Of a DNA stretch of 64,000 nt, positions 1 to 64,000 are shown in pieces. Source of the stretch: an uncultured Gemmatimonadales bacterium (GTDB lineage Bacteria > Gemmatimonadota > Gemmatimonadetes > Longimicrobiales > RSA9); NCBI GenBank assembly GCA_963783305.1, contig CAWAMW010000007.1:448001-512000 (forward strand). The letters run 5' to 3'. The notes under the pieces were generated by a model. That model was not told the origin of the DNA, ran no database searches, and saw only the letters and a list, made by a program, of their open reading frames with translations. Each line of letters starts with the position of its first letter. The first letter of the stretch is position 1. The translations under genes and the position numbers were made by a program.

Positions 1-2
1 TG

Positions 3-320
3 GAGGTCGATGTGGGCGGCACCGGCGGCACGGCCCGGGTCCGGATCTTCGACGAGCAGGACCGGCTCGTTGGGGAGGTCGATGCGGGGTCCGTGGGCGG
101 TGGACGCCAGACGCTGGCATTGACGGGGCTGGAGTCGCTGGATGATGGCGCGTACCGCTACGAGGTCGAGGTGATCGACTCGGCGGGACAGGAAGTATCC
201 ACCACGAGCCTCGTATCGGGGACCGTGTCGGCGGTGAAGTACGAGATGAACGGTCCGGTCCTCATGATCGGGGCGATGACGATTCCACTCAGCGCTGTCA
301 TCGAAGTCAGCGCCAACTGA
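3..320 (+). CDS. flgD: Flagellar hook capping protein FlgD, C-terminal part (5' truncated by window edge)
   Basis: Ig/Tudor-like FlgD C-terminus (GAYRYEVEV...GTVSAVKYEMNGPVLMIG), directly upstream of flgE. Confidence 0.85.
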   Translation, partial: EVDVGGTGGTARVRIFDEQDRLVGEVDAGSVGGGRQTLALTGLESLDDGAYRYEVEVIDSAGQEVSTTSLVSGTVSAVKYEMNGPVLMIGAMTIPLSAVIEVSAN

Positions 321-334
321 AGGGGCAACACACC

Positions 335-1702
335 ATGATGCGATCGCTCTTCGCCGGCGTGTCCGGCCTGCGCAACCACCAGGTCCGGATGGACGTGATC
401 GGCAACAACATCGCCAACGTGAACACGGTGGCGTTCAAGTCCTCCCGCGTGACGTTCAAGGAAGCGTTCGCCCAGATGGTCCAGGGCGCCAGCCGCCCGG
501 CGGGCAACGCCTCGAGCGTCAGCGGCGGCACCAACCCGATCCAGGTCGGGCTGGGCATGAACATCGGCAGCGTCGATCTCCTGTTCACCCAGGGGAACCT
601 GGAGAACACCGGCGTCACCACCGACCTCGCCATCCAGGGCGACGCGTTCTTCGTCGTCTCCGACGGCCGCAAGAGCTTCTTCACCCGCTCGGGCAACTTC
701 CAGCTCGACGCCGATGGCCGCCTGGTGGCCTCGACCAACGGGTTCGTCGTGCAGGGCCGGGTCCTCAACAACAACGGCGAGCTCTCCGACACCATCGGCG
801 ACATCGTCCTCCCGTTCGGGCAGAAGTCGTCGGCGAAGACCACCACCAGCCTGAAGATCGGCGGCAACCTGGACGCCGAGGTCGCGGCGGGCGAGGACTC
901 CATCCGCGAGACCACCATGGTGGTGTACGACTCCATGGGCGTGGAGCAGGAGCTGAGCATCACCTTCGAGCGCTCCGCGGCCCCGGATACCGTCAGCCTC
1001 CCCGGTGGCACGAGCCAGGGCCAGGTCTGGTCGTATTCGGTCACGGTCGACGGCGCCCCCGTCGATGCGACCGCCGGCGGCACCGGATACGCGGTCTTCG
1101 ACAACGAAGGGCGTCTCCTCCACACGGCTCGCACCGCCGACCTCGCCGGTACACTCCAGGCTGAGATCGACGGCCTCCCTGTGAACGCCGACGGAGATGC
1201 CATCGGGAACGCGGAGCAGTTCGTCACCATGGCCGCCGGCAACGACATCGAGCTCGATTTCGGCGAGCCCCTGGCGATCTCCGGCCTCTCCCAGTTCGCG
1301 GGAGCCTCCACGGCCGTGGCCCGTGAGCAGGACGGCTACACCATGGGCCAGCTCGAGCGGATCGGAATCGACCAGAGCGGCATCATCACCGGTGCCTTCA
1401 CCAACGGCGTCAACCTCACCCTCGGTCAGCTGGTCCTGGCCGACTTCAACAACCCCACCGGCCTGATCCGCGCCGGCGACAACGCCTACACCACGTCCGC
1501 CAACTCCGGCGCCGCCGTCCTCGGGTTCGCCGGCGAGGGCAGCCAGTCGGTCGTGACCTCGGGAGCCCTGGAGATGTCCAATGTCGACCTCGCCCAGGAG
1601 TTCACCAGCATGATCACCGCTCAGCGCGGCTTCCAGTCGAACGCTCGCGTGATCACCTCCTCCGACGAGATGCTCCAGGAGCTGGTCAACCTGAAGCGGT
1701 AG
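335..1702 (+). CDS. flgE: Flagellar hook protein FlgE
   Basis: MMRSLFAGVSGL...IGNNIANVNTVAFK N-terminus; GALEMSNVDLAQEFTSMITAQRGFQSN C-terminus. Confidence 0.96.
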   Translation: MMRSLFAGVSGLRNHQVRMDVIGNNIANVNTVAFKSSRVTFKEAFAQMVQGASRPAGNASSVSGGTNPIQVGLGMNIGSVDLLFTQGNLENTGVTTDLAIQGDAFFVVSDGRKSFFTRSGNFQLDADGRLVASTNGFVVQGRVLNNNGELSDTIGDIVLPFGQKSSAKTTTSLKIGGNLDAEVAAGEDSIRETTMVVYDSMGVEQELSITFERSAAPDTVSLPGGTSQGQVWSYSVTVDGAPVDATAGGTGYAVFDNEGRLLHTARTADLAGTLQAEIDGLPVNADGDAIGNAEQFVTMAAGNDIELDFGEPLAISGLSQFAGASTAVAREQDGYTMGQLERIGIDQSGIITGAFTNGVNLTLGQLVLADFNNPTGLIRAGDNAYTTSANSGAAVLGFAGEGSQSVVTSGALEMSNVDLAQEFTSMITAQRGFQSNARVITSSDEMLQELVNLKR

Positions 1703-1740
1703 GCACGGGGGCGCTCACCGCGCACCCACGATCCCCGGCA

Positions 1741-1772
1741 AGGCCGGATGCCACACCCGTGGCGTCCGGCCT
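1741..1772 (+). terminator. Hairpin after flgE, probable intrinsic terminator
   Basis: aggccggatgccac-accc-gtggcgtccggcct, 14-bp stem with one G-U pair; weak U tract. Confidence 0.6.
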
Positions 1773-2044
1773 CTTCCGTTGGGACCGTTCGGGAGCTCCG
1801 CCGGCGCCCCTTCCGATCCCACCGTCCATCCCGGCAACATCGACCGCCCGAGGTCGGCAGAAGCTTCCCGTGCGCCCTCCGTAGATCTCCCCACTGCGGC
1901 GTGGGGAAACTCCCCACGTGCCGTCGCAGAGCGTTGTGCGACAACGACTTTCAATGGTGGCCTCGAGGGTCGAAACATGGTACGGGACCTGCCCCTGTCG
2001 GAGCCGGAAGATCAATCCAGCACCCGGAACCAGACATACACGAG

Positions 2045-2560
2045 ATGGCGGACGACGAAGTCCTGGATGAGGGGGAGACCCCTGCGGAAGCGGCTCCACG
2101 CGGTGGCGGCCTGGTTGCGAGCGCCATCGTGGTGGGAACCCTCGTGGTGGGAGGGATCCTGGGGTTGATCGTGGTGGGGCCGGCGGCGGCGGAGCGGCTC
2201 TCGGGTGCTTCGGCGGCCTCGGCGGACTCGGCGTCGGAACACGAAGCCGTGGCCGAGGTGGTGGAGAGCTACACGCTGGAGAGCCTCGTACTGAACCCCG
2301 CGGACAGCAAGGGGACGCGTTTCCTGATGGTTTCGGTGGTGGTGACGGTGACGGGCGCTCATGGGGCGGACGTCCTGGGTCAACGGGATGCGGAGATCCG
2401 GGACCTGTTGATGTCGCTGCTGGGAGCGAAGACGGTGGACGAGCTGACCGACGTCCGGATGCGCGCAGGGATCAAGGACGAGATCCGGACGGCGATCGCT
2501 TCGCTGGTCCCCACCCGCGAGGTCCGTGACGTGTACCTCCCGACCTTCGTGATCCAGTAG
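2045..2560 (+). CDS. fliL: Flagellar basal body-associated protein FliL
   Basis: N-terminal TM helix, LVLNPADSKGTRFL, EIRDLL, DVYLPTFVIQ; start moved to ATG 2045. Confidence 0.92.
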   Translation: MADDEVLDEGETPAEAAPRGGGLVASAIVVGTLVVGGILGLIVVGPAAAERLSGASAASADSASEHEAVAEVVESYTLESLVLNPADSKGTRFLMVSVVVTVTGAHGADVLGQRDAEIRDLLMSLLGAKTVDELTDVRMRAGIKDEIRTAIASLVPTREVRDVYLPTFVIQ

Positions 2561-3562
2561 ATGAGCAACCAGGCGCTGTCCCAGGACGAGATCGACGCGC
2601 TGTTCAAGGGCGGACCGGAGGAGCCGGCCGCCCCGCCCCCGCACCGGAGCGAGCCGGAAGCGCGCCTGTACGATTTCCGGCGTCCCAGCCGCGTGTCGAA
2701 GGACCGGCAGCGCACGCTCGAGGGCATGTATGGCGCGTTGACGAAGGCGACGGAGGGGTGGCTCGCCAGTCGGGTGCGCGCGCAGGTCGAAGTTCACCTC
2801 AAGGCGGTAGAGCAGCTCACGTTCGGCGAGTTCGTCCTGTCGCTCCCCGACCCGTGTGCCTCGTTCGTTTTCAACATCGGCGCTCCGGGCGGACCCCAGG
2901 CGGTGATCGACATCGGCCGGGAGTTCGCGTTCTACTCGGTCGAGCGATTTCTCGGGAGCTCGACGGAGATGTACGTGCCGGACCGAACCCTGACGGTCCT
3001 GGAGCGGCGGGTAGTGCGCATCGTGGCCGAGCGGCTGGCCGGTCAGGTCCGTGAAATCTGGTCGGACCACGCGAACATCGATCTACGCCTGGCCCGGTTC
3101 GAGGCCGTGCCCGACATGCTGCAGGCCGCCAACCGCGAGGACCCGATGCTCGTGGCCAACCTCGAGGTTCGGTTCAAGGGCTACACGAGCGCGGTCCTGA
3201 TCTGTCTTCCGTTCACGGTCCTGGACGAGTTCTTCGCCACGACGGCCAGCGTCCGGGTTCGAAACAGCACTGCCGGGGAGAGGGAGAGTCAGGCGGACCG
3301 CACCGGCATTACGGCGAGCCTGCGATGGGCCTCCGTGCCCGTGGCCGTCCGCCTGCCGTCGTTCGAGTTGACTCTGAGGGATGTGACCCAGCTGCGGCCT
3401 GGCGGGACCCTGGTCACCGGGATATCCAGGACCGCGCAGGTGGACGTGATGATCGGCGGACGGACCCGCTACACCGGGTTCGTGGGAACGACCAACGATG
3501 CGCTGGCCGTGCAGATTCTGGACACGGTCCAGCAGGGCGAAGAGGAGGAGGAGAATGTCTGA
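2561..3562 (+). CDS. fliM: Flagellar motor switch protein FliM
   Basis: LSQDEIDAL CheY-binding motif, YDFRRPSRVSKD, C-terminal SpoA-like domain. Confidence 0.95.
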   Translation: MSNQALSQDEIDALFKGGPEEPAAPPPHRSEPEARLYDFRRPSRVSKDRQRTLEGMYGALTKATEGWLASRVRAQVEVHLKAVEQLTFGEFVLSLPDPCASFVFNIGAPGGPQAVIDIGREFAFYSVERFLGSSTEMYVPDRTLTVLERRVVRIVAERLAGQVREIWSDHANIDLRLARFEAVPDMLQAANREDPMLVANLEVRFKGYTSAVLICLPFTVLDEFFATTASVRVRNSTAGERESQADRTGITASLRWASVPVAVRLPSFELTLRDVTQLRPGGTLVTGISRTAQVDVMIGGRTRYTGFVGTTNDALAVQILDTVQQGEEEEENV

Positions 3563-3902
3563 ACCATCCGAGATGGCGGCCGGCACGGCCATGCAGGAAG
3601 CGGCGTCGGTGGCCGAGTTTGCGGAGATCCAGGAGGCCGAGGGCCCCGCCCACGAGGGTCCGCTCTCGATGCTGTACGACCTCACCATGCCCATCGCCAT
3701 TGAGCTGGGCCGGACGAAAATGACCGTCCAGGAGTTGCTGACGCTGGGCCGCGGCTCGGTGATCCACCTCGACCGGCTCGCGGGCGAGCCCATGGATGTG
3801 TACGTGGGCGATCGCCGGTTCGCGGAGGGTGAAGTCGTGGTGATCGGAGAGCAGTTCGGGATCCGGATCACCCGCGTGCTGTCCCAGGAAAGCAGGGCCT
3901 AG
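3555..3902 (+). CDS. fliN: Flagellar motor switch protein FliN
   Basis: IELGRTKMTVQELLTLGRGSVIHLDRLAGEP...GEVVVIGEQFGIRIT. Confidence 0.95.
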   Translation: MSEPSEMAAGTAMQEAASVAEFAEIQEAEGPAHEGPLSMLYDLTMPIAIELGRTKMTVQELLTLGRGSVIHLDRLAGEPMDVYVGDRRFAEGEVVVIGEQFGIRITRVLSQESRA

Positions 3903-3910
3903 GCAGCCGC

Positions 3911-5101
3911 ATGACGCCGGCCTCTCTCTTCCTGGTCCTCGGGGCGCTCAGCCTCGTCCTCGCGCTGATCGCCCTGGGCGTTCGGCTGCTGAAGGGCGCG
4001 GGCGTGGCTCACGCTGACACGGTCCCGATGCGTGTGGTGGGGCGCGTGGGCCTGGGTCCGCGGCAGGGACTGGCCACCGTTCGCGTGGGCCGGCGCCTCA
4101 TGGTGGTATCCGTGGGCGAGGGCGGGGTGCGGCACGTCTGCGACATGGAACCCGACGGAGCGCTGGCCGAGTCGGCCACCACCGACTCGCTCGACGCCGG
4201 CCCCGCGCACAGCGTGATCCCGGGACCCTGGCGGCGCCTGATCCGGGCGGGAGGAGGGGCGCTCGTGCTGGCGCTGCTGCTCGCAGGACCCGGAGCGTCC
4301 GGGGCGGCCGCGCAGGGGGTCGCCCCCCCGGCCGTGGGCTCCGCCCCAGCGGGCGGACAGGGCGTCGGCGTGCAGGACGTGTCGCCCGGGGAGGCACCCG
4401 CGCCGGACGCCCTCTCAGCGCTCAGTGATGCGCTCCCGGACATGCAGCTCGCGGTGGGCGACGAGGAGGGGCTCCGGCTGTCGGGAACGGTGGGGACCGT
4501 TCTCGTCATCGGGCTCCTCGCCATGCTGCCCACGCTCCTGCTCCTCATGACCAGCTTCACCCGGATCCTGGTGGTGCTGCACTTCCTCCGGCAGGCGCTC
4601 GGGACGCAGACGGCGCCGCCCACGCAGATGATCGCGGCGCTCGCGCTCCTGCTCACCGCATTCGTCATGGCGCCGACCCTGGGACGTGTGAATGAGACCG
4701 CGATCCGGCCGTGGACGGACGGGCAGATGGACGAGGTCGCCATGATGGCCGCGGCCGCCGGACCCTTCCGGGAGTTCATGGCCATCCACGTTCGGGAGTC
4801 GGACCTGGCCACGTTCGTGAACATGTCCACGGCGCCTGCGCCCCAGACCATCGACGACGTGCCGCTCATCACGCTCGTCTCGGCGTTCGCCATCAGCGAG
4901 CTCCGCACCGCGTTCCAGATCGGGTTCGTCCTGTTCCTGCCGTTCCTGGTCATCGACCTGGTGGTGGCGGCGGTCCTCATGAGCCTGGGCATGTTCATGC
5001 TGCCTCCGGTCATGGTCTCGCTCCCGTTCAAGCTGCTGCTCTTCGTGCTCGTGGACGGCTGGGCGCTCGTGATCCAGAGCCTCGTGGCGAGCTTCGGGTG
5101 A
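3911..5101 (+). CDS. fliP: FliO-FliP fusion (flagellar export gate)
   Basis: N-terminal FliO-like TM plus MRVVGRVGLGPRQGLATVRVGRRLMVVSVG; C-terminal FliP (MTSFTRILVVLHFLRQALG, AFQIGF, LPFKLLLFVLVDGW) in one frame. Confidence 0.9.
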   Translation: MTPASLFLVLGALSLVLALIALGVRLLKGAGVAHADTVPMRVVGRVGLGPRQGLATVRVGRRLMVVSVGEGGVRHVCDMEPDGALAESATTDSLDAGPAHSVIPGPWRRLIRAGGGALVLALLLAGPGASGAAAQGVAPPAVGSAPAGGQGVGVQDVSPGEAPAPDALSALSDALPDMQLAVGDEEGLRLSGTVGTVLVIGLLAMLPTLLLLMTSFTRILVVLHFLRQALGTQTAPPTQMIAALALLLTAFVMAPTLGRVNETAIRPWTDGQMDEVAMMAAAAGPFREFMAIHVRESDLATFVNMSTAPAPQTIDDVPLITLVSAFAISELRTAFQIGFVLFLPFLVIDLVVAAVLMSLGMFMLPPVMVSLPFKLLLFVLVDGWALVIQSLVASFG

Positions 5102-5111
5102 GGGTGCAACC

Positions 5112-5381
5112 ATGCCGATGAACCTCGTCCTCGACCTGACGCGCGACGCGCTCTTCCAGACGCTACTGCTGGCCGGGCCCCTCCTGGGCGTCTCCCTCGT
5201 GGTTGGGCTCATCATCGCCATTGTCCAGGCCGTGACCCAGATCCAGGAGCAGACCCTCACGTTCGTCCCCAAGCTCGTGGCCGTGGGACTCACGCTCATG
5301 TTCCTCTTCTCCTGGATGCTCAATTCCGCCGTCCGCTACACGCGGGAGCTGATCATGGGGATCGCGGGGCTCGGCACGTGA
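5112..5381 (+). CDS. fliQ: Flagellar export protein FliQ
   Basis: QAVTQIQEQTLTFVPKL motif, 89 aa. Confidence 0.95.
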   Translation: MPMNLVLDLTRDALFQTLLLAGPLLGVSLVVGLIIAIVQAVTQIQEQTLTFVPKLVAVGLTLMFLFSWMLNSAVRYTRELIMGIAGLGT

Positions 5382-6133
5382 GCGTTCTGACCCTCGGACT
5401 GGGCGGCGCCGCCCTCGTGGCCATGCGCGTGACGGGGCTCATGCTCATCGCGCCGGTCTTTTCGAGCCGCGCCATCCCCGGGGCCGTGCGTGTGGGCCTG
5501 GTCCTCGCCCTCACCGCTTTCCTGGTCCCGGGCGTGAGCGGTGTGGAGCCCTCGCTCTCCGGCATGGCCACGGAGCTCGTGGTGGGCGTGGTCATCGGCC
5601 TCGGCGCCGCGTTCGTGATCGCGGCCGCCGAGTTTGCGGGCGACCTTCTGGCCGTCCAGATCGGCCTCTCCGGGGCGTCGACGCTGGACGTGATGAATCA
5701 GACCTCGCTGCCCGTTCTGGGTCAGTTCACACAGCTGTTCATGATCATGCTTCTCCTCGCCTTCGACGGCCACCTCCTCATGGTGGGGGCGCTCCAGGAG
5801 AGCTTCACCACCATCCCGGCCGGCGGCGCCCTCGATCTGGCGGCTGGACTCCCCGGGATCGTTCTGGCGGGCAGCGTGGTGTTCGCCCGGGGGCTCCAGT
5901 TCGCCGCACCGGTCGTGGCGGCCATCACCCTGACCAACGTCGGGCTCGGTGTTCTCGCCCGCACGGTGCCGCAGCTGAACGTCCTCATGATGGCGTTCCC
6001 GATCCAGATCGCGCTCGGGCTCGCCACCCTGGGGCTCACGCTCCCCCACATCGCGGTGGGTCAGAGCGACTGGGCCGTCGGCTACCTCGCGTGGCTCGAG
6101 CAGGCCCTGTCAGGGCTCCAGGGAGGTCGCTGA
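5378..6133 (+). CDS. fliR: Flagellar export protein FliR
   Basis: Polytopic membrane protein, RTVPQLNVLMMAFPIQI; lies between fliQ and flhB. Confidence 0.93.
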   Translation: MSVLTLGLGGAALVAMRVTGLMLIAPVFSSRAIPGAVRVGLVLALTAFLVPGVSGVEPSLSGMATELVVGVVIGLGAAFVIAAAEFAGDLLAVQIGLSGASTLDVMNQTSLPVLGQFTQLFMIMLLLAFDGHLLMVGALQESFTTIPAGGALDLAAGLPGIVLAGSVVFARGLQFAAPVVAAITLTNVGLGVLARTVPQLNVLMMAFPIQIALGLATLGLTLPHIAVGQSDWAVGYLAWLEQALSGLQGGR

Positions 6134-6134
6134 C

Positions 6135-7217
6135 ATGTCCGACGGCAGCTTCCAGGAGAAGACCGAGGCCCCGACTCCGCGGAAACGGCAGGAGGCGCGC
6201 ACCGAGGGGCAGGTCCCGCGCAGCCAGGAGCTCACGACGGCGATCATGCTTCTCGCCGGCGGCGGTGTCGTGGCCGTGGCGGGCGCACCGCTGGGAGCCG
6301 CGTGCGGCGATATGCTGCGAGCGCTGGTCCTCGCCAGCTCTACTCCACCCTCGACCGTGGAGGACGCCCGCGCCCTCTTCTCGGTTCTGGGCGGGAACAT
6401 GGCGGCCGCGCTGGTGCCGGTGCTGGGCATCCTCGCCGCCACGGCCGGCTCGGTGGCGGCTCTTCAGGCGCGGGGCGTCCTCACCACGAAGCCCCTCATG
6501 CCCAAGTTCGAGCGGATCGCCCCCCATTCGAACATCAAGCGGATGTACGGGGTGAAGCCCTGGGCGGACCTGGCGAAGTCGCTGCTCAAGCTCACGGTCA
6601 TCGGCGTGGTGCTCTATCCGGTGATGAGAGATGCCCTCGCGGAGGTGGGTGAGCTGGCCACCCGATCGCCCGTGGCGCTCGCGGAGCTGATCCAGCGGCA
6701 GGCGGTACGGCTGCTGGTGTCCGCCGGGCTGGCGTACCTGGTCGTCGCGCTCGCCGACTACGCCTACCAGCTCTGGCAGCACGAGAAGCAGCTGAAGATG
6801 AGCAAGGAGGAGGTGAAGCGGGAGCAGAAGGAGCAGGATGGGGATTCCATGCTGAAGGCGCGGCGCAGGAGCATGGGCCGGGAGCGGGCGCGGCAGCGGA
6901 TGTTCGACCGGCTGCCGGGCGCCGACCTGATCGTCACCAACCCCACGCACATCGCCGTGGCGCTGCGGTACCGGCCGGAGGAATCGCCGGCACCCATCAT
7001 CGTGGCCATGGGCGAGCGGAAGGTGGCGGAGCGTATCAAGGCCATGGGCCGGGATCTCGGGATCCCCGTGCTTGAGAACAAGCCCCTCGCGCGTGCGCTT
7101 CTGGCCGCCGGAGCGGTTGGGGCCGCGATCCCCACCGAGCTCTACGTGGCGGTGGCCGAGGTGCTGGCCTTCGTGATCCGCCAGCGCAAGGCCGCGGGCC
7201 TCTCGGAGGTGGTCTGA
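6135..7217 (+). CDS. flhB: Flagellar export protein FlhB
   Basis: EKTEAPTPRK N-terminus; NPTH autocleavage motif. Confidence 0.96.
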   Translation: MSDGSFQEKTEAPTPRKRQEARTEGQVPRSQELTTAIMLLAGGGVVAVAGAPLGAACGDMLRALVLASSTPPSTVEDARALFSVLGGNMAAALVPVLGILAATAGSVAALQARGVLTTKPLMPKFERIAPHSNIKRMYGVKPWADLAKSLLKLTVIGVVLYPVMRDALAEVGELATRSPVALAELIQRQAVRLLVSAGLAYLVVALADYAYQLWQHEKQLKMSKEEVKREQKEQDGDSMLKARRRSMGRERARQRMFDRLPGADLIVTNPTHIAVALRYRPEESPAPIIVAMGERKVAERIKAMGRDLGIPVLENKPLARALLAAGAVGAAIPTELYVAVAEVLAFVIRQRKAAGLSEVV

Positions 7218-9307
7218 TGTCCGCCGTGGCCGGAGCCCTCGAGCTGGCGCAGCCGCGCTGGCGCAGCGCCGCGGAGGCCGGCCTCGTGGTGGGCATCGTG
7301 GGCATCATCGCCCTCCTGGTCGTGCCGCTCCCGCCGCTCCTGCTGGACCTGCTCCTCGCCCTCAGCATCGCGGCGTCACTCCTGGTCCTGCTGGTGGCGC
7401 TCAACACGATTGACCCGCTGGAATTCAGCGTCTTTCCGGTGGTCCTGCTCCTCATGACGCTGTTCCGCCTTGCGCTGAACGTCAGCAGTACCCGGCTCAT
7501 CCTGGGGGAGGGGAGCGCGGGGGCGGTGATCGAGGCGTTCGGCGCCTTCGTCGTCGGGGGGAACTACGCGGTGGGGATCGTCGTCTTCCTGATCCTGGTG
7601 GCGATCAACTTCATCGTCATCACGAAGGGCGCGGGGCGCGTGGCCGAGGTGGGGGCGCGCTTCACCCTGGACGCCATGCCCGGCCGGCAGATGAGCATCG
7701 ATGCCGACCTGAGCGCCGGCCTCATCGACGATCAGGAGGCACGCCGGCAGCGCGACAAGATCTCCCGGGAGGCCGATTTCTACGGCGCCATGGACGGTGC
7801 CGCCAAGTTCGTCCGCGGTGACGCCATCGCGGGGCTCCTGATCACCGCCATCAACATCCTCGGCGGCCTTTTCGTGGGGGTGGTGCAGCGCGGGATGCCC
7901 GCCGGCCAGGCCCTCACTGAGTACACCCTTCTGACCGTCGGCGACGGCCTGGTCACCCAGATCCCCGCCCTCATCGTCAGCACCGCCGCCGGGATCATGG
8001 TCACCCACTCGGCGGGCGAGTCCCGCGTGGGCGCCGCGCTCCTCCGGCAGGTGGGACGGCACCCCACCGCCATGTGGATCTCCAGCGGATTCCTCGCCAC
8101 CCTCGGGCTCATGCCGGGGCTGCCCTTCCTGCCCTTCCTCCTGCTCGCCGCGGGCGGCGCCGGTCTCGCGTACGGCATGGGGGAGCAGCAGAAGGCGGAG
8201 GTGGCCCATCGCGATGCCGAGTTCCACCGTGCCGAGGAGGAGCCGCTCCCGCCCGACGACCCGGTGCAGGACCTGATCCAGACCGACCCCGTCGAGCTCC
8301 AGCTGGGATACGGCCTCATCGGGCTCGTCGACCAGGAGCAGGGCGGCGACCTCCTGGAGCGGATCCGACTCCTGCGCAAGCAGGCCGCCCAGGAGCTGGG
8401 CGTGCTCATCCCACCGATCCGGATCCGTGACGACGCGCGACTCGACACCTCCGAGTACGTCGTCCGGGTACGGGGCACCGAGGTCACCCGGTGGCAGCTC
8501 GTGCCGCGCCACCTCCTGGCTCTCGACACGGGTGGCGTCATCGAGCCGGTCCAGGGGATCGAGACCCACGACCCCAGCTTCGGCATGCCCGCCCGCTGGA
8601 TCGCGCAGCGGGAACGGGCGGACGCGGAGGCCAGCGGCTACGTGGTGGTGGAGCCGCCCACGGTGGTGGCCACGCACCTCATGGAGACGCTCAAGAACAG
8701 CGGTGCGGATCTGCTCGGCCGCCAGGACGTCCGCGAGATGCTCGACCGGCTCAAGGTCACGCACCCGGCCCTGGTGGAGGACGTGGTGCCGAACCGTCTC
8801 GGCCTCGGCGTGATCCACCGCGTGCTCCAGCGGCTGCTGAAGGAGCGGATCCCGATCCGTGACCTGGTCACGATCCTGGAGAGCCTCGCCGACGCGGCCG
8901 ACCGAACGCAGGACCCCGAGGCCCTCAACGAGCACGTCCGTGGAGCCCTCTCCCACGTCATCGGCGATATGTACGCCGACGCCGACGGCGAGGTCCGGGG
9001 GATCGCCATGGGGCCGAAGCTCGAGGCCGCGCTCATGGGCTTCTTCTCCCCGCGCCAGGGCAGTGCCGGCGCCATGATGCGCCCCGACACGCTGACTCGC
9101 GTCCTGCGCCAGATCGACCGACTGACGAGGGAGCACGCCTCCGATGGCGCGCTCCCCCCCGTGGTCACGCCCCCCGGGCTGCGCGTGGGCGTCCGCCGTC
9201 TCCTGGAGCCCGTGCTCCCGAAGGTCCCGGTGATATCGCTGTCCGAGCTCCCGGCCAGCATCACCCTCACGACGATCGCTGTATGGGAGTTGACCGATGA
9301 AGCTTGA
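7217..9307 (+). CDS. flhA: Flagellar export protein FlhA
   Basis: RVAEVGARFTLDAMPGRQMSIDADL, FYGAMDGAAKFVRGDAIAG. Confidence 0.97.
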   Translation: MSAVAGALELAQPRWRSAAEAGLVVGIVGIIALLVVPLPPLLLDLLLALSIAASLLVLLVALNTIDPLEFSVFPVVLLLMTLFRLALNVSSTRLILGEGSAGAVIEAFGAFVVGGNYAVGIVVFLILVAINFIVITKGAGRVAEVGARFTLDAMPGRQMSIDADLSAGLIDDQEARRQRDKISREADFYGAMDGAAKFVRGDAIAGLLITAINILGGLFVGVVQRGMPAGQALTEYTLLTVGDGLVTQIPALIVSTAAGIMVTHSAGESRVGAALLRQVGRHPTAMWISSGFLATLGLMPGLPFLPFLLLAAGGAGLAYGMGEQQKAEVAHRDAEFHRAEEEPLPPDDPVQDLIQTDPVELQLGYGLIGLVDQEQGGDLLERIRLLRKQAAQELGVLIPPIRIRDDARLDTSEYVVRVRGTEVTRWQLVPRHLLALDTGGVIEPVQGIETHDPSFGMPARWIAQRERADAEASGYVVVEPPTVVATHLMETLKNSGADLLGRQDVREMLDRLKVTHPALVEDVVPNRLGLGVIHRVLQRLLKERIPIRDLVTILESLADAADRTQDPEALNEHVRGALSHVIGDMYADADGEVRGIAMGPKLEAALMGFFSPRQGSAGAMMRPDTLTRVLRQIDRLTREHASDGALPPVVTPPGLRVGVRRLLEPVLPKVPVISLSELPASITLTTIAVWELTDEA

Positions 9308-10136
9308 GACCTTTTCCGGGGCAAGCATGCCCGCGGTGCTGCGCCTCGTACGCGCGGCGCTGGGTGAGGAAGCGATGATTGTGCATACCAGCAGGGAAAA
9401 CAGGGACGGCCGCGAGCAGGTCAGGGTGGTGGCCGCCGCCGCACACGATGTGATGCCCCTCAGGGCCAGGCTCGAGCGCGGTCCGAGCATGACCACGTTC
9501 GACGGTCCGGCCGCCGGCAAGCGGGCGCGTCCGCACGTGATCGCGCTCGTCGGTCCCACGGGGGCGGGGAAGACCACGACCGCCGCCAAGCTCGCGCTCC
9601 ACGCCGACGCCTTCGGTCGCCAGCGAGTCGGGTTCCTGGCACTGGACACCTACAGGGTCGCCGCGCTCGAGCAGCTGCAGACGTACGCTGACATTATCGG
9701 CGCGCCCATGGAAGTGGCCTATCACGCCGGCGACGTGGAGCCGGCCATGGCGGCCCTGGCCTCGTGCGAGGTGGTGATCGTCGACGCCCCCGGCCGGAGC
9801 CCCATCCACCGCAGCTTCCTGCAGTGGCGGGGTGCACTGACCCGCGCCCGGCCCCACGAGACCCACCTGGTGCTCCCGGCCACCATTCACCCCGCGGCGG
9901 GTCGAGCCCACAAGAGCGGCTACGGGGATTGCGGGCTGACGCACCTGCTGGTGACCAAGCTCGATGAAATGCCCGAGGCGGGCGGTGTGCTGGAGCTCGC
10001 CGAGAAGGTCGATCTCCCGGTCCGCTGGACCACCGACGGACAGGACGTCCCCGGCGACCTCAACCGCGGCGGTGGTGGACTCCTGACGTCAGCCACGCGC
10101 GCCGCCGAAGAAGTCCGGGCGAGGCTGGCGGGATGA
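9297..10136 (+). CDS. flhF: SRP-family GTPase FlhF (short form)
   Basis: GPTGAGKTTTAAKLA, DTYRVAA, TKLDE, GQDVP; follows flhA. Confidence 0.9.
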   Translation: MKLETFSGASMPAVLRLVRAALGEEAMIVHTSRENRDGREQVRVVAAAAHDVMPLRARLERGPSMTTFDGPAAGKRARPHVIALVGPTGAGKTTTAAKLALHADAFGRQRVGFLALDTYRVAALEQLQTYADIIGAPMEVAYHAGDVEPAMAALASCEVVIVDAPGRSPIHRSFLQWRGALTRARPHETHLVLPATIHPAAGRAHKSGYGDCGLTHLLVTKLDEMPEAGGVLELAEKVDLPVRWTTDGQDVPGDLNRGGGGLLTSATRAAEEVRARLAG

Positions 10137-10921
10137 GCGAGCAGGCGCGCGGCGTTCGCCGCTTCGTGGAGCGAACGGCTCCGGTCCGAGCCGCACAGCC
10201 GGACGGCCACGTGATCGCGGCCGGGAAGGGCGGCATTGGCACGTCCACCGTGGCGCTGCTCCTGGCGTTCGCCGCCCGGACCCACGGCCCCGTCGTCCTG
10301 GTGGATGCGCAGGGCGGGTTCGGCGGTCTGCACCAGCTGCTGGGCCTCGCGCCCTGGCACGACGAGGAGGATCGCGTCCGTGAGACGCCCCTCGGCCCGG
10401 ATCTCACGCTCATCCATGCCCCCGCCCACGCGAAGGCGGAGAGCCCGGGGCTCCGCGCCGCCATGCGGCGCGCGGTGCGGGCCCGGACGGATGCCATCGT
10501 GCTCGTCGATGCCGGGTCTCGACCGCAGACCGTCCTCCACGCCATGCACGACTTCGGCGCGAGCCTGGTCTCCGTCGTGGGAGCCGATGGCATTTCGCCC
10601 GCCGCCGCGTACGGACTGGCCAAGCTGATCTGGAGGACTCGCCCGGAGGCCAGCGTGGCCGCCCTCGCCAATCGCGTCACCGACGACGAGGCGGGCGTGG
10701 CGCAGGACGCGCTCCGCTCCGCCGCCCGCCGCTTCGCGGGGCGCGGGATCGTCTGGCTCGGTCAGCTCCCGGAAGCCCCGGCGCTGCTCGACGCCGACGG
10801 GCCGCCCTGGGCCACCATCGACAGCACGGAGCCCGCCCTCATGGCGGGCGCCGATTCAGTGGCGACCCGGCTCCTGGGACCCACACCGCATCGCAACTCG
10901 ACTCTTCACCGGTTCGGATGA
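10133..10921 (+). CDS. flhG: FlhG/FleN-like MinD-family protein with degenerate P-loop
   Basis: AGKGGIGTST, VVLVDA, LVDAG motifs; canonical position between flhF and fliA. Confidence 0.75.
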   Translation: MSEQARGVRRFVERTAPVRAAQPDGHVIAAGKGGIGTSTVALLLAFAARTHGPVVLVDAQGGFGGLHQLLGLAPWHDEEDRVRETPLGPDLTLIHAPAHAKAESPGLRAAMRRAVRARTDAIVLVDAGSRPQTVLHAMHDFGASLVSVVGADGISPAAAYGLAKLIWRTRPEASVAALANRVTDDEAGVAQDALRSAARRFAGRGIVWLGQLPEAPALLDADGPPWATIDSTEPALMAGADSVATRLLGPTPHRNSTLHRFG

Positions 10922-11682
10922 TCATGACGGAAACGACTCTGTGGGAGGCCTATCAGACACGCGGTGACACGGATGCCCGTGATCGCCTGCTCCAGGACAA
11001 CCTCCCCCTCGTGCGCTATCTCGCGCGGAAGCTGTGGCAGCGGATCCGCGGAAAGCTCGACATCGACGACCTGGTGAGCGCCGGGACTATCGGGCTCATC
11101 CAGGCCATCGACCACTTCGATCCCGACCGGGGACTGGCGTTCAGCACGTTCGCCACACCCCGCATCCGCGGCGCCATGCTCGACCACCTGCGGCTCTGGG
11201 ACTTCGTACCGCGGTCGGTCCGGAAGAAGCAGCGATCGCTGCACGAGGCGCGCGAGACGCTCACGACCCGTCTGGGGCGCGAGCCCACTCGGGTCGAGGT
11301 GGCCGCCGAACTCGGCGTGGAGCTGGAAACCGCCTGCCGCTGGGAGTCCGATGCGGCCGATGCCGTCCAGGTCGCCCTGGACGCGCCATTGCCAGGGGAA
11401 GGGAAGCGGCTCACCACCATGGAGGTCCTCCCGGGCGAGACCGGCGAGGAGGCCGACCACGCGATCGCGCACCGCGAGGAGGTCGAGCTCCTGACGGAGG
11501 CCATGGCCCGCCTCCCGGAGCGGGACCGCGACGTGCTCGCCCTCTACTACTACGAGGGCCTCAAGATGCACCAGATCGCCGAGATCCTCGGCGTTACCGA
11601 ATCCCGGATCTCACAGATCCGGTCCAAGATCCTGAAAACGCTGCGGGCCGATCTGGCCCACCTGAGGGAGGTCGCCGTATGA
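10918..11682 (+). CDS. fliA: RNA polymerase sigma-28 factor FliA
   Basis: DDLVSAGTIGL, FSTFATPRIRGAMLDHLR, LGVTESRISQI. Confidence 0.95.
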   Translation: MIMTETTLWEAYQTRGDTDARDRLLQDNLPLVRYLARKLWQRIRGKLDIDDLVSAGTIGLIQAIDHFDPDRGLAFSTFATPRIRGAMLDHLRLWDFVPRSVRKKQRSLHEARETLTTRLGREPTRVEVAAELGVELETACRWESDAADAVQVALDAPLPGEGKRLTTMEVLPGETGEEADHAIAHREEVELLTEAMARLPERDRDVLALYYYEGLKMHQIAEILGVTESRISQIRSKILKTLRADLAHLREVAV

Positions 11683-12195
11683 ACAGGAGAACGGGCGCCA
11701 TCGCCGCCATCGCCGCGGGACTGACGCTCCTCGCGAGCCGTGTCCCCGCTCCGGACCCAGCCCGGTTCCAGCAGGCGCTCCGGGCCATGAACGCCGATGG
11801 GCAGCTCGGCCTGCGGGCGCTGGTCTTCGAGGCCGGCAGCGCCTGGCAGCGCGCCGGGATCGCCATCGACCTCCGCGTCGTCGCCGTCGCCGTCGCCGCG
11901 CTGGGCCTCGGCGGCTTCAGCCATTCTCGCGCTGCACCTCTGGCGCTCGCGACCAGGGCCTCTCGTCGCCCGGACGGCCCCGGCCTCGCTGCCCCGTGAC
12001 CGCAGGGTCGCGCAGGCACGTGCCCTCGCAGACAAGGGTCGCCTGAACATCGACGTCGCGCGCCGGACCACGCTCTCCCGCGACGCCGTGGACCTCCTGA
12101 CCATGCTGCCGCGGCCGGACGCAGCCGTCACACGGCGCAGGACGTTCCGGAGCAGGACGTTCCGGAGCACGCGCTCCCGGAGCATGGTGGCGTGA
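11679..12195 (+). CDS. Membrane protein with DUF2802-like C-terminal helical motif; apparent +1 frameshift near 11905
   Basis: Removing one G from ctgggcc joins VVAVAVAAL to ASAASAILALHLW (continuous TM) and then ARALADKGRLNIDVARRTTLSRDAVDLL; fills the fliA-flgF gap with 4-bp overlaps. Confidence 0.55.
12137..12181. repeat. 15-bp tandem repeat (2 exact copies plus 1 degenerate)
   Basis: gcaggacgttccgga x2 followed by gcacgcgctcccgga. Confidence 0.85.
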
Positions 12196-12200
12196 GCGGG

Positions 12201-12884
12201 ATGAGCATCGATCCGCTGCGAACCGCCGCCCGGGCCCTCGCCTACTGGGAACGACGCCAGGAGGTCACTTCGCACAACGTGGCCAACACCGAGACGCCGG
12301 GCTACAAACGGCAGCGGGTCTTCGCCGAACTGCTCGACGGCGCGCCGGCCCCCGTGGTGCGCGACGACATGACCGCTGGCGCTATCCGCACCACGGGCCG
12401 GCCGCTGGACGTGGCGCTGGAAGGGGACGGGTTCCTGGTGGTGGACACGCCCACGGGCGAGATGCTCAGGCGCGGCGGTTCTCTCTCCCTGGACGCGGCG
12501 GGCGTCCTGATCGATGGGGGCGGACGCCCCGTCCTGGGGGAGGATGGCGTGATCGTCCTTCCGCCCGGGTCGGTGGAGATCGACGGCGACGGCACGGTGC
12601 GGGTGGACGGGGCCGAACTGGCGCGGCTGCGGATGGAGAGCGCGGAGCCGGGTTCGCTCCGGAGGGTGGAGGCGGGCCTCTGGATCGGCGCGCCCGGAGA
12701 ACCGCTTCCCGCCGGGGCGGTGGGCGTGCGCCAGGGGGCCCTCGAGGACAGCAACGTCCAGGCCCTGGAGGGGCTCGTGGAGATGCTGGACGTGCAGCGC
12801 AATTACGCCGCGATCCAGAAGAGCGTGGTCACGCTGGACGGAGTGCTGGAGACTGTGGCGAACCGCATCGGCCGGGTCGGCTGA
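12201..12884 (+). CDS. flgF: Flagellar basal-body rod protein FlgF
   Basis: SHNVANTETPGYK, TTGRPLDVALEGDGF, QGALEDSNV; precedes flgG. Confidence 0.9.
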   Translation: MSIDPLRTAARALAYWERRQEVTSHNVANTETPGYKRQRVFAELLDGAPAPVVRDDMTAGAIRTTGRPLDVALEGDGFLVVDTPTGEMLRRGGSLSLDAAGVLIDGGGRPVLGEDGVIVLPPGSVEIDGDGTVRVDGAELARLRMESAEPGSLRRVEAGLWIGAPGEPLPAGAVGVRQGALEDSNVQALEGLVEMLDVQRNYAAIQKSVVTLDGVLETVANRIGRVG

Positions 12885-12919
12885 GCGGAATCGAGAACCG
12901 AGCAGGCAGGGAGGCAATC

Positions 12920-13705
12920 ATGGATCCATCGATGCGGACGGCCGCAACGGGAATGGCAGCGCAGCAGCGCCGGGTGGAGGTCATCTCCAACAACCTGGCG
13001 AACGTCAACACGACGGGCTTCAAGCGGAGCCGGGCGCACTTCGAGGACCTTCTGTATCAAACGGTGCAGGGACCCGGGGTCGGCGGCGCAGACCAGGGTA
13101 CTACGGACCCGGTCCAGATCGGACGCGGAACCCGCCTGGCGGCCGTCCAGCGGATCCAGGCGCAGGGGGCCATGGAGAACACCGGGCGTCCCCTCGACCT
13201 CGCCATTAACGGCGACGGCCTGTTCCAGGTCCGCATGCCCAATGGCGAGATGGCCTACACCCGGGACGGCAGCTTCACCATCTCGGCCAATGGCTCCCTC
13301 GTGACCCACGGCGGCTATGAGCTCGCTCCCGGTATCGTCATCCCGGAGGACGCGACGGGCGTCACCGTCTCGCGTACGGGCGTGGTGACCGTTCAGATGC
13401 GCTCCGCGGCCGACGTGGTGGAGCTCGGCCGCATCGAGCTCGCGCGGTTCGCCAACGTCACCGGCCTCGAGGCGATCGGCGAGAACCTGCTCGTGGAAAC
13501 GCCCGCCTCCGGAACACCCTTCCTCGGCTACCCGCAGGACCAGGGACTGGGCGGTGTGATCCAGGGGCACCTGGAGGCCAGCAACGTCGAGATCGTCACG
13601 GAGATGGTCGACATGATCGCCGCGCTCCGGGCGTACGAGATCAATTCGCAGGCCGTCAAGTCGAGCGAGGAGATGGCGCGGACGGCCACGCAGATGATCC
13701 GATGA
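12920..13705 (+). CDS. flgG: Flagellar distal rod protein FlgG
   Basis: ISNNLANVNTTGFKRSRAHFEDLLYQ, LEASNVEIVTEMVDMI. Confidence 0.96.
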   Translation: MDPSMRTAATGMAAQQRRVEVISNNLANVNTTGFKRSRAHFEDLLYQTVQGPGVGGADQGTTDPVQIGRGTRLAAVQRIQAQGAMENTGRPLDLAINGDGLFQVRMPNGEMAYTRDGSFTISANGSLVTHGGYELAPGIVIPEDATGVTVSRTGVVTVQMRSAADVVELGRIELARFANVTGLEAIGENLLVETPASGTPFLGYPQDQGLGGVIQGHLEASNVEIVTEMVDMIAALRAYEINSQAVKSSEEMARTATQMIR

Positions 13706-14412
13706 GCCTGCCTCCCACCCGGTCTCCGGTCGGGATCCTGGTTCTGGGCCTTGCCGCGCTCTCGTGCTTCACGGCCACGCCCACGCCGGCGAGGGCGCAG
13801 GACGCGGGCACCGCGCCGGAGGCCTCCGGTGTGCCGGAGGCTGTCACCCGCGCGGTCACCAACGCGGTCGCCGCCCGCTGGGGAGTGCCGACCGAGGCCG
13901 TTCGGATCACGTGGCCGGCTGGACCGGCCATGGATTCCGGCGCCATTCGGCTGCTCGGGTCGGGCGCGGCCGGGGTCTTCGTGGTGGAAGCGCGCGGGGA
14001 CTCACGCGTGATCCGTCGGCGAGTGACGGCGGGTGTGCGCTCCTCGATAGCGGTCGCCGCCCGGGACCTTCAGCGAGGGGCAGTACTGGCCGACACTGAC
14101 ATCGCACACCGCGATACGGTCCTCGTGGGGTCGAAGCCGGACGGGCCGGTGGCCGGTTGGGTCGCCCGTCGCGCGATCCCCATGGGAGCGGCCCTCGCCA
14201 GTCCGGCCGTGGGGCCGGCGTCGGCCGTCGTGGCAGGTCGCCCGGTGACACTCGTGTGGCGCAGCGGTGAGCTCGAAGTGAGCACGCGGGCCGTGGCCGT
14301 GGGTACGGCGGCGGCCGGCGAGCGTGTGGCGGTGCGGACGGAGTCGGGACGGCGGATCTGGGGGATCGCCGAAGCGGGGGACGTGGTGACAATCGTGGGA
14401 GCGGAGCGATGA
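13702..14412 (+). CDS. flgA: P-ring formation chaperone FlgA
   Basis: Signal peptide, SAF-like VAARDLQRGAVL, C-terminal GERVAVRTESGRRI; lies between flgG and flgH. Confidence 0.85.
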   Translation: MSLPPTRSPVGILVLGLAALSCFTATPTPARAQDAGTAPEASGVPEAVTRAVTNAVAARWGVPTEAVRITWPAGPAMDSGAIRLLGSGAAGVFVVEARGDSRVIRRRVTAGVRSSIAVAARDLQRGAVLADTDIAHRDTVLVGSKPDGPVAGWVARRAIPMGAALASPAVGPASAVVAGRPVTLVWRSGELEVSTRAVAVGTAAAGERVAVRTESGRRIWGIAEAGDVVTIVGAER

Positions 14413-15008
14413 GGATTGCGATGATGAACGGTGTGAGCCGTATGTGCGTGACCATACTGGTGATCGGAGGGATCGCGTCCAGCCGGGCGGCGCCGGTCAT
14501 GGCGCAGACGCCAGCCTCCTGGACCGCCGATGCGCAGGTCTTCAGGGTCGGCGACGCCATTTCCGTTCTGCTGGACGAGTACACCCTGGCGTCGGCGAAC
14601 CGGGACGTGTCCGCGGAACAGCAGCGGAGCCGCTCGTTCGGCGTGGCCGGGTCGGCGAACGGGACGGAGCTCGGCCGCGCCTCGGTGGACACGGAGAACG
14701 CCGGCAGCTCCCGGGACCGTGGGCGCTCCACCCGCCACGACCGACTCACCGCGGAGATGACCGTCCGGGTCGAGGAGATCGCTCCGGACGGGATGCTGAA
14801 GGTGAGTGGCACGAAGCACCTCACCATCGACGAGCACGAGCAGGAGCTGACACTCACGGGCTGGGTACGGCCCGCCGACGTGCCGGCCCACAACGTCATG
14901 GAGTCCTGGCGCATTGCCGACGCCACCATCGAGTACACGTCTTCGGGCCGCCTGGGCAAGCCCCGCCAGGGCCTCATCTCTCGCGTCCTCGGATGGATCT
15001 GGCCATGA
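14409..15008 (+). CDS. flgH: Flagellar L-ring protein FlgH
   Basis: VGDAISVLLDE, LTGWVRPADV, SWRIADATIEY. Confidence 0.9.
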   Translation: MRIAMMNGVSRMCVTILVIGGIASSRAAPVMAQTPASWTADAQVFRVGDAISVLLDEYTLASANRDVSAEQQRSRSFGVAGSANGTELGRASVDTENAGSSRDRGRSTRHDRLTAEMTVRVEEIAPDGMLKVSGTKHLTIDEHEQELTLTGWVRPADVPAHNVMESWRIADATIEYTSSGRLGKPRQGLISRVLGWIWP

Positions 15009-16033
15009 GGATCCCAGCCATGATTGCGCTGATCGCGGCGCTCCTCTCGGCCGCCGCGCCGACCGCAGGCCAGTCCGTACGCGTCCGCGACCTCGTGCAC
15101 GTCGAGCGCGATGTGCCGGTCCGGTTGATGGGCTACGGCCTCGTAGTGGGACTCGACGGCACCGGCGATCGGGCCGCTGGACGCGCGGGCTCCCCGCAGA
15201 CCGTCGCCTCCGTGACCAACCTGCTGCGGCGCTTCGGCATCCAGGTCCCCGCGGAGATGCTGCGCACCCGCAACGTCGCCGCGGTCCTCGTGACCGCCGA
15301 GCTCTCGCCGTACCTGCGCGCCGGGGGTCGTTTCGACGTGAGCGTGGCCTCCATGGGCGATGCGGTCTCGCTGCGAGGCGGACAGCTCTGGTCCACCCCG
15401 CTCATGCCGGGACCGGGATCCGAGCCCACGGCCACCGCCCAGGGAGCGGTGGTCCTCAGCGAGGGGGCCGCCGTCCGCGCGCAGTACCGGGTCGAGACCG
15501 CGGCCGCCATACCCGCGGGGGGGCTCCTTCAGACGGAGACCGTCGCACCGGCCTTCGACGGGCCCACTCGGCTCCTGCTCCGCTCGCCCGACCTGGGCAC
15601 CGCCATCCGCATGGCCACCGCCATCAATGCGGAGCTCGGCGACGGCGTGGCCACCGTCGAGGATCCCGGCTCCATCCAGCTCGCGCCGCCATCGGACGCT
15701 TCCGTGGCGCTGTTCCTGGGCCAGATATCCGATATCCGGGTGGAGCCCGACCGGGCCGCCCGCATCATCATCGACTCCCGGGACGGCACCGTTGTCGCCG
15801 GGGGTGGCCTCACGCTCGGCGCGGCGGTGGTCAGTCACGGACCGCTCACACTGGCCATCGGATCCACCGTCACCGACGAGGTGCCGGGCAGCGTCCGCGT
15901 CCCCGCCGGGACCTCCGTGCAGGATGTGGCCGTGGCGCTCCACGCCGTCGCCGCCACGCCGTCGGCCATCGCGGCCATCTTCCGCTCGCTGAAAGACGTG
16001 GGATCCCTGTCCGCGGAGGTCGTGGTACGATGA
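15005..16033 (+). CDS. flgI: Flagellar P-ring protein FlgI
   Basis: LMGYGLVVGLDGTGD, NVAAVLVTA, SMGDAVSLRGG; true start ATG 15005. Confidence 0.95.
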   Translation: MRIPAMIALIAALLSAAAPTAGQSVRVRDLVHVERDVPVRLMGYGLVVGLDGTGDRAAGRAGSPQTVASVTNLLRRFGIQVPAEMLRTRNVAAVLVTAELSPYLRAGGRFDVSVASMGDAVSLRGGQLWSTPLMPGPGSEPTATAQGAVVLSEGAAVRAQYRVETAAAIPAGGLLQTETVAPAFDGPTRLLLRSPDLGTAIRMATAINAELGDGVATVEDPGSIQLAPPSDASVALFLGQISDIRVEPDRAARIIIDSRDGTVVAGGGLTLGAAVVSHGPLTLAIGSTVTDEVPGSVRVPAGTSVQDVAVALHAVAATPSAIAAIFRSLKDVGSLSAEVVVR

Positions 16034-16326
16034 CCCCCGTCATCCCGAACGCCGGACCCGCCGCCTCCCCCATTTCCGGTGAGTCCGGCCCCGCACCGGA
16101 CCGGCTGCGTCAGGCCACACGGAAGTTCGAAGCCGTCTTCATCCAGGAGATGCTCAAGGCCATGCGCGACACCGTCCCCGAAGGCGGCCTGCTCGACGCC
16201 GGCCGCTCCGAGGAGGTCTTCACGAGTCTCCTCGACCAGCACATCGCCGAGGTGGCCGCGACCCGCTCCAGCGGAAGTCTTGCGGACGCTCTCTACCGCC
16301 AGTTCGTCGGCCACGTGACCCCATGA
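16030..16326 (+). CDS. flgJ: FlgJ, rod-binding domain only
   Basis: LRQATRKFEAVFIQEMLKAMRDTVP...LADALYRQF; 98 aa, no muramidase domain. Confidence 0.88.
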   Translation: MTPVIPNAGPAASPISGESGPAPDRLRQATRKFEAVFIQEMLKAMRDTVPEGGLLDAGRSEEVFTSLLDQHIAEVAATRSSGSLADALYRQFVGHVTP

Positions 16327-16838
16327 GAGCGGCCGACTACCTCGACCCCGCGACGCGCAGCCGGACTATTGGCTCCCTCGCGGAGTCCCTGGGTGCCGAG
16401 TCCCGCCTCCTGCACCAGCTCGTTCAGGTCCTCCGCGATCAGCGGGAGGGCGTGGCCCGGGACGACGTGGAGCAGGTCGATGACTCCGTCCAGGCCGCCC
16501 ACCGGGTGATGCAGACCCTCGCGGAGGCCCGACGACGCCGCAACGCGCTCGTTCACCTCCTCACCGATCGCCGCGACATCCAGGTCAACGCCCTCACGGA
16601 GGCGCTCGGTGAGCACATGACCCCGGATCTCGATACGCGCCGCACGGAGCTCCAGACGGTCGCGGCGACCGTGTCCCGCGAGGTCACCCTGAACCGGTCG
16701 GTCCTCACGCGCGCCATCACCACGGGCAACGACTACGTCCGCAGGCTCCTCGTCTCCTCCTCCTCCGCCGCGTATGGCGAGCGGGGGCAGTGGCAGGGAA
16801 GCCCGCGCGAATCGAACCTCATCAACCAGAAGGTCTGA
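16323..16838 (+). CDS. flgN: Flagellar export chaperone FlgN-like
   Basis: Helical 171-aa protein directly upstream of flgK, LNRSVL motif. Confidence 0.75.
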   Translation: MRAADYLDPATRSRTIGSLAESLGAESRLLHQLVQVLRDQREGVARDDVEQVDDSVQAAHRVMQTLAEARRRRNALVHLLTDRRDIQVNALTEALGEHMTPDLDTRRTELQTVAATVSREVTLNRSVLTRAITTGNDYVRRLLVSSSSAAYGERGQWQGSPRESNLINQKV

Positions 16839-16839
16839 C

Positions 16840-18294
16840 ATGTCGAGCATCGGCGGCATCCTCTCCACCGCGGCCACAGCGCTGCGGACCCATCAGAAGG
16901 CGCTGGCCGTCACCGCGCACAACATCAGCAACGCGCAGACGCCCGGCTACACACGGCAGCGCGCCGTCCTCCAGGCCACGGACCCCCTCGCCACCCCCGA
17001 CGGGATCATCGGGACCGGCGTCCGCCTCGCCGGCGTGGAACGCCTGCGCGAGCCCCTCCTCGACGATATCTATCGGCGCGAGTCCTCCGCCATGTCCGAG
17101 TTCTCTGAGCGCGCCACCCAGCTCGATGGCATCCAGAAGACCTTCGGCGAGCCGTCCGATACCGGCCTCCTCGCCACCCTCGATGCCTTCTGGAACGCCT
17201 GGAGCGACCTGGCCATGGATCCACAGAGCGCTGCCGCCCGCTCCGTGCTCCGCGAGCGCGCCGTTCAGCTGGGCGACCGCTTCAAGCAGGTGATCGATGG
17301 GCTCGATGAGCAGCGCGCGGGCGGCGAGCAGCGCCTCGGACAGCTGCTCGATCGGACCAACGAGCTGGGCGGCCACGTCGCCGACCTGAACGGCCGCATC
17401 ACCGCTGCGGAGTCGGCGGGCACCGTGGCCAGCGACCTGCGCGACGCGCGCGACATCGCTCTCGACGAGCTCGGCACCCTGGTCGAGACCCAGGTCGTCC
17501 ACCGGTCGGACGGGACCGTGGGCGTCTTCATCGAAGGACAGGCGCTCGTGGATGGCACCACCCACAGGATGCTGGGCGCCGTGGAGGCCGGCGCGGGGTT
17601 CGCCGGCGTGGCGTTCCCCGGCGCTTCCGCTCCCATCCGCAGCGCAGGCGGACGCGTGGGCGCCCTGGTGGGCATCCTGCGGAAGGAGACCGCCGAGCAA
17701 CCCGCGGGCGAGCTCGCCGCCACCCGCGAGGCCATCATCGCCCTCGCCGAAGAGCTGGTGGCGGAGGTCAACCGCATCCACTCCACGGGGACACCACCGG
17801 CCGGGCCCGACCCGGCCGGTGACTTCTTCAAGTCCGCTCTGGAAGGCGGACGCCCCGTCCTAACCGACGAGATCGCCGGTAACCTCGACTACATCGCCGC
17901 CGGCTCCGGCTCCGGCGGCCCTGTCGGTACGCGTGAGTACCTCGCCGGCACCACCGACGTGGCCCGGGCCATCGAGAAGCTGCGCACCCGCTCCATCGAT
18001 CCCCTCGAGCCGCTGCCGGTCTCCGGCGAGACGTCGAGTCCGCTGCCCTCGTACGGCGAGCGCTACAGCGCGCTCGTGGTCGGCATCGGCTCCAAGGTGG
18101 CCGGTGCACGCAGCTCCGCCCAGGTCCACGATACCCTCGCCCGCAGCGCCGACATCCGCCGCGACGAGGTCAGTGGCGTGTCCATCGATGAGGAGCTCAC
18201 CGCCATGATCCAGCAGCAGGCGGCCTACGGCGCCGCGGCCCGCGTGATCACACGCGTGGACGAGATGCTCCAGACCCTCCTGGGAATCGTATAG
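16840..18294 (+). CDS. flgK: Hook-associated protein FlgK
   Basis: AHNISNAQTPGYTRQ, SGVSIDEELTAMIQQQAAYGAAARVI. Confidence 0.95.
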   Translation: MSSIGGILSTAATALRTHQKALAVTAHNISNAQTPGYTRQRAVLQATDPLATPDGIIGTGVRLAGVERLREPLLDDIYRRESSAMSEFSERATQLDGIQKTFGEPSDTGLLATLDAFWNAWSDLAMDPQSAAARSVLRERAVQLGDRFKQVIDGLDEQRAGGEQRLGQLLDRTNELGGHVADLNGRITAAESAGTVASDLRDARDIALDELGTLVETQVVHRSDGTVGVFIEGQALVDGTTHRMLGAVEAGAGFAGVAFPGASAPIRSAGGRVGALVGILRKETAEQPAGELAATREAIIALAEELVAEVNRIHSTGTPPAGPDPAGDFFKSALEGGRPVLTDEIAGNLDYIAAGSGSGGPVGTREYLAGTTDVARAIEKLRTRSIDPLEPLPVSGETSSPLPSYGERYSALVVGIGSKVAGARSSAQVHDTLARSADIRRDEVSGVSIDEELTAMIQQQAAYGAAARVITRVDEMLQTLLGIV

Positions 18295-18530
18295 TGCTCA
18301 TCCTCGGCCGCCGCCCCGGCGACGCCATTCTCATTGATGGCGGCATCAGGATCGTCGTCCTCTCCAACGAGGGCGGGACCGTGCGTCTGGGCATCGAGGC
18401 CCCGGACTCCGTGGGCATCGTGCGCGAGGAGATCGTCACGGAGATCACCCACGAGAACCGCCGGGCCAACGCCTCCGATCGCGCCCGCGCCTGGGCCGCT
18501 CGCCTCCCGCTCCGACCCGCCTCCGACTGA
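18294..18530 (+). CDS. csrA: Carbon storage regulator CsrA
   Basis: MLILGRRPGDAILID...VRLGIEAPDSVGIVREEI. Confidence 0.93.
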   Translation: MLILGRRPGDAILIDGGIRIVVLSNEGGTVRLGIEAPDSVGIVREEIVTEITHENRRANASDRARAWAARLPLRPASD

Positions 18531-18542
18531 GCCACATCTCCC

Positions 18543-18569
18543 TTCAGTTCTGACCCCCACCGCCGATAC
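18543..18569 (+). promoter_or_regulatory. Putative sigma28 promoter of motAB
   Basis: TTCA-N15-GCCGATAC; strong -10 match, imperfect -35. Confidence 0.6.
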
Positions 18570-18615
18570 TCACCAGTCGAGCAGGGGAAAAGTACGCGAT
18601 CAACCGGGGCGGATC

Positions 18616-19470
18616 TTGTTCACGATCATCGGCTTCGCTGTCGTTTTCGGCAGCATCATCGTCGGGTACACCATGCATGGGGGCGATATGCGGATCCTCA
18701 TGCAGGTCTCGGAGTTCATCATCATCGGCGGGGCCGGACTGGGCGCGCTCATCGCGAGCAACAGGCCGTCCGACGTCCTCCGGGTCTTCAAGGAGACCGC
18801 CGGTCTGGTGAAGCCCAACCCGTTCACCCGGAAAGCGTACGAAGAGCTCCTCCAGGTGCTCTATGACCTCTTCTACGCCGCCAAGCGGGACGGCCTCATG
18901 GGGATCGAGCAGCATGTCGAGGACCCGGCCGGGAGCGAGCTGTTCAACAAGTATCCCACCGTCCAGAAGCAGCACCACGCCGTCGCCTTCCTCGCCGACA
19001 CCATGAAGGTGCTGCTCACGGGCGCGGTGGCGGACCACCACCTGGCGGAGATCCTCGACCTGGACATGGAAACGCAGCACGAGGCGGCCATGAAGCCGTC
19101 CACTGCGCTGGCCACGGTGGGCGACGCCATGCCCGGCTTCGGGATCGTGGCGGCCGTCCTCGGCGTGATCATCACCATGGGCCACATCGGCGGCGCTGCC
19201 GCCGAGATCGGACACTCCATCGCTGCCGCCCTGGTCGGGACCTTCCTCGGGATCCTCCTGGCCTACGGCGTCTTCGGCCCGCTCAGCGAGGCGCTCGCCG
19301 TTCGGGTCGCCGCCGAGGAGTCGTACATGGGCGTGATCCGTACCGCGCTGCTGAGCTTCGCCCGGGGCGACCCCCCGATCACCAGCGTGGAGTTTGCCCG
19401 CCGCAACATCGAGCCGGAGGACCGGCCGTCGTTCGCGGAGCTGGAGGACATGACCCGCAGGAAGGGCTGA
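18616..19470 (+). CDS. motA: Flagellar stator MotA
   Basis: TTG start; EFIIIGGAGLG, PGFGIVAAVLG, AALVGTFLGILLAYG. Confidence 0.95.
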   Translation: MFTIIGFAVVFGSIIVGYTMHGGDMRILMQVSEFIIIGGAGLGALIASNRPSDVLRVFKETAGLVKPNPFTRKAYEELLQVLYDLFYAAKRDGLMGIEQHVEDPAGSELFNKYPTVQKQHHAVAFLADTMKVLLTGAVADHHLAEILDLDMETQHEAAMKPSTALATVGDAMPGFGIVAAVLGVIITMGHIGGAAAEIGHSIAAALVGTFLGILLAYGVFGPLSEALAVRVAAEESYMGVIRTALLSFARGDPPITSVEFARRNIEPEDRPSFAELEDMTRRKG

Positions 19471-19480
19471 GGAGGACGGG

Positions 19481-20341
19481 ATGAGCGAGCAGGGAGGGGC
19501 GGGCGGAAAGCCGACGGTGATCCGGGTCGTCAAGAAGAAGAAGGCCCACGGCGGGCATCACGGCGGCTCCTGGAAAGTGGCCTACGCCGATTTCGTCACC
19601 GCCATGATGGCGTTCTTCCTGGTGATGTGGATCATGGGCATGGAGCAAAACGTCAAGGACATGGTCCAGGGCTATTTCAACAACCCCATCGGCTTCCGGA
19701 AGGCCCAGTCGGGTGGGCGGAACTTCATGTCCGTCGCCAACTCACCCGCCAACATGAACGTGGACCGCGTCATCCTCATGTCCAAGGAGTACCAGCAGGA
19801 AGAGTTCGACCGCGCCCGCGACCAGATCATGGCCAAGCTCGAGGGCAGCCCCGACCTGGAAGGCCTGGCCGACCAGATCGAGATCCTCATCACCGATGAG
19901 GGGCTCCGCATCGAGCTGGTCGAGGACTCCGGCGGCGAGACCTTCTTTCCGTTCGCCTCCGCCAACTTGAAATCGTCCGCTGAGCGGCTCCTCATGCTCA
20001 TCGGACCCGAGCTCGACGCCCTCCGGAACGGCGTGGTGCTCGAAGGCCATACCGACGCCGTGCCCTTCGGCCGTCCCGGCTACACCAACTGGGAGCTCTC
20101 CACCGACCGCGCCCACGCCGCTCGCAGAGCCCTGGAGGCCAGCGGCTACCGCGCCTCCAAGGTCCTCGAGGTCCGCGGCTACGCCGATCGATCGCTCCGC
20201 GTCCCCGACGACCCCCGGGATCCGCGCAACCGTCGCATCACCATGCTCCTCCCGTTCCGCAACCATGTGCTCCCTTCCATCGAGCTGGGAGAACCACGGC
20301 CGCGCAACGACGAAATCAACGTCAGCTACGGATCAGAATGA
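19481..20341 (+). CDS. motB: Flagellar stator MotB
   Basis: WKVAYADFVTAMMAFF; OmpA-like EGHTD...NWELSTDRA...NRRI. Confidence 0.96.
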   Translation: MSEQGGAGGKPTVIRVVKKKKAHGGHHGGSWKVAYADFVTAMMAFFLVMWIMGMEQNVKDMVQGYFNNPIGFRKAQSGGRNFMSVANSPANMNVDRVILMSKEYQQEEFDRARDQIMAKLEGSPDLEGLADQIEILITDEGLRIELVEDSGGETFFPFASANLKSSAERLLMLIGPELDALRNGVVLEGHTDAVPFGRPGYTNWELSTDRAHAARRALEASGYRASKVLEVRGYADRSLRVPDDPRDPRNRRITMLLPFRNHVLPSIELGEPRPRNDEINVSYGSE

Positions 20342-21597
20342 GCACCCACGAGGAGACCCGGCAGATCTATCTCGCGCGTCAGCCCATCTTCGACGACGAG
20401 AGTCGCGTCCACGGCTACGAGCTCCTCTACCGGAGCACCGAGTCCGCCAACTCCGCGGAGGGGCCCACCAGTGCCATGGGACCCAGCATGATGGTGGACT
20501 CCCTCCTCGGCATGGGCCTCGCCGAGGTCACCGGCGGGCGCCCCGCGTACATCAAGGTCTCGCGCCACATGCTGCTCGAGGGCTCCGTCGAGCTCTTCGA
20601 TCCGCACCAGGTCGTCCTGGAGATCCCCGGGACCGTGGAAAGCGATCCCCAGGTCATCGCCGCCCTCGAGTCGCTCTCCAGCGCCGGCTACCGCATCGCC
20701 CTGGATGGGTTCCGCCATACACCCGACTCCGCCGCGCTCCTGCTCCTCGCCACGGTCGTCAAGCTCGACATGCTGCAGCACACTCCCGACCAGCTCCTGG
20801 AGGTCGTCGAGCGCGTCCGGCCCTATGGCCCCGCACTCCTCGCCGAGAAGGTCGAGGATGGGGAGGCGCATCAGCGCGCCAGCCACCTCGGCTTCAGCTA
20901 TTTCCAGGGGTTCCACTTCAGCCGACCCCAGACCCTCGCCCGGCGCGACCTCCCCGTCGAGCAGCTGAACGTCATGCGACTCCTCAACGTCATCAACGAC
21001 CCGGATACCTCCGACCTCGCCCTCGAACGCATCTTCCGCGGAGACATCTCCCTCTCCTACAAGCTCCTCCGCATGGTCAACTCCGCCGCCATGGGCGGCC
21101 GCGGCATCTCCTCCATCGACCACGCCATCCGCCTGCTCGGACGAAAATCACTCTACCGATGGCTCGCCCTCATGCTCGCCTCCGGTGCCTCCAGCAGCGG
21201 CCCCAGGGGGAGCTCGCCCACAGCGCCCTCCTCCGCGCACGCATGGCCGAGACGGATCGCTCTCGAAAGCGGCCACACCGGTGAGGCCCCGGCACTCTAT
21301 CTGACCGGGCTGTTCTCCCGACTCGATGCCCTCCTCGGCGCGCCCATGCCCGACCTCCTCGACCGCCTCGACCTCAGACCCGAGGTCCATCAGGCCCTCT
21401 CCTCCCGCCGCGGACCCCTCGCCCCCGTACTCTCCCTTGTCGAGGCCTACGAGGGCGGCCACTGGCTCGAGCTCCCCGCACTCGTCAAGGCCGCACGCGC
21501 CACCGCCATCGACCTCCGCGAGATCTACATCGACTCCCTCCGCGACGCCGACCGTCACCTCCAGGCGCTCGAGAAGCAGCCCGCGGCAGTGGCGTAG
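20338..21597 (+). CDS. EAL-like/HDOD domain protein (YuxH-like); two compensating indels at about 21205-21252
   Basis: LARQPIFD, YELLYR, LLAEKVE, YFQGFHF, LSYKLLRMVNSA, LTGLFSRLDALL. Confidence 0.88.
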   Translation: MSTHEETRQIYLARQPIFDDESRVHGYELLYRSTESANSAEGPTSAMGPSMMVDSLLGMGLAEVTGGRPAYIKVSRHMLLEGSVELFDPHQVVLEIPGTVESDPQVIAALESLSSAGYRIALDGFRHTPDSAALLLLATVVKLDMLQHTPDQLLEVVERVRPYGPALLAEKVEDGEAHQRASHLGFSYFQGFHFSRPQTLARRDLPVEQLNVMRLLNVINDPDTSDLALERIFRGDISLSYKLLRMVNSAAMGGRGISSIDHAIRLLGRKSLYRWLALMLASGASSSGPRGSSPTAPSSAHAWPRRIALESGHTGEAPALYLTGLFSRLDALLGAPMPDLLDRLDLRPEVHQALSSRRGPLAPVLSLVEAYEGGHWLELPALVKAARATAIDLREIYIDSLRDADRHLQALEKQPAAVA

Positions 21598-21647
21598 CAG
21601 GAGTAGGAGGCAGGAGTAGGAGGCAGGAGTAGGAGGCAGGAGTAGGA
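21597..21647. repeat. 13-bp purine-rich tandem repeat, about 4 copies
   Basis: (gcaggagtaggag)x3 plus gcaggagtagga. Confidence 0.95.
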
Positions 21648-21676
21648 CCCGGCGCCCGCTCGGTGCCGGGTCCTTT
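21644..21676 (+). terminator. Intrinsic terminator after the motAB-HDOD operon
   Basis: aggacccggcgcc-cgctc-ggtgccgggtcct followed by tt. Confidence 0.7.
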
Positions 21677-21684
21677 CCATCCCT

Positions 21685-21718
21685 CAGCGAGCGCAGCGAG
21701 CGGCCCGTTAAAGTCCCG
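21685..21718 (+). repeat. Direct repeat copy 1 (duplicate of the flagellin promoter upstream/-35 segment)
   Basis: cagcgagcgcagcgagcggcccgttaaagtcccg; matches 22537-22571 with 1 substitution and 1 indel. Confidence 0.9.
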
Positions 21719-21778
21719 TGGAGACAAGCTGACGGAGAAGTAACCGGAAGGCGGAAGCAGCAGGCGGGACAGGACGAG

Positions 21779-22462
21779 TCAGAAGTCGCTACGGCTCAGC
21801 GCGTACGCCGCAAACAGCACGATCCCGCCGAGAACGCCGGTACCGGCAGCCGCGGCGGTGCTGCCGGCGCTGGCACCGACGTACAGGCCCTGGTGGAAGC
21901 CGGCTTCCCGGTGGAAGTCCCTGTCTGAACCCGCGCGAGCGTACGCGCCCTCCCACCGGGTGAAGACCGAGAAGTGGTCGGCCATGTTGAGACGGGCTCC
22001 CACCGTCGGACCCCACCCGGTGCCCGAACCGAACCGCTCGTTGATTCCGGTGTCGACGGCGCCCGCCTCGAGCTCGACGCTCATGCGAGGCCTCAGCCAC
22101 CGCCGCGCACGCACCCGGATCCCCGTGAGTGGACCCGGTGAACCGGTCCCGAGGCTCACCGTGCCGCCCAGGGCCCACTCCTGAGTCAGGTTGCGCATGG
22201 CTCCCAGGTGCCACTTCAGCTCGTTCTCGAAGGCCGGGTACTCAGTGGTCACCACCGAGCTCTCGTGGACGAGCGTCGTGGAAGCCACAGCCACCGCACC
22301 CTCGAGCTCGAAGAGCGCAAACCCGCGACACGCCGGCAACGCCTTCCCGCGCCAGCAGAAGGCATCCGGCACCGTCCCGGGCACCGCCTGGCCCTGCAGA
22401 CCCGTGGCGGATGGCGCCAGGAGCCCCACCGCCAACCCAACCGCGACCCGCAGTCCTCTCAT
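21779..22462 (-). CDS. Hypothetical exported protein, possibly a beta-barrel
   Basis: Signal peptide, Cys pair (CWRGKALPAC), alternating beta-strand pattern, hydrophobic C-tail. Confidence 0.7.
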   Translation of the reverse strand: MRGLRVAVGLAVGLLAPSATGLQGQAVPGTVPDAFCWRGKALPACRGFALFELEGAVAVASTTLVHESSVVTTEYPAFENELKWHLGAMRNLTQEWALGGTVSLGTGSPGPLTGIRVRARRWLRPRMSVELEAGAVDTGINERFGSGTGWGPTVGARLNMADHFSVFTRWEGAYARAGSDRDFHREAGFHQGLYVGASAGSTAAAAGTGVLGGIVLFAAYALSRSDF

Positions 22463-22536
22463 GACAGCCCCCTGTCAACACGCCCAATCGCCCGAACATA
22501 CCGCCGCCCCATTCAAACCCGCGACCCGCCCCCCAA

Positions 22537-22571
22537 CAGCGAGCGTCAGCGAGCGACCCGTTAAAGTCCCG
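22537..22571 (+). repeat. Direct repeat copy 2, overlapping the flagellin promoter
   Basis: cagcgagcgtcagcgagcgacccgttaaagtcccg. Confidence 0.9.
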
Positions 22572-22588
22572 ATTCCCCCCGCCGATAT
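22562..22588 (+). promoter_or_regulatory. sigma28 promoter of flagellin
   Basis: TAAA-N15-GCCGATAT. Confidence 0.9.
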
Positions 22589-22624
22589 ACCTCTCAGTCG
22601 GTCGAATGAAGCGGCCGTAAAAGA

Positions 22625-22661
22625 GGGGCAGGGAAGCCCCGCTAACTCTCAGGGATGGAGA
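22625..22661 (+). promoter_or_regulatory. Two CsrA-type GGA-loop hairpins in the flagellin leader
   Basis: ggggc-AGGGAA-gcccc and tctc-AGGGATG-gaga; the second overlaps the RBS. Confidence 0.7.
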
Positions 22662-22668
22662 AACAACC

Positions 22669-23843
22669 ATGCGGATCAACACCAACGTCGCCGCCCTCAA
22701 CTCTCAGCGGATCCTCGGCCAGACGAACGCCGCCGCCGCCAAGCAGATCGGCCGCCTGTCCTCGGGCTTCCGGATCAACCGCGCGGCGGACGACGCCGCC
22801 GGCCTCGGGATCGCGAACAAGCTGCGGGCGGATATCCGCTCCATGACGCAGGCCTCGCGGAACGCCGAGCAGGGCAACTCGCATGCTGCAGGTCACGGAA
22901 GGCGCGGCGCAGACGGTCCAGAACATCGTGGAGCGGATGAAGGAACTGGCGACGCAGGCCGCTTCCGACAACGTCAGGCGACTCCGGCGCGTGTTCAGAT
23001 CGACGCCGAGTTCCAGAAGCTGCGCGAGGAGCTGGACCGGATGGTGGATACCACCAAGTTCCAGGGCGAGAAGCTGCTGGACGGCAGCTTCGGCGCGAAG
23101 CTTAGACGCGGCTGACAGCACGGCCACGACCGCTGCACGACGGCGCAGCGGCTCGGCGGCGAGATTCGTCGACACGACTCCATCAGCCTCGACGGCGCGA
23201 CACCGGAACGTACAGCTCGGTGACATGCAGAGACGGTCCCGATCCGCTGCACAGACGGACGGTCCGAGCAACGACTTCAGCCGGCACCGACGGCACGGAC
23301 AGATGTCGACATTTGACGAGTTCGGAATCAGCTTGGACGTCATGGACGACGTCGCAGGTGACCGGCCTGGCACGCGGGCGCAGCAACATCGATGGCGATG
23401 TGACGTAGTGGCAGCCAGGGCACCTCGACCTTCCTGGTCAGCTCGAGCGGCGACTACAAGACGGCAACGATCTCGTCGTCCCTGAGCCGCTGCTCTGACC
23501 TAGCGCCACTGACACCTGGGAATCGATAGCAGCGCGATTGCAGAGCTCAACGACCGCGTCGAACGCGCAGGAGGCGCTGGACGATGCATCGATGACGCGA
23601 TCGGCACGATCACCGACGCGCTTCGGTGACATTGGTGCCGCGCAGAACCGGCTCGAGTACGCCACGCAGAACGTGAAGACCTCGATCGAGAACTTCGCGG
23701 CGGCGGAGTCCACCATCCGCGACGCCGACATGGCGGCCGAGATGACGGAGCTGAGCCGCGTGCAGATCCTCCAGCAGGCGGGTACGGCCATGCTGGCGCA
23801 GGCCAACCAGGCCCCGCAGGGAGTCCTGCAGCTCCTGCGGTAA
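22669..23843 (+). CDS. fliC: Flagellin with multiple frameshifts as assembled (consensus artefact or pseudogene)
   Basis: Intact N-terminus (MRINTNVAAL...RLSSGFRINRAADDAAGL) and C-terminus (GAAQNRLE...IRDADMAAEM...QANQAPQGVLQLLR); frame switches between about 22880 and 23620. Confidence 0.9.
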
Positions 23844-23882
23844 CCTTCACGCTGGCGGCCCTCGGGCCACGGCAGGAGACGC

Positions 23883-23920
23883 GAACCGGCGTCGGGCTCA
23901 GCCCGGCGCCGGTTCCGTTT
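23883..23920 (+). terminator. Intrinsic terminator after flagellin
   Basis: gaaccggcgtcgggc-tca-gcccggcgccggttc followed by cgttt. Confidence 0.7.
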
Positions 23921-23968
23921 GGCCAGGCTGCGTGGGCCGATTGGACGCCCCGAATGATCTCTCGACGC

Positions 23969-24000
23969 CATGGTAGAAATCAAGGTAGACTTCTACCATG
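23969..24000. promoter_or_regulatory. Perfect inverted repeat, probable VapBC operator
   Basis: CATGGTAGAA-N12-TTCTACCATG, 14 bp upstream of the vapB ATG. Confidence 0.7.
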
Positions 24001-24014
24001 ACGAAAGGGGCACC

Positions 24015-24269
24015 ATGGCACTGAATATCAAGAACGAAGAAACGTACCGTCTGGTGCAGAAACTGGCGGACGAGACGGGGGAGAGCCTCACCGAGGCGGT
24101 GACGGTGGCCGTGCGTGAACGCCTGGAGTCCTTGCACCGGAAGCACCGGCGTCAGGAGGTAGTCCAGAGCGTTCAGGAGATTCAGGAGTTCGTGCGGAGC
24201 CTGCCTGAAGTGGATCGTCGCAGCGCCGAGGATGTCCTCGGATACGACGACTACGGGCTTCCGCGGTAA
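24015..24269 (+). CDS. vapB: VapB antitoxin (Rv0623-like / PSK transcription factor family)
   Basis: MALNIKNEETYRLVQKLADETGESLTEAVTVAVRERL...LGYDDYGLP. Confidence 0.9.
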   Translation: MALNIKNEETYRLVQKLADETGESLTEAVTVAVRERLESLHRKHRRQEVVQSVQEIQEFVRSLPEVDRRSAEDVLGYDDYGLPR

Positions 24270-24274
24270 AGCCG

Positions 24275-24670
24275 ATGGTCATCGATACGTCCGCGCTGCT
24301 GGCGATTCTGCTATCGGAACCCGGAGCGCTGGTCCTTGCGCAGGAGATCGCCGCTGCGGACCGCCGTCTGGTGGGCGCGCCGACACTGGTCGAGGCGGCC
24401 GCGGTCATGCTGGCTCGCAAGGGCAGGGAGGGGGTCATCGCGCTGGACGCGCTTCTCGCCCGCCTCGGCATCGAGATCGTCCCCATGTCACCGGCCGCAG
24501 CCGAGTTCGCCCGGGAAGCCTACAGCCGCTATGGCACGGGCGTCGGTTCGCCCGCCGTCCTGAACTACGGAGACCTCCTCGCGTATGGTGTGGCTCGAGC
24601 GGAAGACGAACCGCTCCTGTTCAAGGGTGAGGACTTCCCTCAGACCGACATCACTTCGACCCGGCGGTAG
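24275..24670 (+). CDS. vapC: VapC PIN-domain toxin
   Basis: MVIDTSALLAIL.EP, LNYGD, LLFKGEDF. Confidence 0.93.
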   Translation: MVIDTSALLAILLSEPGALVLAQEIAAADRRLVGAPTLVEAAAVMLARKGREGVIALDALLARLGIEIVPMSPAAAEFAREAYSRYGTGVGSPAVLNYGDLLAYGVARAEDEPLLFKGEDFPQTDITSTRR

Positions 24671-24782
24671 ACCCGCCTGAGATCGCGCGCCGCGATCAGC
24701 ATTTCCCGGTTCGTGGTTCCTGGCGTCGCGGGAAAGTGCGGTCGGCGGCCTCCGCCGCCGGGTTGAGCACACGCGCGGGCCA

Positions 24783-24840
24783 GCCCCTTCGACGCCGCGC
24801 CTCGCGCGGTCGCCTCGCGCGCAGCGCGGGCGATCGACCC
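24783..24840. repeat. Dispersed two-arm palindromic repeat, copy 1
   Basis: 52/58 identical to 33603-33660; two GC hairpins with 3-nt loops. Confidence 0.9.
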
Positions 24841-24859
24841 TCGAACGGCCATAGCGCCC

Positions 24860-24886
24860 TAAAGTATCCGCCCCCCCGGCCGATCA
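24860..24886 (+). promoter_or_regulatory. sigma28 promoter of fliD
   Basis: TAAA-N15-GCCGATCA. Confidence 0.85.
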
Positions 24887-24946
24887 TCCCGCATAGAAGT
24901 CTCAGATCCACGATCGGGCGGGACGCCGCCCGGAGGACGGAACACA

Positions 24947-27900
24947 GTGGAACCCATCGCCTCGTTCAGCGGCATCGCCAGCGGCGTGCAGTGGCGCGAC
25001 ATGATCGACCAGATTCTCCAGGTCGAGCGTCGCCCCGCACGTCTGCTGGAGCAACAGATCACCCGGACCCAGACGCGCTCCGCGGCCTGGCTCTCGTTCC
25101 AGACCAAGCTGACCGCGTTCCAGGACGCGACGACGCAGCTGGCGGACGGCTCGGTATTCGACACCTTTTCCACCAGCATCTCGGGGAGTGGCTTCAAGGC
25201 CAGCGCTTCCGGCGACGCCTCGCCCGGGTCGTATTCGGTCGAGGTGCTGAAACTGGCGAAGGCCGAAAAGCTCGGCGGCGGCATTGTATCATCGAAGTCC
25301 TCCGCCCTCGGCCTCTCTGGCGAGTTCTGGCTGAACGGGTCGCGGATCGCCATCGACCCGGCAGACACCCTGAGCGACATCGCGTATACCATCAACGCCG
25401 CGAACACCGGAACGAACGCCACGCGCGTCTCCGCGGGCGTCGTGAGCGCGGGCGGCGGGTACCAGATGGTCCTGTCGAGCGAACGCACCGGGGCGGCGGG
25501 GATCGACCTCGCCGGGGATCCCGCGCTGCTCGCCGGCCTCGGCCTCACCGACAGCCAGACCTCCATCAAGCATGCGACGTCCGACGGCGCACAGAGCGAC
25601 GGGTTCGCCAGCACGACCACGGCGATCGGCACGCTCCTCGGCATGACCGCGCCCCCTGCATCGGCCACGATCAACCTTGGCGGCGCGGGCGGGATCGACA
25701 TCGACGTCGACCTGGCGCAGGACAGCCTGGAGGACATCAGCGGTAAGATAAACGGCGCCGGCGGGAGCATCTCGGCGGCGATCATCTCCGAGACCGTCGA
25801 CGGAAAGACGGTCCAGCGGCTGGACATCAGCGGGACCACCACCTTTACCGGCAGCGCCGAGATCCTCACCACGCTCGGTCTCCTGGAGGGCGGCCGCGGC
25901 GCTGTGGCCCAGGAGGTCCAGTCCGGGACGGCGTTCGAGACCGCCACCGGCCTTGCGGACGGCACCACGGCAATTCGCGACCTCTACAGGGCAGGCCAGC
26001 CCGCCAACGCCGACTACGGCGACACGTTCACCATCAGCGGGACCCGGGCGGACGGTAGCACGTTCTCCATGGACCTGGAGCTGACGGACGGGACCACACC
26101 GCCCACACAGGCCGGTCACATCGCCGTCACCACGCTCGAGGACGTGCGTGCGCACCTCGCCGGCGCCAGCGGCTTCGGCGCCAGCGCCGACGTGTCGATC
26201 CAGGACGGGCGGCTCGTGGTCACCGACAGCGCGGGCGGCGCCAGCCAGCTCGGACTCTCCATCGTGTCTCACAACGAAAAGGGCGGCGCGCTCGATTTCG
26301 GCGCGTTCGACGTGACCACCGTCGGCCGCGCGCGCGAGATCGTGGACGGGAGCGATGCCGCCGTTCGGATCGACGGCATCTACTCCACGCACTCCACGAA
26401 CAGCGTCTCCGGCTCGATCCCCGGCGTCAGCCTAACATTGTCGGCGGTAACGACGGAGCCGGGCGCGGTCACCATTTCGCGGGACACCGACGCCGTCGTC
26501 AAGGCGGTGAAGGGGCTGGTGGATGGCTACAACGACATCGCCGCTTTCGTCACCGACCAGTTCAGCGGGGGCGAGGGCTCGAACAAGCCGCTGTCGGGCG
26601 ACAGCAGCCTCCGGGGGTTTCGCAGCCGCCTGTCGAACGCCATGCGGGAGACGCTGACCACGGGTGTTGGCGGAGAGTGGTCGCGGCTGTCGGACCTGGG
26701 CGTGGAGATCAAGAAGGATGGCACGTTCGGGTTCGAGGAGTCGAAGCTGCGGGACGCGCTGGCGAGCGACCCGATGGCCGTCGAGCGGCTGTTCGGCGTG
26801 CACGGCGCCACCAGCGGTACCGGGATCCGGTACATCGCTGGCTCCAAAAGCACTGGCTCCGGGAGCTACACGGTGAACGTCACGCAGCACGCCACCACTG
26901 CACTCCTGACCGGCACCGCCGACGTCTCCGGTGGCTACGACCCCGCGGTCTCCGGCACGGACACGTTGAAGATCACAGACCTCGCCAGCGGGAAGACCTA
27001 CGATGTGGCCCTGGACACCGCGTATGGCACCGGACAGGAGCTGGTGAACGCCCTCAACGCCAGCCTGGGCGAGGTAACGACGCACCAGCTCCAGACCGTG
27101 TCGGCGCTACACGCCGACGGTATCGGGACGCCCGCGGGCGAGGACACCACCTGGGACCAGGTCTACAACGGCGACGGGACCGACGCGCTGGTAGCAGAAG
27201 ACGACGCGATCACCATCAGCGGTCGCCGCCCCGACGGCACCTCGTTCATGGAGACGTTCCAGATCACGGAGCCGACCACGCAGACGCTGGGTGATCTGCG
27301 CGACCGGGTCCAGAACCTGGTCGGCGCGGATGCCACGGTCGGGATCGACGCGAATGGCCGGTTCCTGGTCACGGCGAACAAGGCGGGGTCGAGCCTGCTG
27401 GAGCTCACCCTCAGCTACGACAACAAGGGCGGCACCGGCGCGCTCCAGCTCGGCACGGAGGTAGCCACGGAGGGACACCCGGCAGCGCCGATCCAGGCGT
27501 CGCTGTCTGCGACGAACACGCTCCAGCTGACCCACCAGGACTACGGCTCTTCCGCCGGACTACGCGTCGCCTTCGACACCGGGAACGCCGCCGCCGCATT
27601 CGGGCTCGACACCACCCTCGACCATACGGGGCAGGACATCGAGGGCACCATCGGCGGCATGGCCACCACCGGCTCAGGCAGTGTATTGACCGGCGCGGAG
27701 GGCACCGGCGTGGAGGGGCTCATGCTCAGGATCGAGGACACCTTCACGACCGGATCCGTCACGTTCAGCCGCGGCATCGGCTCACTGGTGGAGAGGGCCC
27801 TGGCGCCCATGCTCGAGACCGGCACCGCGGGCTCCATCCAGAGCATCATCGACGGCCTCGACGAGCGGGTGACCACCATGAACGACCGCATCGACGCCCT

Positions 27901-28048
27901 CGATGTCCGCCTCGACCGGCGTCGCGAGAGCCTGATCCGTCGATTCACGGCCATGGAGCAGGCCATGGCCATCGCGCAGAACCAGTCGTCCTGGCTCATG
28001 TCCCAGATCGGATCGCTGCCAGGGTCGTACTCAAGTAACGCGAAGTAG
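24947..28048 (+). CDS. fliD: Flagellar filament cap protein FliD, enlarged (1033 aa)
   Basis: FSGIASGVQWRDMIDQILQVER N-terminus; LVDGYND...LSGDSSLR, LIRRFTAMEQAM C-terminus. Confidence 0.92.
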   Translation: MEPIASFSGIASGVQWRDMIDQILQVERRPARLLEQQITRTQTRSAAWLSFQTKLTAFQDATTQLADGSVFDTFSTSISGSGFKASASGDASPGSYSVEVLKLAKAEKLGGGIVSSKSSALGLSGEFWLNGSRIAIDPADTLSDIAYTINAANTGTNATRVSAGVVSAGGGYQMVLSSERTGAAGIDLAGDPALLAGLGLTDSQTSIKHATSDGAQSDGFASTTTAIGTLLGMTAPPASATINLGGAGGIDIDVDLAQDSLEDISGKINGAGGSISAAIISETVDGKTVQRLDISGTTTFTGSAEILTTLGLLEGGRGAVAQEVQSGTAFETATGLADGTTAIRDLYRAGQPANADYGDTFTISGTRADGSTFSMDLELTDGTTPPTQAGHIAVTTLEDVRAHLAGASGFGASADVSIQDGRLVVTDSAGGASQLGLSIVSHNEKGGALDFGAFDVTTVGRAREIVDGSDAAVRIDGIYSTHSTNSVSGSIPGVSLTLSAVTTEPGAVTISRDTDAVVKAVKGLVDGYNDIAAFVTDQFSGGEGSNKPLSGDSSLRGFRSRLSNAMRETLTTGVGGEWSRLSDLGVEIKKDGTFGFEESKLRDALASDPMAVERLFGVHGATSGTGIRYIAGSKSTGSGSYTVNVTQHATTALLTGTADVSGGYDPAVSGTDTLKITDLASGKTYDVALDTAYGTGQELVNALNASLGEVTTHQLQTVSALHADGIGTPAGEDTTWDQVYNGDGTDALVAEDDAITISGRRPDGTSFMETFQITEPTTQTLGDLRDRVQNLVGADATVGIDANGRFLVTANKAGSSLLELTLSYDNKGGTGALQLGTEVATEGHPAAPIQASLSATNTLQLTHQDYGSSAGLRVAFDTGNAAAAFGLDTTLDHTGQDIEGTIGGMATTGSGSVLTGAEGTGVEGLMLRIEDTFTTGSVTFSRGIGSLVERALAPMLETGTAGSIQSIIDGLDERVTTMNDRIDALDVRLDRRRESLIRRFTAMEQAMAIAQNQSSWLMSQIGSLPGSYSSNAK

Positions 28049-28057
28049 CGCCGATAT
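28031..28057 (+). promoter_or_regulatory. sigma28 promoter of fliS, overlapping the fliD stop
   Basis: TCAA-N15-GCCGATAT. Confidence 0.75.
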
Positions 28058-28090
28058 CTGATGCAGGATGGACCACCACGGAGCGGACTG

Positions 28091-28486
28091 ATGTATACCC
28101 AGCAGCGACAGACGGCCTATCAGGACAACGAAGTGCTCGGAGCGAGCAGGGAGCGCCTCGTGCCCATGCTCTACGAAGGGCTCCTGAAGAACCTGCGGAA
28201 GGCCGGCAAGCAGATCGGCGTTGGTGACCTGGAGGGGAAGTCCGAGAGCCTCCAGAAAGCCTCCGCCATCGTCTACGAGCTCCTGAGTTCCCTCGATTTC
28301 GATGCGGGCGGTGAGCTGGCCTCGCGCCTCGCCGGCCTGTACGGCTATTTCGCCCGTGAGATCATGGAAGTCGGTCGCACCCTCGACCGGATCCGACTCG
28401 ACGGTCTGGTGGAGATGATCGACGGGCTGCACCAGGCGTGGGATGAGGCGGCGAAGAAGGTCGCTGCCGGCGAGCGGGCCTCGTGA
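28091..28486 (+). CDS. fliS: Flagellin chaperone FliS
   Basis: AYQDNEVLGASRERLVPMLYEG, SLDFDAGGELASRLAGLYGY. Confidence 0.93.
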   Translation: MYTQQRQTAYQDNEVLGASRERLVPMLYEGLLKNLRKAGKQIGVGDLEGKSESLQKASAIVYELLSSLDFDAGGELASRLAGLYGYFAREIMEVGRTLDRIRLDGLVEMIDGLHQAWDEAAKKVAAGERAS

Positions 28487-28869
28487 TCCAGGACGCCAGC
28501 CCGCGGCTCGATGCATGGGACCGGTACGCTCGCGTCCTCGCGGGTCAGATCGCGGCGCTCGAGGGCGCCGAGCCGGACCTGGAGCGTTTCCACCAGCTGG
28601 CCCGGGAGCGTGCGCAGCTGGCCCGCGAGATCGACCAGCTCGGACGCGCGGAGCAGGAGGATCCGGCCTCGGCCGGTGTCGTCGCTCGGATCCGTGACCG
28701 GCTGGAGGACTGCCGCGTTTCTGATCGAGCCGTCCTGGACCGCATCGCCGAGCTCCGGGGCGAGACGCAGGAGGCTGTCGGGGAGATGCGCGCCCGCAGC
28801 GCGGGCCGTCGCGGCTACACCCGCGTCGGCGCCGAGAGCGGTGGTCAGCGCGTGGACGTCAGATCGTGA
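28483..28869 (+). CDS. FliT/FlgN-like helical chaperone
   Basis: 128-aa helical protein overlapping the fliS stop; positional inference. Confidence 0.55.
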   Translation: MIQDASPRLDAWDRYARVLAGQIAALEGAEPDLERFHQLARERAQLAREIDQLGRAEQEDPASAGVVARIRDRLEDCRVSDRAVLDRIAELRGETQEAVGEMRARSAGRRGYTRVGAESGGQRVDVRS

Positions 28870-28893
28870 GACACTCGTTGAACCGCCGGACGC

Positions 28894-28920
28894 TAAAGTT
28901 TTTTTCACACGTGCCGAAAC
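28894..28920 (+). promoter_or_regulatory. sigma28 promoter of flgM-cheY-cheZ
   Basis: TAAA-N15-GCCGAAAC. Confidence 0.8.
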
Positions 28921-28945
28921 CTCCAGTACACAGGAGGAGGAAACC

Positions 28946-29227
28946 ATGATCGGACCAATCGACAACAAGCCCATTCGCCTCGACCGGACCAGCGCGCCCG
29001 GAGCCGCGGGCGAGGATGACAGGAAGGCGCAGGGTCGGCCGCGGCAGACCGACCGCGTCGAGATCTCCGCGGAGGCCCGGCAGCGGGCGGCGGAGAGCCA
29101 GACCGTGAGCGGTCTTTCGCCCGAGCGTGTCGCAGAGATCAAGGACAGGCTCGCCGACGGCAGCTACGGCTCCACCGAGGTGCTCGAGACCATCGCACAT
29201 CGCATGATCGAGCAGGGAGACGTCTGA
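28946..29227 (+). CDS. flgM: Anti-sigma28 factor FlgM
   Basis: DRVEISAEAR, ERVAEIKDRLADGSY; strong RBS aggaggagg. Confidence 0.88.
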   Translation: MIGPIDNKPIRLDRTSAPGAAGEDDRKAQGRPRQTDRVEISAEARQRAAESQTVSGLSPERVAEIKDRLADGSYGSTEVLETIAHRMIEQGDV

Positions 29228-29230
29228 GCC

Positions 29231-29611
29231 ATGAAATTCCTGATCGTGGACGACTCGGCCACCATGCGCCGCATCGTCTCCAACTCGCTCAGCCGCATCG
29301 GATACTCCGCGTTCGTGGAAGCCGAGGACGGCGTCCAGGCGCTGAACGTGTTCGACGGGACGATCGAGTTCGTCATCACCGACTGGAACATGCCCAACAT
29401 GGGCGGTCTGGACCTGGTCAAGCAGATCCGGGCGCGGCCGGACGGCAAGTCGGTACCGATCCTCATGGTCACCACCCGGAGCATCCGGGAGGACATCGTC
29501 ACCGCCGCACAGGCCGGTGTGAACAATTACGTGGTGAAGCCCTTCACCCCGGACGTGCTCAAGGAGAAGATCGATCAGATCCTGGGCGCGGCCGCGGGCG
29601 CGGCGGCGTGA
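29231..29611 (+). CDS. cheY: Chemotaxis response regulator CheY
   Basis: LIVDDSATMRRI, ITDWNMPNM, YVVKPFT. Confidence 0.93.
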   Translation: MKFLIVDDSATMRRIVSNSLSRIGYSAFVEAEDGVQALNVFDGTIEFVITDWNMPNMGGLDLVKQIRARPDGKSVPILMVTTRSIREDIVTAAQAGVNNYVVKPFTPDVLKEKIDQILGAAAGAAA

Positions 29612-29627
29612 CCGGAGGGAGGCGATC

Positions 29628-30314
29628 ATGGGCGGCCTGTCCCAGGAGCAGCTGCAGGACTCCGAGGCGACCCTTCGCCTCGTGGACGACCTCGTCGCCG
29701 AGCTCGGCCGCAAGCCGGACGAGGACCGGCTCGATGTCGGCGTGATCCGCATGCTCGACCGCCTGGCCGAGCGGCGCAGCGAGGTCCAGGGCGTCGAGGG
29801 GCTCCTCGTCCGCATGTACGCCGAGCTCCAGCGGATCCTCTACAGCGTGCGCAAGAGCCGCGGCCTCCTCGAGGAAGCCGCCATCGGCCACCTGGAGAGC
29901 ACCACCGCCAAGCTGAAGGAAGTCTCCTCCGCCACCGAGTTCGCCGCCAGCAGCATGCTCGATGGCGTGGACCGCGCCCTCGAGCTCGTGGACCACGTCC
30001 AGGCCGCGCCCGACGACGGCGCCGCCTTCGACTCGCTCCGCGACGAGCTCCACTCGCTCGTCATTGCGCTCCAGTTCCAGGACATCACGTCCCAGCAGCT
30101 CGAACACGCGTCCGCCATCATCGCCGACCTCGAGCACCAGCTCCGCCGGGTGACCCAGGTCTTCGCCATGACCGTGCTCCGCGAGGTCGACGAAGAAGAC
30201 GAGGCCGACACGCTCTGCTTCCGGACGCCCATCGGCGCATTCGATCCCGCCGCGTCCACCAGTGACGCCGCGCAGCGTCAGGCCGTCGCAGACGACATCT
30301 TCGGCCTGGGATGA
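29628..30314 (+). CDS. cheZ: CheZ-like phosphatase
   Basis: LKEVSSATEFAA, LQFQDITSQQ (DxxxQ), C-terminal QAVADDIF. Confidence 0.8.
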   Translation: MGGLSQEQLQDSEATLRLVDDLVAELGRKPDEDRLDVGVIRMLDRLAERRSEVQGVEGLLVRMYAELQRILYSVRKSRGLLEEAAIGHLESTTAKLKEVSSATEFAASSMLDGVDRALELVDHVQAAPDDGAAFDSLRDELHSLVIALQFQDITSQQLEHASAIIADLEHQLRRVTQVFAMTVLREVDEEDEADTLCFRTPIGAFDPAASTSDAAQRQAVADDIFGLG

Positions 30315-30398
30315 CCCCACCGCGGGCGTCCCTTGCCCGCCGCTCCACTCCGCCGTAGCCTCCGCTGGCCCACCCCGTCCAGCCAACGCCGAGGCCCC

Positions 30399-31556
30399 AT
30401 GCTCGACTGCCAGGCCCACCACTTCTCGCTCCCCCCGGACGTCCACTACCTGAACGGCGCTTACATGTCGCCGCTCCTCCGCGCCGTGGAGGACGCCGGG
30501 ATCGAGGCCGTACGCGCCCGGCGGTTTCCCATCGACATCGAGCCCCGCCACTTCTTCGAGGGCGCCGACACCGCACGATCCCGCTTCGCTCGCCTCATCC
30601 AGGCCGACGATCCCGCCCGCGTGGCGCTCCTGCCCGCCGCGTCCTACGGCATCGCTGTCGCCGCCCGGAACACCCCCATCCACCCGGGCCAGAACGTGGT
30701 TCTGACGGAAGGGCAGTTCCCGAGCAACGCCCTCGTCTGGCGCCGCCTCGCCGCCGAGGCCGGGGGCCACGTCCGGACCGTGACCTCGCCGCAGCAGACC
30801 CGCGGCCGCGGACGCGCCTGGTCCGACCGCGTCCTCGACGCCATCGACGCCGACACCGCCGCCGTCGCCCTGGCGCCCGTCCACTGGACCGACGGCAGTC
30901 GCTTCGATCTCCACTCCATCGGGGAACGCGCCCGCCACGTCGGCGCCGCCTTCGTCATCGACGGTACCCAGGCCGTCGGTGCCATGCCGTTCGACATCGG
31001 TCGCACCGGCGCGGACGCCCTCATCTGCGCCGCCTACAAGTGGCTCCTCGGCCCGTACTCCATGGCCTTCGGCTGGTTCGGGCCGCGCTATGACGGCGGC
31101 ACGCCCCTGGAGGAAGCCTGGCTCGCCCGCAAGGGCAGCGACGACTTCAGGAACCTCGTCGACTACGTGGAGGACTACCGGCCGGCCGCCGCCCGCTACG
31201 ACGTGGGCGGCCGCAGCAACTTCACCCTCGTCCCCATGGCCACCGCCGCCCTCGACCAGCTCCTCGAGTGGGGACCCGCTGCCATCGAGGACTACTGCCG
31301 TCACCTCACCCGCGACCTCTTCGAGCGCCTCGCCGAACGCGGGTTCCAGGCCGACGACGAAGACGGCCGCGCCGCTCACCTCTTCGGGATCCGCGCCCCC
31401 GCACACCTCGATACCGCCACCCTCAAGGCCGAGCTGGACCGCCGCGCCATCTACGTATCGCTCCGAGGCGCCGCCATTCGCGTCTCTCCCAACGTCTACA
31501 ATACCCCCGCCGACATCACCGCTCTCGGCGACGCGATCATCGAGGCCGCAGGCTGA
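30399..31556 (+). CDS. Aminotransferase class V PLP enzyme (cysteine desulfurase/selenocysteine lyase-like)
   Basis: YLNGAYMSP, QFPSN, VIDGTQAVG, AAYKWLLGP, IRVSPNVYN. Confidence 0.88.
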   Translation: MLDCQAHHFSLPPDVHYLNGAYMSPLLRAVEDAGIEAVRARRFPIDIEPRHFFEGADTARSRFARLIQADDPARVALLPAASYGIAVAARNTPIHPGQNVVLTEGQFPSNALVWRRLAAEAGGHVRTVTSPQQTRGRGRAWSDRVLDAIDADTAAVALAPVHWTDGSRFDLHSIGERARHVGAAFVIDGTQAVGAMPFDIGRTGADALICAAYKWLLGPYSMAFGWFGPRYDGGTPLEEAWLARKGSDDFRNLVDYVEDYRPAAARYDVGGRSNFTLVPMATAALDQLLEWGPAAIEDYCRHLTRDLFERLAERGFQADDEDGRAAHLFGIRAPAHLDTATLKAELDRRAIYVSLRGAAIRVSPNVYNTPADITALGDAIIEAAG

Positions 31557-31622
31557 CCGACGCCGCCGTCGCCGGGGTGCCGCACCCTTTACGCCCCCCG
31601 TCCTTGTCGCGAGCTTACCCCC

Positions 31623-32165
31623 ATGAGATACCACGTGCTTATCGCCCTCGCGGCGACCGTCATGATCGGCTGCGGGCAGGCGCCCGAAGACGCCCGCGCC
31701 GCGGGAGAATCCAGGCCCGAGGCCGGGAGCGAGCGGCTGGCGCTGGCAGCGTCGTCCGACGCGGATTTCGTCGTCTACAAGTCGCCCACGTGCGGATGCT
31801 GCAACGGCTGGATCGACCACCTGCGGGAGGCCGGGTACACGGTCGAGGCGGTGGACATCCCGGGCTACCAGGACCTGCAGGACCGCAAGCGCGCCGAGGG
31901 CGTGCCGGGGGACCTGGGCTCCTGCCACACCGCCACCATCGAGGGCTACACCATCGAGGGGCACGTGCCGGCAGAAAGCATCGAGCGGCTGCTCCGCGAG
32001 CGACCCGACATCAAGGGCCTCGCCGTGCCGGGCATGCCCATCGGCTCGCCCGGAATGCCGGGACCGAACCCGCAGGCCTACGACGTCATCGCGTTCACCG
32101 GGGACGGCGAGCGGTCCGTCTTCGAGCGCGCCGAGCCGGTTCAGCTCAGGAGCGACACCAGGTAG
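31623..32165 (+). CDS. DUF411 family metal-binding lipoprotein
   Basis: Lipobox MIGC; VYKSPTCGCC, SCHTA, IEGHVPA, LAVPGMPIGSPGM. Confidence 0.9.
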   Translation: MRYHVLIALAATVMIGCGQAPEDARAAGESRPEAGSERLALAASSDADFVVYKSPTCGCCNGWIDHLREAGYTVEAVDIPGYQDLQDRKRAEGVPGDLGSCHTATIEGYTIEGHVPAESIERLLRERPDIKGLAVPGMPIGSPGMPGPNPQAYDVIAFTGDGERSVFERAEPVQLRSDTR

Positions 32166-33409
32166 ACGACACCCAGGGCGCTCAGCGACACGATCGCCAC
32201 CCACGTCACCCCCCGCAGCACGGCCCCGGGGCGGTGCTCCGGTGCCACCGCTCGACTGGTCACCGCTCGCAGGTTCAGGTACCCCAGCAGCGGCGCGGTC
32301 AGGAACGTCACGATCGTCGCGAAGTCCACCATGTCCGTGAGCGACCCCGCCAGCAGCGCCAGCACGGCGGGCGTCACGATCCCGATGACCAGCATCGCGA
32401 TCCAGTAGCCGGACCCCGTCTCTCGCCGCTCCACTCCGCCCGCGTCGCGCCCCCTCAATACCTCCAGGGAACGGGCGATCCCGCGGGGGAACCCGTCCAC
32501 CACCGTGAGCGATGTCGAGAACATGGTCGTCAACACCGCCACCAGAACGAACGGCCGCGCCCACGCGCCCAGGGTCTCCGAATACAGCTCCACCAGCTGG
32601 AGCGAAAACACCGCCCCCGCCGGGCTGAAGCTCTCGCCGCTCCCGTACAGGACGGCCGCCCCAAGCGTCAGGAACGCGAACGCCATGATCCCGGTCCCCA
32701 CGTAGCCGATCCGGAAATCGAGCAGCGCGTCGGCCACACTCGTCCGCACCTTCTCGCTCTCGTCCTTCGCCAGCGTCCAGAGCGAGTTCCACACCGAGAT
32801 GTCCACCGCGGACGGCATCCAGCCCACCAGCGCGAGCACGAACGCCAGCTCCACCAGTCCGCCGCTCTCCGCCGGACCGATCGGAGGGATCAGCGCCAGC
32901 GTCCCCAGGTCGGCCCTCGGCAGCGCGTACCCGGCCGCGACCAGCGTCGAGATCGCCAGCAGCACCAGCACCCCCTTCACCGTCCGGTCCAGAAGACGAT
33001 ACCGGCCCACCCACAGCAGCCCCGCGCACCCGGCGTACAGCAGCCCCGCCGCCCACCACGCCGGCCACTCCAGGCCCACCACCGAAAGCACCAGGAACGC
33101 CGTGAACAGAAGGATCGCCGCGTCCACGATCACCGACGTCACGAGCGTGATGGCGAGGTACACCCAGACCGCCCACCGGCCGATCCCCGCGTACCCCTCC
33201 ACCAGGCTCTCGCCCGTGGCCGCGGCGTACCGGGGGCCGAACTCGAAGAACGGGTACTTCAGGATCAGCGCCGCCACGATCACGCCCGCGAGTCCGAAGC
33301 CGGCGTCCGCACCCGCACGTGTCGACTGCACCAGGTGCGACACGCCGATGGCCGCGGCCGCCCACAGCAGGCCGGGCCCGAAGCTCTTCCAGAACGTGGT
33401 GGGTATCAT
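32141..33409 (-). CDS. Nramp-like divalent metal transporter
   Basis: GPGLLWAAAAIGVSHLVQSTRAGA, GWMP, MFSTSLTVVDG; about 11 TM helices. Confidence 0.85.
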   Translation of the reverse strand: MIPTTFWKSFGPGLLWAAAAIGVSHLVQSTRAGADAGFGLAGVIVAALILKYPFFEFGPRYAAATGESLVEGYAGIGRWAVWVYLAITLVTSVIVDAAILLFTAFLVLSVVGLEWPAWWAAGLLYAGCAGLLWVGRYRLLDRTVKGVLVLLAISTLVAAGYALPRADLGTLALIPPIGPAESGGLVELAFVLALVGWMPSAVDISVWNSLWTLAKDESEKVRTSVADALLDFRIGYVGTGIMAFAFLTLGAAVLYGSGESFSPAGAVFSLQLVELYSETLGAWARPFVLVAVLTTMFSTSLTVVDGFPRGIARSLEVLRGRDAGGVERRETGSGYWIAMLVIGIVTPAVLALLAGSLTDMVDFATIVTFLTAPLLGYLNLRAVTSRAVAPEHRPGAVLRGVTWVAIVSLSALGVVYLVSLLS

Positions 33410-33439
33410 GAGGCGCTATTTCCAGGTCGCTGAAAGGGG

Positions 33440-33720
33440 GAGGCGGGAGCGAACGGTCGCTCGCGCTCCCTGTCGATCGCTTCGCTGCGCTCGCTGGTCG
33501 ACCGCGTCGGCCTGCGGCCTCCCGGGTCGATCTCCGCTGCGCTCCCTCTTTCTCCGGTGTCCCCGCCGATAGTCGCAGCGGCAAGGCACAGGTGCGTGCC
33601 CCGCCCCGTCGACGCCGCGCGTAGCGCGGGCGCCTCGCGCAAAGCGCGGGCGATCGACCCCCCGCGCCAGCGGGTCCCGAAGGGAGCGCAGCGACCGCAG
33701 GGATCGACCCTCGCTCCCTC
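33440..33720. repeat. Cluster of REP-like palindromes, including copy 2 of the two-arm repeat (33603-33660)
   Basis: GAGCGCAGCG motif at 33482-33492 (-), 33535-33546 (-) and 33684-33694 (+); gggtcgatc/gatcgaccc inverted pair. Confidence 0.75.
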
Positions 33721-33756
33721 GACTTCTTCAGCCGCAGTGCAAGCTGCACCCGTAAC

Positions 33757-33783
33757 TAAAGTCTCTGCCCCTGCCGCCGAAAC
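33757..33783 (+). promoter_or_regulatory. sigma28-type promoter upstream of the PAS hybrid kinase
   Basis: TAAA-N15-GCCGAAAC, same boxes as the flgM promoter. Confidence 0.75.
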
Positions 33784-33820
33784 TGCCCTTCGAACGGCAC
33801 GCCCACAACCTTGGCACCGG

Positions 33821-36157
33821 ATGCCCATGACCATGGTCACTTCCACAGGCACGGCCACCGCACCTCTCCCTCGGGAGGTCCGAGAGCCGCTGCCGGACGA
33901 GGGCCATAAAGCATACGCCTCGCTCCTCGAGTCCAGCCCCGATATGGCCTGGACCAAGGATAGTCTCCTCCGCCTCACCTCCTGCAATGCGGCCATGGCG
34001 GCGGCGATTGGCGCGCCGACGTCCGAGATCCTCGGCCGCACGATCCTGCACCTCCTTCCAGCCATGGTGGCACGCCCCATGGAGGAGAGTGACCGGCAGG
34101 TCCTGCAAACCGGTCGCCCCGTCACAATCGAGGAGCGCATCACCACCCGGGGCATCGTACGGATCATCGAGACCAGCAAGAGCCCGATCCGCGATTCGCG
34201 CGGTCGGATCACTGGCCTCCTCGGCGTCTCTCGCGACATCACCGCGCGCCGGGAGGCCGAAGCACGGCTCCACGGGAGTGAAGAGCGATATCGCACTCTC
34301 TTCCACGACGTCCCCGTCGGTCTCTACCGCACTCGCGCCAATGGTGAGATCCTCCACGTGAACGCGATTCTGGCCCGGATGTTCGGCCATGAGGATCCCT
34401 CCGCGCTCGAAGGTGGGACCCTCTCTCTCGACTATTACGTCGACACCGCCGACCGCGACCGCTGGCGGGCGATTCTCCAGCGCACGGGCACGGTACGCGG
34501 GTTCGAGATGCGCCAGCGCACTGCCGATGGTCGCACCATCTGGGTTCGTCTGAACGGTCGCGCGCAGCGCAGCGCCGACGGGCGCGTCCTCTACTACGAG
34601 GGGTCCATCGAGGACATCACCGAGCTCCGCGCGGCCGAGGCCAGCGCCCGCCACTCCGCGGACACTCTCAGCACGATCCTCGAGGCCGCACCGGTCGGCG
34701 TGATCGTCATGGATGCGGACGGCCACATCGACATGTGGAACGCCTCTGCCGACCGCATCCTGGGCTGGCAGGGCAGGGACGTGCGCGGGTCGACCTTCCC
34801 GTTCCCCGATGCCGCCACCGGCCCGGACCTCCGAGCGCGCCTCGATGAAGTCACCCGGCTCGCTCGCGTGGTTCGCGTCGAGGGGACCGTAGCCCATCCC
34901 GATCAGCCGGTCCATGTGGCCGTTTCGCTCGCGCCCCTACCGGCCAGCGACCAGGGTGCGGCGGGCGTGGTGGCCGTGGTCGACGACGTTACCGTGCAGC
35001 GATCCCTCGAGGACCAGCTTCGCCACGCCCAGAAGATGGAAGCCGTGGGCACGCTCGCCGGCGGGATCGCACACGACTTCAACAACGTCATGACCGCCAT
35101 CGGCGGCCATGTGGAGCTGCTCCTCGATGACATCCCCGACGAGCACCCGCACCACGCCGATCTGACCGAGATCCGGACCGGAGTGGACCGCGCCGCCGCC
35201 CTCACCAAGCACCTCCTCGCCTTCAGCCGCCAGCAGGTGCTGCAGCCCCGCGTCCTCGACCTCCGCCACGTCGTTCAACGCGTCGAGCCCATGCTCCGAC
35301 GGCTCATCCGCGAGAACATTCGCCTCACCACCCGTCTCGGCGATCACCCTCGGTGGGTACGCATCGACCCCAATCGGATCGAGCAGGTGATCATTAACCT
35401 GATCGTCAATGCGCGCGACGCCATCTCGGGCCCGGGGTCGATTGAGATCGGCGTGGCCGACAGTACTCTCGGCGCCGACCACGGCGAGCACGGTCTCCCA
35501 CCAGGTCGCTACGTCCACCTCACCGTCAGCGACACCGGCTCGGGCATCGATGCCGCTACCATGGGTCACATCTTCGATCCCTTCTTCACGACCAAGGAGC
35601 CGGGCGCCGGCACCGGACTCGGCCTCAGCACGGCCTACGGCACCATCAAGCAGAGCGGCGGCCACCTCGGCGTCTGCAGCACGCCCGGGGAAGGCGCCAC
35701 GTTCGAGATCGTGCTGCCCCTGTTCGCCGCGCCGGCCGAGCCGGAGTCCGCGGCACCGGTCCGGCCGAGCCCCCACCTCAGCGCCGGAGAGACCATCCTC
35801 CTCGTCGAGGATGAGCCCGCGGTACGGGAGCTGGCCCGGCGCGTCCTCCACCGCGCCGGCTACGTCGTCCTCACCGCCGACCGACCCTCCGCGGCCGAAG
35901 CCACCCTGGCCCGCGGCACGTCCATCGATCTCCTCGTCACGGACGTCGTGATGCCCGAGATGAACGGCGATGCCCTCGCCCGCCGCATCCGGACCTCGCT
36001 GCCCCACATGCCCGTTATTCTCATGAGCGGATACACCGGCGACGACCTCGCCGGCGACGGCGCGATACTCCCCAACAGCACATTCCTCGAAAAGCCCTTC
36101 ACACCGGCTCGCCTCGTTGCCGTTGTGGGCGCCGCCCTCTCCAACGCCCGCCACTGA
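33821..36157 (+). CDS. PAS-PAS-PAS hybrid sensor histidine kinase with receiver domain
   Basis: Three PAS domains, QKMEAVGTLAGGIAHDFNN, NLIVNARDA, GTGLGLST, REC (VTDVVMP); start uncertain (33821/33827/33833). Confidence 0.92.
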   Translation: MPMTMVTSTGTATAPLPREVREPLPDEGHKAYASLLESSPDMAWTKDSLLRLTSCNAAMAAAIGAPTSEILGRTILHLLPAMVARPMEESDRQVLQTGRPVTIEERITTRGIVRIIETSKSPIRDSRGRITGLLGVSRDITARREAEARLHGSEERYRTLFHDVPVGLYRTRANGEILHVNAILARMFGHEDPSALEGGTLSLDYYVDTADRDRWRAILQRTGTVRGFEMRQRTADGRTIWVRLNGRAQRSADGRVLYYEGSIEDITELRAAEASARHSADTLSTILEAAPVGVIVMDADGHIDMWNASADRILGWQGRDVRGSTFPFPDAATGPDLRARLDEVTRLARVVRVEGTVAHPDQPVHVAVSLAPLPASDQGAAGVVAVVDDVTVQRSLEDQLRHAQKMEAVGTLAGGIAHDFNNVMTAIGGHVELLLDDIPDEHPHHADLTEIRTGVDRAAALTKHLLAFSRQQVLQPRVLDLRHVVQRVEPMLRRLIRENIRLTTRLGDHPRWVRIDPNRIEQVIINLIVNARDAISGPGSIEIGVADSTLGADHGEHGLPPGRYVHLTVSDTGSGIDAATMGHIFDPFFTTKEPGAGTGLGLSTAYGTIKQSGGHLGVCSTPGEGATFEIVLPLFAAPAEPESAAPVRPSPHLSAGETILLVEDEPAVRELARRVLHRAGYVVLTADRPSAAEATLARGTSIDLLVTDVVMPEMNGDALARRIRTSLPHMPVILMSGYTGDDLAGDGAILPNSTFLEKPFTPARLVAVVGAALSNARH

Positions 36158-36251
36158 GAACGCGCTGCCCCCGCCACTCCACGGATTGCCAGTCACGCGC
36201 CCTTGCCGTTACCGTCCTTCCGCACGAGCGCTTGCAGAGGCAGCTGAGCAC

Positions 36252-36349
36252 GGGGGCGGATCGGGTCTGGTGGCCTGAACGGTCTTCAAAACCGTCTGGC
36301 CCGGCGTAAGAACCGGGTTGGTGAGTTCGATTCTCACACGCTCCCGCCA
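36252..36349 (+). tRNA. selC: tRNA-Sec (anticodon UCA)
   Basis: acggt-CTTCAAA-accgt anticodon arm, long variable arm, gtgag-TTCGATT-ctcac T arm, extended acceptor stem, GCCA end. Confidence 0.93.
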
Positions 36350-36433
36350 GCTCCCCCCCCCGGAACCGGTCCGTCAGGAACTTGCACCGTCGGGGAGCGC
36401 CGAACCGGACCGACCCCTCACGACCCTGCGACC

Positions 36434-37351
36434 ATGCTCGAGATCATCAAGACCGCGTTCCGTGACTTCAAGGACGACGAAGCTCCGCGCCTCGCCGCCG
36501 CACTGTCCTACTACACCATCTTCTCACTCCCGCCCCTCCTGATCCTCCTGGTCATGATCGCCGCCCTCTTCTTCGATCCCCAGGACGTGCAGGGGCGCCT
36601 GGTCCAGGAGATCGGGGGTGCCATCGGGCCCCAGGCCGCCGAGCAGATCAGGGCCATGATCGAGCACGCCGACCGCCCGGGAAGCGGGGGTGTCGTCATG
36701 ACCGTCCTCAGCGTAGCCGCGCTCATATTCGGCGCCACGGGCGCGTTCGGGCAGCTGCAGGCGGCGCTGAACAAGGCGTGGGAGGTCGAGAAGGACCCGG
36801 AGCAGGGCGGACTCCTTCAGATGGTCACGAAGCGCGTTCTGTCCTTCGGGATGATCCTCGTCATCGCGTTCCTGCTCCTGGTCTCGCTCGTCCTGAGCAC
36901 GCTCCTGGGCGCCGCGGGCGGTGCCGTGGCCTCGCTCCTGCCTGCCGGACTCGGTTCGGCCGCGCTCTGGGCGGTGGACATCGGCCTTTCCCTACTCGTG
37001 ATCACGGTCCTCTTCATGGCCATGTACCGGCTCCTCCCGGACGCCGAGATCGCATGGAAGGACGTCTGGCACGGCGCCCTGGCCTCCGCCGTGCTCTTCG
37101 TCCTCGGGAAGTTCCTCCTGGGCTTCTACATCTCGCACAGCGACCCCGGCAGCGCCTATGGCGCCGCGGGCTCCCTCGCCGTCATTCTCGTCTGGGTCTA
37201 CTACTCCGCCATGATCTTCTTCTTCGGCGCGGAGTTCACCCAGGCCTACGCGGAGAGCCGCGGCTCCGGGATCCGTCCCGACGACGACGCCGTCCGGGTC
37301 GTCGAGGAGACGCGCCGCGAGCCCAGTGCGCAGGACCGCACGCGCGGCTGA
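36434..37351 (+). CDS. YihY/virulence factor BrkB family membrane protein
   Basis: AAALSYYTIFSLPP, YGAAGSLAVILVWVYYSAMIFFFGAE. Confidence 0.92.
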   Translation: MLEIIKTAFRDFKDDEAPRLAAALSYYTIFSLPPLLILLVMIAALFFDPQDVQGRLVQEIGGAIGPQAAEQIRAMIEHADRPGSGGVVMTVLSVAALIFGATGAFGQLQAALNKAWEVEKDPEQGGLLQMVTKRVLSFGMILVIAFLLLVSLVLSTLLGAAGGAVASLLPAGLGSAALWAVDIGLSLLVITVLFMAMYRLLPDAEIAWKDVWHGALASAVLFVLGKFLLGFYISHSDPGSAYGAAGSLAVILVWVYYSAMIFFFGAEFTQAYAESRGSGIRPDDDAVRVVEETRREPSAQDRTRG

Positions 37352-37369
37352 GACCGCCCGACGGCCACG

Positions 37370-38152
37370 CTACCGCCAGTCGTTCCCTATCCAGCTACCG
37401 TACATGGGGTTCGGCAGGACGAAATACCGATCCCCGAACGGCGCCAGCGCCTCTGCCGGTGCGCTCCGGAGCCCCTGGTCCAGGTCGGGAAAGTCGCCGA
37501 TGTTGTCGCCGATCCACATGACGATGTCCAGCGGTGGGAGCCCGGCGCCGGTCGCGCCCTCGCGGACCATCTGGAAGCGCCCCTCCTTCTGGGACGTGTC
37601 CGTCTCGCACAGCACTACCGCCGGCTCGATCCCCAGCGCCTCCAGGTTGCGCACCGTCGCCGGACACAGCGATGCGTCCCGGTTCGTCACGATCGCGACC
37701 CGGCCACCCAGCTCGTTCACGCGCTCGATGAACCGGTCCGCTCCGGGCACCACCGTCGCCGCCTCCTCCCGCACCCACTCCGACCACATCCACTCCTCGA
37801 ACTCCTCGCCCGTCTCTGCGATGCGGCGCTGGAACTCGCTGTTGTCCAGCACCGTCTCATCCGCGTCCAGGATCACCGCCCAGCTGCCCGCTACCCGATC
37901 CGCGGCCGCCGCTGTCAGCCTCTCCGCAGCACTCCCGTATACCTGCTCCGTCAGCGCGCGGTACTCCGCAGCCGTTCGGACCCAGTGGACCTCCCGGTGC
38001 CGCAGCGCGGCGTTCGCCGACGACGGCGCCTCGTACCCGGGGGTCCCCGCCCCCACGTCGGGGTCGGCGGGCGCCGGCGCGGGACCGGGAGCAGGGAAGT
38101 GCGGAGCGCAGGCGGTCGCCAGGACCAGCAGGAGTGGAGCGACGAGTTTCAC
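37370..38152 (-). CDS. 5'-nucleotidase lipoprotein e(P4) family (class C HAD acid phosphatase)
   Basis: Lipobox LATAC, ILDADETVLDNS, GDNIGDF, LPNPMYGSW; GTG start. Confidence 0.9.
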   Translation of the reverse strand: MKLVAPLLLVLATACAPHFPAPGPAPAPADPDVGAGTPGYEAPSSANAALRHREVHWVRTAAEYRALTEQVYGSAAERLTAAAADRVAGSWAVILDADETVLDNSEFQRRIAETGEEFEEWMWSEWVREEAATVVPGADRFIERVNELGGRVAIVTNRDASLCPATVRNLEALGIEPAVVLCETDTSQKEGRFQMVREGATGAGLPPLDIVMWIGDNIGDFPDLDQGLRSAPAEALAPFGDRYFVLPNPMYGSWIGNDWR

Positions 38153-38345
38153 GATCGGGTCTCCAGGTGCTCGGGAAATCGCTTGAACGTGGACGTGCAT
38201 GGGAAGATAGGCGCAGCGCCCCGGCCCCGCAGTCGCCCGGCTCGTTCCGCTATGGCCGCGCCCCCGACCGGCGCACTAGCTTGTGGCCCGCGGGCGCACC
38301 CACCACGTTCCGCGCACCAGCCCTCGAGACCCGCAGGACGCCGCC

Positions 38346-39008
38346 GTGAAGATCCAGCGTATCGAGCATCGCCCCAGCGTGAACCGCGCCCGCCTGCGAT
38401 TCGAGGATGACGCCGCCCCGGCCCTGGAGATCGCCGTCGATCTCCTCCTGCGCGAGGGGCTTGCCCCCGGCGATTCCCTCACCTCGGAGCACCGGGCCGC
38501 ACTGGAATCGGCCGACGAGGAGTATCGTGCACGCGAGGCCGCCCTCTCACTCCTCGCACACCGCGCCCGCGCCCGCGCCGAGCTCCGCCGCCGCCTTGCA
38601 CGGAAGGACTTCTCCGATACGGCCATCGAGCAGGTCCTCGCCTGGCTCGATGACCGCGGCTACATCGATGACCACGCCTTCGCCCAGGCTTTCGTGAAGG
38701 ATCGCCTCCGACTCCGCCCCAAGGGCCGCAGGGCGCTCCGGCAGGAGCTGCGGAAGAAGGGCGTGGCCGATTCCACCGCCGACGCCGCCATCGACAGCGT
38801 CATGGGTGCCGAGGACGTGAGTGAGAGCGAGCTCGCGAGCCAGGCCGCCCGCTCCTGGGTCCGGAAGAACGGCTCCGCTGTACGCGCCGCGGCCTCCGAT
38901 CGCGAGGCCCGCCTGAAGCTGCGCCGCCGCCTCTACGGCCACCTCGCCCGCCGGGGCTTCGGCGGCGAGGCCGTACGGATCGCCATCCGCGCCGCGCTCG
39001 ACGATTGA
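38346..39008 (+). CDS. recX: Regulatory protein RecX
   Basis: ALSLLAHRARARAELRRRL, GYIDDHAFA, ELRKKGV, LARRGF. Confidence 0.88.
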   Translation: MKIQRIEHRPSVNRARLRFEDDAAPALEIAVDLLLREGLAPGDSLTSEHRAALESADEEYRAREAALSLLAHRARARAELRRRLARKDFSDTAIEQVLAWLDDRGYIDDHAFAQAFVKDRLRLRPKGRRALRQELRKKGVADSTADAAIDSVMGAEDVSESELASQAARSWVRKNGSAVRAAASDREARLKLRRRLYGHLARRGFGGEAVRIAIRAALDD

Positions 39009-39131
39009 CCTCGTCACAGCGGCGCGGTAGCATCTCGCTGAACCGTAGACGTAGACCGCGAACCGCGAACGGGCGCTCTACGACTACTCGTGGAACGCCC
39101 TGCACTCCAGAACCCCAACGGTGACGCCGCC

Positions 39132-40067
39132 ATGCCCACAGCCCGCGTGATCCTGAATCCCACGTCCGGGTCCGGCCGGGGACGGCGCATGGCGGAACGC
39201 ATCATCATCGGACTCGAGCGACGGGGGATCGAGGCCGACATTGTCGCCACCACCGCCCCCCGTGAGGCCTCGAGGCTCGGTCTCGAGGCCGCCCGCTCCC
39301 GCGTCGACCTCGTCATCGCCGCCGGCGGGGATGGCACCGTCCACGAAGTGGCGAACGGCATCCTGAAGGCGCTCTCGCAAGGCGTCGATGGCCCCGCACT
39401 CGGCGTTCTCCCCGTCGGCACGGGAAACGATTTCGCCAAGCTCATCGGGCCCCTCAAGGACCTCGACCGCTCCATGGATATCCTGGTCGATGGCGAGCTC
39501 CGTCGACTCGACGCCTGCACCGCCGAATGGGACGACACCCGGCACTGGTTCGTCAACGCCGCGGGCACCGGCCTCGACGTGGACGTCGTACGCCGCATCG
39601 TCCGGGCCCAGGGCCGGCCTTCGCCCGCCATCATCAAGTACCTGGGTGCCGTGCTCATGTCTCTCGTCCGCTACAAGGCGATCCCACTCCGAATCCGCCT
39701 CGATGACCAGGTCATTGAGCAGAAGGTCACCATCGTGGTCGCCGGAAACGGCCGATGCGTCGGGGGCGGGTTCTGGGTCTGCCCACAGGCGCAGCCCGAC
39801 GACGGCAGGTTCGATATCTGCATGGTGGACGAGGTCAGCTATCTTGGGGCGCTTGGACCGCTCGCCAGGGTCATGCGAGGGACGCACGAGGGGCATCCGA
39901 AGGTGAAGATGTATCAGGCACGCGAAGTGGAGATCGAGGCCATGGGGGCCGCGCCGCTGTTCTTCCAGCTCGACGGCGAGCTCCACGAGCCGCCGAACGC
40001 CCGCACACTCACGCTGCGGATGCATCCAGGGGCGCTCCCGGTGATGACCCAGAGAGCGACCGGGTGA
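39132..40067 (+). CDS. Diacylglycerol/lipid kinase family (YegS/DagK)
   Basis: ILNPTSG, AGGDGTVHE, PVGTGNDFA, QLDGE. Confidence 0.92.
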   Translation: MPTARVILNPTSGSGRGRRMAERIIIGLERRGIEADIVATTAPREASRLGLEAARSRVDLVIAAGGDGTVHEVANGILKALSQGVDGPALGVLPVGTGNDFAKLIGPLKDLDRSMDILVDGELRRLDACTAEWDDTRHWFVNAAGTGLDVDVVRRIVRAQGRPSPAIIKYLGAVLMSLVRYKAIPLRIRLDDQVIEQKVTIVVAGNGRCVGGGFWVCPQAQPDDGRFDICMVDEVSYLGALGPLARVMRGTHEGHPKVKMYQAREVEIEAMGAAPLFFQLDGELHEPPNARTLTLRMHPGALPVMTQRATG

Positions 40068-40069
40068 GC

Positions 40070-40759
40070 ATGGCGAGCCCACGCGGCCGGGCCCTCCTCT
40101 GGGCGGCGGTCACCCTCTGCGCCGTCGCTCCCGCGGCGGCCAACGCCCAGATCGCCGACACCACACAGGTCCCCGTGGACTCCGTGATCGTCACGCCTGG
40201 CGCCCGACCCGTCCTCATCTCCGACGCGCCCGACACTACGCCCGGGCCCATGACCCCCAGGGGCGCCTTCATCCGCTCCATGATCGTGCCCGGCTGGGGG
40301 CAGGCGGCGTTCGATCGACCCGTCCGCGGCGGCGTCTACTTCGCCGGATGGGCCGCCAACTGGTTCATGATCTTCCGCAATCAGGTCAGGCTCGACGACG
40401 CACGGTCCCGCTTCGATCGGCGAGTGGACCAGATCGAGGTGCAGCTCGTCGCCGAGTCACCGAACCCCGATTCCCTGCAGGCCGTGCTCGACAGCGTTCC
40501 ATCCGTCCTCGAGGCCGCGGTGCGAGCTGATGAGGGCCTGGGGAACACGGGGAACAGCCTCCGCAAGCTGGTCCGCGCCCGCGAGCAGCAGCGTGAGGAC
40601 TGGATCGCCTGGTCCATCTTCTGGGTCCTGGCGTCCGGCGTCGACGCCTATGTGACCGCGCATCTGTCCGACTTCCCGGCCGACATCGACATCCGCCGAA
40701 ACGCCGACCGCTCCCTGTCGCTCGGGCTCCAGCTACCCCTGCCACGAAGCCGACCATGA
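40070..40759 (+). CDS. Hypothetical exported/membrane protein (DUF5683-like)
   Basis: Signal peptide, AFIRSMIVPGWGQ, VDAYVTAHL. Confidence 0.75.
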   Translation: MASPRGRALLWAAVTLCAVAPAAANAQIADTTQVPVDSVIVTPGARPVLISDAPDTTPGPMTPRGAFIRSMIVPGWGQAAFDRPVRGGVYFAGWAANWFMIFRNQVRLDDARSRFDRRVDQIEVQLVAESPNPDSLQAVLDSVPSVLEAAVRADEGLGNTGNSLRKLVRAREQQREDWIAWSIFWVLASGVDAYVTAHLSDFPADIDIRRNADRSLSLGLQLPLPRSRP

Positions 40760-41622
40760 CGTCGCTCCACGCCGCCGTGAGCCGCGATCGGCCCATCGGC
40801 ATCTTCGATTCCGGGTTCGGCGGCCTCACCGTGGCCGCCGCACTCCACGAGCGCCTCCCGAACGAGTCGCTCCTCTACTTCGGCGACACCGCGCGCGTCC
40901 CCTACGGCTCCAAGTCCCCCGCCGTGGTCCGCGGGTTCTCCCGTGAGGCCGCCCGCCTCCTCCTGTCCCGCGACATCAAGCTGCTGGTCATCGCCTGCAA
41001 CACCGCGACGGCCCACGCCGAGCAGGCGCTCAGGGAGGAGCTGGAGATCCCGGTCGTGGGCGTGATCGAGCCCGGCGCATCCGCCGCGGTCGCGGCCACC
41101 ACCACGGGCCGCATCGGCGTCCTCGGCACCGCGGGCACCATCGCCTCCGGAGCCTACGACCTCGCCGTGCGCCGGCGCCTCGGCGAGAGCGGCCGCGTCT
41201 ACGCCCAGCCGTGCCCGCTCTTCGTACCCCTGGTCGAGGAAGGGTGGACCCACCACCCCGCCACCGCCCTGGTCAGCCGCGACTACCTGGCTCACCTGAA
41301 GGAGGTGGACGTCGACGTGCTGATCCTCGGCTGCACCCACTACCCGCTGCTCCGCGAAGCCATCCAGAACGAGATGGGGCCCGACGTGCGGCTCGTGGAC
41401 TCCGGGGAGGAGACCGCGCGGGCCGTCGAGCGGCTCCTGCGGGAGCACGATATGGAGAATACGGGCCAGACGCCCCCCACCCGGTCCTTCATCGTCAGCG
41501 ACTCGCCCGGCCGCTTCCGCGACGTCGGCCGGCGCTTCATCGGCGACCTCCTCACCGAGGTCCACCACGTCGACATCGACAGCCTCGCCATCCACCTCCA
41601 GCAGCTCCGGCCCGAACGCTAG
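40756..41622 (+). CDS. murI: Glutamate racemase
   Basis: IGIFDSGFGG, PYGSKS, IACNTA, LGCTHYP. Confidence 0.96.
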   Translation: MTSLHAAVSRDRPIGIFDSGFGGLTVAAALHERLPNESLLYFGDTARVPYGSKSPAVVRGFSREAARLLLSRDIKLLVIACNTATAHAEQALREELEIPVVGVIEPGASAAVAATTTGRIGVLGTAGTIASGAYDLAVRRRLGESGRVYAQPCPLFVPLVEEGWTHHPATALVSRDYLAHLKEVDVDVLILGCTHYPLLREAIQNEMGPDVRLVDSGEETARAVERLLREHDMENTGQTPPTRSFIVSDSPGRFRDVGRRFIGDLLTEVHHVDIDSLAIHLQQLRPER

Positions 41623-41720
41623 CTCCCGCGCCGGGATCCTCCCCCGGTGCACCGCAGGCGGAAACCACAACCGCGTTGTCACGGAGCACTCGGAGAGGGC
41701 GGAGGACTCAGAGAAAGGCG

Positions 41721-41889
41721 TGACACGAAGAGCTCGAAGGGTCGAAGAGCACGAATCGGGTTGGGAAGGTACACCGCGAACCCGAACGTGCCGGTAACAA
41801 ACAACAGATCCGGATTTTGCTTGTTTCCGGCTAGCCGAAGGCTCCCGTTGACTCTTCGACGCCTTCGTTCCTTCGAGCCCTTCGTGTCA
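41721..41889. repeat. 170-nt element with long terminal inverted repeats built from CGAAG subrepeats
   Basis: tgacacgaagagctcgaagg...ccttcgagcccttcgtgtca (19/20), gtcgaagag/ctcttcgac, inner ccggtaacaaacaa/ttgcttgtttccgg. Confidence 0.8.
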
Positions 41890-41927
41890 AGAATTTGGAG
41901 TTCCTTGCCCAGCCCACGTACCAGCTG

Positions 41928-42692
41928 TCAGGTCTTCCCGCCGGGACCCCCGAGACCGCCGGACTCCCGCTCCCACCGCGCCAGCACCGGCACCCCGTCC
42001 TCACCGATCGTGATGTAGGTCCAGTGGCTGATCCAGTCGCCCGCGTTCAGGTAATAGCGGCCCGGCTCGACCTCTTCCACCGCCGGGAGGTGCGCGTGGC
42101 CGCACACCACGTACGCCAGCTCCGGCTCCTCCGCCAGCGTCTCCCGGGCCCACCCCTCGATGAACGCCGCGCGCCCCAGCTTGCCCGGATCCGTGTCGAC
42201 CTTCAGCTCCGTCGATGAGACCCGGCGCGCCAGCCGAAGACCGAGCTCCGGATGAATCGCGCGGAACGCCATCACCGCCGCGCGGCTCCGCAGCACCAGC
42301 TTCAGGGCCCGGTACTTCAGGTCGCCCTTGCCCAGACCATCGCCGTGCGCCAGCAGCGCCGACCGTCCGCAGATCTGCATCCGCACATGACCGGGGCGGA
42401 ACGACACCCCCACGTGCTCCTCCAGGAACCGGCCGCCCCAGGCGTCGTGATTGCCGCCCGTAACCACCACAGGCACACCGGACTCCACCAGCTCCGACAG
42501 CGCCGCCAGGACCCGGAAGTGCTCACCCGGGATCACGTCGCCGTACTCGAACCAGAAGTCGAAGAGGTCACCGGGAATGATCAGCTGCGAGCCCTCCGCC
42601 CCCACGTGGTCGAGGAAGGCGAGGAAGGCCCGCTCCGTGGCGTCGGGTACGGCGCCCAGGTGCACGTCCGAGGTGATGAACACTGGCTTCAT
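41928..42692 (-). CDS. lpxH: UDP-2,3-diacylglucosamine diphosphatase (LpxH-like metallophosphoesterase)
   Basis: SDVHLG, GDLFDFW, GNHD, HGDG, GHAH, NAGDW. Confidence 0.8.
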   Translation of the reverse strand: MKPVFITSDVHLGAVPDATERAFLAFLDHVGAEGSQLIIPGDLFDFWFEYGDVIPGEHFRVLAALSELVESGVPVVVTGGNHDAWGGRFLEEHVGVSFRPGHVRMQICGRSALLAHGDGLGKGDLKYRALKLVLRSRAAVMAFRAIHPELGLRLARRVSSTELKVDTDPGKLGRAAFIEGWARETLAEEPELAYVVCGHAHLPAVEEVEPGRYYLNAGDWISHWTYITIGEDGVPVLARWERESGGLGGPGGKT

Positions 42693-42807
42693 GGCCCGCG
42701 AACCTAACCCTCGCACGCCGCGCCCAGCAACGCGCCACCGTCAGGAACCGATTTTCTCGCCCGCCGCTGTTGTTCTTCGTCGTCGTTCTTGTATATGTTC
42801 GTCCACC

Positions 42808-43824
42808 ATGGCTACGAAACACACTGAACGAGAGGGGCTCCGGCCCATCTCGCCGTACCAGCCGGCCCGCGCCCGCGAGGGTCGGAACCCCGGCACTCCC
42901 CTCGACCTCGACTGGGTCCGCGACCTCCGCGTGAACCGCAGCGCGGCGGAGCGCCGGTCCGCCACCCTGACCGCGCGTCGGTCCGTCAAGAAGGCCTGGC
43001 AGGCCGCGTGGCTGATCCGCGCGATCCAGTGCATGGACCTGACCACCCTCTCCGGCGATGATACGCCCGGGGCCGTGCGGCGGCTCGCGGCCAAGGCCCG
43101 TCAGCCCGTTCGAGAGGATCTCCTCCGAAGCCTCGGCCTCGCGCCCCACGCCGTCCAGGTGGGCGCCGTGTGCGTCTACCACGCCCTCGTGCCCGCGGCC
43201 GTTGACGCGCTCCGGGGCTCGGGGATCCCCGTGGCGGCCGTCTCCACCGGGTTCCCCGCGGGCCTGAGCCCCTTCGCCCAACGGGTGGCCGAGATCGGCG
43301 CTTCGGTCGAGGCGGGCGCCGAGGAGATCGACATCGTCATCACTCGCGCCCACGTCCTGCGCGGGGACTGGAGGGCCCTCTACAACGAGGTCCGCACCTT
43401 CCGTGACGCCTGCGGCGAGGCCCACATGAAGACGATCCTGGCCACGGGGGAGCTGGGCACCCTCACGAACGTCGCGCGCGCCAGCCGCGTCTGCATGATG
43501 GCCGGCGCCGATTTCATCAAGACGTCCACCGGCAAGGAGAGCGTCAACGCCGTCCTGCCCGTCGGCCTCACCATGGCCCGCGCCGTCCGCGACTACCGCG
43601 AGCGCACCGGCTACGCCATCGGCTTCAAGCCGGCGGGAGGAATCCGCACCGCGAAGGACGCCATCAGCTGGCTGATCCTCATGCGCGAGGAGCTCGGCGA
43701 GCGCTGGACCCGACCCGACCTGTTCCGCTTCGGGGCGAGCTCGCTCCTCGGCGACATCGAGCGGCAGCTCGAGCACTTCGTTACTGGCCGCTATTCCGCC
43801 GGCTACCGACACCCCATGGCATGA
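42808..43824 (+). CDS. deoC: Deoxyribose-phosphate aldolase (long type)
   Basis: DLTTLSGDDT, AVSTGFP, ADFIKTSTGK, FKPAGGIR, RFGASSLL. Confidence 0.95.
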   Translation: MATKHTEREGLRPISPYQPARAREGRNPGTPLDLDWVRDLRVNRSAAERRSATLTARRSVKKAWQAAWLIRAIQCMDLTTLSGDDTPGAVRRLAAKARQPVREDLLRSLGLAPHAVQVGAVCVYHALVPAAVDALRGSGIPVAAVSTGFPAGLSPFAQRVAEIGASVEAGAEEIDIVITRAHVLRGDWRALYNEVRTFRDACGEAHMKTILATGELGTLTNVARASRVCMMAGADFIKTSTGKESVNAVLPVGLTMARAVRDYRERTGYAIGFKPAGGIRTAKDAISWLILMREELGERWTRPDLFRFGASSLLGDIERQLEHFVTGRYSAGYRHPMA

Positions 43825-46262
43825 CCGAAAAGACCACGCAGGTCCCCGAGTTGCTGGAGCGCCTGGAGTATGGTCCCGCTCCGGAGTCCTCCACCGACGT
43901 CCGCGCCTGGATCGACGACCACGGCCCCTTCGGCCACTACATCGAGGGCCGCTGGACGCCCGCCGGCGACGACCGCTTCGACGTCTCCGACCCGTCCACC
44001 AACCACACCCTCGCCCAGGTCACCCAGGGCTCCGAGGACGACGTGGATGCCGCCGTCCGCGCCGCGCGCGCCGCGTTCCCCGCGTGGTCCGCACTCCCGG
44101 GCCATGAACGCGCCCGCTACCTCTACGCCATAGCGCGCCAGCTCCAGAAGCACGCCCGCTTCTTCGCCGTCCTCGAGTCCCTCGACAACGGCAAGCCCAT
44201 CCGGGAGACCCGGGACATCGACATCCCCCTCGTGGCCCGCCACTTCTATCACCACGCCGGCTGGGCCCAGCTCATGGACCGCGACCCGGAGCTCCGCGAT
44301 CAGCGGCCCCTCGGGGTCGCCGGTCAGATCATCCCGTGGAACTTCCCGCTGCTCATGCTGGCGTGGAAGGTGGCCCCGGCCCTGGCCACGGGAAACACGG
44401 TGGTCCTCAAGCCGGCCGAGTTCACGCCGCTCACCGCCCTCCGCTTTGCCGCGCTGTGTCACCACGTCGGACTGCCCCCGGGCGTGCTCAACATCGTCAC
44501 CGGCGATGGCAGGACGGGCGCGCACCTGGTCGCTCATCCCGACGTCGACAAGATCGCCTTCACCGGCAGCACCGAGGTCGGACGGATCATCCGCACCCAG
44601 ACCGCGGGCAGTGGCAAGCGCCTTTCCCTCGAGCTGGGCGGGAAATCGCCCTTCGTCGTCTACGAGGACGCGGACCTCGACGGGGTGGTCGAAGGCGTGG
44701 TGGATGCCATCTGGTTCAACCAGGGGCAGGTGTGCTGCGCCGGGTCCCGCATTCTGGTGCAGGAAGGCGTGGCCGATCGCCTCATCCAGAAGCTGCGCGA
44801 CCGCATGGAGACGCTCCGCATCGGGGATCCCCTCGACAAGGGCGTGGACATCGGCGCCATCGTCGCCCCGGTCCAGCTCGAGCGGATCCAGCGCCTCGTG
44901 CAGGAGGGCAGGGAAGAGGGTGCGGAGGTCTGGCAGCCGTCCTGGCCATGTCCCGACCAGGGCTGCTTCTATCCGCCCACCCTCATCACCAACGTCTCGC
45001 CCGCCGCGCAGGTCTCGCAGGTCGAGATCTTCGGACCCGTGGTCGTGCTCATGACCTTCCGCACTCCCGCGGAGTCCGTCGATCTCGCCAACAACACCCC
45101 CTACGGGCTCGCCGCCAGCGTCTGGTCCGAGAACATCAATCTCGCCCTCGACGTGGCCCCGAAGATCAAGGCCGGGACCGTGTGGATCAACTCCACCAAC
45201 CTCTTCGATGCCGCCTCCGGCTTCGGTGGGTACCGCGAGAGCGGGTTCGGGCGGGAGGGCGGACGCGAAGGCCTCTGGCCGTACCTCACCACGTCCCCTG
45301 CCTCGAACGCTGAGCGTGCGCCCGAGGAGCCGGCCACCGGCGCGGGAGTCGACGCCGCCGGGAACGCGGCCACGAGAGAGCCCGTCGAGCGAGAACCGAG
45401 CACCGAACACCGTGGACCGATACCCGTGGGTGTGGACCGCACCGCCAAGCTCTACATCGGCGGCAAGCAGGCCCGCCCGGATTCCGGCTACTCCACCGAC
45501 GTCCTCGGCGCCGACGGCACGCACCTCGGTGAGGTGGGGAAGGGGAATCGGAAGGACATCCGGAACGCCGTCGAGGCGGCCCACAAGGCTCTCCCCGGCT
45601 GGTCGGCTGCCACGGCCCACACCCGCGCCCAGATCCTCTTCTACCTCGCCGAGAACCTCGCCGCCCGCGCCGATGAGTTCGCGCGCCGGATCGACGCCAT
45701 GGTCGGGAGCGGTGGCCGCGAGGAAGTGGAGGCCGCCATCCGTCGCGTATTCTCCTACGCCGCATGGGCCGACAAGTGGGACGGCGCCGTCCACCATACC
45801 CCGGTTCGGAACGTCACCATCGCCATGCCCGAGCCTATCGGCGTGGCGGGCGTGGCGGCCCCCGATGAGCGGCCTCTGCTGGGGCTCCTTTCCGCGACCC
45901 TCCCGCTGGTGGCTCTCGGGAACACCGTCGTCGCCATACCGTCCGAGCGGGCCCCCCTGGCCGCCACCGACCTGTACCAGGTCCTCGATACGTCCGACGT
46001 GCCGGGCGGCGTGATCAATATCGTGACCGGGCCCCGAGATGAGCTCGTGGAGACCCTGGCGGGCCATTACGATGTGAACGCCCTCTGGTATATCGGCGGC
46101 ACCCGCGAGGGCGCTGCCATGGTCGAGCGGCTCTCCGCCGGCAACATGAAGCAGACGTGGATCCGCTCCGGTCGCGACTGGATGGACCCGAGCTCGGAGG
46201 GCCCCGAGTTCCTGCGGAGGGCGAGCCAGGTGAAGAACATCTGGGTCCCATACGGAGCATGA
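43821..46262 (+). CDS. Aldehyde dehydrogenase, ALDH16-type with extra C-terminal Rossmann domain
   Basis: [36 protein letters not shown], then a second NAD-like domain; 813 aa. Confidence 0.92.
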
Positions 46263-46666
46263 GTCACCTCGCCACGTCCACCTTCCGGGCCCGGTACGCG
46301 GAGACCGACCAGATGGGGGTCGTCCACCACGCCAGCTACCTCGTCTGGTGCGAGGTGGGCCGCACCGACTACATGCGCGATCTCGGCACCACCTACGCCG
46401 AGATCGAGCGGCAGGGCGTGTTCCTCGCCGTCGCCTCCGCCGAGGTCCGCTACGGTGCTCCAGCCCACTACGACGACCTGATCCACGTCGAGACCCGACT
46501 GGAGTCCGTGAAGTCGCGCACCATCACCTTCGCCTACGACATTTCGCGCCGGGAGCCCGACCCCGGCCCCATCGCACGCGCGTCCACCACCCTGGTCTCC
46601 ATTGACGCCGACGGCCGGCCGCGTCGACTGCCCCACGCTGTTCTGGACCTGTTCCGCACCTCATGA
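46259..46666 (+). CDS. Acyl-CoA thioesterase, YbgC/4HBT family
   Basis: RYAETDQMGVVHHASYLVWCEVGR. Confidence 0.92.
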   Translation: MSHLATSTFRARYAETDQMGVVHHASYLVWCEVGRTDYMRDLGTTYAEIERQGVFLAVASAEVRYGAPAHYDDLIHVETRLESVKSRTITFAYDISRREPDPGPIARASTTLVSIDADGRPRRLPHAVLDLFRTS

Positions 46667-48885
46667 TCCCGCACCGCGTCCCCCGGCCGTGGCCGGGATC
46701 GAGAGCCACGGCCACGCGCCTCCCTTCCTCCGCCCGGGGCGTTCTACTCGGAATCCTCGTGGTGGCTGCAGGGATCGGCGCCAGCTGCGCGCCTCACGAG
46801 TCGCGCCCTCCCGCGCCCGGCGGGGGAGAGGTGCTCCTCTCGAGCTCCGAGGTCGGCGCCATCGCCCGGATCCTGCGCGCCGAGGACCGCCGCGCATGGA
46901 GCGCCGACACCTTCGCCCCGCTCTACGAGGGTGCGGTAGACGAGGTTCGGAGCCGCGCGGTCCTGGCGGCGGGAAGGATCGGGGATACCGCCGCCACGCC
47001 GTTCCTGCTCCGCGCCCTCGACTCGGACGCGAGCCCCTCCGTCCGCGCCAATGCCGCCTTCGCCCTCGGCATCCTCGGCGACAGCACGTCCGAGGTCACC
47101 CACGCCCTGTCGGCCGCGCTGGCCGACGGGTGGATGGCGGCGAGCCCCTCGGCCGCCGCCCCCGCCATCGAGGCCATCGCGGCACTCGGCAGGATCGGCG
47201 GGGACCACGCCTCGGCCACCCTGCACGACGTCCTCCGCAGAGGACGCGCTCTCGACACGGACGCGCACCGCCTCATCGCCGCCGAAGCCCTCCTCTCCGT
47301 CTGGAAGCTCGCCGGCGGCGCCCAGGACGTGGACGCGGCCGTACCGTATCTCGAGGCGGCGGATCCCGAGATTCGCTGGCGCGCGGCGTACGCCCTCATG
47401 CGCGGGGGTCAGCCAGCGGCGCTCGAGCACCTCCTGGCCCACGCTACCGATGGCGATCACCAGGTCCGGGCCTACGTCGCACGCGCCCTGACCTCCCGCG
47501 GCGTCGACTCCGCACGCGTAGCCGACGCGGCCCTGCGGCATCTCACCGCGGCTCTCCGCGACCCCCACCCACACGTGCGCGTCAACGCCGTGCGCAGCCT
47601 CGGAAGCTATGCCGAGCGCGCTCCGCTCGATCCCATTGTCGCGCTCCTCGATGACCCCGTTCCGAGCGTGGCCCTGGCCGCTTCGGACGCACTGGGCGCC
47701 CTCGGGATCCGCGCGGCCGGACCGCTGCGCCAGGCATTCGAGGCCTCCCGCCAGCCGCTCGCCGTTCGCGCCGCCTTCCTGGCCACCCTCGCCGCGATCG
47801 ACCCGCAGCCCGCGGGTGAGATCCTCGCACGATGGGCCACGGGCGGTCAGCCGGCGCGCTACTTCGCTGCCCGGGCACTCGCCTCTCTCCGTGCGGATAT
47901 CGCGCTGGCCCTGGCGCCCGGCCTCGCGGCTGACCCCGACACCCGGGTCGCCATTGCGGCTCTCTCGTCGGCCGCCGCCCATGCCGTCGCGGACAGCGGC
48001 GGGCTCGCGCTGCGCGACCAGGCACGGCAGCTCCTGCGGACGGCCCTGACCTCGCCCGACGTGCCGCGACGCGCCGCCGCCACCCACCTCCTCCTCGAGC
48101 TCGCCGAGGCCTCCAATGCGCCCCACCTGGTTCGCGCCTTCCGTCGCTCCGTCGCCGACATGAAGGGGCGTCCCGGGAGTCGCCGTCACGCCGTCGCTCG
48201 TGAAGGCGCCCTGGCCGCGCTCACCACGCTCGACCGGCTTCGGAAGGACGACGACCTCTCGGCCCCGGATCGCGCCACCCTCGCCGCCGCGCTCGACGAG
48301 CTCTTCGCCGGGCCTCGTCCCGACGACCCGTGGATTCGACGGGGCGCCGCGGAGCTCGGGGTCGCCTGGGGTGAGCCGCCGCAGGTCGCCGCAGCGGAAG
48401 ACATCGGCTTCTACCAGAACATCGTCCGCCGATACATCGCAGCGCCCCTCGCCGGCAAACGACGTCCCCGTGCGATCGTCGAGACCGCCCACGGACCGGT
48501 CGTCCTGGAGCTGCTCGGGACGGAAGCCCCGCTCACCGTCCACAACTTCATCACGCTGGCCGAAGCCGGCTTTTTCAATGGCGGGGTCTGGCATCGCGTG
48601 ATCCCCAATTTCGTGCTCCAGGACGGCGCCCCGGGCGGCTACGCCAGCGGCGGCCCCGGCTGGACCCTCCGGGATGAGCTCAATCGCGTTCGGTACGGTC
48701 GCGGCGTCCTCGGCATGGCCCTGAGCGGCCCCGACACGGGCGGGAGCCAGTGGTTCATCACCCACTCGCCCCAACCACACCTCGACGGCGGGTACACCGT
48801 GTTCGGCCGCGTCATCGAGGGGATGGAAGCCGCCGACGCCGTGCTCCAGGGAGAAGCGATCCCGTCGATCCGGATCGTGCTGTGA
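46663..48885 (+). CDS. HEAT-repeat lipoprotein with C-terminal cyclophilin-type PPIase
   Basis: Lipobox GASC, multiple HEAT repeats, HRVIPNFVLQDG, DTGGSQWFI, HLDGGYTVFG. Confidence 0.88.
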   Translation: MIPHRVPRPWPGSRATATRLPSSARGVLLGILVVAAGIGASCAPHESRPPAPGGGEVLLSSSEVGAIARILRAEDRRAWSADTFAPLYEGAVDEVRSRAVLAAGRIGDTAATPFLLRALDSDASPSVRANAAFALGILGDSTSEVTHALSAALADGWMAASPSAAAPAIEAIAALGRIGGDHASATLHDVLRRGRALDTDAHRLIAAEALLSVWKLAGGAQDVDAAVPYLEAADPEIRWRAAYALMRGGQPAALEHLLAHATDGDHQVRAYVARALTSRGVDSARVADAALRHLTAALRDPHPHVRVNAVRSLGSYAERAPLDPIVALLDDPVPSVALAASDALGALGIRAAGPLRQAFEASRQPLAVRAAFLATLAAIDPQPAGEILARWATGGQPARYFAARALASLRADIALALAPGLAADPDTRVAIAALSSAAAHAVADSGGLALRDQARQLLRTALTSPDVPRRAAATHLLLELAEASNAPHLVRAFRRSVADMKGRPGSRRHAVAREGALAALTTLDRLRKDDDLSAPDRATLAAALDELFAGPRPDDPWIRRGAAELGVAWGEPPQVAAAEDIGFYQNIVRRYIAAPLAGKRRPRAIVETAHGPVVLELLGTEAPLTVHNFITLAEAGFFNGGVWHRVIPNFVLQDGAPGGYASGGPGWTLRDELNRVRYGRGVLGMALSGPDTGGSQWFITHSPQPHLDGGYTVFGRVIEGMEAADAVLQGEAIPSIRIVL

Positions 48886-48935
48886 GACGGCCGGCCCTCA
48901 CACCGCCCTGCGGCGCCCTCCTCCCAGGCGCTCCC

Positions 48936-49620
48936 GTGGACGCCATTTTCTCTCGGCGAGTACTTGCCGGCGCGCTGCTGGCCGCGGCCACCGGCATGTT
49001 CGCCTCCGCGTGCGCGAGTCGCGGCGTCCCGGACACGCTGGACCCGACGGTCGCGGCGACGGCGATCGAGGGCACCGCCCCGGATCGACCGCTCCAGGCA
49101 GTCTTCGACTGGGAGATGCGGGACGGTGATGCCCGCTTTCACGGCAGTGGAGCCGCTCGCATCCAGCCGCCGTACCGGGTCCGCCTGGACCTGTTCGGGC
49201 CCCGTGGCGACGGGTACCTCAGTGCGGCCGCGGTCGGGATGGAGCTCCGCCTGCCGCCGACCGCGAACCCTGTCCCGCTGCCGCCCGCCGCCATGATGTG
49301 GGCCGCGCTCGGGGTGGTGTCGCCGCCGCCCGAGGCCCGTCTCGTGGGGACACGGGTCACCACCGCGGCGAGGGAGTTGCATTACGAAACCAATGGCAGC
49401 CGACTACGGTACAGACTGATCGATGGCCACCTCGAATCCGCGGTCTGGCGCGGAGGCGGGCGCCAGAATGAGCGTCGATCTCTCAGAAGATCGGGTGGCG
49501 GGGCTACCGCGCACCGCCATCTTTAGGGATGCAGCCGCGGGCATGGAGCTGAAGTTGAACCTGGAGCGAGTGGATGATGCGGAGTCGTTTCCGCCGGAGA
49601 TCTGGAACCCCAATGAATAG
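48936..49620 (+). CDS. Hypothetical lipoprotein (LolB/DUF4292-like); apparent frameshift near 49458
   Basis: Lipobox ASAC, RVRLDLFGP; one extra G separates WRGG from GARMSVDL...FPPEIWNP, which overlaps the lptE start. Confidence 0.6.
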
Positions 49621-50131
49621 GCGTGCACGAGCGGCGTGCCTGGCGCTCGTCGCTGCCCTGGGTGGTTCCTTGGCCTCGTGCAATTACGGCTTCGAGGGGG
49701 GCGGCTTCCCACCCCACATCCGGACCATCTACATCGAGCCGTTCGAAAACGAGACCCCGCAGTTCGAGCTCCAGGGGCAGATATTCACCGCCCTCGTCGA
49801 GGAGCTTCCCGGCCAACTCGGACTCCGCACCGCCGGCGTGGAGTCCGCCGACGCCATCCTGAGAGGCCGGATCCTGCGCTACGACAATGTCGCCCAGAAC
49901 TACCGGCCGGGCACCGGCCAGTCCGCGGGTGCCGCCCTCGCCCACGAGGTGCAGATCGGAATCACCGCGGAGCTCGTGGACATCCGCGACAACGTGATCC
50001 GCTGGGAAGCCCGCACCCTGACCGGCCGCGGCACCTACGACCCCTCCGGTCAGACCGATACGATCGGCCAGAGGCAGGCTATCGAGAACCTCATCGAACA
50101 GATCATCAATGGGGCGCAGTCGCAATGGTGA
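49613..50131 (+). CDS. lptE: LPS assembly lipoprotein LptE family
   Basis: LASCNYGF lipobox, IRTIYIEPFENET, ADAILRGRI, terminal W. Confidence 0.8.
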   Translation: MNRRARAACLALVAALGGSLASCNYGFEGGGFPPHIRTIYIEPFENETPQFELQGQIFTALVEELPGQLGLRTAGVESADAILRGRILRYDNVAQNYRPGTGQSAGAALAHEVQIGITAELVDIRDNVIRWEARTLTGRGTYDPSGQTDTIGQRQAIENLIEQIINGAQSQW

Positions 50132-50141
50132 GGGCCCGACG

Positions 50142-51521
50142 ATGAAGAGACTACTCTGGATCCTTCCGCTGGCCCTTCTCACGCCCGTGCTCCTGGCCGC
50201 TCAGAGCCACGGCGCCGACACCGCCGGCGCCGAGCACGTGCGCGTCGAGCACTTCTTCCTCGTTCTGATCGCCATTCTCGTCGTCGGGAAGGGCATGGGC
50301 GAAATCGCTGAGCGCCTCGGGCAGCCCGCCGTCCTCGGTGAGCTCCTCGCCGGCGTCATCCTCGGGTACAGCGTCCTCGGGATCGTACCCGTCGATGGCG
50401 CCATGGCCGAGATCATCACGCTCCTCGCCGAGGTCGGCGTCGCCATCCTCCTCTTCGAGATCGGCCTCGAGACCGACCTCAAGGAGATGTTCCGCGTCGG
50501 CGCGTCCGCCTCCGTCGTGGCCGTGGTCGGTGTCGCGCTCCCGTTCGCCCTCGGCTTCCTCTACTGGTGGTGGTTCACCCCCGATCTCGGTACCGTCAAC
50601 CCCGACATCACCCCCACCGTAGTCGCCATTTTCGTCGGGGCCACGCTTACCGCGACCTCCGTCGGCATCACCGCCCGCGTCCTCACCGATCTCGATCGGA
50701 TCCATACCCCCGAGGCTCGCGTCATTATCGGAGCGGCCGTGGTCGACGATGTGCTCGGCCTCGTCATCCTCGCCGTCGTCAGTGGTCTCGCCGCCGGCAC
50801 TGCACTCACCGTCCTCGGCATCGCCACCACCTTCGCGGTCGCGGTCGGCTTCCTCGTGGCGGCCGTCATCGTCGGGAACTGGATCGCACCCCGCCTCTTC
50901 GGCCTCATCGACCGGCTCCGCGTCCGCGGGGTCCTCCTCGTCAGCGCCTTCTCCTTCGCGCTTCTCTTCGGCGCCCTCGCCGGCCTCGCGGGATCCGCAC
51001 TCATTATCGGATCCTTCGCCGCCGGGATCGTCCTTTCCTCCACGAATCAGTTCGACGTCATCGAGGAACGCATCAAGCCCGTCGCCGATATCTTCACGCC
51101 CATCTTCTTCGTCTCCGTGGGCGCCGCGGTGAACGTCCACCTCTTCCTCCCATGGAGCGACTCGTTCAACCTGAGCGTCCTCGCTGTGGGCGCGGTGCTC
51201 CTCGTCATCGCCGTTGCCGGCAAGCTCGTCAGCGGCTACACCGTTGGCTGGGGCGCCCATGACCTCAACCACGCCGCGATCGGCGTCGGCATGATTCCCC
51301 GCGGGGAGGTGGGGCTGATCTTCGCCAAGCTGGGTCTCGCGAACGGGATCCTGTCGTCCGAAGCGTTCAGCGCGATACTCATCATGGTCATCTTCACCAC
51401 CTTCATTGCACCCCCCCTCCTCAAGGTCATCTTCAAGGACGGCGGGCGCGGCGAGCCGGACAGCCTGCCCGTGCACCCCGGGGCCGCCGAGGTGGAAACG
51501 GCGCGCGCCCGCTGGTCGTGA
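50142..51521 (+). CDS. Cation:proton antiporter (CPA2/NapA-like)
   Basis: [45 protein letters not shown]. Confidence 0.93.
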
Positions 51522-51540
51522 GCAGGTCGGTGAAGGGGTT

Positions 51541-52038
51541 ATGACCGAGTACAGGCCCAGGCCGGAACACAAGATCCTGGAGCGTCCTGCGCTCCTGGAG
51601 CGCTACATCCGGCCGCGATCCGAGCGGCTGGTGTTCACCAACGGCTGCTTCGACATCCTGCACCGCGGCCATGTCGAGTACCTCTACAGTGCCCGGGCTC
51701 TCGGGGACGCCCTGGTGATCGGCGTCAACACGGATGCATCCGTACGGTCGCTGAAGGGGCCCGACCGACCGGTGGTCCCGCTCCGCGACCGCCTCTACGT
51801 GCTCGCCGGCCTCGGGTGCGTCGATGCCGTCACCCCCTTCGGCGAGGACACTCCGCGCGATCTCATCGCCGCGCTCCTCCCCGACGTCCTCGTCAAGGGC
51901 GGTGACTACCGCCCGGACAATGTGGTAGGGGGTCGCGAGGTCCGTGACGCGGGAGGCCAGGTCCTGATCCTGCCCTTCGTCGAGGGGCGCTCGACGACCC
52001 AGATCATCCAAACTTTGAACCGCCGAGCCCATGACTGA
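51541..52038 (+). CDS. rfaE2: D-glycero-beta-D-manno-heptose 1-phosphate adenylyltransferase (RfaE domain II)
   Basis: [31 protein letters not shown]. Confidence 0.92.
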
Positions 52039-52756
52039 TCGTTCGACCGCCCGTTCCGACCGAGCTCCCACCGATCTACGGCCCGTAACCCTCGAGCCCG
52101 CTGTAGCGCCGTACGCCGAGGGCTCCTGCAGAGTCCGCTTCGGCCGTACCGAAGTGCTCTGCACCGCCTCCATCCAGGAGAACGTTCCCGGCTGGAGAAA
52201 GGGGAGTGGTCTCGGCTGGGTCACCGGCGAATACGCCATGCTGCCCCGCGCCACGCAGACCCGGACGAGCCGCGAGCGCGGCAAGGTCGGCGGACGCACC
52301 CAGGAGATCCAGCGCCTCATTGGTCGCTCTCTGCGGGCCGCCATGGACCTGGAAGCCCTCGGCGAGCGCCAGATCCTCGTGGATTGCGACGTCCTCGTCG
52401 CCGATGGCGGCACCCGAACCGCCGCCATCACGGGCGGAGCCGTGGCCCTCGCCGAGGCCTGCCGTTGGCTCGTCGATCAGGGGCTCCTCTCCGCCTCTCC
52501 CATGCGCGAGACCGTGGCCGCCATCTCCGTGGGGGTGGTCGCCGGCGAGCCGCGTCTCGACCTCGAGTACGTCGAGGACGTGGCCGCCGACGTGGACATG
52601 AACGTGGTCATGCTCGAGGGCGGGGGCATGGTCGAGGTCCAGGGGACCGGCGAACACGGGACCTTTTCAAGGGACGAGCTCGACCGCCTCCTCGACCTCG
52701 CGACCGACGGCATCCGCCGACTCATGGCTTCGCAGCGAGCCTCCCTCGACCGATGA
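52031..52756 (+). CDS. rph: Ribonuclease PH
   Basis: [41 protein letters not shown]. Confidence 0.97.
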
Positions 52757-53412
52757 TCGCCCGTGCACGGGCCGCCATCCTCCTCGCCACGCGCAGCGAC
52801 CACAAGGCCACGGAGATCCGGAAGATCCTCGCCCCTCTCCGCTTCAATGTGATCACCCTCGCCGAGATCGAGTCTGAAGCTGCGCCCGATGAAGAGGCCA
52901 TCGAGGCCTACGACAGCTTCCAGGCCAATGCCATCGCCAAGGCGCAATATTTCGCGACACGCCACCGCCGCACCGCCATGGCCGACGATTCGGGGATCCG
53001 CGTGGATGCGCTCGGAGGTGAGCCCGGCGTGCGCACCAAGCGGTTTTCGGGACGCACCGACCTGCACGGCCGCGACCTCGATCAGGCCAACAACGCCCTC
53101 CTCCTCGAGAAACTCCAGGGCGTCCCCTGGGACCGACGCGGTGCGCACTACGTGTGCGCCGCCGCCATTGCCTGGCCGGACGGCCGGGCCCTCACCGCCG
53201 TGGGCACGGTCGCTGGCGTTATCGCTACGGAACCGCGGGGGCTCGGCGGGTTCGGCTACGACCCGCTCTTCCACGTGCCAGCGCTGGATGCCCGCTTCGC
53301 CGAAGTGGATCCGGCCGTGAAGGATGACATGAGCCACAGGGCACGGGCCTTCCGCGCCCTCGCCGCCGCTCTCGATGCCGCGCCCTGGGACCCCGTCGGA
53401 AGCCCCCCCTGA
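52753..53412 (+). CDS. rdgB: dITP/XTP pyrophosphatase (RdgB/HAM1)
   Basis: ADDSG, GEPGV, GFGYDP, SHRARA; follows rph. Confidence 0.93.
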
Positions 53413-53445
53413 GCTCCCCATCCACCCCGGCCACCCCGTCCGCCG

Positions 53446-55800
53446 CTACTCGTCCCGACGAGTCGCCGCGTAGAACGTAGTGCCGCCATAGCGCCGACTC
53501 CGCATCATCAGTTGCGCTGATTGCGGTGCGATCTCTGCCGCGGTAGCCAGGAGCGCGCTCGCAGTCGATCGCTCGCCGAGGGCGGTGTGGACCCAGGCGC
53601 GCAGCGTGAGGAGGTCCACGCTCTGCGTGCCCTTCACGCTCGTCGCCCGCAGGACCTGACGCGCCGCTCCCGTGGCGCCCGCTCGCGCCAGCACCACCGC
53701 GTGTAGCAGGCGCAGCCGCGACTCGACGTCCGTGGGGGCTCCGTACACGCCGAGCTTGCCCAGCCCCTCCTGGAGAAGCCGATCGGCCTCCTCCACGGTC
53801 CACGGACCTACCCACGCGAGGCGCGTGAGAGAGCAGTAGGCGCCCAGCCAGTCGTCCGGCTGCTGGCGCTCGATCTCCGCGCACCACTCTACCGCTCCCT
53901 CCTCGTCACCCACCTCCAGTGCGTTTGTGAACAACCGCACCAGGATCTCCAATGAGGCCGTCAGCGCGTAATCGGTCGCGTACGCCTGCCGCGCCCGGTG
54001 GTACGCTTCCGCGAAATCGCCTCGCTGCTCCGACATGGCACTCAGGATGCTCCACGCCCGGGGGAGTCCCGGGTCCCGCTTCACGGCCGCGGCGAGATCC
54101 CGCTCCGCCACCTCCATGGACGCACCCTCCATCCCCGTCTGCGCCGCCCAGTACCGCAGCACCCCCCGCACCTCCAGCCCGCGGGCGCTTTGCGACGCCA
54201 CGTTCAGCCCGGTCTCCGCGTGGGCCAGCCCCCGCAGGATCGCCCCGTGCGCCAGTTCCAGGTCGTCATTCGGCGGGATCAGCGGCAGCCACATGAAATC
54301 CACCGCCAGCTGCGCACGCCGGAACGTCGGCTCCGGCCAGTCCGGATCCAGCTCCTGCGCCCGCGCCAGCAGCGAATCCGCGGCGGCGTACGCGCGCTCG
54401 GCCGCTTCCACCGCGCCCCGCACCCGCAGTCGGTCGCCCGCGCTCCACTCGGCCGCCGCGTCCCGAACTCCGCTGAGCGCGTCCGGCGCGATTCCGAGCT
54501 CCGTCAGCCCTTTGAGCGAGAAGAAGGAGCCCGCCTGATGCCGGATCCTCGGCGAAATCCGCCCCACCAGCGCCTCCGGTGTCGCCGACTCGCCTTCCGG
54601 TGTCCGAATCATCACCCGGTCGAGCACGACACCGGACGACGCGTCGAGCAGGAGCACCGAGAAGCGCACCGTCCCCTCCTCCATCCGCAACGTGGGGCGG
54701 AGCCGCACTCCCTCCAGGTCCGAGCCCCCGCCATCCACGGCGTTCAGCGCGACGACCCGGAACCCGTTCCCCTCGCTCAAGCGCGCGGCGAGCTCGGCCG
54801 TCACCGCACCGGCCACACCCTTCGTCATGGCGGCGCTTTCCCCCACGTCCCGCACCGGCTCCAGCACCAACGTCCGGGAGAATCGGTCCGAAGCGTCCTC
54901 CGCCTGCACACCCGCCATGGATCGCGACCGCAGCGACCAGAGCGTCACCGATGTGACCAGCAGCACGGCCGCCGCCGCCGCCCACCACACGCGTCGTCGG
55001 CGCCCCTCCGCCGGGGCCGCGTCCGGCCGCCCCACGAGGGGAGCCACAACAGAGTCCGGCGCTTCGCTGGGCGCCTGAACCGCCACCGGCGCCTCTACCT
55101 CCAGAACCGCCTGGGTCGCGGCCGATGGCTCCACCCCGTGGATTTCCTTCATGTGCGCCGCGAACTCGTCGTACGCTGCCTTCGCCCCCGCTCTGTCACC
55201 GGTGCGGACCAGCACCCCCAGCAGTTCCTGCAGCGCCGGCTCTCCACGAATGCCGATCTCCCACGCCCGTCGGGCGGCAGCACCCGCCGCCACTCGGTTC
55301 CCCGCCGACTCCTCCGACCGCGCCACCCGGTGCGCCGCGTCCGCCGCCACAGACTGGATTCGCCGACGCGATCTCTCCAGCCAATCCTCGAACGGCTGCG
55401 GCGCCCCGTCCAGGTGGAACCCCGGCAGCAACTCACCCTGATACAGCTCCACTACCGCGCCCCAACGCTCCTCTTCCGCCGCGCGCAGCAGTTCCGACAC
55501 GTCGCACGACAGCTTCCCTTCAGCCACGCCGATCCCTTCGGATCCCTTGCCCGCGATCGCACCCGGGCCCAGCGACCGCCGCAGATAGTGCAGCGCCTGC
55601 CGCAGCGCGCTTCGGGCACGGTCCTCCTCGAACTCCGGCCAGAGCAGCCCGAGAACCTCGTCCCGCTGGAGTCGCCGCGGACTCTCCAGCGCCAGCAGCG
55701 CCAGCAGCGCGAGCCGCTTGGGCTGGCTCATCACCGAGTCTATGCGCCGCCCATCCGGACCGCGCAGATCCACCGCACCAAGCACTCGGAACGTGAACAT
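53446..55800 (-). CDS. Transmembrane SARP-family regulator (wHTH-BTAD-TM-TolB-like-TPR)
   Basis: FRVLGAVDL...QPKRLALLALL...RDEVLGLLWPE...ARSALRQALHYLRR, LYQGELLPGF, FEDWL; TM VWWAAAAAVLLVTSVTLW; helical-repeat C-terminus. Confidence 0.88.
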   Translation of the reverse strand: MFTFRVLGAVDLRGPDGRRIDSVMSQPKRLALLALLALESPRRLQRDEVLGLLWPEFEEDRARSALRQALHYLRRSLGPGAIAGKGSEGIGVAEGKLSCDVSELLRAAEEERWGAVVELYQGELLPGFHLDGAPQPFEDWLERSRRRIQSVAADAAHRVARSEESAGNRVAAGAAARRAWEIGIRGEPALQELLGVLVRTGDRAGAKAAYDEFAAHMKEIHGVEPSAATQAVLEVEAPVAVQAPSEAPDSVVAPLVGRPDAAPAEGRRRRVWWAAAAAVLLVTSVTLWSLRSRSMAGVQAEDASDRFSRTLVLEPVRDVGESAAMTKGVAGAVTAELAARLSEGNGFRVVALNAVDGGGSDLEGVRLRPTLRMEEGTVRFSVLLLDASSGVVLDRVMIRTPEGESATPEALVGRISPRIRHQAGSFFSLKGLTELGIAPDALSGVRDAAAEWSAGDRLRVRGAVEAAERAYAAADSLLARAQELDPDWPEPTFRRAQLAVDFMWLPLIPPNDDLELAHGAILRGLAHAETGLNVASQSARGLEVRGVLRYWAAQTGMEGASMEVAERDLAAAVKRDPGLPRAWSILSAMSEQRGDFAEAYHRARQAYATDYALTASLEILVRLFTNALEVGDEEGAVEWCAEIERQQPDDWLGAYCSLTRLAWVGPWTVEEADRLLQEGLGKLGVYGAPTDVESRLRLLHAVVLARAGATGAARQVLRATSVKGTQSVDLLTLRAWVHTALGERSTASALLATAAEIAPQSAQLMMRSRRYGGTTFYAATRRDE

Positions 55801-55830
55801 CCTACCCCCTGGAGAGCCCGGATGGCTGCC

Positions 55831-55874
55831 GTTACCTGCCAGGTAACGCTCAGGTTACGGCCGCATGCTACCCT
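55831..55874 (+). promoter_or_regulatory. Candidate SARP-binding repeats and extended -10 for the divergent peptide gene
   Basis: Perfect palindrome gttacctg-c-caggtaac; direct repeats caggtaac/caggttac 11 bp apart; TGC-TACCCT downstream. Confidence 0.55.
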
Positions 55875-56007
55875 TCTCACCGGACATTGGATCGGGACGC
55901 CTCCGGTACGCCGGGAGACGGAGCCATACCCCCGGATGCTACCGTTCCTCGACCGGGCCAACAAGCCATCGAGTCCACCTGCCTTGCGCAGTGGACAGGA
56001 GAATTCC

Positions 56008-56172
56008 GTGACTGAGTCCTCCAGGAAGGCCAGGACCATGCTTGAGGCCCTGTTGTTCGTATGCATCGGGGCGGGCGCGCAGGGATGCACCGGGAGCCCC
56101 ACGGCTCCAGCGGACGACAATGGTCGCATCTGTTACTGGATCTACGGCACTCTGCATTGCCTGGAAGACTGA
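56008..56172 (+). CDS. Small putative lipopeptide (54 aa) with C-terminal Cys loop
   Basis: RBS acaggag, GTG start, signal/lipobox-like AQGC, mature CTGSPTAPADDNGRICYWIYGTLHCLED; hairpin follows the stop. Confidence 0.6.
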   Translation: MTESSRKARTMLEALLFVCIGAGAQGCTGSPTAPADDNGRICYWIYGTLHCLED

Positions 56173-56174
56173 CC

Positions 56175-56226
56175 TGCCGTCACCGTCGCGTAGCTTGCAG
56201 GGGGTTGGCTGCGTTGATGGTGGCGG
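56175..56226 (+). terminator. Long hairpin after the peptide gene
   Basis: gccgtcaccgtcgcgtagc pairs with gctgcgttgatggtggcggt, several G-U pairs. Confidence 0.5.
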
Positions 56227-56328
56227 TACGGTTGGTCCCACTCCTGAGCCGCTCCCATCGGTACGTTGGCCTGGATTTCGCAGCCCTCCTCGGTAGCTTC
56301 GCTCGATCCAGCCACCACAGGAGAACGC

Positions 56329-56451
56329 ATGTCGAAAGAGCTCCGGATCCTGGCGCTGACCGCCGCCGCCCTCCTCGCCGCCCGCGTACTCGTGCTCGCC
56401 ATTGATCAGGCCGTCAATGGCTGGCGCCGTCACCAGCTCTACCAGGACTGA
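56329..56451 (+). CDS. Small membrane protein (40 aa)
   Basis: RBS acaggag plus ATG; one hydrophobic helix; GC-typical codons. Confidence 0.5.
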   Translation: MSKELRILALTAAALLAARVLVLAIDQAVNGWRRHQLYQD

Positions 56452-56511
56452 GTCCGCCCCGTACCGCCGCGCCTTCTGGCCCGGCCTGCTGCGCACACGT
56501 ACCATTCCCCC

Positions 56512-57744
56512 ATGGACCAGTCCAATGTGCTCGCCATCGTCCTTGCGGGCGGTGAAGGGAAGCGACTCCAGCCGCTCACCCGGGACCGCGCCAAGCCGGC
56601 GGTCCCCTTCGGCGGGTCCTATCGCCTCATCGATTTCGCGCTGACGAATCTCGCCCACGGCGGCTACCTCCGCATCGTAGTCCTGACCCAGTACAAGAGC
56701 CACAGTCTCGATGTGCACCTGGCCAAGACGTGGCGTATGGCCCCCATCCTCGGGAACTACGTGATCTCGGTTCCCGCCCAGATGCGCGAGGGCCCCCGAT
56801 GGTTCGCGGGCTCCGCCGACGCCATCTACCAGAACCTGAACCTCCTGCGGGACGAGCGACCCCAGTACGTCATGGTGGTCGGCGCCGACCATATCTATCG
56901 CATGGACCCCCGGCAGCTCGTTCAGCAGCACATCGACAGCGGTGCCAATGTGACGGTCGCGGGCATCCGCGTGCCCCTCGACCAGGCACCGCAGTTCGGG
57001 GTGATCGAGGCGGGCGCTGATGGCGTCATCGAGCGGTTCCGGGAGAAGCCGACCGACGCCCGCGGTCTCCCAGACGCTCCCGACCAGGTGTACGCGTCCA
57101 TGGGCAACTATGTGTTCACCACCCGCGCCCTCATGGAGGCCGTGACCGCGGACGCCGTGCTGGACGATTCACGACATGATATCGGGGCCGATATCATCCC
57201 TCGATTCGTGGACGATGGTACCGCGCACGTATACGACTTCTCCGAGAACGAAGTCCCCGGCGCCACCCCGAGGGACCGTGCCTACTGGCGCGATGTCGGG
57301 ACGCTCGACTCCTACTACGACGCGCACATGGACCTCGTGTCCGTGGACCCCATCTTCAACCTGTATAACCGACAGTGGCCGATCCTGACGGCCCACGATC
57401 CGATGCCCCCGGCCAAATTCGTCTTCTCCGACTCCGGCCGCACCGGGCATGCCCTCGATGCCATCGTCTCCGCCGGAGTCGTCATATCCGGCGGAGAGGT
57501 CCGGCGCTCCGTCCTGTCGCCCAGCGTTCATGTCCACTCCTACGCCGACATCGACGGCTGCGTGCTCATGCAGAACGTGGACGTTGGACGCCACGCCGTG
57601 GTCAGGAATGCCATCATCGACAAGAACGTGCGGATCCCGCCGGGAGCAGAAATCGGCGTGGATCCCGAGGCCGATCGCGCCCGGTTCCATATCACGGAGC
57701 AGGGAATTGTGGTGATCGGAAAGGACCAGCAGATCGCGCCGTGA
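56512..57744 (+). CDS. glgC: Glucose-1-phosphate adenylyltransferase
   Basis: [46 protein letters not shown]. Confidence 0.96.
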
Positions 57745-58964
57745 GCGCTTCCGGCGAGGCGTCTGACCTGCGCATCGCGCTCTGCACCCGCGAGTACCCG
57801 CCGGACGTGTACGGCGGCGCGGGCGTCCACGTGGAGCATCTGGCCCGCGCCATGAGCCCGTACGCCGACGTCGCTGTCCACGCCTTCGGAGCCCCTCGCG
57901 ACGATGCACTCGTCGCCGCCGCCTACCAGCCATGGAGCAAGCTCGAGGGGCCCCACCCGCATCGCGGCGCACTCCAGGCGTTCAGCGTCGACCTCGCCAT
58001 GGCGGCCGGTCTCGACGGGGCCGATCTCGTCCACTCCCATACGTGGTACACCAATCTGGCGGGCCACCTGGCGAAGCTGACCTACGGCATTCCCCACGTC
58101 ATGACCAGCCACAGCCTCGAGCCCCTGCGGCCCTGGAAGGCGGAGCAGCTCGGCGGGGGCTACAACCTGGCCCTCTGGGCGGAGCGGACGGCCGCGGAGT
58201 CGGCGGACGCCATCATCGCCGTCTCGGCCGGCATGCGCACCGACCTCCTGCGCTGCTATCCCTCGGTGGAGCCGGAGCGCGTTCACGTCATCCACAACGG
58301 CGTCGACCCCGATGCCTATCGACCTGACCCGGCGACGGATGTCCTCGAGCGCCTCGGCATCGATCCAGACATCCCGACCGCGGTGTTCGTGGGCCGAATC
58401 ACCCGTCAGAAGGGGCTTGCTCATCTGCTCGACGCCGCCGAGTACCTGCCGGACGGCACGCAGCTCGTCCTGTGCGCGGGCGCGCCGGATACGGACCAGA
58501 TCCGCCGGGAGGTCGCCGACCGGGTCCAGTCGATCCAGGACCGCGCGCGCCTGCGAGTCTTCTGGATTCCGGACATGCTGCCTCGCGAGCAGGTGGTTCA
58601 GATCCTCTCCCACGCCACGGTCTTCGTGTGTCCCTCCATCTACGAGCCGTTCGGGCTCGTGAATGTGGAGGCGATGGCGTGTGCCACGCCCGTCGTGGCG
58701 TCGGCCGTGGGGGGGATTCCGGAGATCGTAGTCGACGGTGAGACCGGATACCTGGTCGAGTTCGAGGCCGGCGGTGACGTCTTCAGATCACCTGCGGACC
58801 CGGCTCGCTTCGCCCGTGACCTCGCGGACCGCATCAACTCGCTGCTCCTGGACCCGGCGGCCGCCACCCGCATGGGTCAGGCGGCGCGGCAGCGGGTCGA
58901 GGCCCGGTTCGCGTGGCCCGCCATCGCGCAGCGCACGCTGGCGCTCTATCGATCCCTCGCCTGA
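57741..58964 (+). CDS. glgM: GT4 glycogen synthase / alpha-maltose-1-phosphate synthase (actinobacterial GlgA/GlgM type)
   Basis: [57 protein letters not shown]. Confidence 0.88.
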
Positions 58965-59044
58965 CCGTCCCATGCCCGTCGTGTGACGGGGCCTGGAATT
59001 TGTATTATCGTCCATCTCGTCCGTATCCCTGACGTGGAGCCTAT

Positions 59045-59596
59045 ATGTGGAAAAAAGAAGAGACGGAAAACTCGGATGCCGCGGAGTCACGGAGAGCGAC
59101 CCCTCGGTCGGCCTCCACCCCGGCCCCCGGTGGACGGGCAACGATCGGTCGGTCCATCACGGTGCGCGGTGAAGTCACCGGCGATGAAGACCTGGTGATC
59201 CAGGGCCGGGTCGAGGGCTCGGTGGACCTGAAGCAGCATTCGGTGGAGATCGGCCCCGAGGGCAAGGTGACGGCGGACGTATCGGGCCGGGTCGTCACGG
59301 TAGAGGGCCACGTGGACGGCAATCTCCGCGCTCACGAGCGAGTGGTCCTGCGGAAGACGGCGCATGTGGAGGGGGATATCACCTCGCCTCGCGTGACCCT
59401 GGAAGATGGGGCCTATTTCCGCGGCGGTGTCGAAATGACCGACAAGCAGCCGAGCGCGGGGTCCGGGGCAGGGAGCGGCAAGCTCTCGCGGGACATGGGG
59501 GCGGATCAGACGAAGGCTTCCAGCGCCACCGGCGAATCGACGACATCTGGCTCGTCCGCGGGCAAGGGCACGGCCGCGGCCCGCTCCAAAGAGTAG
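59045..59596 (+). CDS. Bactofilin (polymer-forming cytoskeletal protein)
   Basis: ATIGRSITVRGEVTGDEDLVIQGRVEG...LEDGAYFRG. Confidence 0.92.
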   Translation: MWKKEETENSDAAESRRATPRSASTPAPGGRATIGRSITVRGEVTGDEDLVIQGRVEGSVDLKQHSVEIGPEGKVTADVSGRVVTVEGHVDGNLRAHERVVLRKTAHVEGDITSPRVTLEDGAYFRGGVEMTDKQPSAGSGAGSGKLSRDMGADQTKASSATGESTTSGSSAGKGTAAARSKE

Positions 59597-59604
59597 TTTC
59601 CGCC

Positions 59605-60231
59605 GTGTCCTGGCTGCGCCGGGCGGAGTCTGACCCGCCGACGCCTCCGGCGCGTGAGCCGGAGGCGTCGGAGAGGGTCGAGACGGCCGCTCCCGGCATC
59701 GCCGCCATGCTCGAAAACGTCAGTCGGGACGGCAGTCACGCCATCCTCGATCTCGGACCCGGTACATCGTCGAGCCTCGACGTCTATGGCCGGTTCGCTC
59801 GACAGGTTCGGTTCGCGGACGTCCCCGGATACCTGACCTTGCGAGGCCGGGGCTCCGTTTCCGGGATGCATCAGGCCGTCCCGCCGCACCCCGGCCACCC
59901 CTATGACCTGGTTTTCGGTTGGGACGTCCTCGATCGCCTCTATCCGGAGTACCACGCTCCGCTGGTGACGCGATTGGCCGAGATCACCGCTCCGAACGCT
60001 CGCCTGCACGTGGTCGTGAGGGCGTCCGAGGCGGAAGCATTTCGACCGCTCACCTTCATGATCGCGCACAAAGACAGGATGTACTACGAGCCCAGCGGCC
60101 CCCCACAGCCGGCCAGGCAGCGGCTGCTGCCCGCGTACATCTCACAGCTTCTCATGCCGTTCCGGGTCGCACACGGATTCACGCTGAAAGGGCGCCTCCG
60201 GGAGTACGTGGCGGTGCGGACGGACGACTGA
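59605..60231 (+). CDS. Class I SAM-dependent methyltransferase-like protein
   Basis: ILDLGPG, YDLVFGWDVLDRL; 8 bp downstream of bactofilin. Confidence 0.6.
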   Translation: MSWLRRAESDPPTPPAREPEASERVETAAPGIAAMLENVSRDGSHAILDLGPGTSSSLDVYGRFARQVRFADVPGYLTLRGRGSVSGMHQAVPPHPGHPYDLVFGWDVLDRLYPEYHAPLVTRLAEITAPNARLHVVVRASEAEAFRPLTFMIAHKDRMYYEPSGPPQPARQRLLPAYISQLLMPFRVAHGFTLKGRLREYVAVRTDD

Positions 60232-61243
60232 ACCAGACCGCGCCCAGGACGCGCTCGCACTCGGCCACATTCCCGGAACCGCGGGAACCCATCTCATCCA
60301 GCCTCTGGAGAAAACGAGCGATGCCATGCAGGTGGTCAATGTGGTCCGGGGCGCTGTTCCCCGCATAGCCCTCGACCTCCAGCCCGCGACAGCGGACCTC
60401 GCTCAGCTGCTGCAGCCCCACCGGCCCCCAGCGGAGAACGGCCTTCCGGGATAATCCCAGCCGCGAGATGAGATAGTCCGTCGTCTCGGTCGTGCTCGCG
60501 AAGGTGCCAGGGAAGATCTCCGAGTGGGTGATGAGCAGACGCTTGTTGCCCTCCGCGGCCGCCCGGGCGAACCGGGAGATGGACTCGAGATTCGTGATAT
60601 CCAGCCGACCCCCCTCGTCCAGGACGGTACGCGGCGGGAGGTAGCCGGTATGGAGCCCGTCCAGCAGGAGGACCGCGTCCACGGCCCGGAAATGGGCCGG
60701 GCTCCGGAGGATCGCCCGGACGGCGCCGTGACCGGCGCTGAAGCCGGAGAGGGTGATCTCGCCCAGCGTGACGGGCCCACCGGCCGCCTCGCCCAGTGCC
60801 CGCCTGACCCCCGCGACCACCGAGTCGAACACCGCCGGGTCGTCGAAGGCGGCATCATACGCGCCGGAGCCGTGCCCCACGTTTACCGTCACGACCACGG
60901 AGCTCGCCGCCGACCGGCTGGCCGCGTCCTCCGGGAGGAACGCGGGTCCATGGAAATGGATCAGCAGCCGGGGTTCACCCATGAGATCGGTATCCCTCGG
61001 CACGAAGAGTCGCACCGGATCCGCGAGCCCCACGTCCACTGCGAAGCGCTCGCCCGGAAGCTCCTGTTCCGGCACGCGGTCATGGGCGCGTGTGGTCTCC
61101 ACCATGGGCAATGGGTTCTGGCCGGCGGGAGCAGGACCTTGCTGCCCCTGCGCCACGGACGGACCCAGAAACAGACCAGCCAGCGCCCACGACAGGAGTA
61201 ACGCCATCGCCAGGACACGCGAAAACACGGGCCGGGATGACAT
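60179..61243 (-). CDS. Secreted alpha/beta hydrolase-fold protein
   Basis: Signal peptide, IHFHG, GFSAG nucleophile elbow, LLDGLH, DH. Confidence 0.75.
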   Translation of the reverse strand: MSSRPVFSRVLAMALLLSWALAGLFLGPSVAQGQQGPAPAGQNPLPMVETTRAHDRVPEQELPGERFAVDVGLADPVRLFVPRDTDLMGEPRLLIHFHGPAFLPEDAASRSAASSVVVTVNVGHGSGAYDAAFDDPAVFDSVVAGVRRALGEAAGGPVTLGEITLSGFSAGHGAVRAILRSPAHFRAVDAVLLLDGLHTGYLPPRTVLDEGGRLDITNLESISRFARAAAEGNKRLLITHSEIFPGTFASTTETTDYLISRLGLSRKAVLRWGPVGLQQLSEVRCRGLEVEGYAGNSAPDHIDHLHGIARFLQRLDEMGSRGSGNVAECERVLGAVWFSRPSAPPRTPGGALSA

Positions 61244-63216
61244 CAGCCTGCGCCCGCGGGGCAGGCGCCCACGGCCGTGACCGCGGTGCCCGGAGCCCGG
61301 AGCACCCCGTACTCGGCCACGGCCCGGACCTCGCCCAGCATGTCCGATCGGTACCCGCGGCCCCAGAGAAAGACGAACCCGCTACCGGGCGGCCCACCGA
61401 AATGTCGGGCGAACGCGGCGGGCTGGCCGATCTCGTCGCGGGCGAGGATTGTGGCACCGCGCGCCTCCACCGGCACCATGGCCCCCAACCGCACCCGCTC
61501 CAGCCCCCACGCTCGACCCGCCGCCGTGGGCCGGGCCGCCTGGTCGCTGCCAATGCTGCCGGTGAAGTCGACGCCCGCCGCCGCCTCCGCCCGGCCGGCC
61601 TCCAGCGCCGTGGGCCGCCCGGTGGAATCCCGGACCAGGACCCGGGGGGGCAGCCCGAGCCAGACTACCTTGCCACCGGCCTCGAGGTACCGACGGACCA
61701 GCCCCGCGGCGCTCCCGGTGGGCGCGACGGCCTCGGGCAGGTGGTCCTGGGCGAACACGACCACGCTCGGCGCGCCGTCGACGATCCGGTCCCCCAGGAA
61801 TGCCTCGAGCTCCTCGGCGTCCAGCCGCGCGTAGCCCGCGTCCGTCAGGTCGTCCGCGAGCCGGTCGGCACCCGGACGGACCACGTGGTCGGCGAACGCG
61901 GTGTCGTGGAACACGGCCAGTCGGGGCGTGGCGTCGCCGGCGCGGAGGGCGTGGATGCGGCCGTGGTCGTCGCCCACCACCGCCAGGTCACCGGCCACCG
62001 CAGGCGACGACTGGATCATGGCGCCGGCAAAGTAGCGCCAGAGGGTGCGACCGGTCTCCGCGTCCAGTGCGTACAGCACGCCGTCCTCGGCGGGCACCAG
62101 CAGCACCTCTCCCACCAGCGACGGCGATCCCAGCACCCGCGTGCCGAGGTCGCGGCTCCACCGCCGCTCGCCCGTCGACGCGTCCAGCGCCTCTACCACG
62201 TGGGCGTCGGAGGTGCCGGTGTAGACCGCGTGGTCCCCCACGGCCACCGACGAAACGACCCAGGAGGGCGTGTACTCGGCCGCCCAGAGCCGCTCCCCCG
62301 TGGCCTCGTCGAGCGCGTACAGCCGCGCGTCCCGACCGCCGATGTAGACGCGGCCATGAGCTACCGCGGGAGAGGCCTGGACGGTGCGGCGGTCGTAGCC
62401 GTGGTCGGCCGACACCAGCGCCGCGCCTTCCGTCTCGTGCCGCCACGACACCCGTCCGGTCGCCAGATTCACCGCGTATACCACGCCGTCGGCTCCACCC
62501 ACAAAGGCTCGGCCACCGTGAACCGCGGGCGAGGAGCGGAGGCGGGTCCCGAGGGCGGTCTCCCCGAGCACCGCGCCATCGTCCAGCCGGAGCCGGCGCA
62601 CCACGCCGTCGCCGCCGGCCACCACCAGGACCCCCTCCACGAGCGTCGGCGAGCTGGTGAAGTAGTCCCATCCCTCGCGACCCCATGGCATGGGCAGGTC
62701 CGCGCCCGTCTCCACCGTCCAGGCCACCCGGCCGCTTTGGCGCTCGATGCCGTGAACGACGCCCGCCCGGTCCACCACAATCACCCGGTCGCCGCCCACC
62801 GCGGGTGAAGACGCGACGGGCGCGCCCGCCTCGTAGCCCCAGCGCACCGCTCCCGTCTCCAGATCGAGGGCGCGGACCACGCCGTCGCCGCTGCCCACGT
62901 ACACCACGCCGTTGGCGATCCCCGCCGAAGAGCGCACGGCCCCGCCCGTGCACGCCGTCCACGCCACCCGGCCCAGGGCGGAGAAGTCGCCCTTGTAGCG
63001 GCCCGCGTGACGAGGTCCGCCCCGGAACTGGGCGGTCTCAGCGATCTCAGCGGTCTCCGCGGAATCGCCAGGGCCGGCCGCGTCGTGGGAGATCAGCGTG
63101 GTCTGCGGCCCCGGCCCATCGGAGGCCGCGCAGGATGCGGTGAGCAGGAGGGCGGCAAAAGTCGAGATGGCTCTCGGCGAGCGCCGGACGAGTCGGAGCG
63201 ATCTTCTGTACGTCAT
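61243..63216 (-). CDS. PQQ-like beta-propeller repeat lipoprotein (BamB-like) with C-terminal alpha/beta domain
   Basis: Lipobox TASC; about 8 repeats of SSP..VYVG..DG.VYALD..TG...W. Confidence 0.85.
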   Translation of the reverse strand: MTYRRSLRLVRRSPRAISTFAALLLTASCAASDGPGPQTTLISHDAAGPGDSAETAEIAETAQFRGGPRHAGRYKGDFSALGRVAWTACTGGAVRSSAGIANGVVYVGSGDGVVRALDLETGAVRWGYEAGAPVASSPAVGGDRVIVVDRAGVVHGIERQSGRVAWTVETGADLPMPWGREGWDYFTSSPTLVEGVLVVAGGDGVVRRLRLDDGAVLGETALGTRLRSSPAVHGGRAFVGGADGVVYAVNLATGRVSWRHETEGAALVSADHGYDRRTVQASPAVAHGRVYIGGRDARLYALDEATGERLWAAEYTPSWVVSSVAVGDHAVYTGTSDAHVVEALDASTGERRWSRDLGTRVLGSPSLVGEVLLVPAEDGVLYALDAETGRTLWRYFAGAMIQSSPAVAGDLAVVGDDHGRIHALRAGDATPRLAVFHDTAFADHVVRPGADRLADDLTDAGYARLDAEELEAFLGDRIVDGAPSVVVFAQDHLPEAVAPTGSAAGLVRRYLEAGGKVVWLGLPPRVLVRDSTGRPTALEAGRAEAAAGVDFTGSIGSDQAARPTAAGRAWGLERVRLGAMVPVEARGATILARDEIGQPAAFARHFGGPPGSGFVFLWGRGYRSDMLGEVRAVAEYGVLRAPGTAVTAVGACPAGAG

Positions 63217-63545
63217 CTGTCACGCTTGGTCAGGAGCGATTCCGGAGACGGTCATCCGCCCCCGACCTCAACGTCGCATCCCTCCCGCGCGTCACGCCAA
63301 CGCGGTCGCTCGCTGCCCAGCGCGCCGAGCGCACGTTCTCCTGCCGCTCCGGTCCGGCACAAAGGGGCCGTTTACCGAACAAATTGCGGAGTAGTGCCGC
63401 TCGTTTTGGCTCCCGCCGCTACGGTAGTGTCTTCTCAAACCATTGGCGCCCAACAGAATCCACGAGTGACGGGCGGCGCCCCATGCGTGGGGCCGGCCGT
63501 TGCATGGTGCTCACCCGATCGGCCTACCACCCTCTGGAGCACCAC

Positions 63546-64000
63546 ATGGCCCTACCGTTTCGCCGTCCCCGCTTCCCACCGGAGCTGCGCGACCGGCTGC
63601 GGATGAAGACCGCGCTGGCGGGACATCAGGTAATCGAGGAGCACGTGCGCTCCGCCGTGGAAATGGTGGAGGAGGGGCTCGAGCACGCGCCGATCGAGCG
63701 CCTCCTGGCGGTGTACGCGCGCCTGCACCACATCGACGAGCAGGACGCGCGGAAGCTGCGCCAGCGCGTGCTCGCGGTTCTCAGCCAGACCGGGACCCCG
63801 GGGGGCTCCCTCCCCGAGCCCCGCTCCCCGTTCACGCGGCTGAGGCGCAGACTGCGCGGTCGGGCCAATCCGGAGTTGAGGGAATGGGTGGAACGTCATA
63901 CCGCCCGGGTCGAGCTGGCTATCGTGGATCTCCACGTGCGTCACGCGCTTGACGCCCTGACCCTGCTCGAGGACCACCTCACCGCCGATCATGCGGTCTC
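63546..64000 (+). CDS. Hypothetical helical protein, 3' truncated by window edge
   Basis: RBS ggag, ATG 63546, open frame to window end (MALPFRRPRFPPELRDRLRM...); internal echo HVRSAV/HVRHAL; not in the ORF track because it lacks a stop. Confidence 0.7.
   Translation, partial: MALPFRRPRFPPELRDRLRMKTALAGHQVIEEHVRSAVEMVEEGLEHAPIERLLAVYARLHHIDEQDARKLRQRVLAVLSQTGTPGGSLPEPRSPFTRLRRRLRGRANPELREWVERHTARVELAIVDLHVRHALDALTLLEDHLTADHAV

Follow-up and report, generated by a model that had tools for sequence, protein, structure and literature searches.

A membrane-anchored SARP-type regulator paired with a Cys-loop lipopeptide gene in Gemmatimonadota: a candidate peptide-receptor feedback loop

The window, a 64,000-nucleotide stretch of DNA from an uncultured Gemmatimonadales bacterium, encodes a membrane-anchored SARP-type regulator and, facing away from it, a small pre-lipopeptide with a C-x8-C loop. 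Sequence and comparison establish both genes, the repeats between them, the folds, and a pairing that persists in different genomes and gene orders. As judged from sequence, receptor and peptide make up a conserved family in Gemmatimonadota, found mostly in the own family of the window's genome. We see an even chance that the pair works as a peptide-receptor feedback loop, probably an activating one, for which we infer DNA binding, contact between peptide and receptor, and the activating sign. The initial annotation of this DNA knew of no described system with such a layout, and the literature searched (open-licence PMC and bioRxiv) likewise gave no description of one.

Many kinases and regulators of Gemmatimonadota have CadC-like outer domains (matches in 203/401 genomes), and no ligand for them is named in the literature found (open-licence PMC and bioRxiv). 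The peptide family supplies a candidate ligand that is small and can be synthesised, together with a predicted operator and dozens of receptor-peptide pairs that occur in nature.

Architecture of the regulator

The regulator has the N-terminal OmpR-type winged helix followed by a BTAD that is typical of SARPs, the Trans_reg_C match to the former being weak. As in CadC/ToxR-type regulators, this head, one membrane helix and an extracytoplasmic sensor are combined in a single chain, with an N-in/C-out topology predicted because an Arg cluster precedes the membrane helix. By hydropathy, a comparable helix is found in all 18 full-length homologues checked (19/19 proteins including the 784-aa regulator).

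The outer part has the alpha/beta plus TPR organization of the CadC periplasmic region. The alpha/beta domain (model pLDDT 89.4) resembles TolB (Z 11.3, rmsd 3.1, 107 aligned), CadC 3ly7 (Z 9.7, rmsd 3.5, 116 aligned) and FlgO (E 2e-4), with a middling match to VtrA (Z 7.6). The TPR superhelix gave generic TPR matches, Rap and NprR among them (Z 15.7-17.1), and contains a Cys pair (C640/C656) that is invariant in the homologue columns. This Cys pair was rejected as a specific mark of peptide-linked receptors, a loose form of the pattern also being present in 22/23 kinase-type outer domains. The initial annotation had proposed a winged helix, BTAD, membrane helix and TPR region for the 784-aa protein; all of these domains were found, but the alpha/beta domain before the TPRs had been overlooked.

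The peptide gene and its product

The peptide gene starts with GTG and forms the end of a 724-aa antisense frame, where it was first noticed, divergent from the regulator and preceded by a ribosome-binding site; each of these points was borne out. The public gene call P0125 is a shorter form of the peptide (44 aa), and the 54-aa GTG form provides the basic n-region that homologues have. Among sequencing runs, no RNA run was listed as containing the region, and two DNA runs cover pieces of it. The product carries a signal peptide with a lipobox Cys. The lipobox-like AQGC of the initial annotation is non-canonical at -3/-2, but at least 90% of the 20 homologues aligned have a Cys at this position, and both loop Cys are invariant in the homologue alignments. 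The peptide is predicted to be exported, lipidated and closed by a disulfide. In E. coli, the residue at +2 bears on the localization of lipoproteins, and here this residue is Thr; should the lipopeptide be sorted to the outer membrane, its 14-aa linker may fall short of the receptor.

No Pfam or NCBIfam family was matched above its cut-off by the window peptide or the scanned homologues. In the ESM Atlas, the best feature score of the peptide was 0.86, below the lead level of 0.9, for unnamed clusters of 41-42 aa. A second copy of the peptide was not found in the window's genome (G000, 95.96% complete). The hairpin seen after the small ORF was confirmed by its folding z-score (-6.2 here, -4.0 in G005, -3.0 in G049 and -1.3 in G156, where the stretch is short); 2/19 of its pairs are compensated between two sequences, and it has no match in Rfam.

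Table 1. Features of the regulator-peptide locus (window coordinates)
Feature	Position	Strand	Remarks
Membrane-anchored SARP-type regulator, 784 aa	53446..55800	-	wHTH and BTAD, linker, one membrane helix, CadC-like outer part
OmpR-type winged helix, aa 26-79	55564..55725	-	Trans_reg_C E 2.9e-4, below its cut-off
BTAD, aa 115-232	55105..55458	-	PF03704 E 8.7e-5, above Pfam cut-off
Predicted single membrane helix, ~aa 271-289	54934..54990	-	Hydropathy, here and in 18/18 homologues
Alpha/beta domain, TolB_N/FlgO/CsgG type, ~aa 306-434	54499..54885	-	Compare CadC subdomain 1
TPR superhelix, ~aa 439-767	53500..54486	-	Model pLDDT 90.5; TPR matches
Predicted SARP operator, palindrome and 11-bp-spaced repeats	55830..55858	+	11-bp periodicity across family
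Predicted -10 of peptide promoter, TACCCT 55869-55874	55866..55874	+	11 nt after last repeat
Predicted sigma-70 promoter of regulator, TTGTTG-N17-TAGCAT	55936..55964	-	Read by eye; same geometry in G005 orthologue
Ribosome-binding site of peptide gene, AGGAG	55997..56001	+	
Pre-lipopeptide gene, 54 aa	56008..56172	+	Signal peptide, lipid Cys27, 14-aa linker, C42-x8-C51 loop
C-x8-C loop, predicted disulfide-closed beta-hairpin	56131..56160	+	Structure inferred from pattern
3' RNA hairpin after peptide gene	56171..56233	+	Without U-tract

Operator and promoters

The spacer between the two genes measures 207 bp, as first reported, and its palindrome, given as 17 bp at that time, is in fact a perfect one of 19 bp (9+1+9, 55830-55848), with a 9-bp arm being reached in 11/2000 shuffles of the spacer. 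The repeats GGTAAC and GGTTAC lie at 55842 and 55853, an 11-bp spacing, and TACCCT follows 11 nt after the last repeat pentamer. The 11-bp-period direct repeats lie over the target -35, as is usual for SARPs, the core here being a pentamer after an inverted copy. Across the family, [GC]GT[GAT]A at 11-bp spacing is present in 34/125 non-redundant SARP spacers (vs 0.3 in shuffles), and xAnnnT stands at the -10 offset in 9/34 non-redundant spacers, with one at most at any other offset. This family-wide periodicity and the -10 at a fixed distance support the earlier reading of the repeats as SARP boxes. The -10 had been described as an extended one; it is conserved, but its TG is not kept in the closest orthologue. 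On these motifs, the SARP head is likely to bind the 11-bp repeats and to activate the peptide gene. The operator pattern, which was derived from this very site, matches only once in the whole genome, and the peptide is therefore the sole visible direct target.

A second promoter, on the minus strand, is likely to drive the regulator, judging from its hexamers and spacing; only the peptide promoter had been noted initially. The conserved GATGCTACCG box was considered as a second promoter of the peptide gene and rejected: the two orthologues share both hexamers and their 17-bp spacing when the box is read on the minus strand, but not otherwise. A scan of the region for consensus promoters and terminators found nothing, and did not pick up the regulator promoter either. 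The promoters of regulator and peptide are face-to-face.

Pairing of receptor and peptide across genomes

The initial annotation hinged on the small ORF being conserved and on homologous regulators having small Cys-loop neighbours. Both hold. The small ORF has an orthologue in G005, with the same layout. As to the neighbours, flanks of the regulator homologues were scanned, and C-x8-C peptides adjoin 24/32 distinct SARP-type receptors examined (21 by the strict pattern and 3 more seen in other inspections of the loci) vs 0/23 kinase-type receptors with the same outer fold, the upstream flanks of most kinase controls being short (37-555 nt) and the compared genomes being kin, not independent samples. 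Seven of the 32 lack a C-x8-C peptide (three have other Cys loops, four have none), and one cannot be judged.

A search with the outer domain alone placed a peptide gene beside the receptor in 18/29 non-self loci, and in 16 of the best 17, where the exception ends 124 bp downstream; in the pairing count, the G005 case consists of two contigs joined by inference. The reverse search with a peptide profile gave 10 new peptide genes, six of which touch a receptor gene or fragment, while two are at contig ends and two stand apart. Whether the two genes are divergent, tail-to-tail or in tandem, the pair is kept, even with another gene opposite the SARP.

In one lineage, nearly identical signal peptides are followed by 22 different loops, and a second has 15 peptides with a fairly constant loop, as found by a word-based search that favours shared signal peptides. 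Tandem double loops occur in three loci, and in eight the same loop is carried by a protein without a signal peptide. The homology of this anchor-less leader to a kinase-neighbour domain was considered and is unproven (probability 9.7%, E 0.003), and the ESM Atlas gave no usable match for the 150-aa partner protein.

The same outer fold is widespread in the phylum (see above), and the 30 best loci are mostly kinases without a peptide. Collection scans yielded mostly generic SARPs, and those loci were therefore used as background; the only orthologue among them was L040, which is the G005 locus. The gene maps show no recurrent gene for a processing protease or an exporter. A membrane SARP facing an exported protein is a common layout in Gemmatimonadota, the exported proteins being of many unrelated kinds; it is therefore the peptide family and its wiring that are distinctive, not the regulator alone.

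Direct and relayed wiring

The divergent layout noted initially is real at this locus but represents a minority wiring, in which the peptide gene lies straight behind the SARP boxes (4 loci: the window and three other genomes). In the usual wiring, the gene opposite the SARP is a LuxR-type relay, and the peptide gene is placed tail-to-tail behind a 17-bp box. This box scores above 99% of the null before 16/23 other peptide genes, on which 16 its matrix was trained, and below 95% before all 4 direct-wired ones. An xAnnnT hexamer follows 22 nt after the box in 12/15 among those shown. The relay LuxR, which has no PAS or receiver match, is present in 30/73 family genomes and was not found in the three direct-wiring genomes searched (G000, 95.96% complete, G005 and G049). 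The two-gene cassette of the window is an insertion flanked by rdgB on one side and, on the other, by a conserved 40-aa ORF (at 56329), which was rejected as a member of the module.

Comparison with known systems

CadC senses pH, and lysine through LysP. Its order of a winged-helix head, a single membrane helix and a periplasmic alpha/beta sandwich with a TPR helical domain after it (PDB 3ly7; PMC9214523) recurs here, but a BTAD follows the winged helix, making a SARP head, and the linked gene encodes a Cys-loop lipopeptide. VtrA/VtrC, ToxR/ToxS and TcpP/TcpH likewise consist of a membrane transcription factor and an adjacent gene for an extracytoplasmic partner, with a related alpha/beta fold. 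Their partners are co-transcribed lipocalin-like proteins encoded downstream (PMC9214523), whereas the partner here is a peptide of 50-80 aa with its own promoter, usually on the opposite strand; few loci depart from a divergent or tail-to-tail order.

Streptomyces SARPs share the head of wHTH and BTAD and the 11-bp-period repeats overlapping -35, and the activation by the SARP PimR of the LuxR-type PimM, which turns on the final genes, resembles the relay (PMC10972967 and PMC5930380). The review among these gives small, medium, large and SARP-LAL as the SARP classes, and the word 'transmembrane' does not occur in it. In contrast to these systems, the sensor here is extracytoplasmic, the relay LuxR lacks matches to PAS or receiver domains, and the end target is a peptide rather than an antibiotic cluster. 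The main text of the TTR census contains no BTAD, SARP, TPR or Gemmatimonad, and its supplements list BTAD in 213 regulators (PMC10269533).

RRNPP systems (ComRS, Rap, NprR) are similar in having a TPR receptor (here a proposed one), a neighbouring peptide gene, positive feedback (proposed here) and variable peptides (PMC5131902). However, the peptide of RRNPP systems is linear and, once re-imported, is bound in the cytoplasm by receptors that have no membrane helix, whereas here the helix separates the SARP head from the TPR in 19/19 proteins, the peptide is a Cys-loop lipoprotein, and the host is not a Firmicute.

Proposed mechanism and alternatives

In the proposed mechanism, the membrane-anchored SARP activator would bind the 11-bp repeats and turn on the peptide gene. 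The exported and predicted disulfide-closed hairpin would bind the outer TPR part of the activator, and the bound peptide would stimulate it, closing a positive loop. Most relatives would have one more step, from SARP to LuxR-type HTH protein to peptide, and the window locus would be a short-circuited form of this relay loop. Firing of the peptide promoter would damp transcription of the regulator via the face-to-face promoters.

Co-folding of peptide and regulator gives weak support to their contact, with a score of 0.54 (runs 0.62, 0.02 and 0.54, sharing at least 3% of contacts, with a partner pLDDT of at least 35; score only) vs 0.02 for the best of 3 controls. The mark was reached by 116/157 solved vs 2/215 mismatched pairs, and at 0.60 or below there are only 18 solved pairs and both mismatched ones. 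For the initial idea of a periplasmic TPR sensing a cyclised peptide that it also activates, pairing and boxes are favourable, and binding is backed weakly. Having the peptide as the only visible direct target speaks against the loop, since a loop without other output is hard to rationalise. SARPs facing unrelated exported proteins fit an output gene as well as a ligand, and the export of the anchor-less loop proteins is unexplained, which is counted against the loop.

In a bolder form of the loop, which we regard as possible though rather less than probable, the pair would be an extracytoplasmic peptide-pheromone system of a diderm. A shed or surface hairpin with strain-specific loops would act from beyond the inner membrane on a TPR receptor-activator made of a single chain and activate it. 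Self-recognition or quorum sensing would then need no kinase, importer or dedicated maturase, and the direct and LuxR-relay wirings would be interchangeable. If the peptide acts between cells, the result would be an autoinduction circuit joining RRNPP-like TPR sensing with a membrane architecture like that of ToxR/CadC, in a phylum that is widespread yet has hardly been studied.

Alternatively, though this is unlikely, the peptide may be a brake or co-component (MgrB- or ToxS/TcpH-like) that stays tethered and either keeps the receptor inactive or stabilises it, its disulfide or trafficking reporting the state of the envelope. PhoPQ induces MgrB, a small membrane-tethered peptide with two essential periplasmic cysteines, which in turn inhibits PhoQ (10.1101/2022.12.22.521624), although MgrB acts on a histidine kinase as a bitopic inhibitor and the present pair consists of a lipoprotein and a one-component regulator, to which MgrB-type logic would be extended. 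The lipid anchor kept in most peptide members and the CadC/VtrA-type fold of the regulator's outer part suit a brake, and all the pairing evidence fits it equally well. The strongly varying loops of one lineage, the tandem double loops and the anchor-less forms suit a signal better than a fixed brake, which would moreover require other targets, none of which is visible in the genome scan with the operator pattern.

It is a little more doubtful that the peptide is output only (e.g. envelope, metal-binding or antagonistic), made under a receptor that senses something else without contacting it. The many kinds of exported proteins faced by Gemmatimonadota SARPs, the breadth of the outer fold and its mostly peptide-free kinase loci agree with this, as do two peptide genes away from any receptor that still keep the 17-bp box. 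Yet the peptide gene of relay loci, though equipped with a promoter box of its own, stays at the 3' end of the receptor gene, often overlapping its stop codon; the peptide label clusters on the outer-domain tree (7 changes vs 20 in shuffles), and the co-fold weakly favours contact.

It is very improbable that the small ORF is a RiPP precursor with maturation enzymes encoded elsewhere: despite its leader-plus-core layout and one double-loop homologue that weakly matches a RiPP model related to chryseobasin (E 0.018, 15.7 bits vs a cut-off of 40), the leader is a Sec/lipoprotein signal peptide, and the gene maps, inspected by eye and with a minority of the neighbours covered by the Pfam scan, show no recurrent maturase-like gene. 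A codon-usage score near zero and the missing family match might suggest that the small ORF is a frame arisen by chance where the antisense shadow ORF ends. Sequence conservation already refutes this, through the G005 orthologue and the C-x8-C loop in 48/49 further database matches to the peptide.

Regulator and outer domain

The 784-aa regulator and the 54-aa peptide ORF lie where the initial annotation had described them (see the table). The regulator head contains a BTAD domain above cut-off and a weakly matching winged helix, and an Arg cluster is followed by a hydrophobic helix, which each of the 18 full-length homologues examined also has. Residues 306-784 are modelled confidently (pLDDT 90.5) as a TPR superhelix preceded by an alpha/beta domain. 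The best structural match, MalT domain III (Z 19.9, rmsd 5.7, 316 aligned), is of a kind generic to helical repeats. On its own, the alpha/beta part resembles TolB (Z 11.3, rmsd 3.1, 107 aligned), CadC (Z 9.7, rmsd 3.5, 116 aligned) and also CsgG in structure, and FlgO at the sequence level. The periplasmic region of CadC is described as an alpha/beta sandwich plus TPR domain (PMC9214523, section 9). Because its modelled outer part shares this layout, the regulator is of the CadC-like membrane type but, unlike CadC, has a SARP-type head.

The names of its relatives put the source organism in Gemmatimonadota and probably in Longimicrobiales. Within this phylum the outer fold is common: 203 of 401 genomes match, with no more than three candidates scored in each, and the majority of the 30 best loci encode Ser/Thr kinases. 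The window's own genome encodes three other outer-fold proteins, each with a small gene directly behind it, one of which encodes a lipoprotein. The individual parts of the system are already known. BTAD-bearing membrane regulators are catalogued in the supplement of PMC10269533 and go undiscussed in its main text, and no published account of the C-x8-C peptide family or its circuit was found in the literature searched.

Coordinates of features in the window and at related loci
Feature	Position	Strand	Remark
SARP-headed regulator	53446-55800	-	784 aa
Spacer palindrome	55830-55848		perfect, 19 bp
Spacer repeats	55842, 55853
TACCCT	55869
Pre-lipopeptide gene	56008-56172	+	54 aa
Hydrophobic ORF	56329-56451	+	40 aa, good RBS
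glgC and glycosyltransferase (glgA-like)	56512-58964	+	same strand as peptide gene
Loop without signal peptide	L191:169-849; L189:5528-6366; L190; L197; L201; L169; L163; L298
Tandem loops	L196:5675-5935; L192:674-937; L269:186-482
Sister-clade small proteins	L198:5584-5910; L203:5685-6002; L185
Other outer-fold proteins of the window's genome	C16:675384-677720; C16:371807-374958; C15:413549-416045

The peptide gene family

In genome G005, the closest orthologue (62% identical over the SARP part) faces a divergent gene whose product, a lipoprotein of 52 aa, likewise ends in C-x8-C. A database search gave 50 hits, some of them query sequences of this analysis; besides the window's own, 48 of the 49 listed carry the loop, in 40 distinct versions, and every named one is a hypothetical protein. 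The ORF is conserved and belongs to a real gene family. Its loop runs from one Cys through three mainly hydrophobic residues, a turn position, Gly and alternating hydrophobics to the second Cys, the pattern predicted for a disulfide-closed hairpin. The range is narrow, with full-length hits in three of 401 phylum genomes; at least one known case (G344) escaped this search. One lineage combines 22 different loops with nearly constant signal peptides and another (15 members) has a fairly constant loop, in a retrieval that favours shared signal peptides.

At eight loci from three genera, the loop stands at the end of a protein of 71-104 aa that lacks a signal peptide. Its gene directly follows that of a conserved, secreted protein of 150 aa, which has four invariant Cys and matches no family. 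Three peptides carry a tandem pair of loops. G014 (L267, L268) has several repeated copies of a unit of peptide gene plus cysteine-protease-like gene, and some copies adjoin frameshifted or truncated receptor genes.

Operators and two wirings

The spacer palindrome, initially given as 17 bp, is present and longer (11 of 2000 shuffles of the spacer give a 9-bp arm). Pentamers in 23 subfamily spacers have 38 spacings, of which 22 measure 11 bp and eight 22 bp. A pentamer pair at 11-bp spacing occurs in 34 of 125 non-redundant SARP spacers (background genomes G020, G021 and G024 included) versus 0.3 in shuffles; many of the 34 hold palindromes of the same family as the window's, and nine have an xAnnnT hexamer 11 nt after the last repeat, with at most one at any other offset. 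SARPs recognise repeats with an 11-bp period that cover the -35 region (PMC10972967). The repeats and hexamer offset fit this, in support of the proposed SARP-type repeats upstream of a -10 as a predicted operator. A second conserved box on the minus strand (TTGTTG-N17-TAGCAT, same geometry in G005) is probably the promoter of the regulator itself and faces the predicted peptide promoter.

In the majority wiring, the SARP faces a LuxR/GerE-type HTH gene (the relay) with no receiver-domain hit, and the peptide gene is placed tail-to-tail to the receptor gene, in many cases running over its stop codon. A 17-bp imperfect palindrome precedes 16 of 23 such peptide genes, and its matrix was trained on those 16; an xAnnnT hexamer, outside the matrix, follows at a distance of exactly 22 nt in 12 of the 15 shown (four cases from one genome). 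A SARP-to-LuxR cascade has been described for PimR and PimM (PMC5930380). In the direct wiring (the window, G005, G049 and G156), the peptide gene lies immediately behind the SARP repeats. The 17-bp box is absent from all four loci, and no relay gene was found in the three direct-wired genomes searched (G005 being 88% complete).

Receptor-peptide pairing

A search of 73 family genomes with the outer domain alone returned 29 non-self loci, 18 with a C-x8-C gene beside the receptor (16 of the 17 best-ranked). Counting every locus retrieved, such a neighbour accompanies 24 of 32 distinct SARP-type receptors (21 by strict pattern, plus L237, L212 and L015 found otherwise; one duplicate row dropped); of the other eight, three have other Cys loops, four none and one is at a contig edge. 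No C-x8-C gene lies beside the 23 kinase-type rows (one from G256), most of whose upstream flanks span only 37-555 nt. Conversely, 301 genomes of the order were screened with a peptide profile, and 15 regions were retrieved on that basis. Eight hold ten new C-x8-C genes (six touching a receptor gene or fragment, two at contig ends, two apart), and seven hold different lipoproteins. The unpublished genomes G020, G021, G024, G256, G026, G074 and G493 count in the search tallies; none of the peptide-bearing loci belongs to an unpublished genome.

Peptide and receptor stay together across three gene orders, even where the peptide has its own promoter. The peptide label clusters on a quick tree of the outer domains, needing 7 changes where shuffles need 20.1 (70 rows, four duplicate or partial rows left out, four peptide-bearing rows mislabelled as none).

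A proposed circuit

We propose, at about even odds, a loop in which the SARP would activate the peptide gene and the exported hairpin would activate the receptor; its main support is the persistence of the pair through three gene orders and the clustering on the tree. The co-folding suggested initially gave weak support: receptor and peptide score 0.54 (0.62, 0.02, 0.54; shared contacts ≥3%, partner pLDDT ≥35) against 0.02 for the best control. Of 157 solved pairs 116 reach the mark, as do 2 of 215 mismatched ones; those that reach it with 0.60 or under are 18 solved pairs and both mismatched ones.

Against the loop, the operator pattern occurs once in the window's genome, leaving no further direct target visible, no protease or exporter recurs at the loci, eight loci carry the loop without signal peptide, and an outer-membrane anchor might keep the lipopeptide from reaching the receptor. 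The peptide may instead be an MgrB-like brake on the receptor, or it may be a plain output protein. A new type of peptide pheromone system seems less likely than not.

Cassette boundaries and other small neighbours

Directly behind rph and rdgB, G086 and G087 carry a homologue of the 40-aa ORF, which in G005 is conserved at another place. The regulator, peptide gene and hairpin thus form a self-contained cassette inserted at the rdgB/40-aa ORF site. The strong hairpin after the peptide stop codon (z -6.2) has no U-tract, so read-through into the glgC region is possible. Other loci do not share the glgC and glycosyltransferase neighbours; histidine kinases or response regulators often lie close by there.

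Kinase receptors that share the outer fold (L207, L210, L215, L229, L231, L236) have tail-to-tail neighbours of another conserved unnamed family, one member of which ends in a C-x7-C loop; the family has a weak profile likeness to the leader of the signal-less loop proteins. In a sister clade of receptors, the tail-to-tail neighbours are small proteins whose loops have three Cys or a different spacing. Other SARPs (L042, L045, L050, L089) face a second tiny-lipopeptide family (45-55 aa, a shorter Cys loop then Pro-Cys). The 62-aa lipopeptide common to five genomes of another family (L273-L276, L278) has a C-x10-C loop and a Gly/Ser tail and is encoded between a regulator-like gene and a gene for a 400-aa protein, beside PKS/NRPS-type genes.
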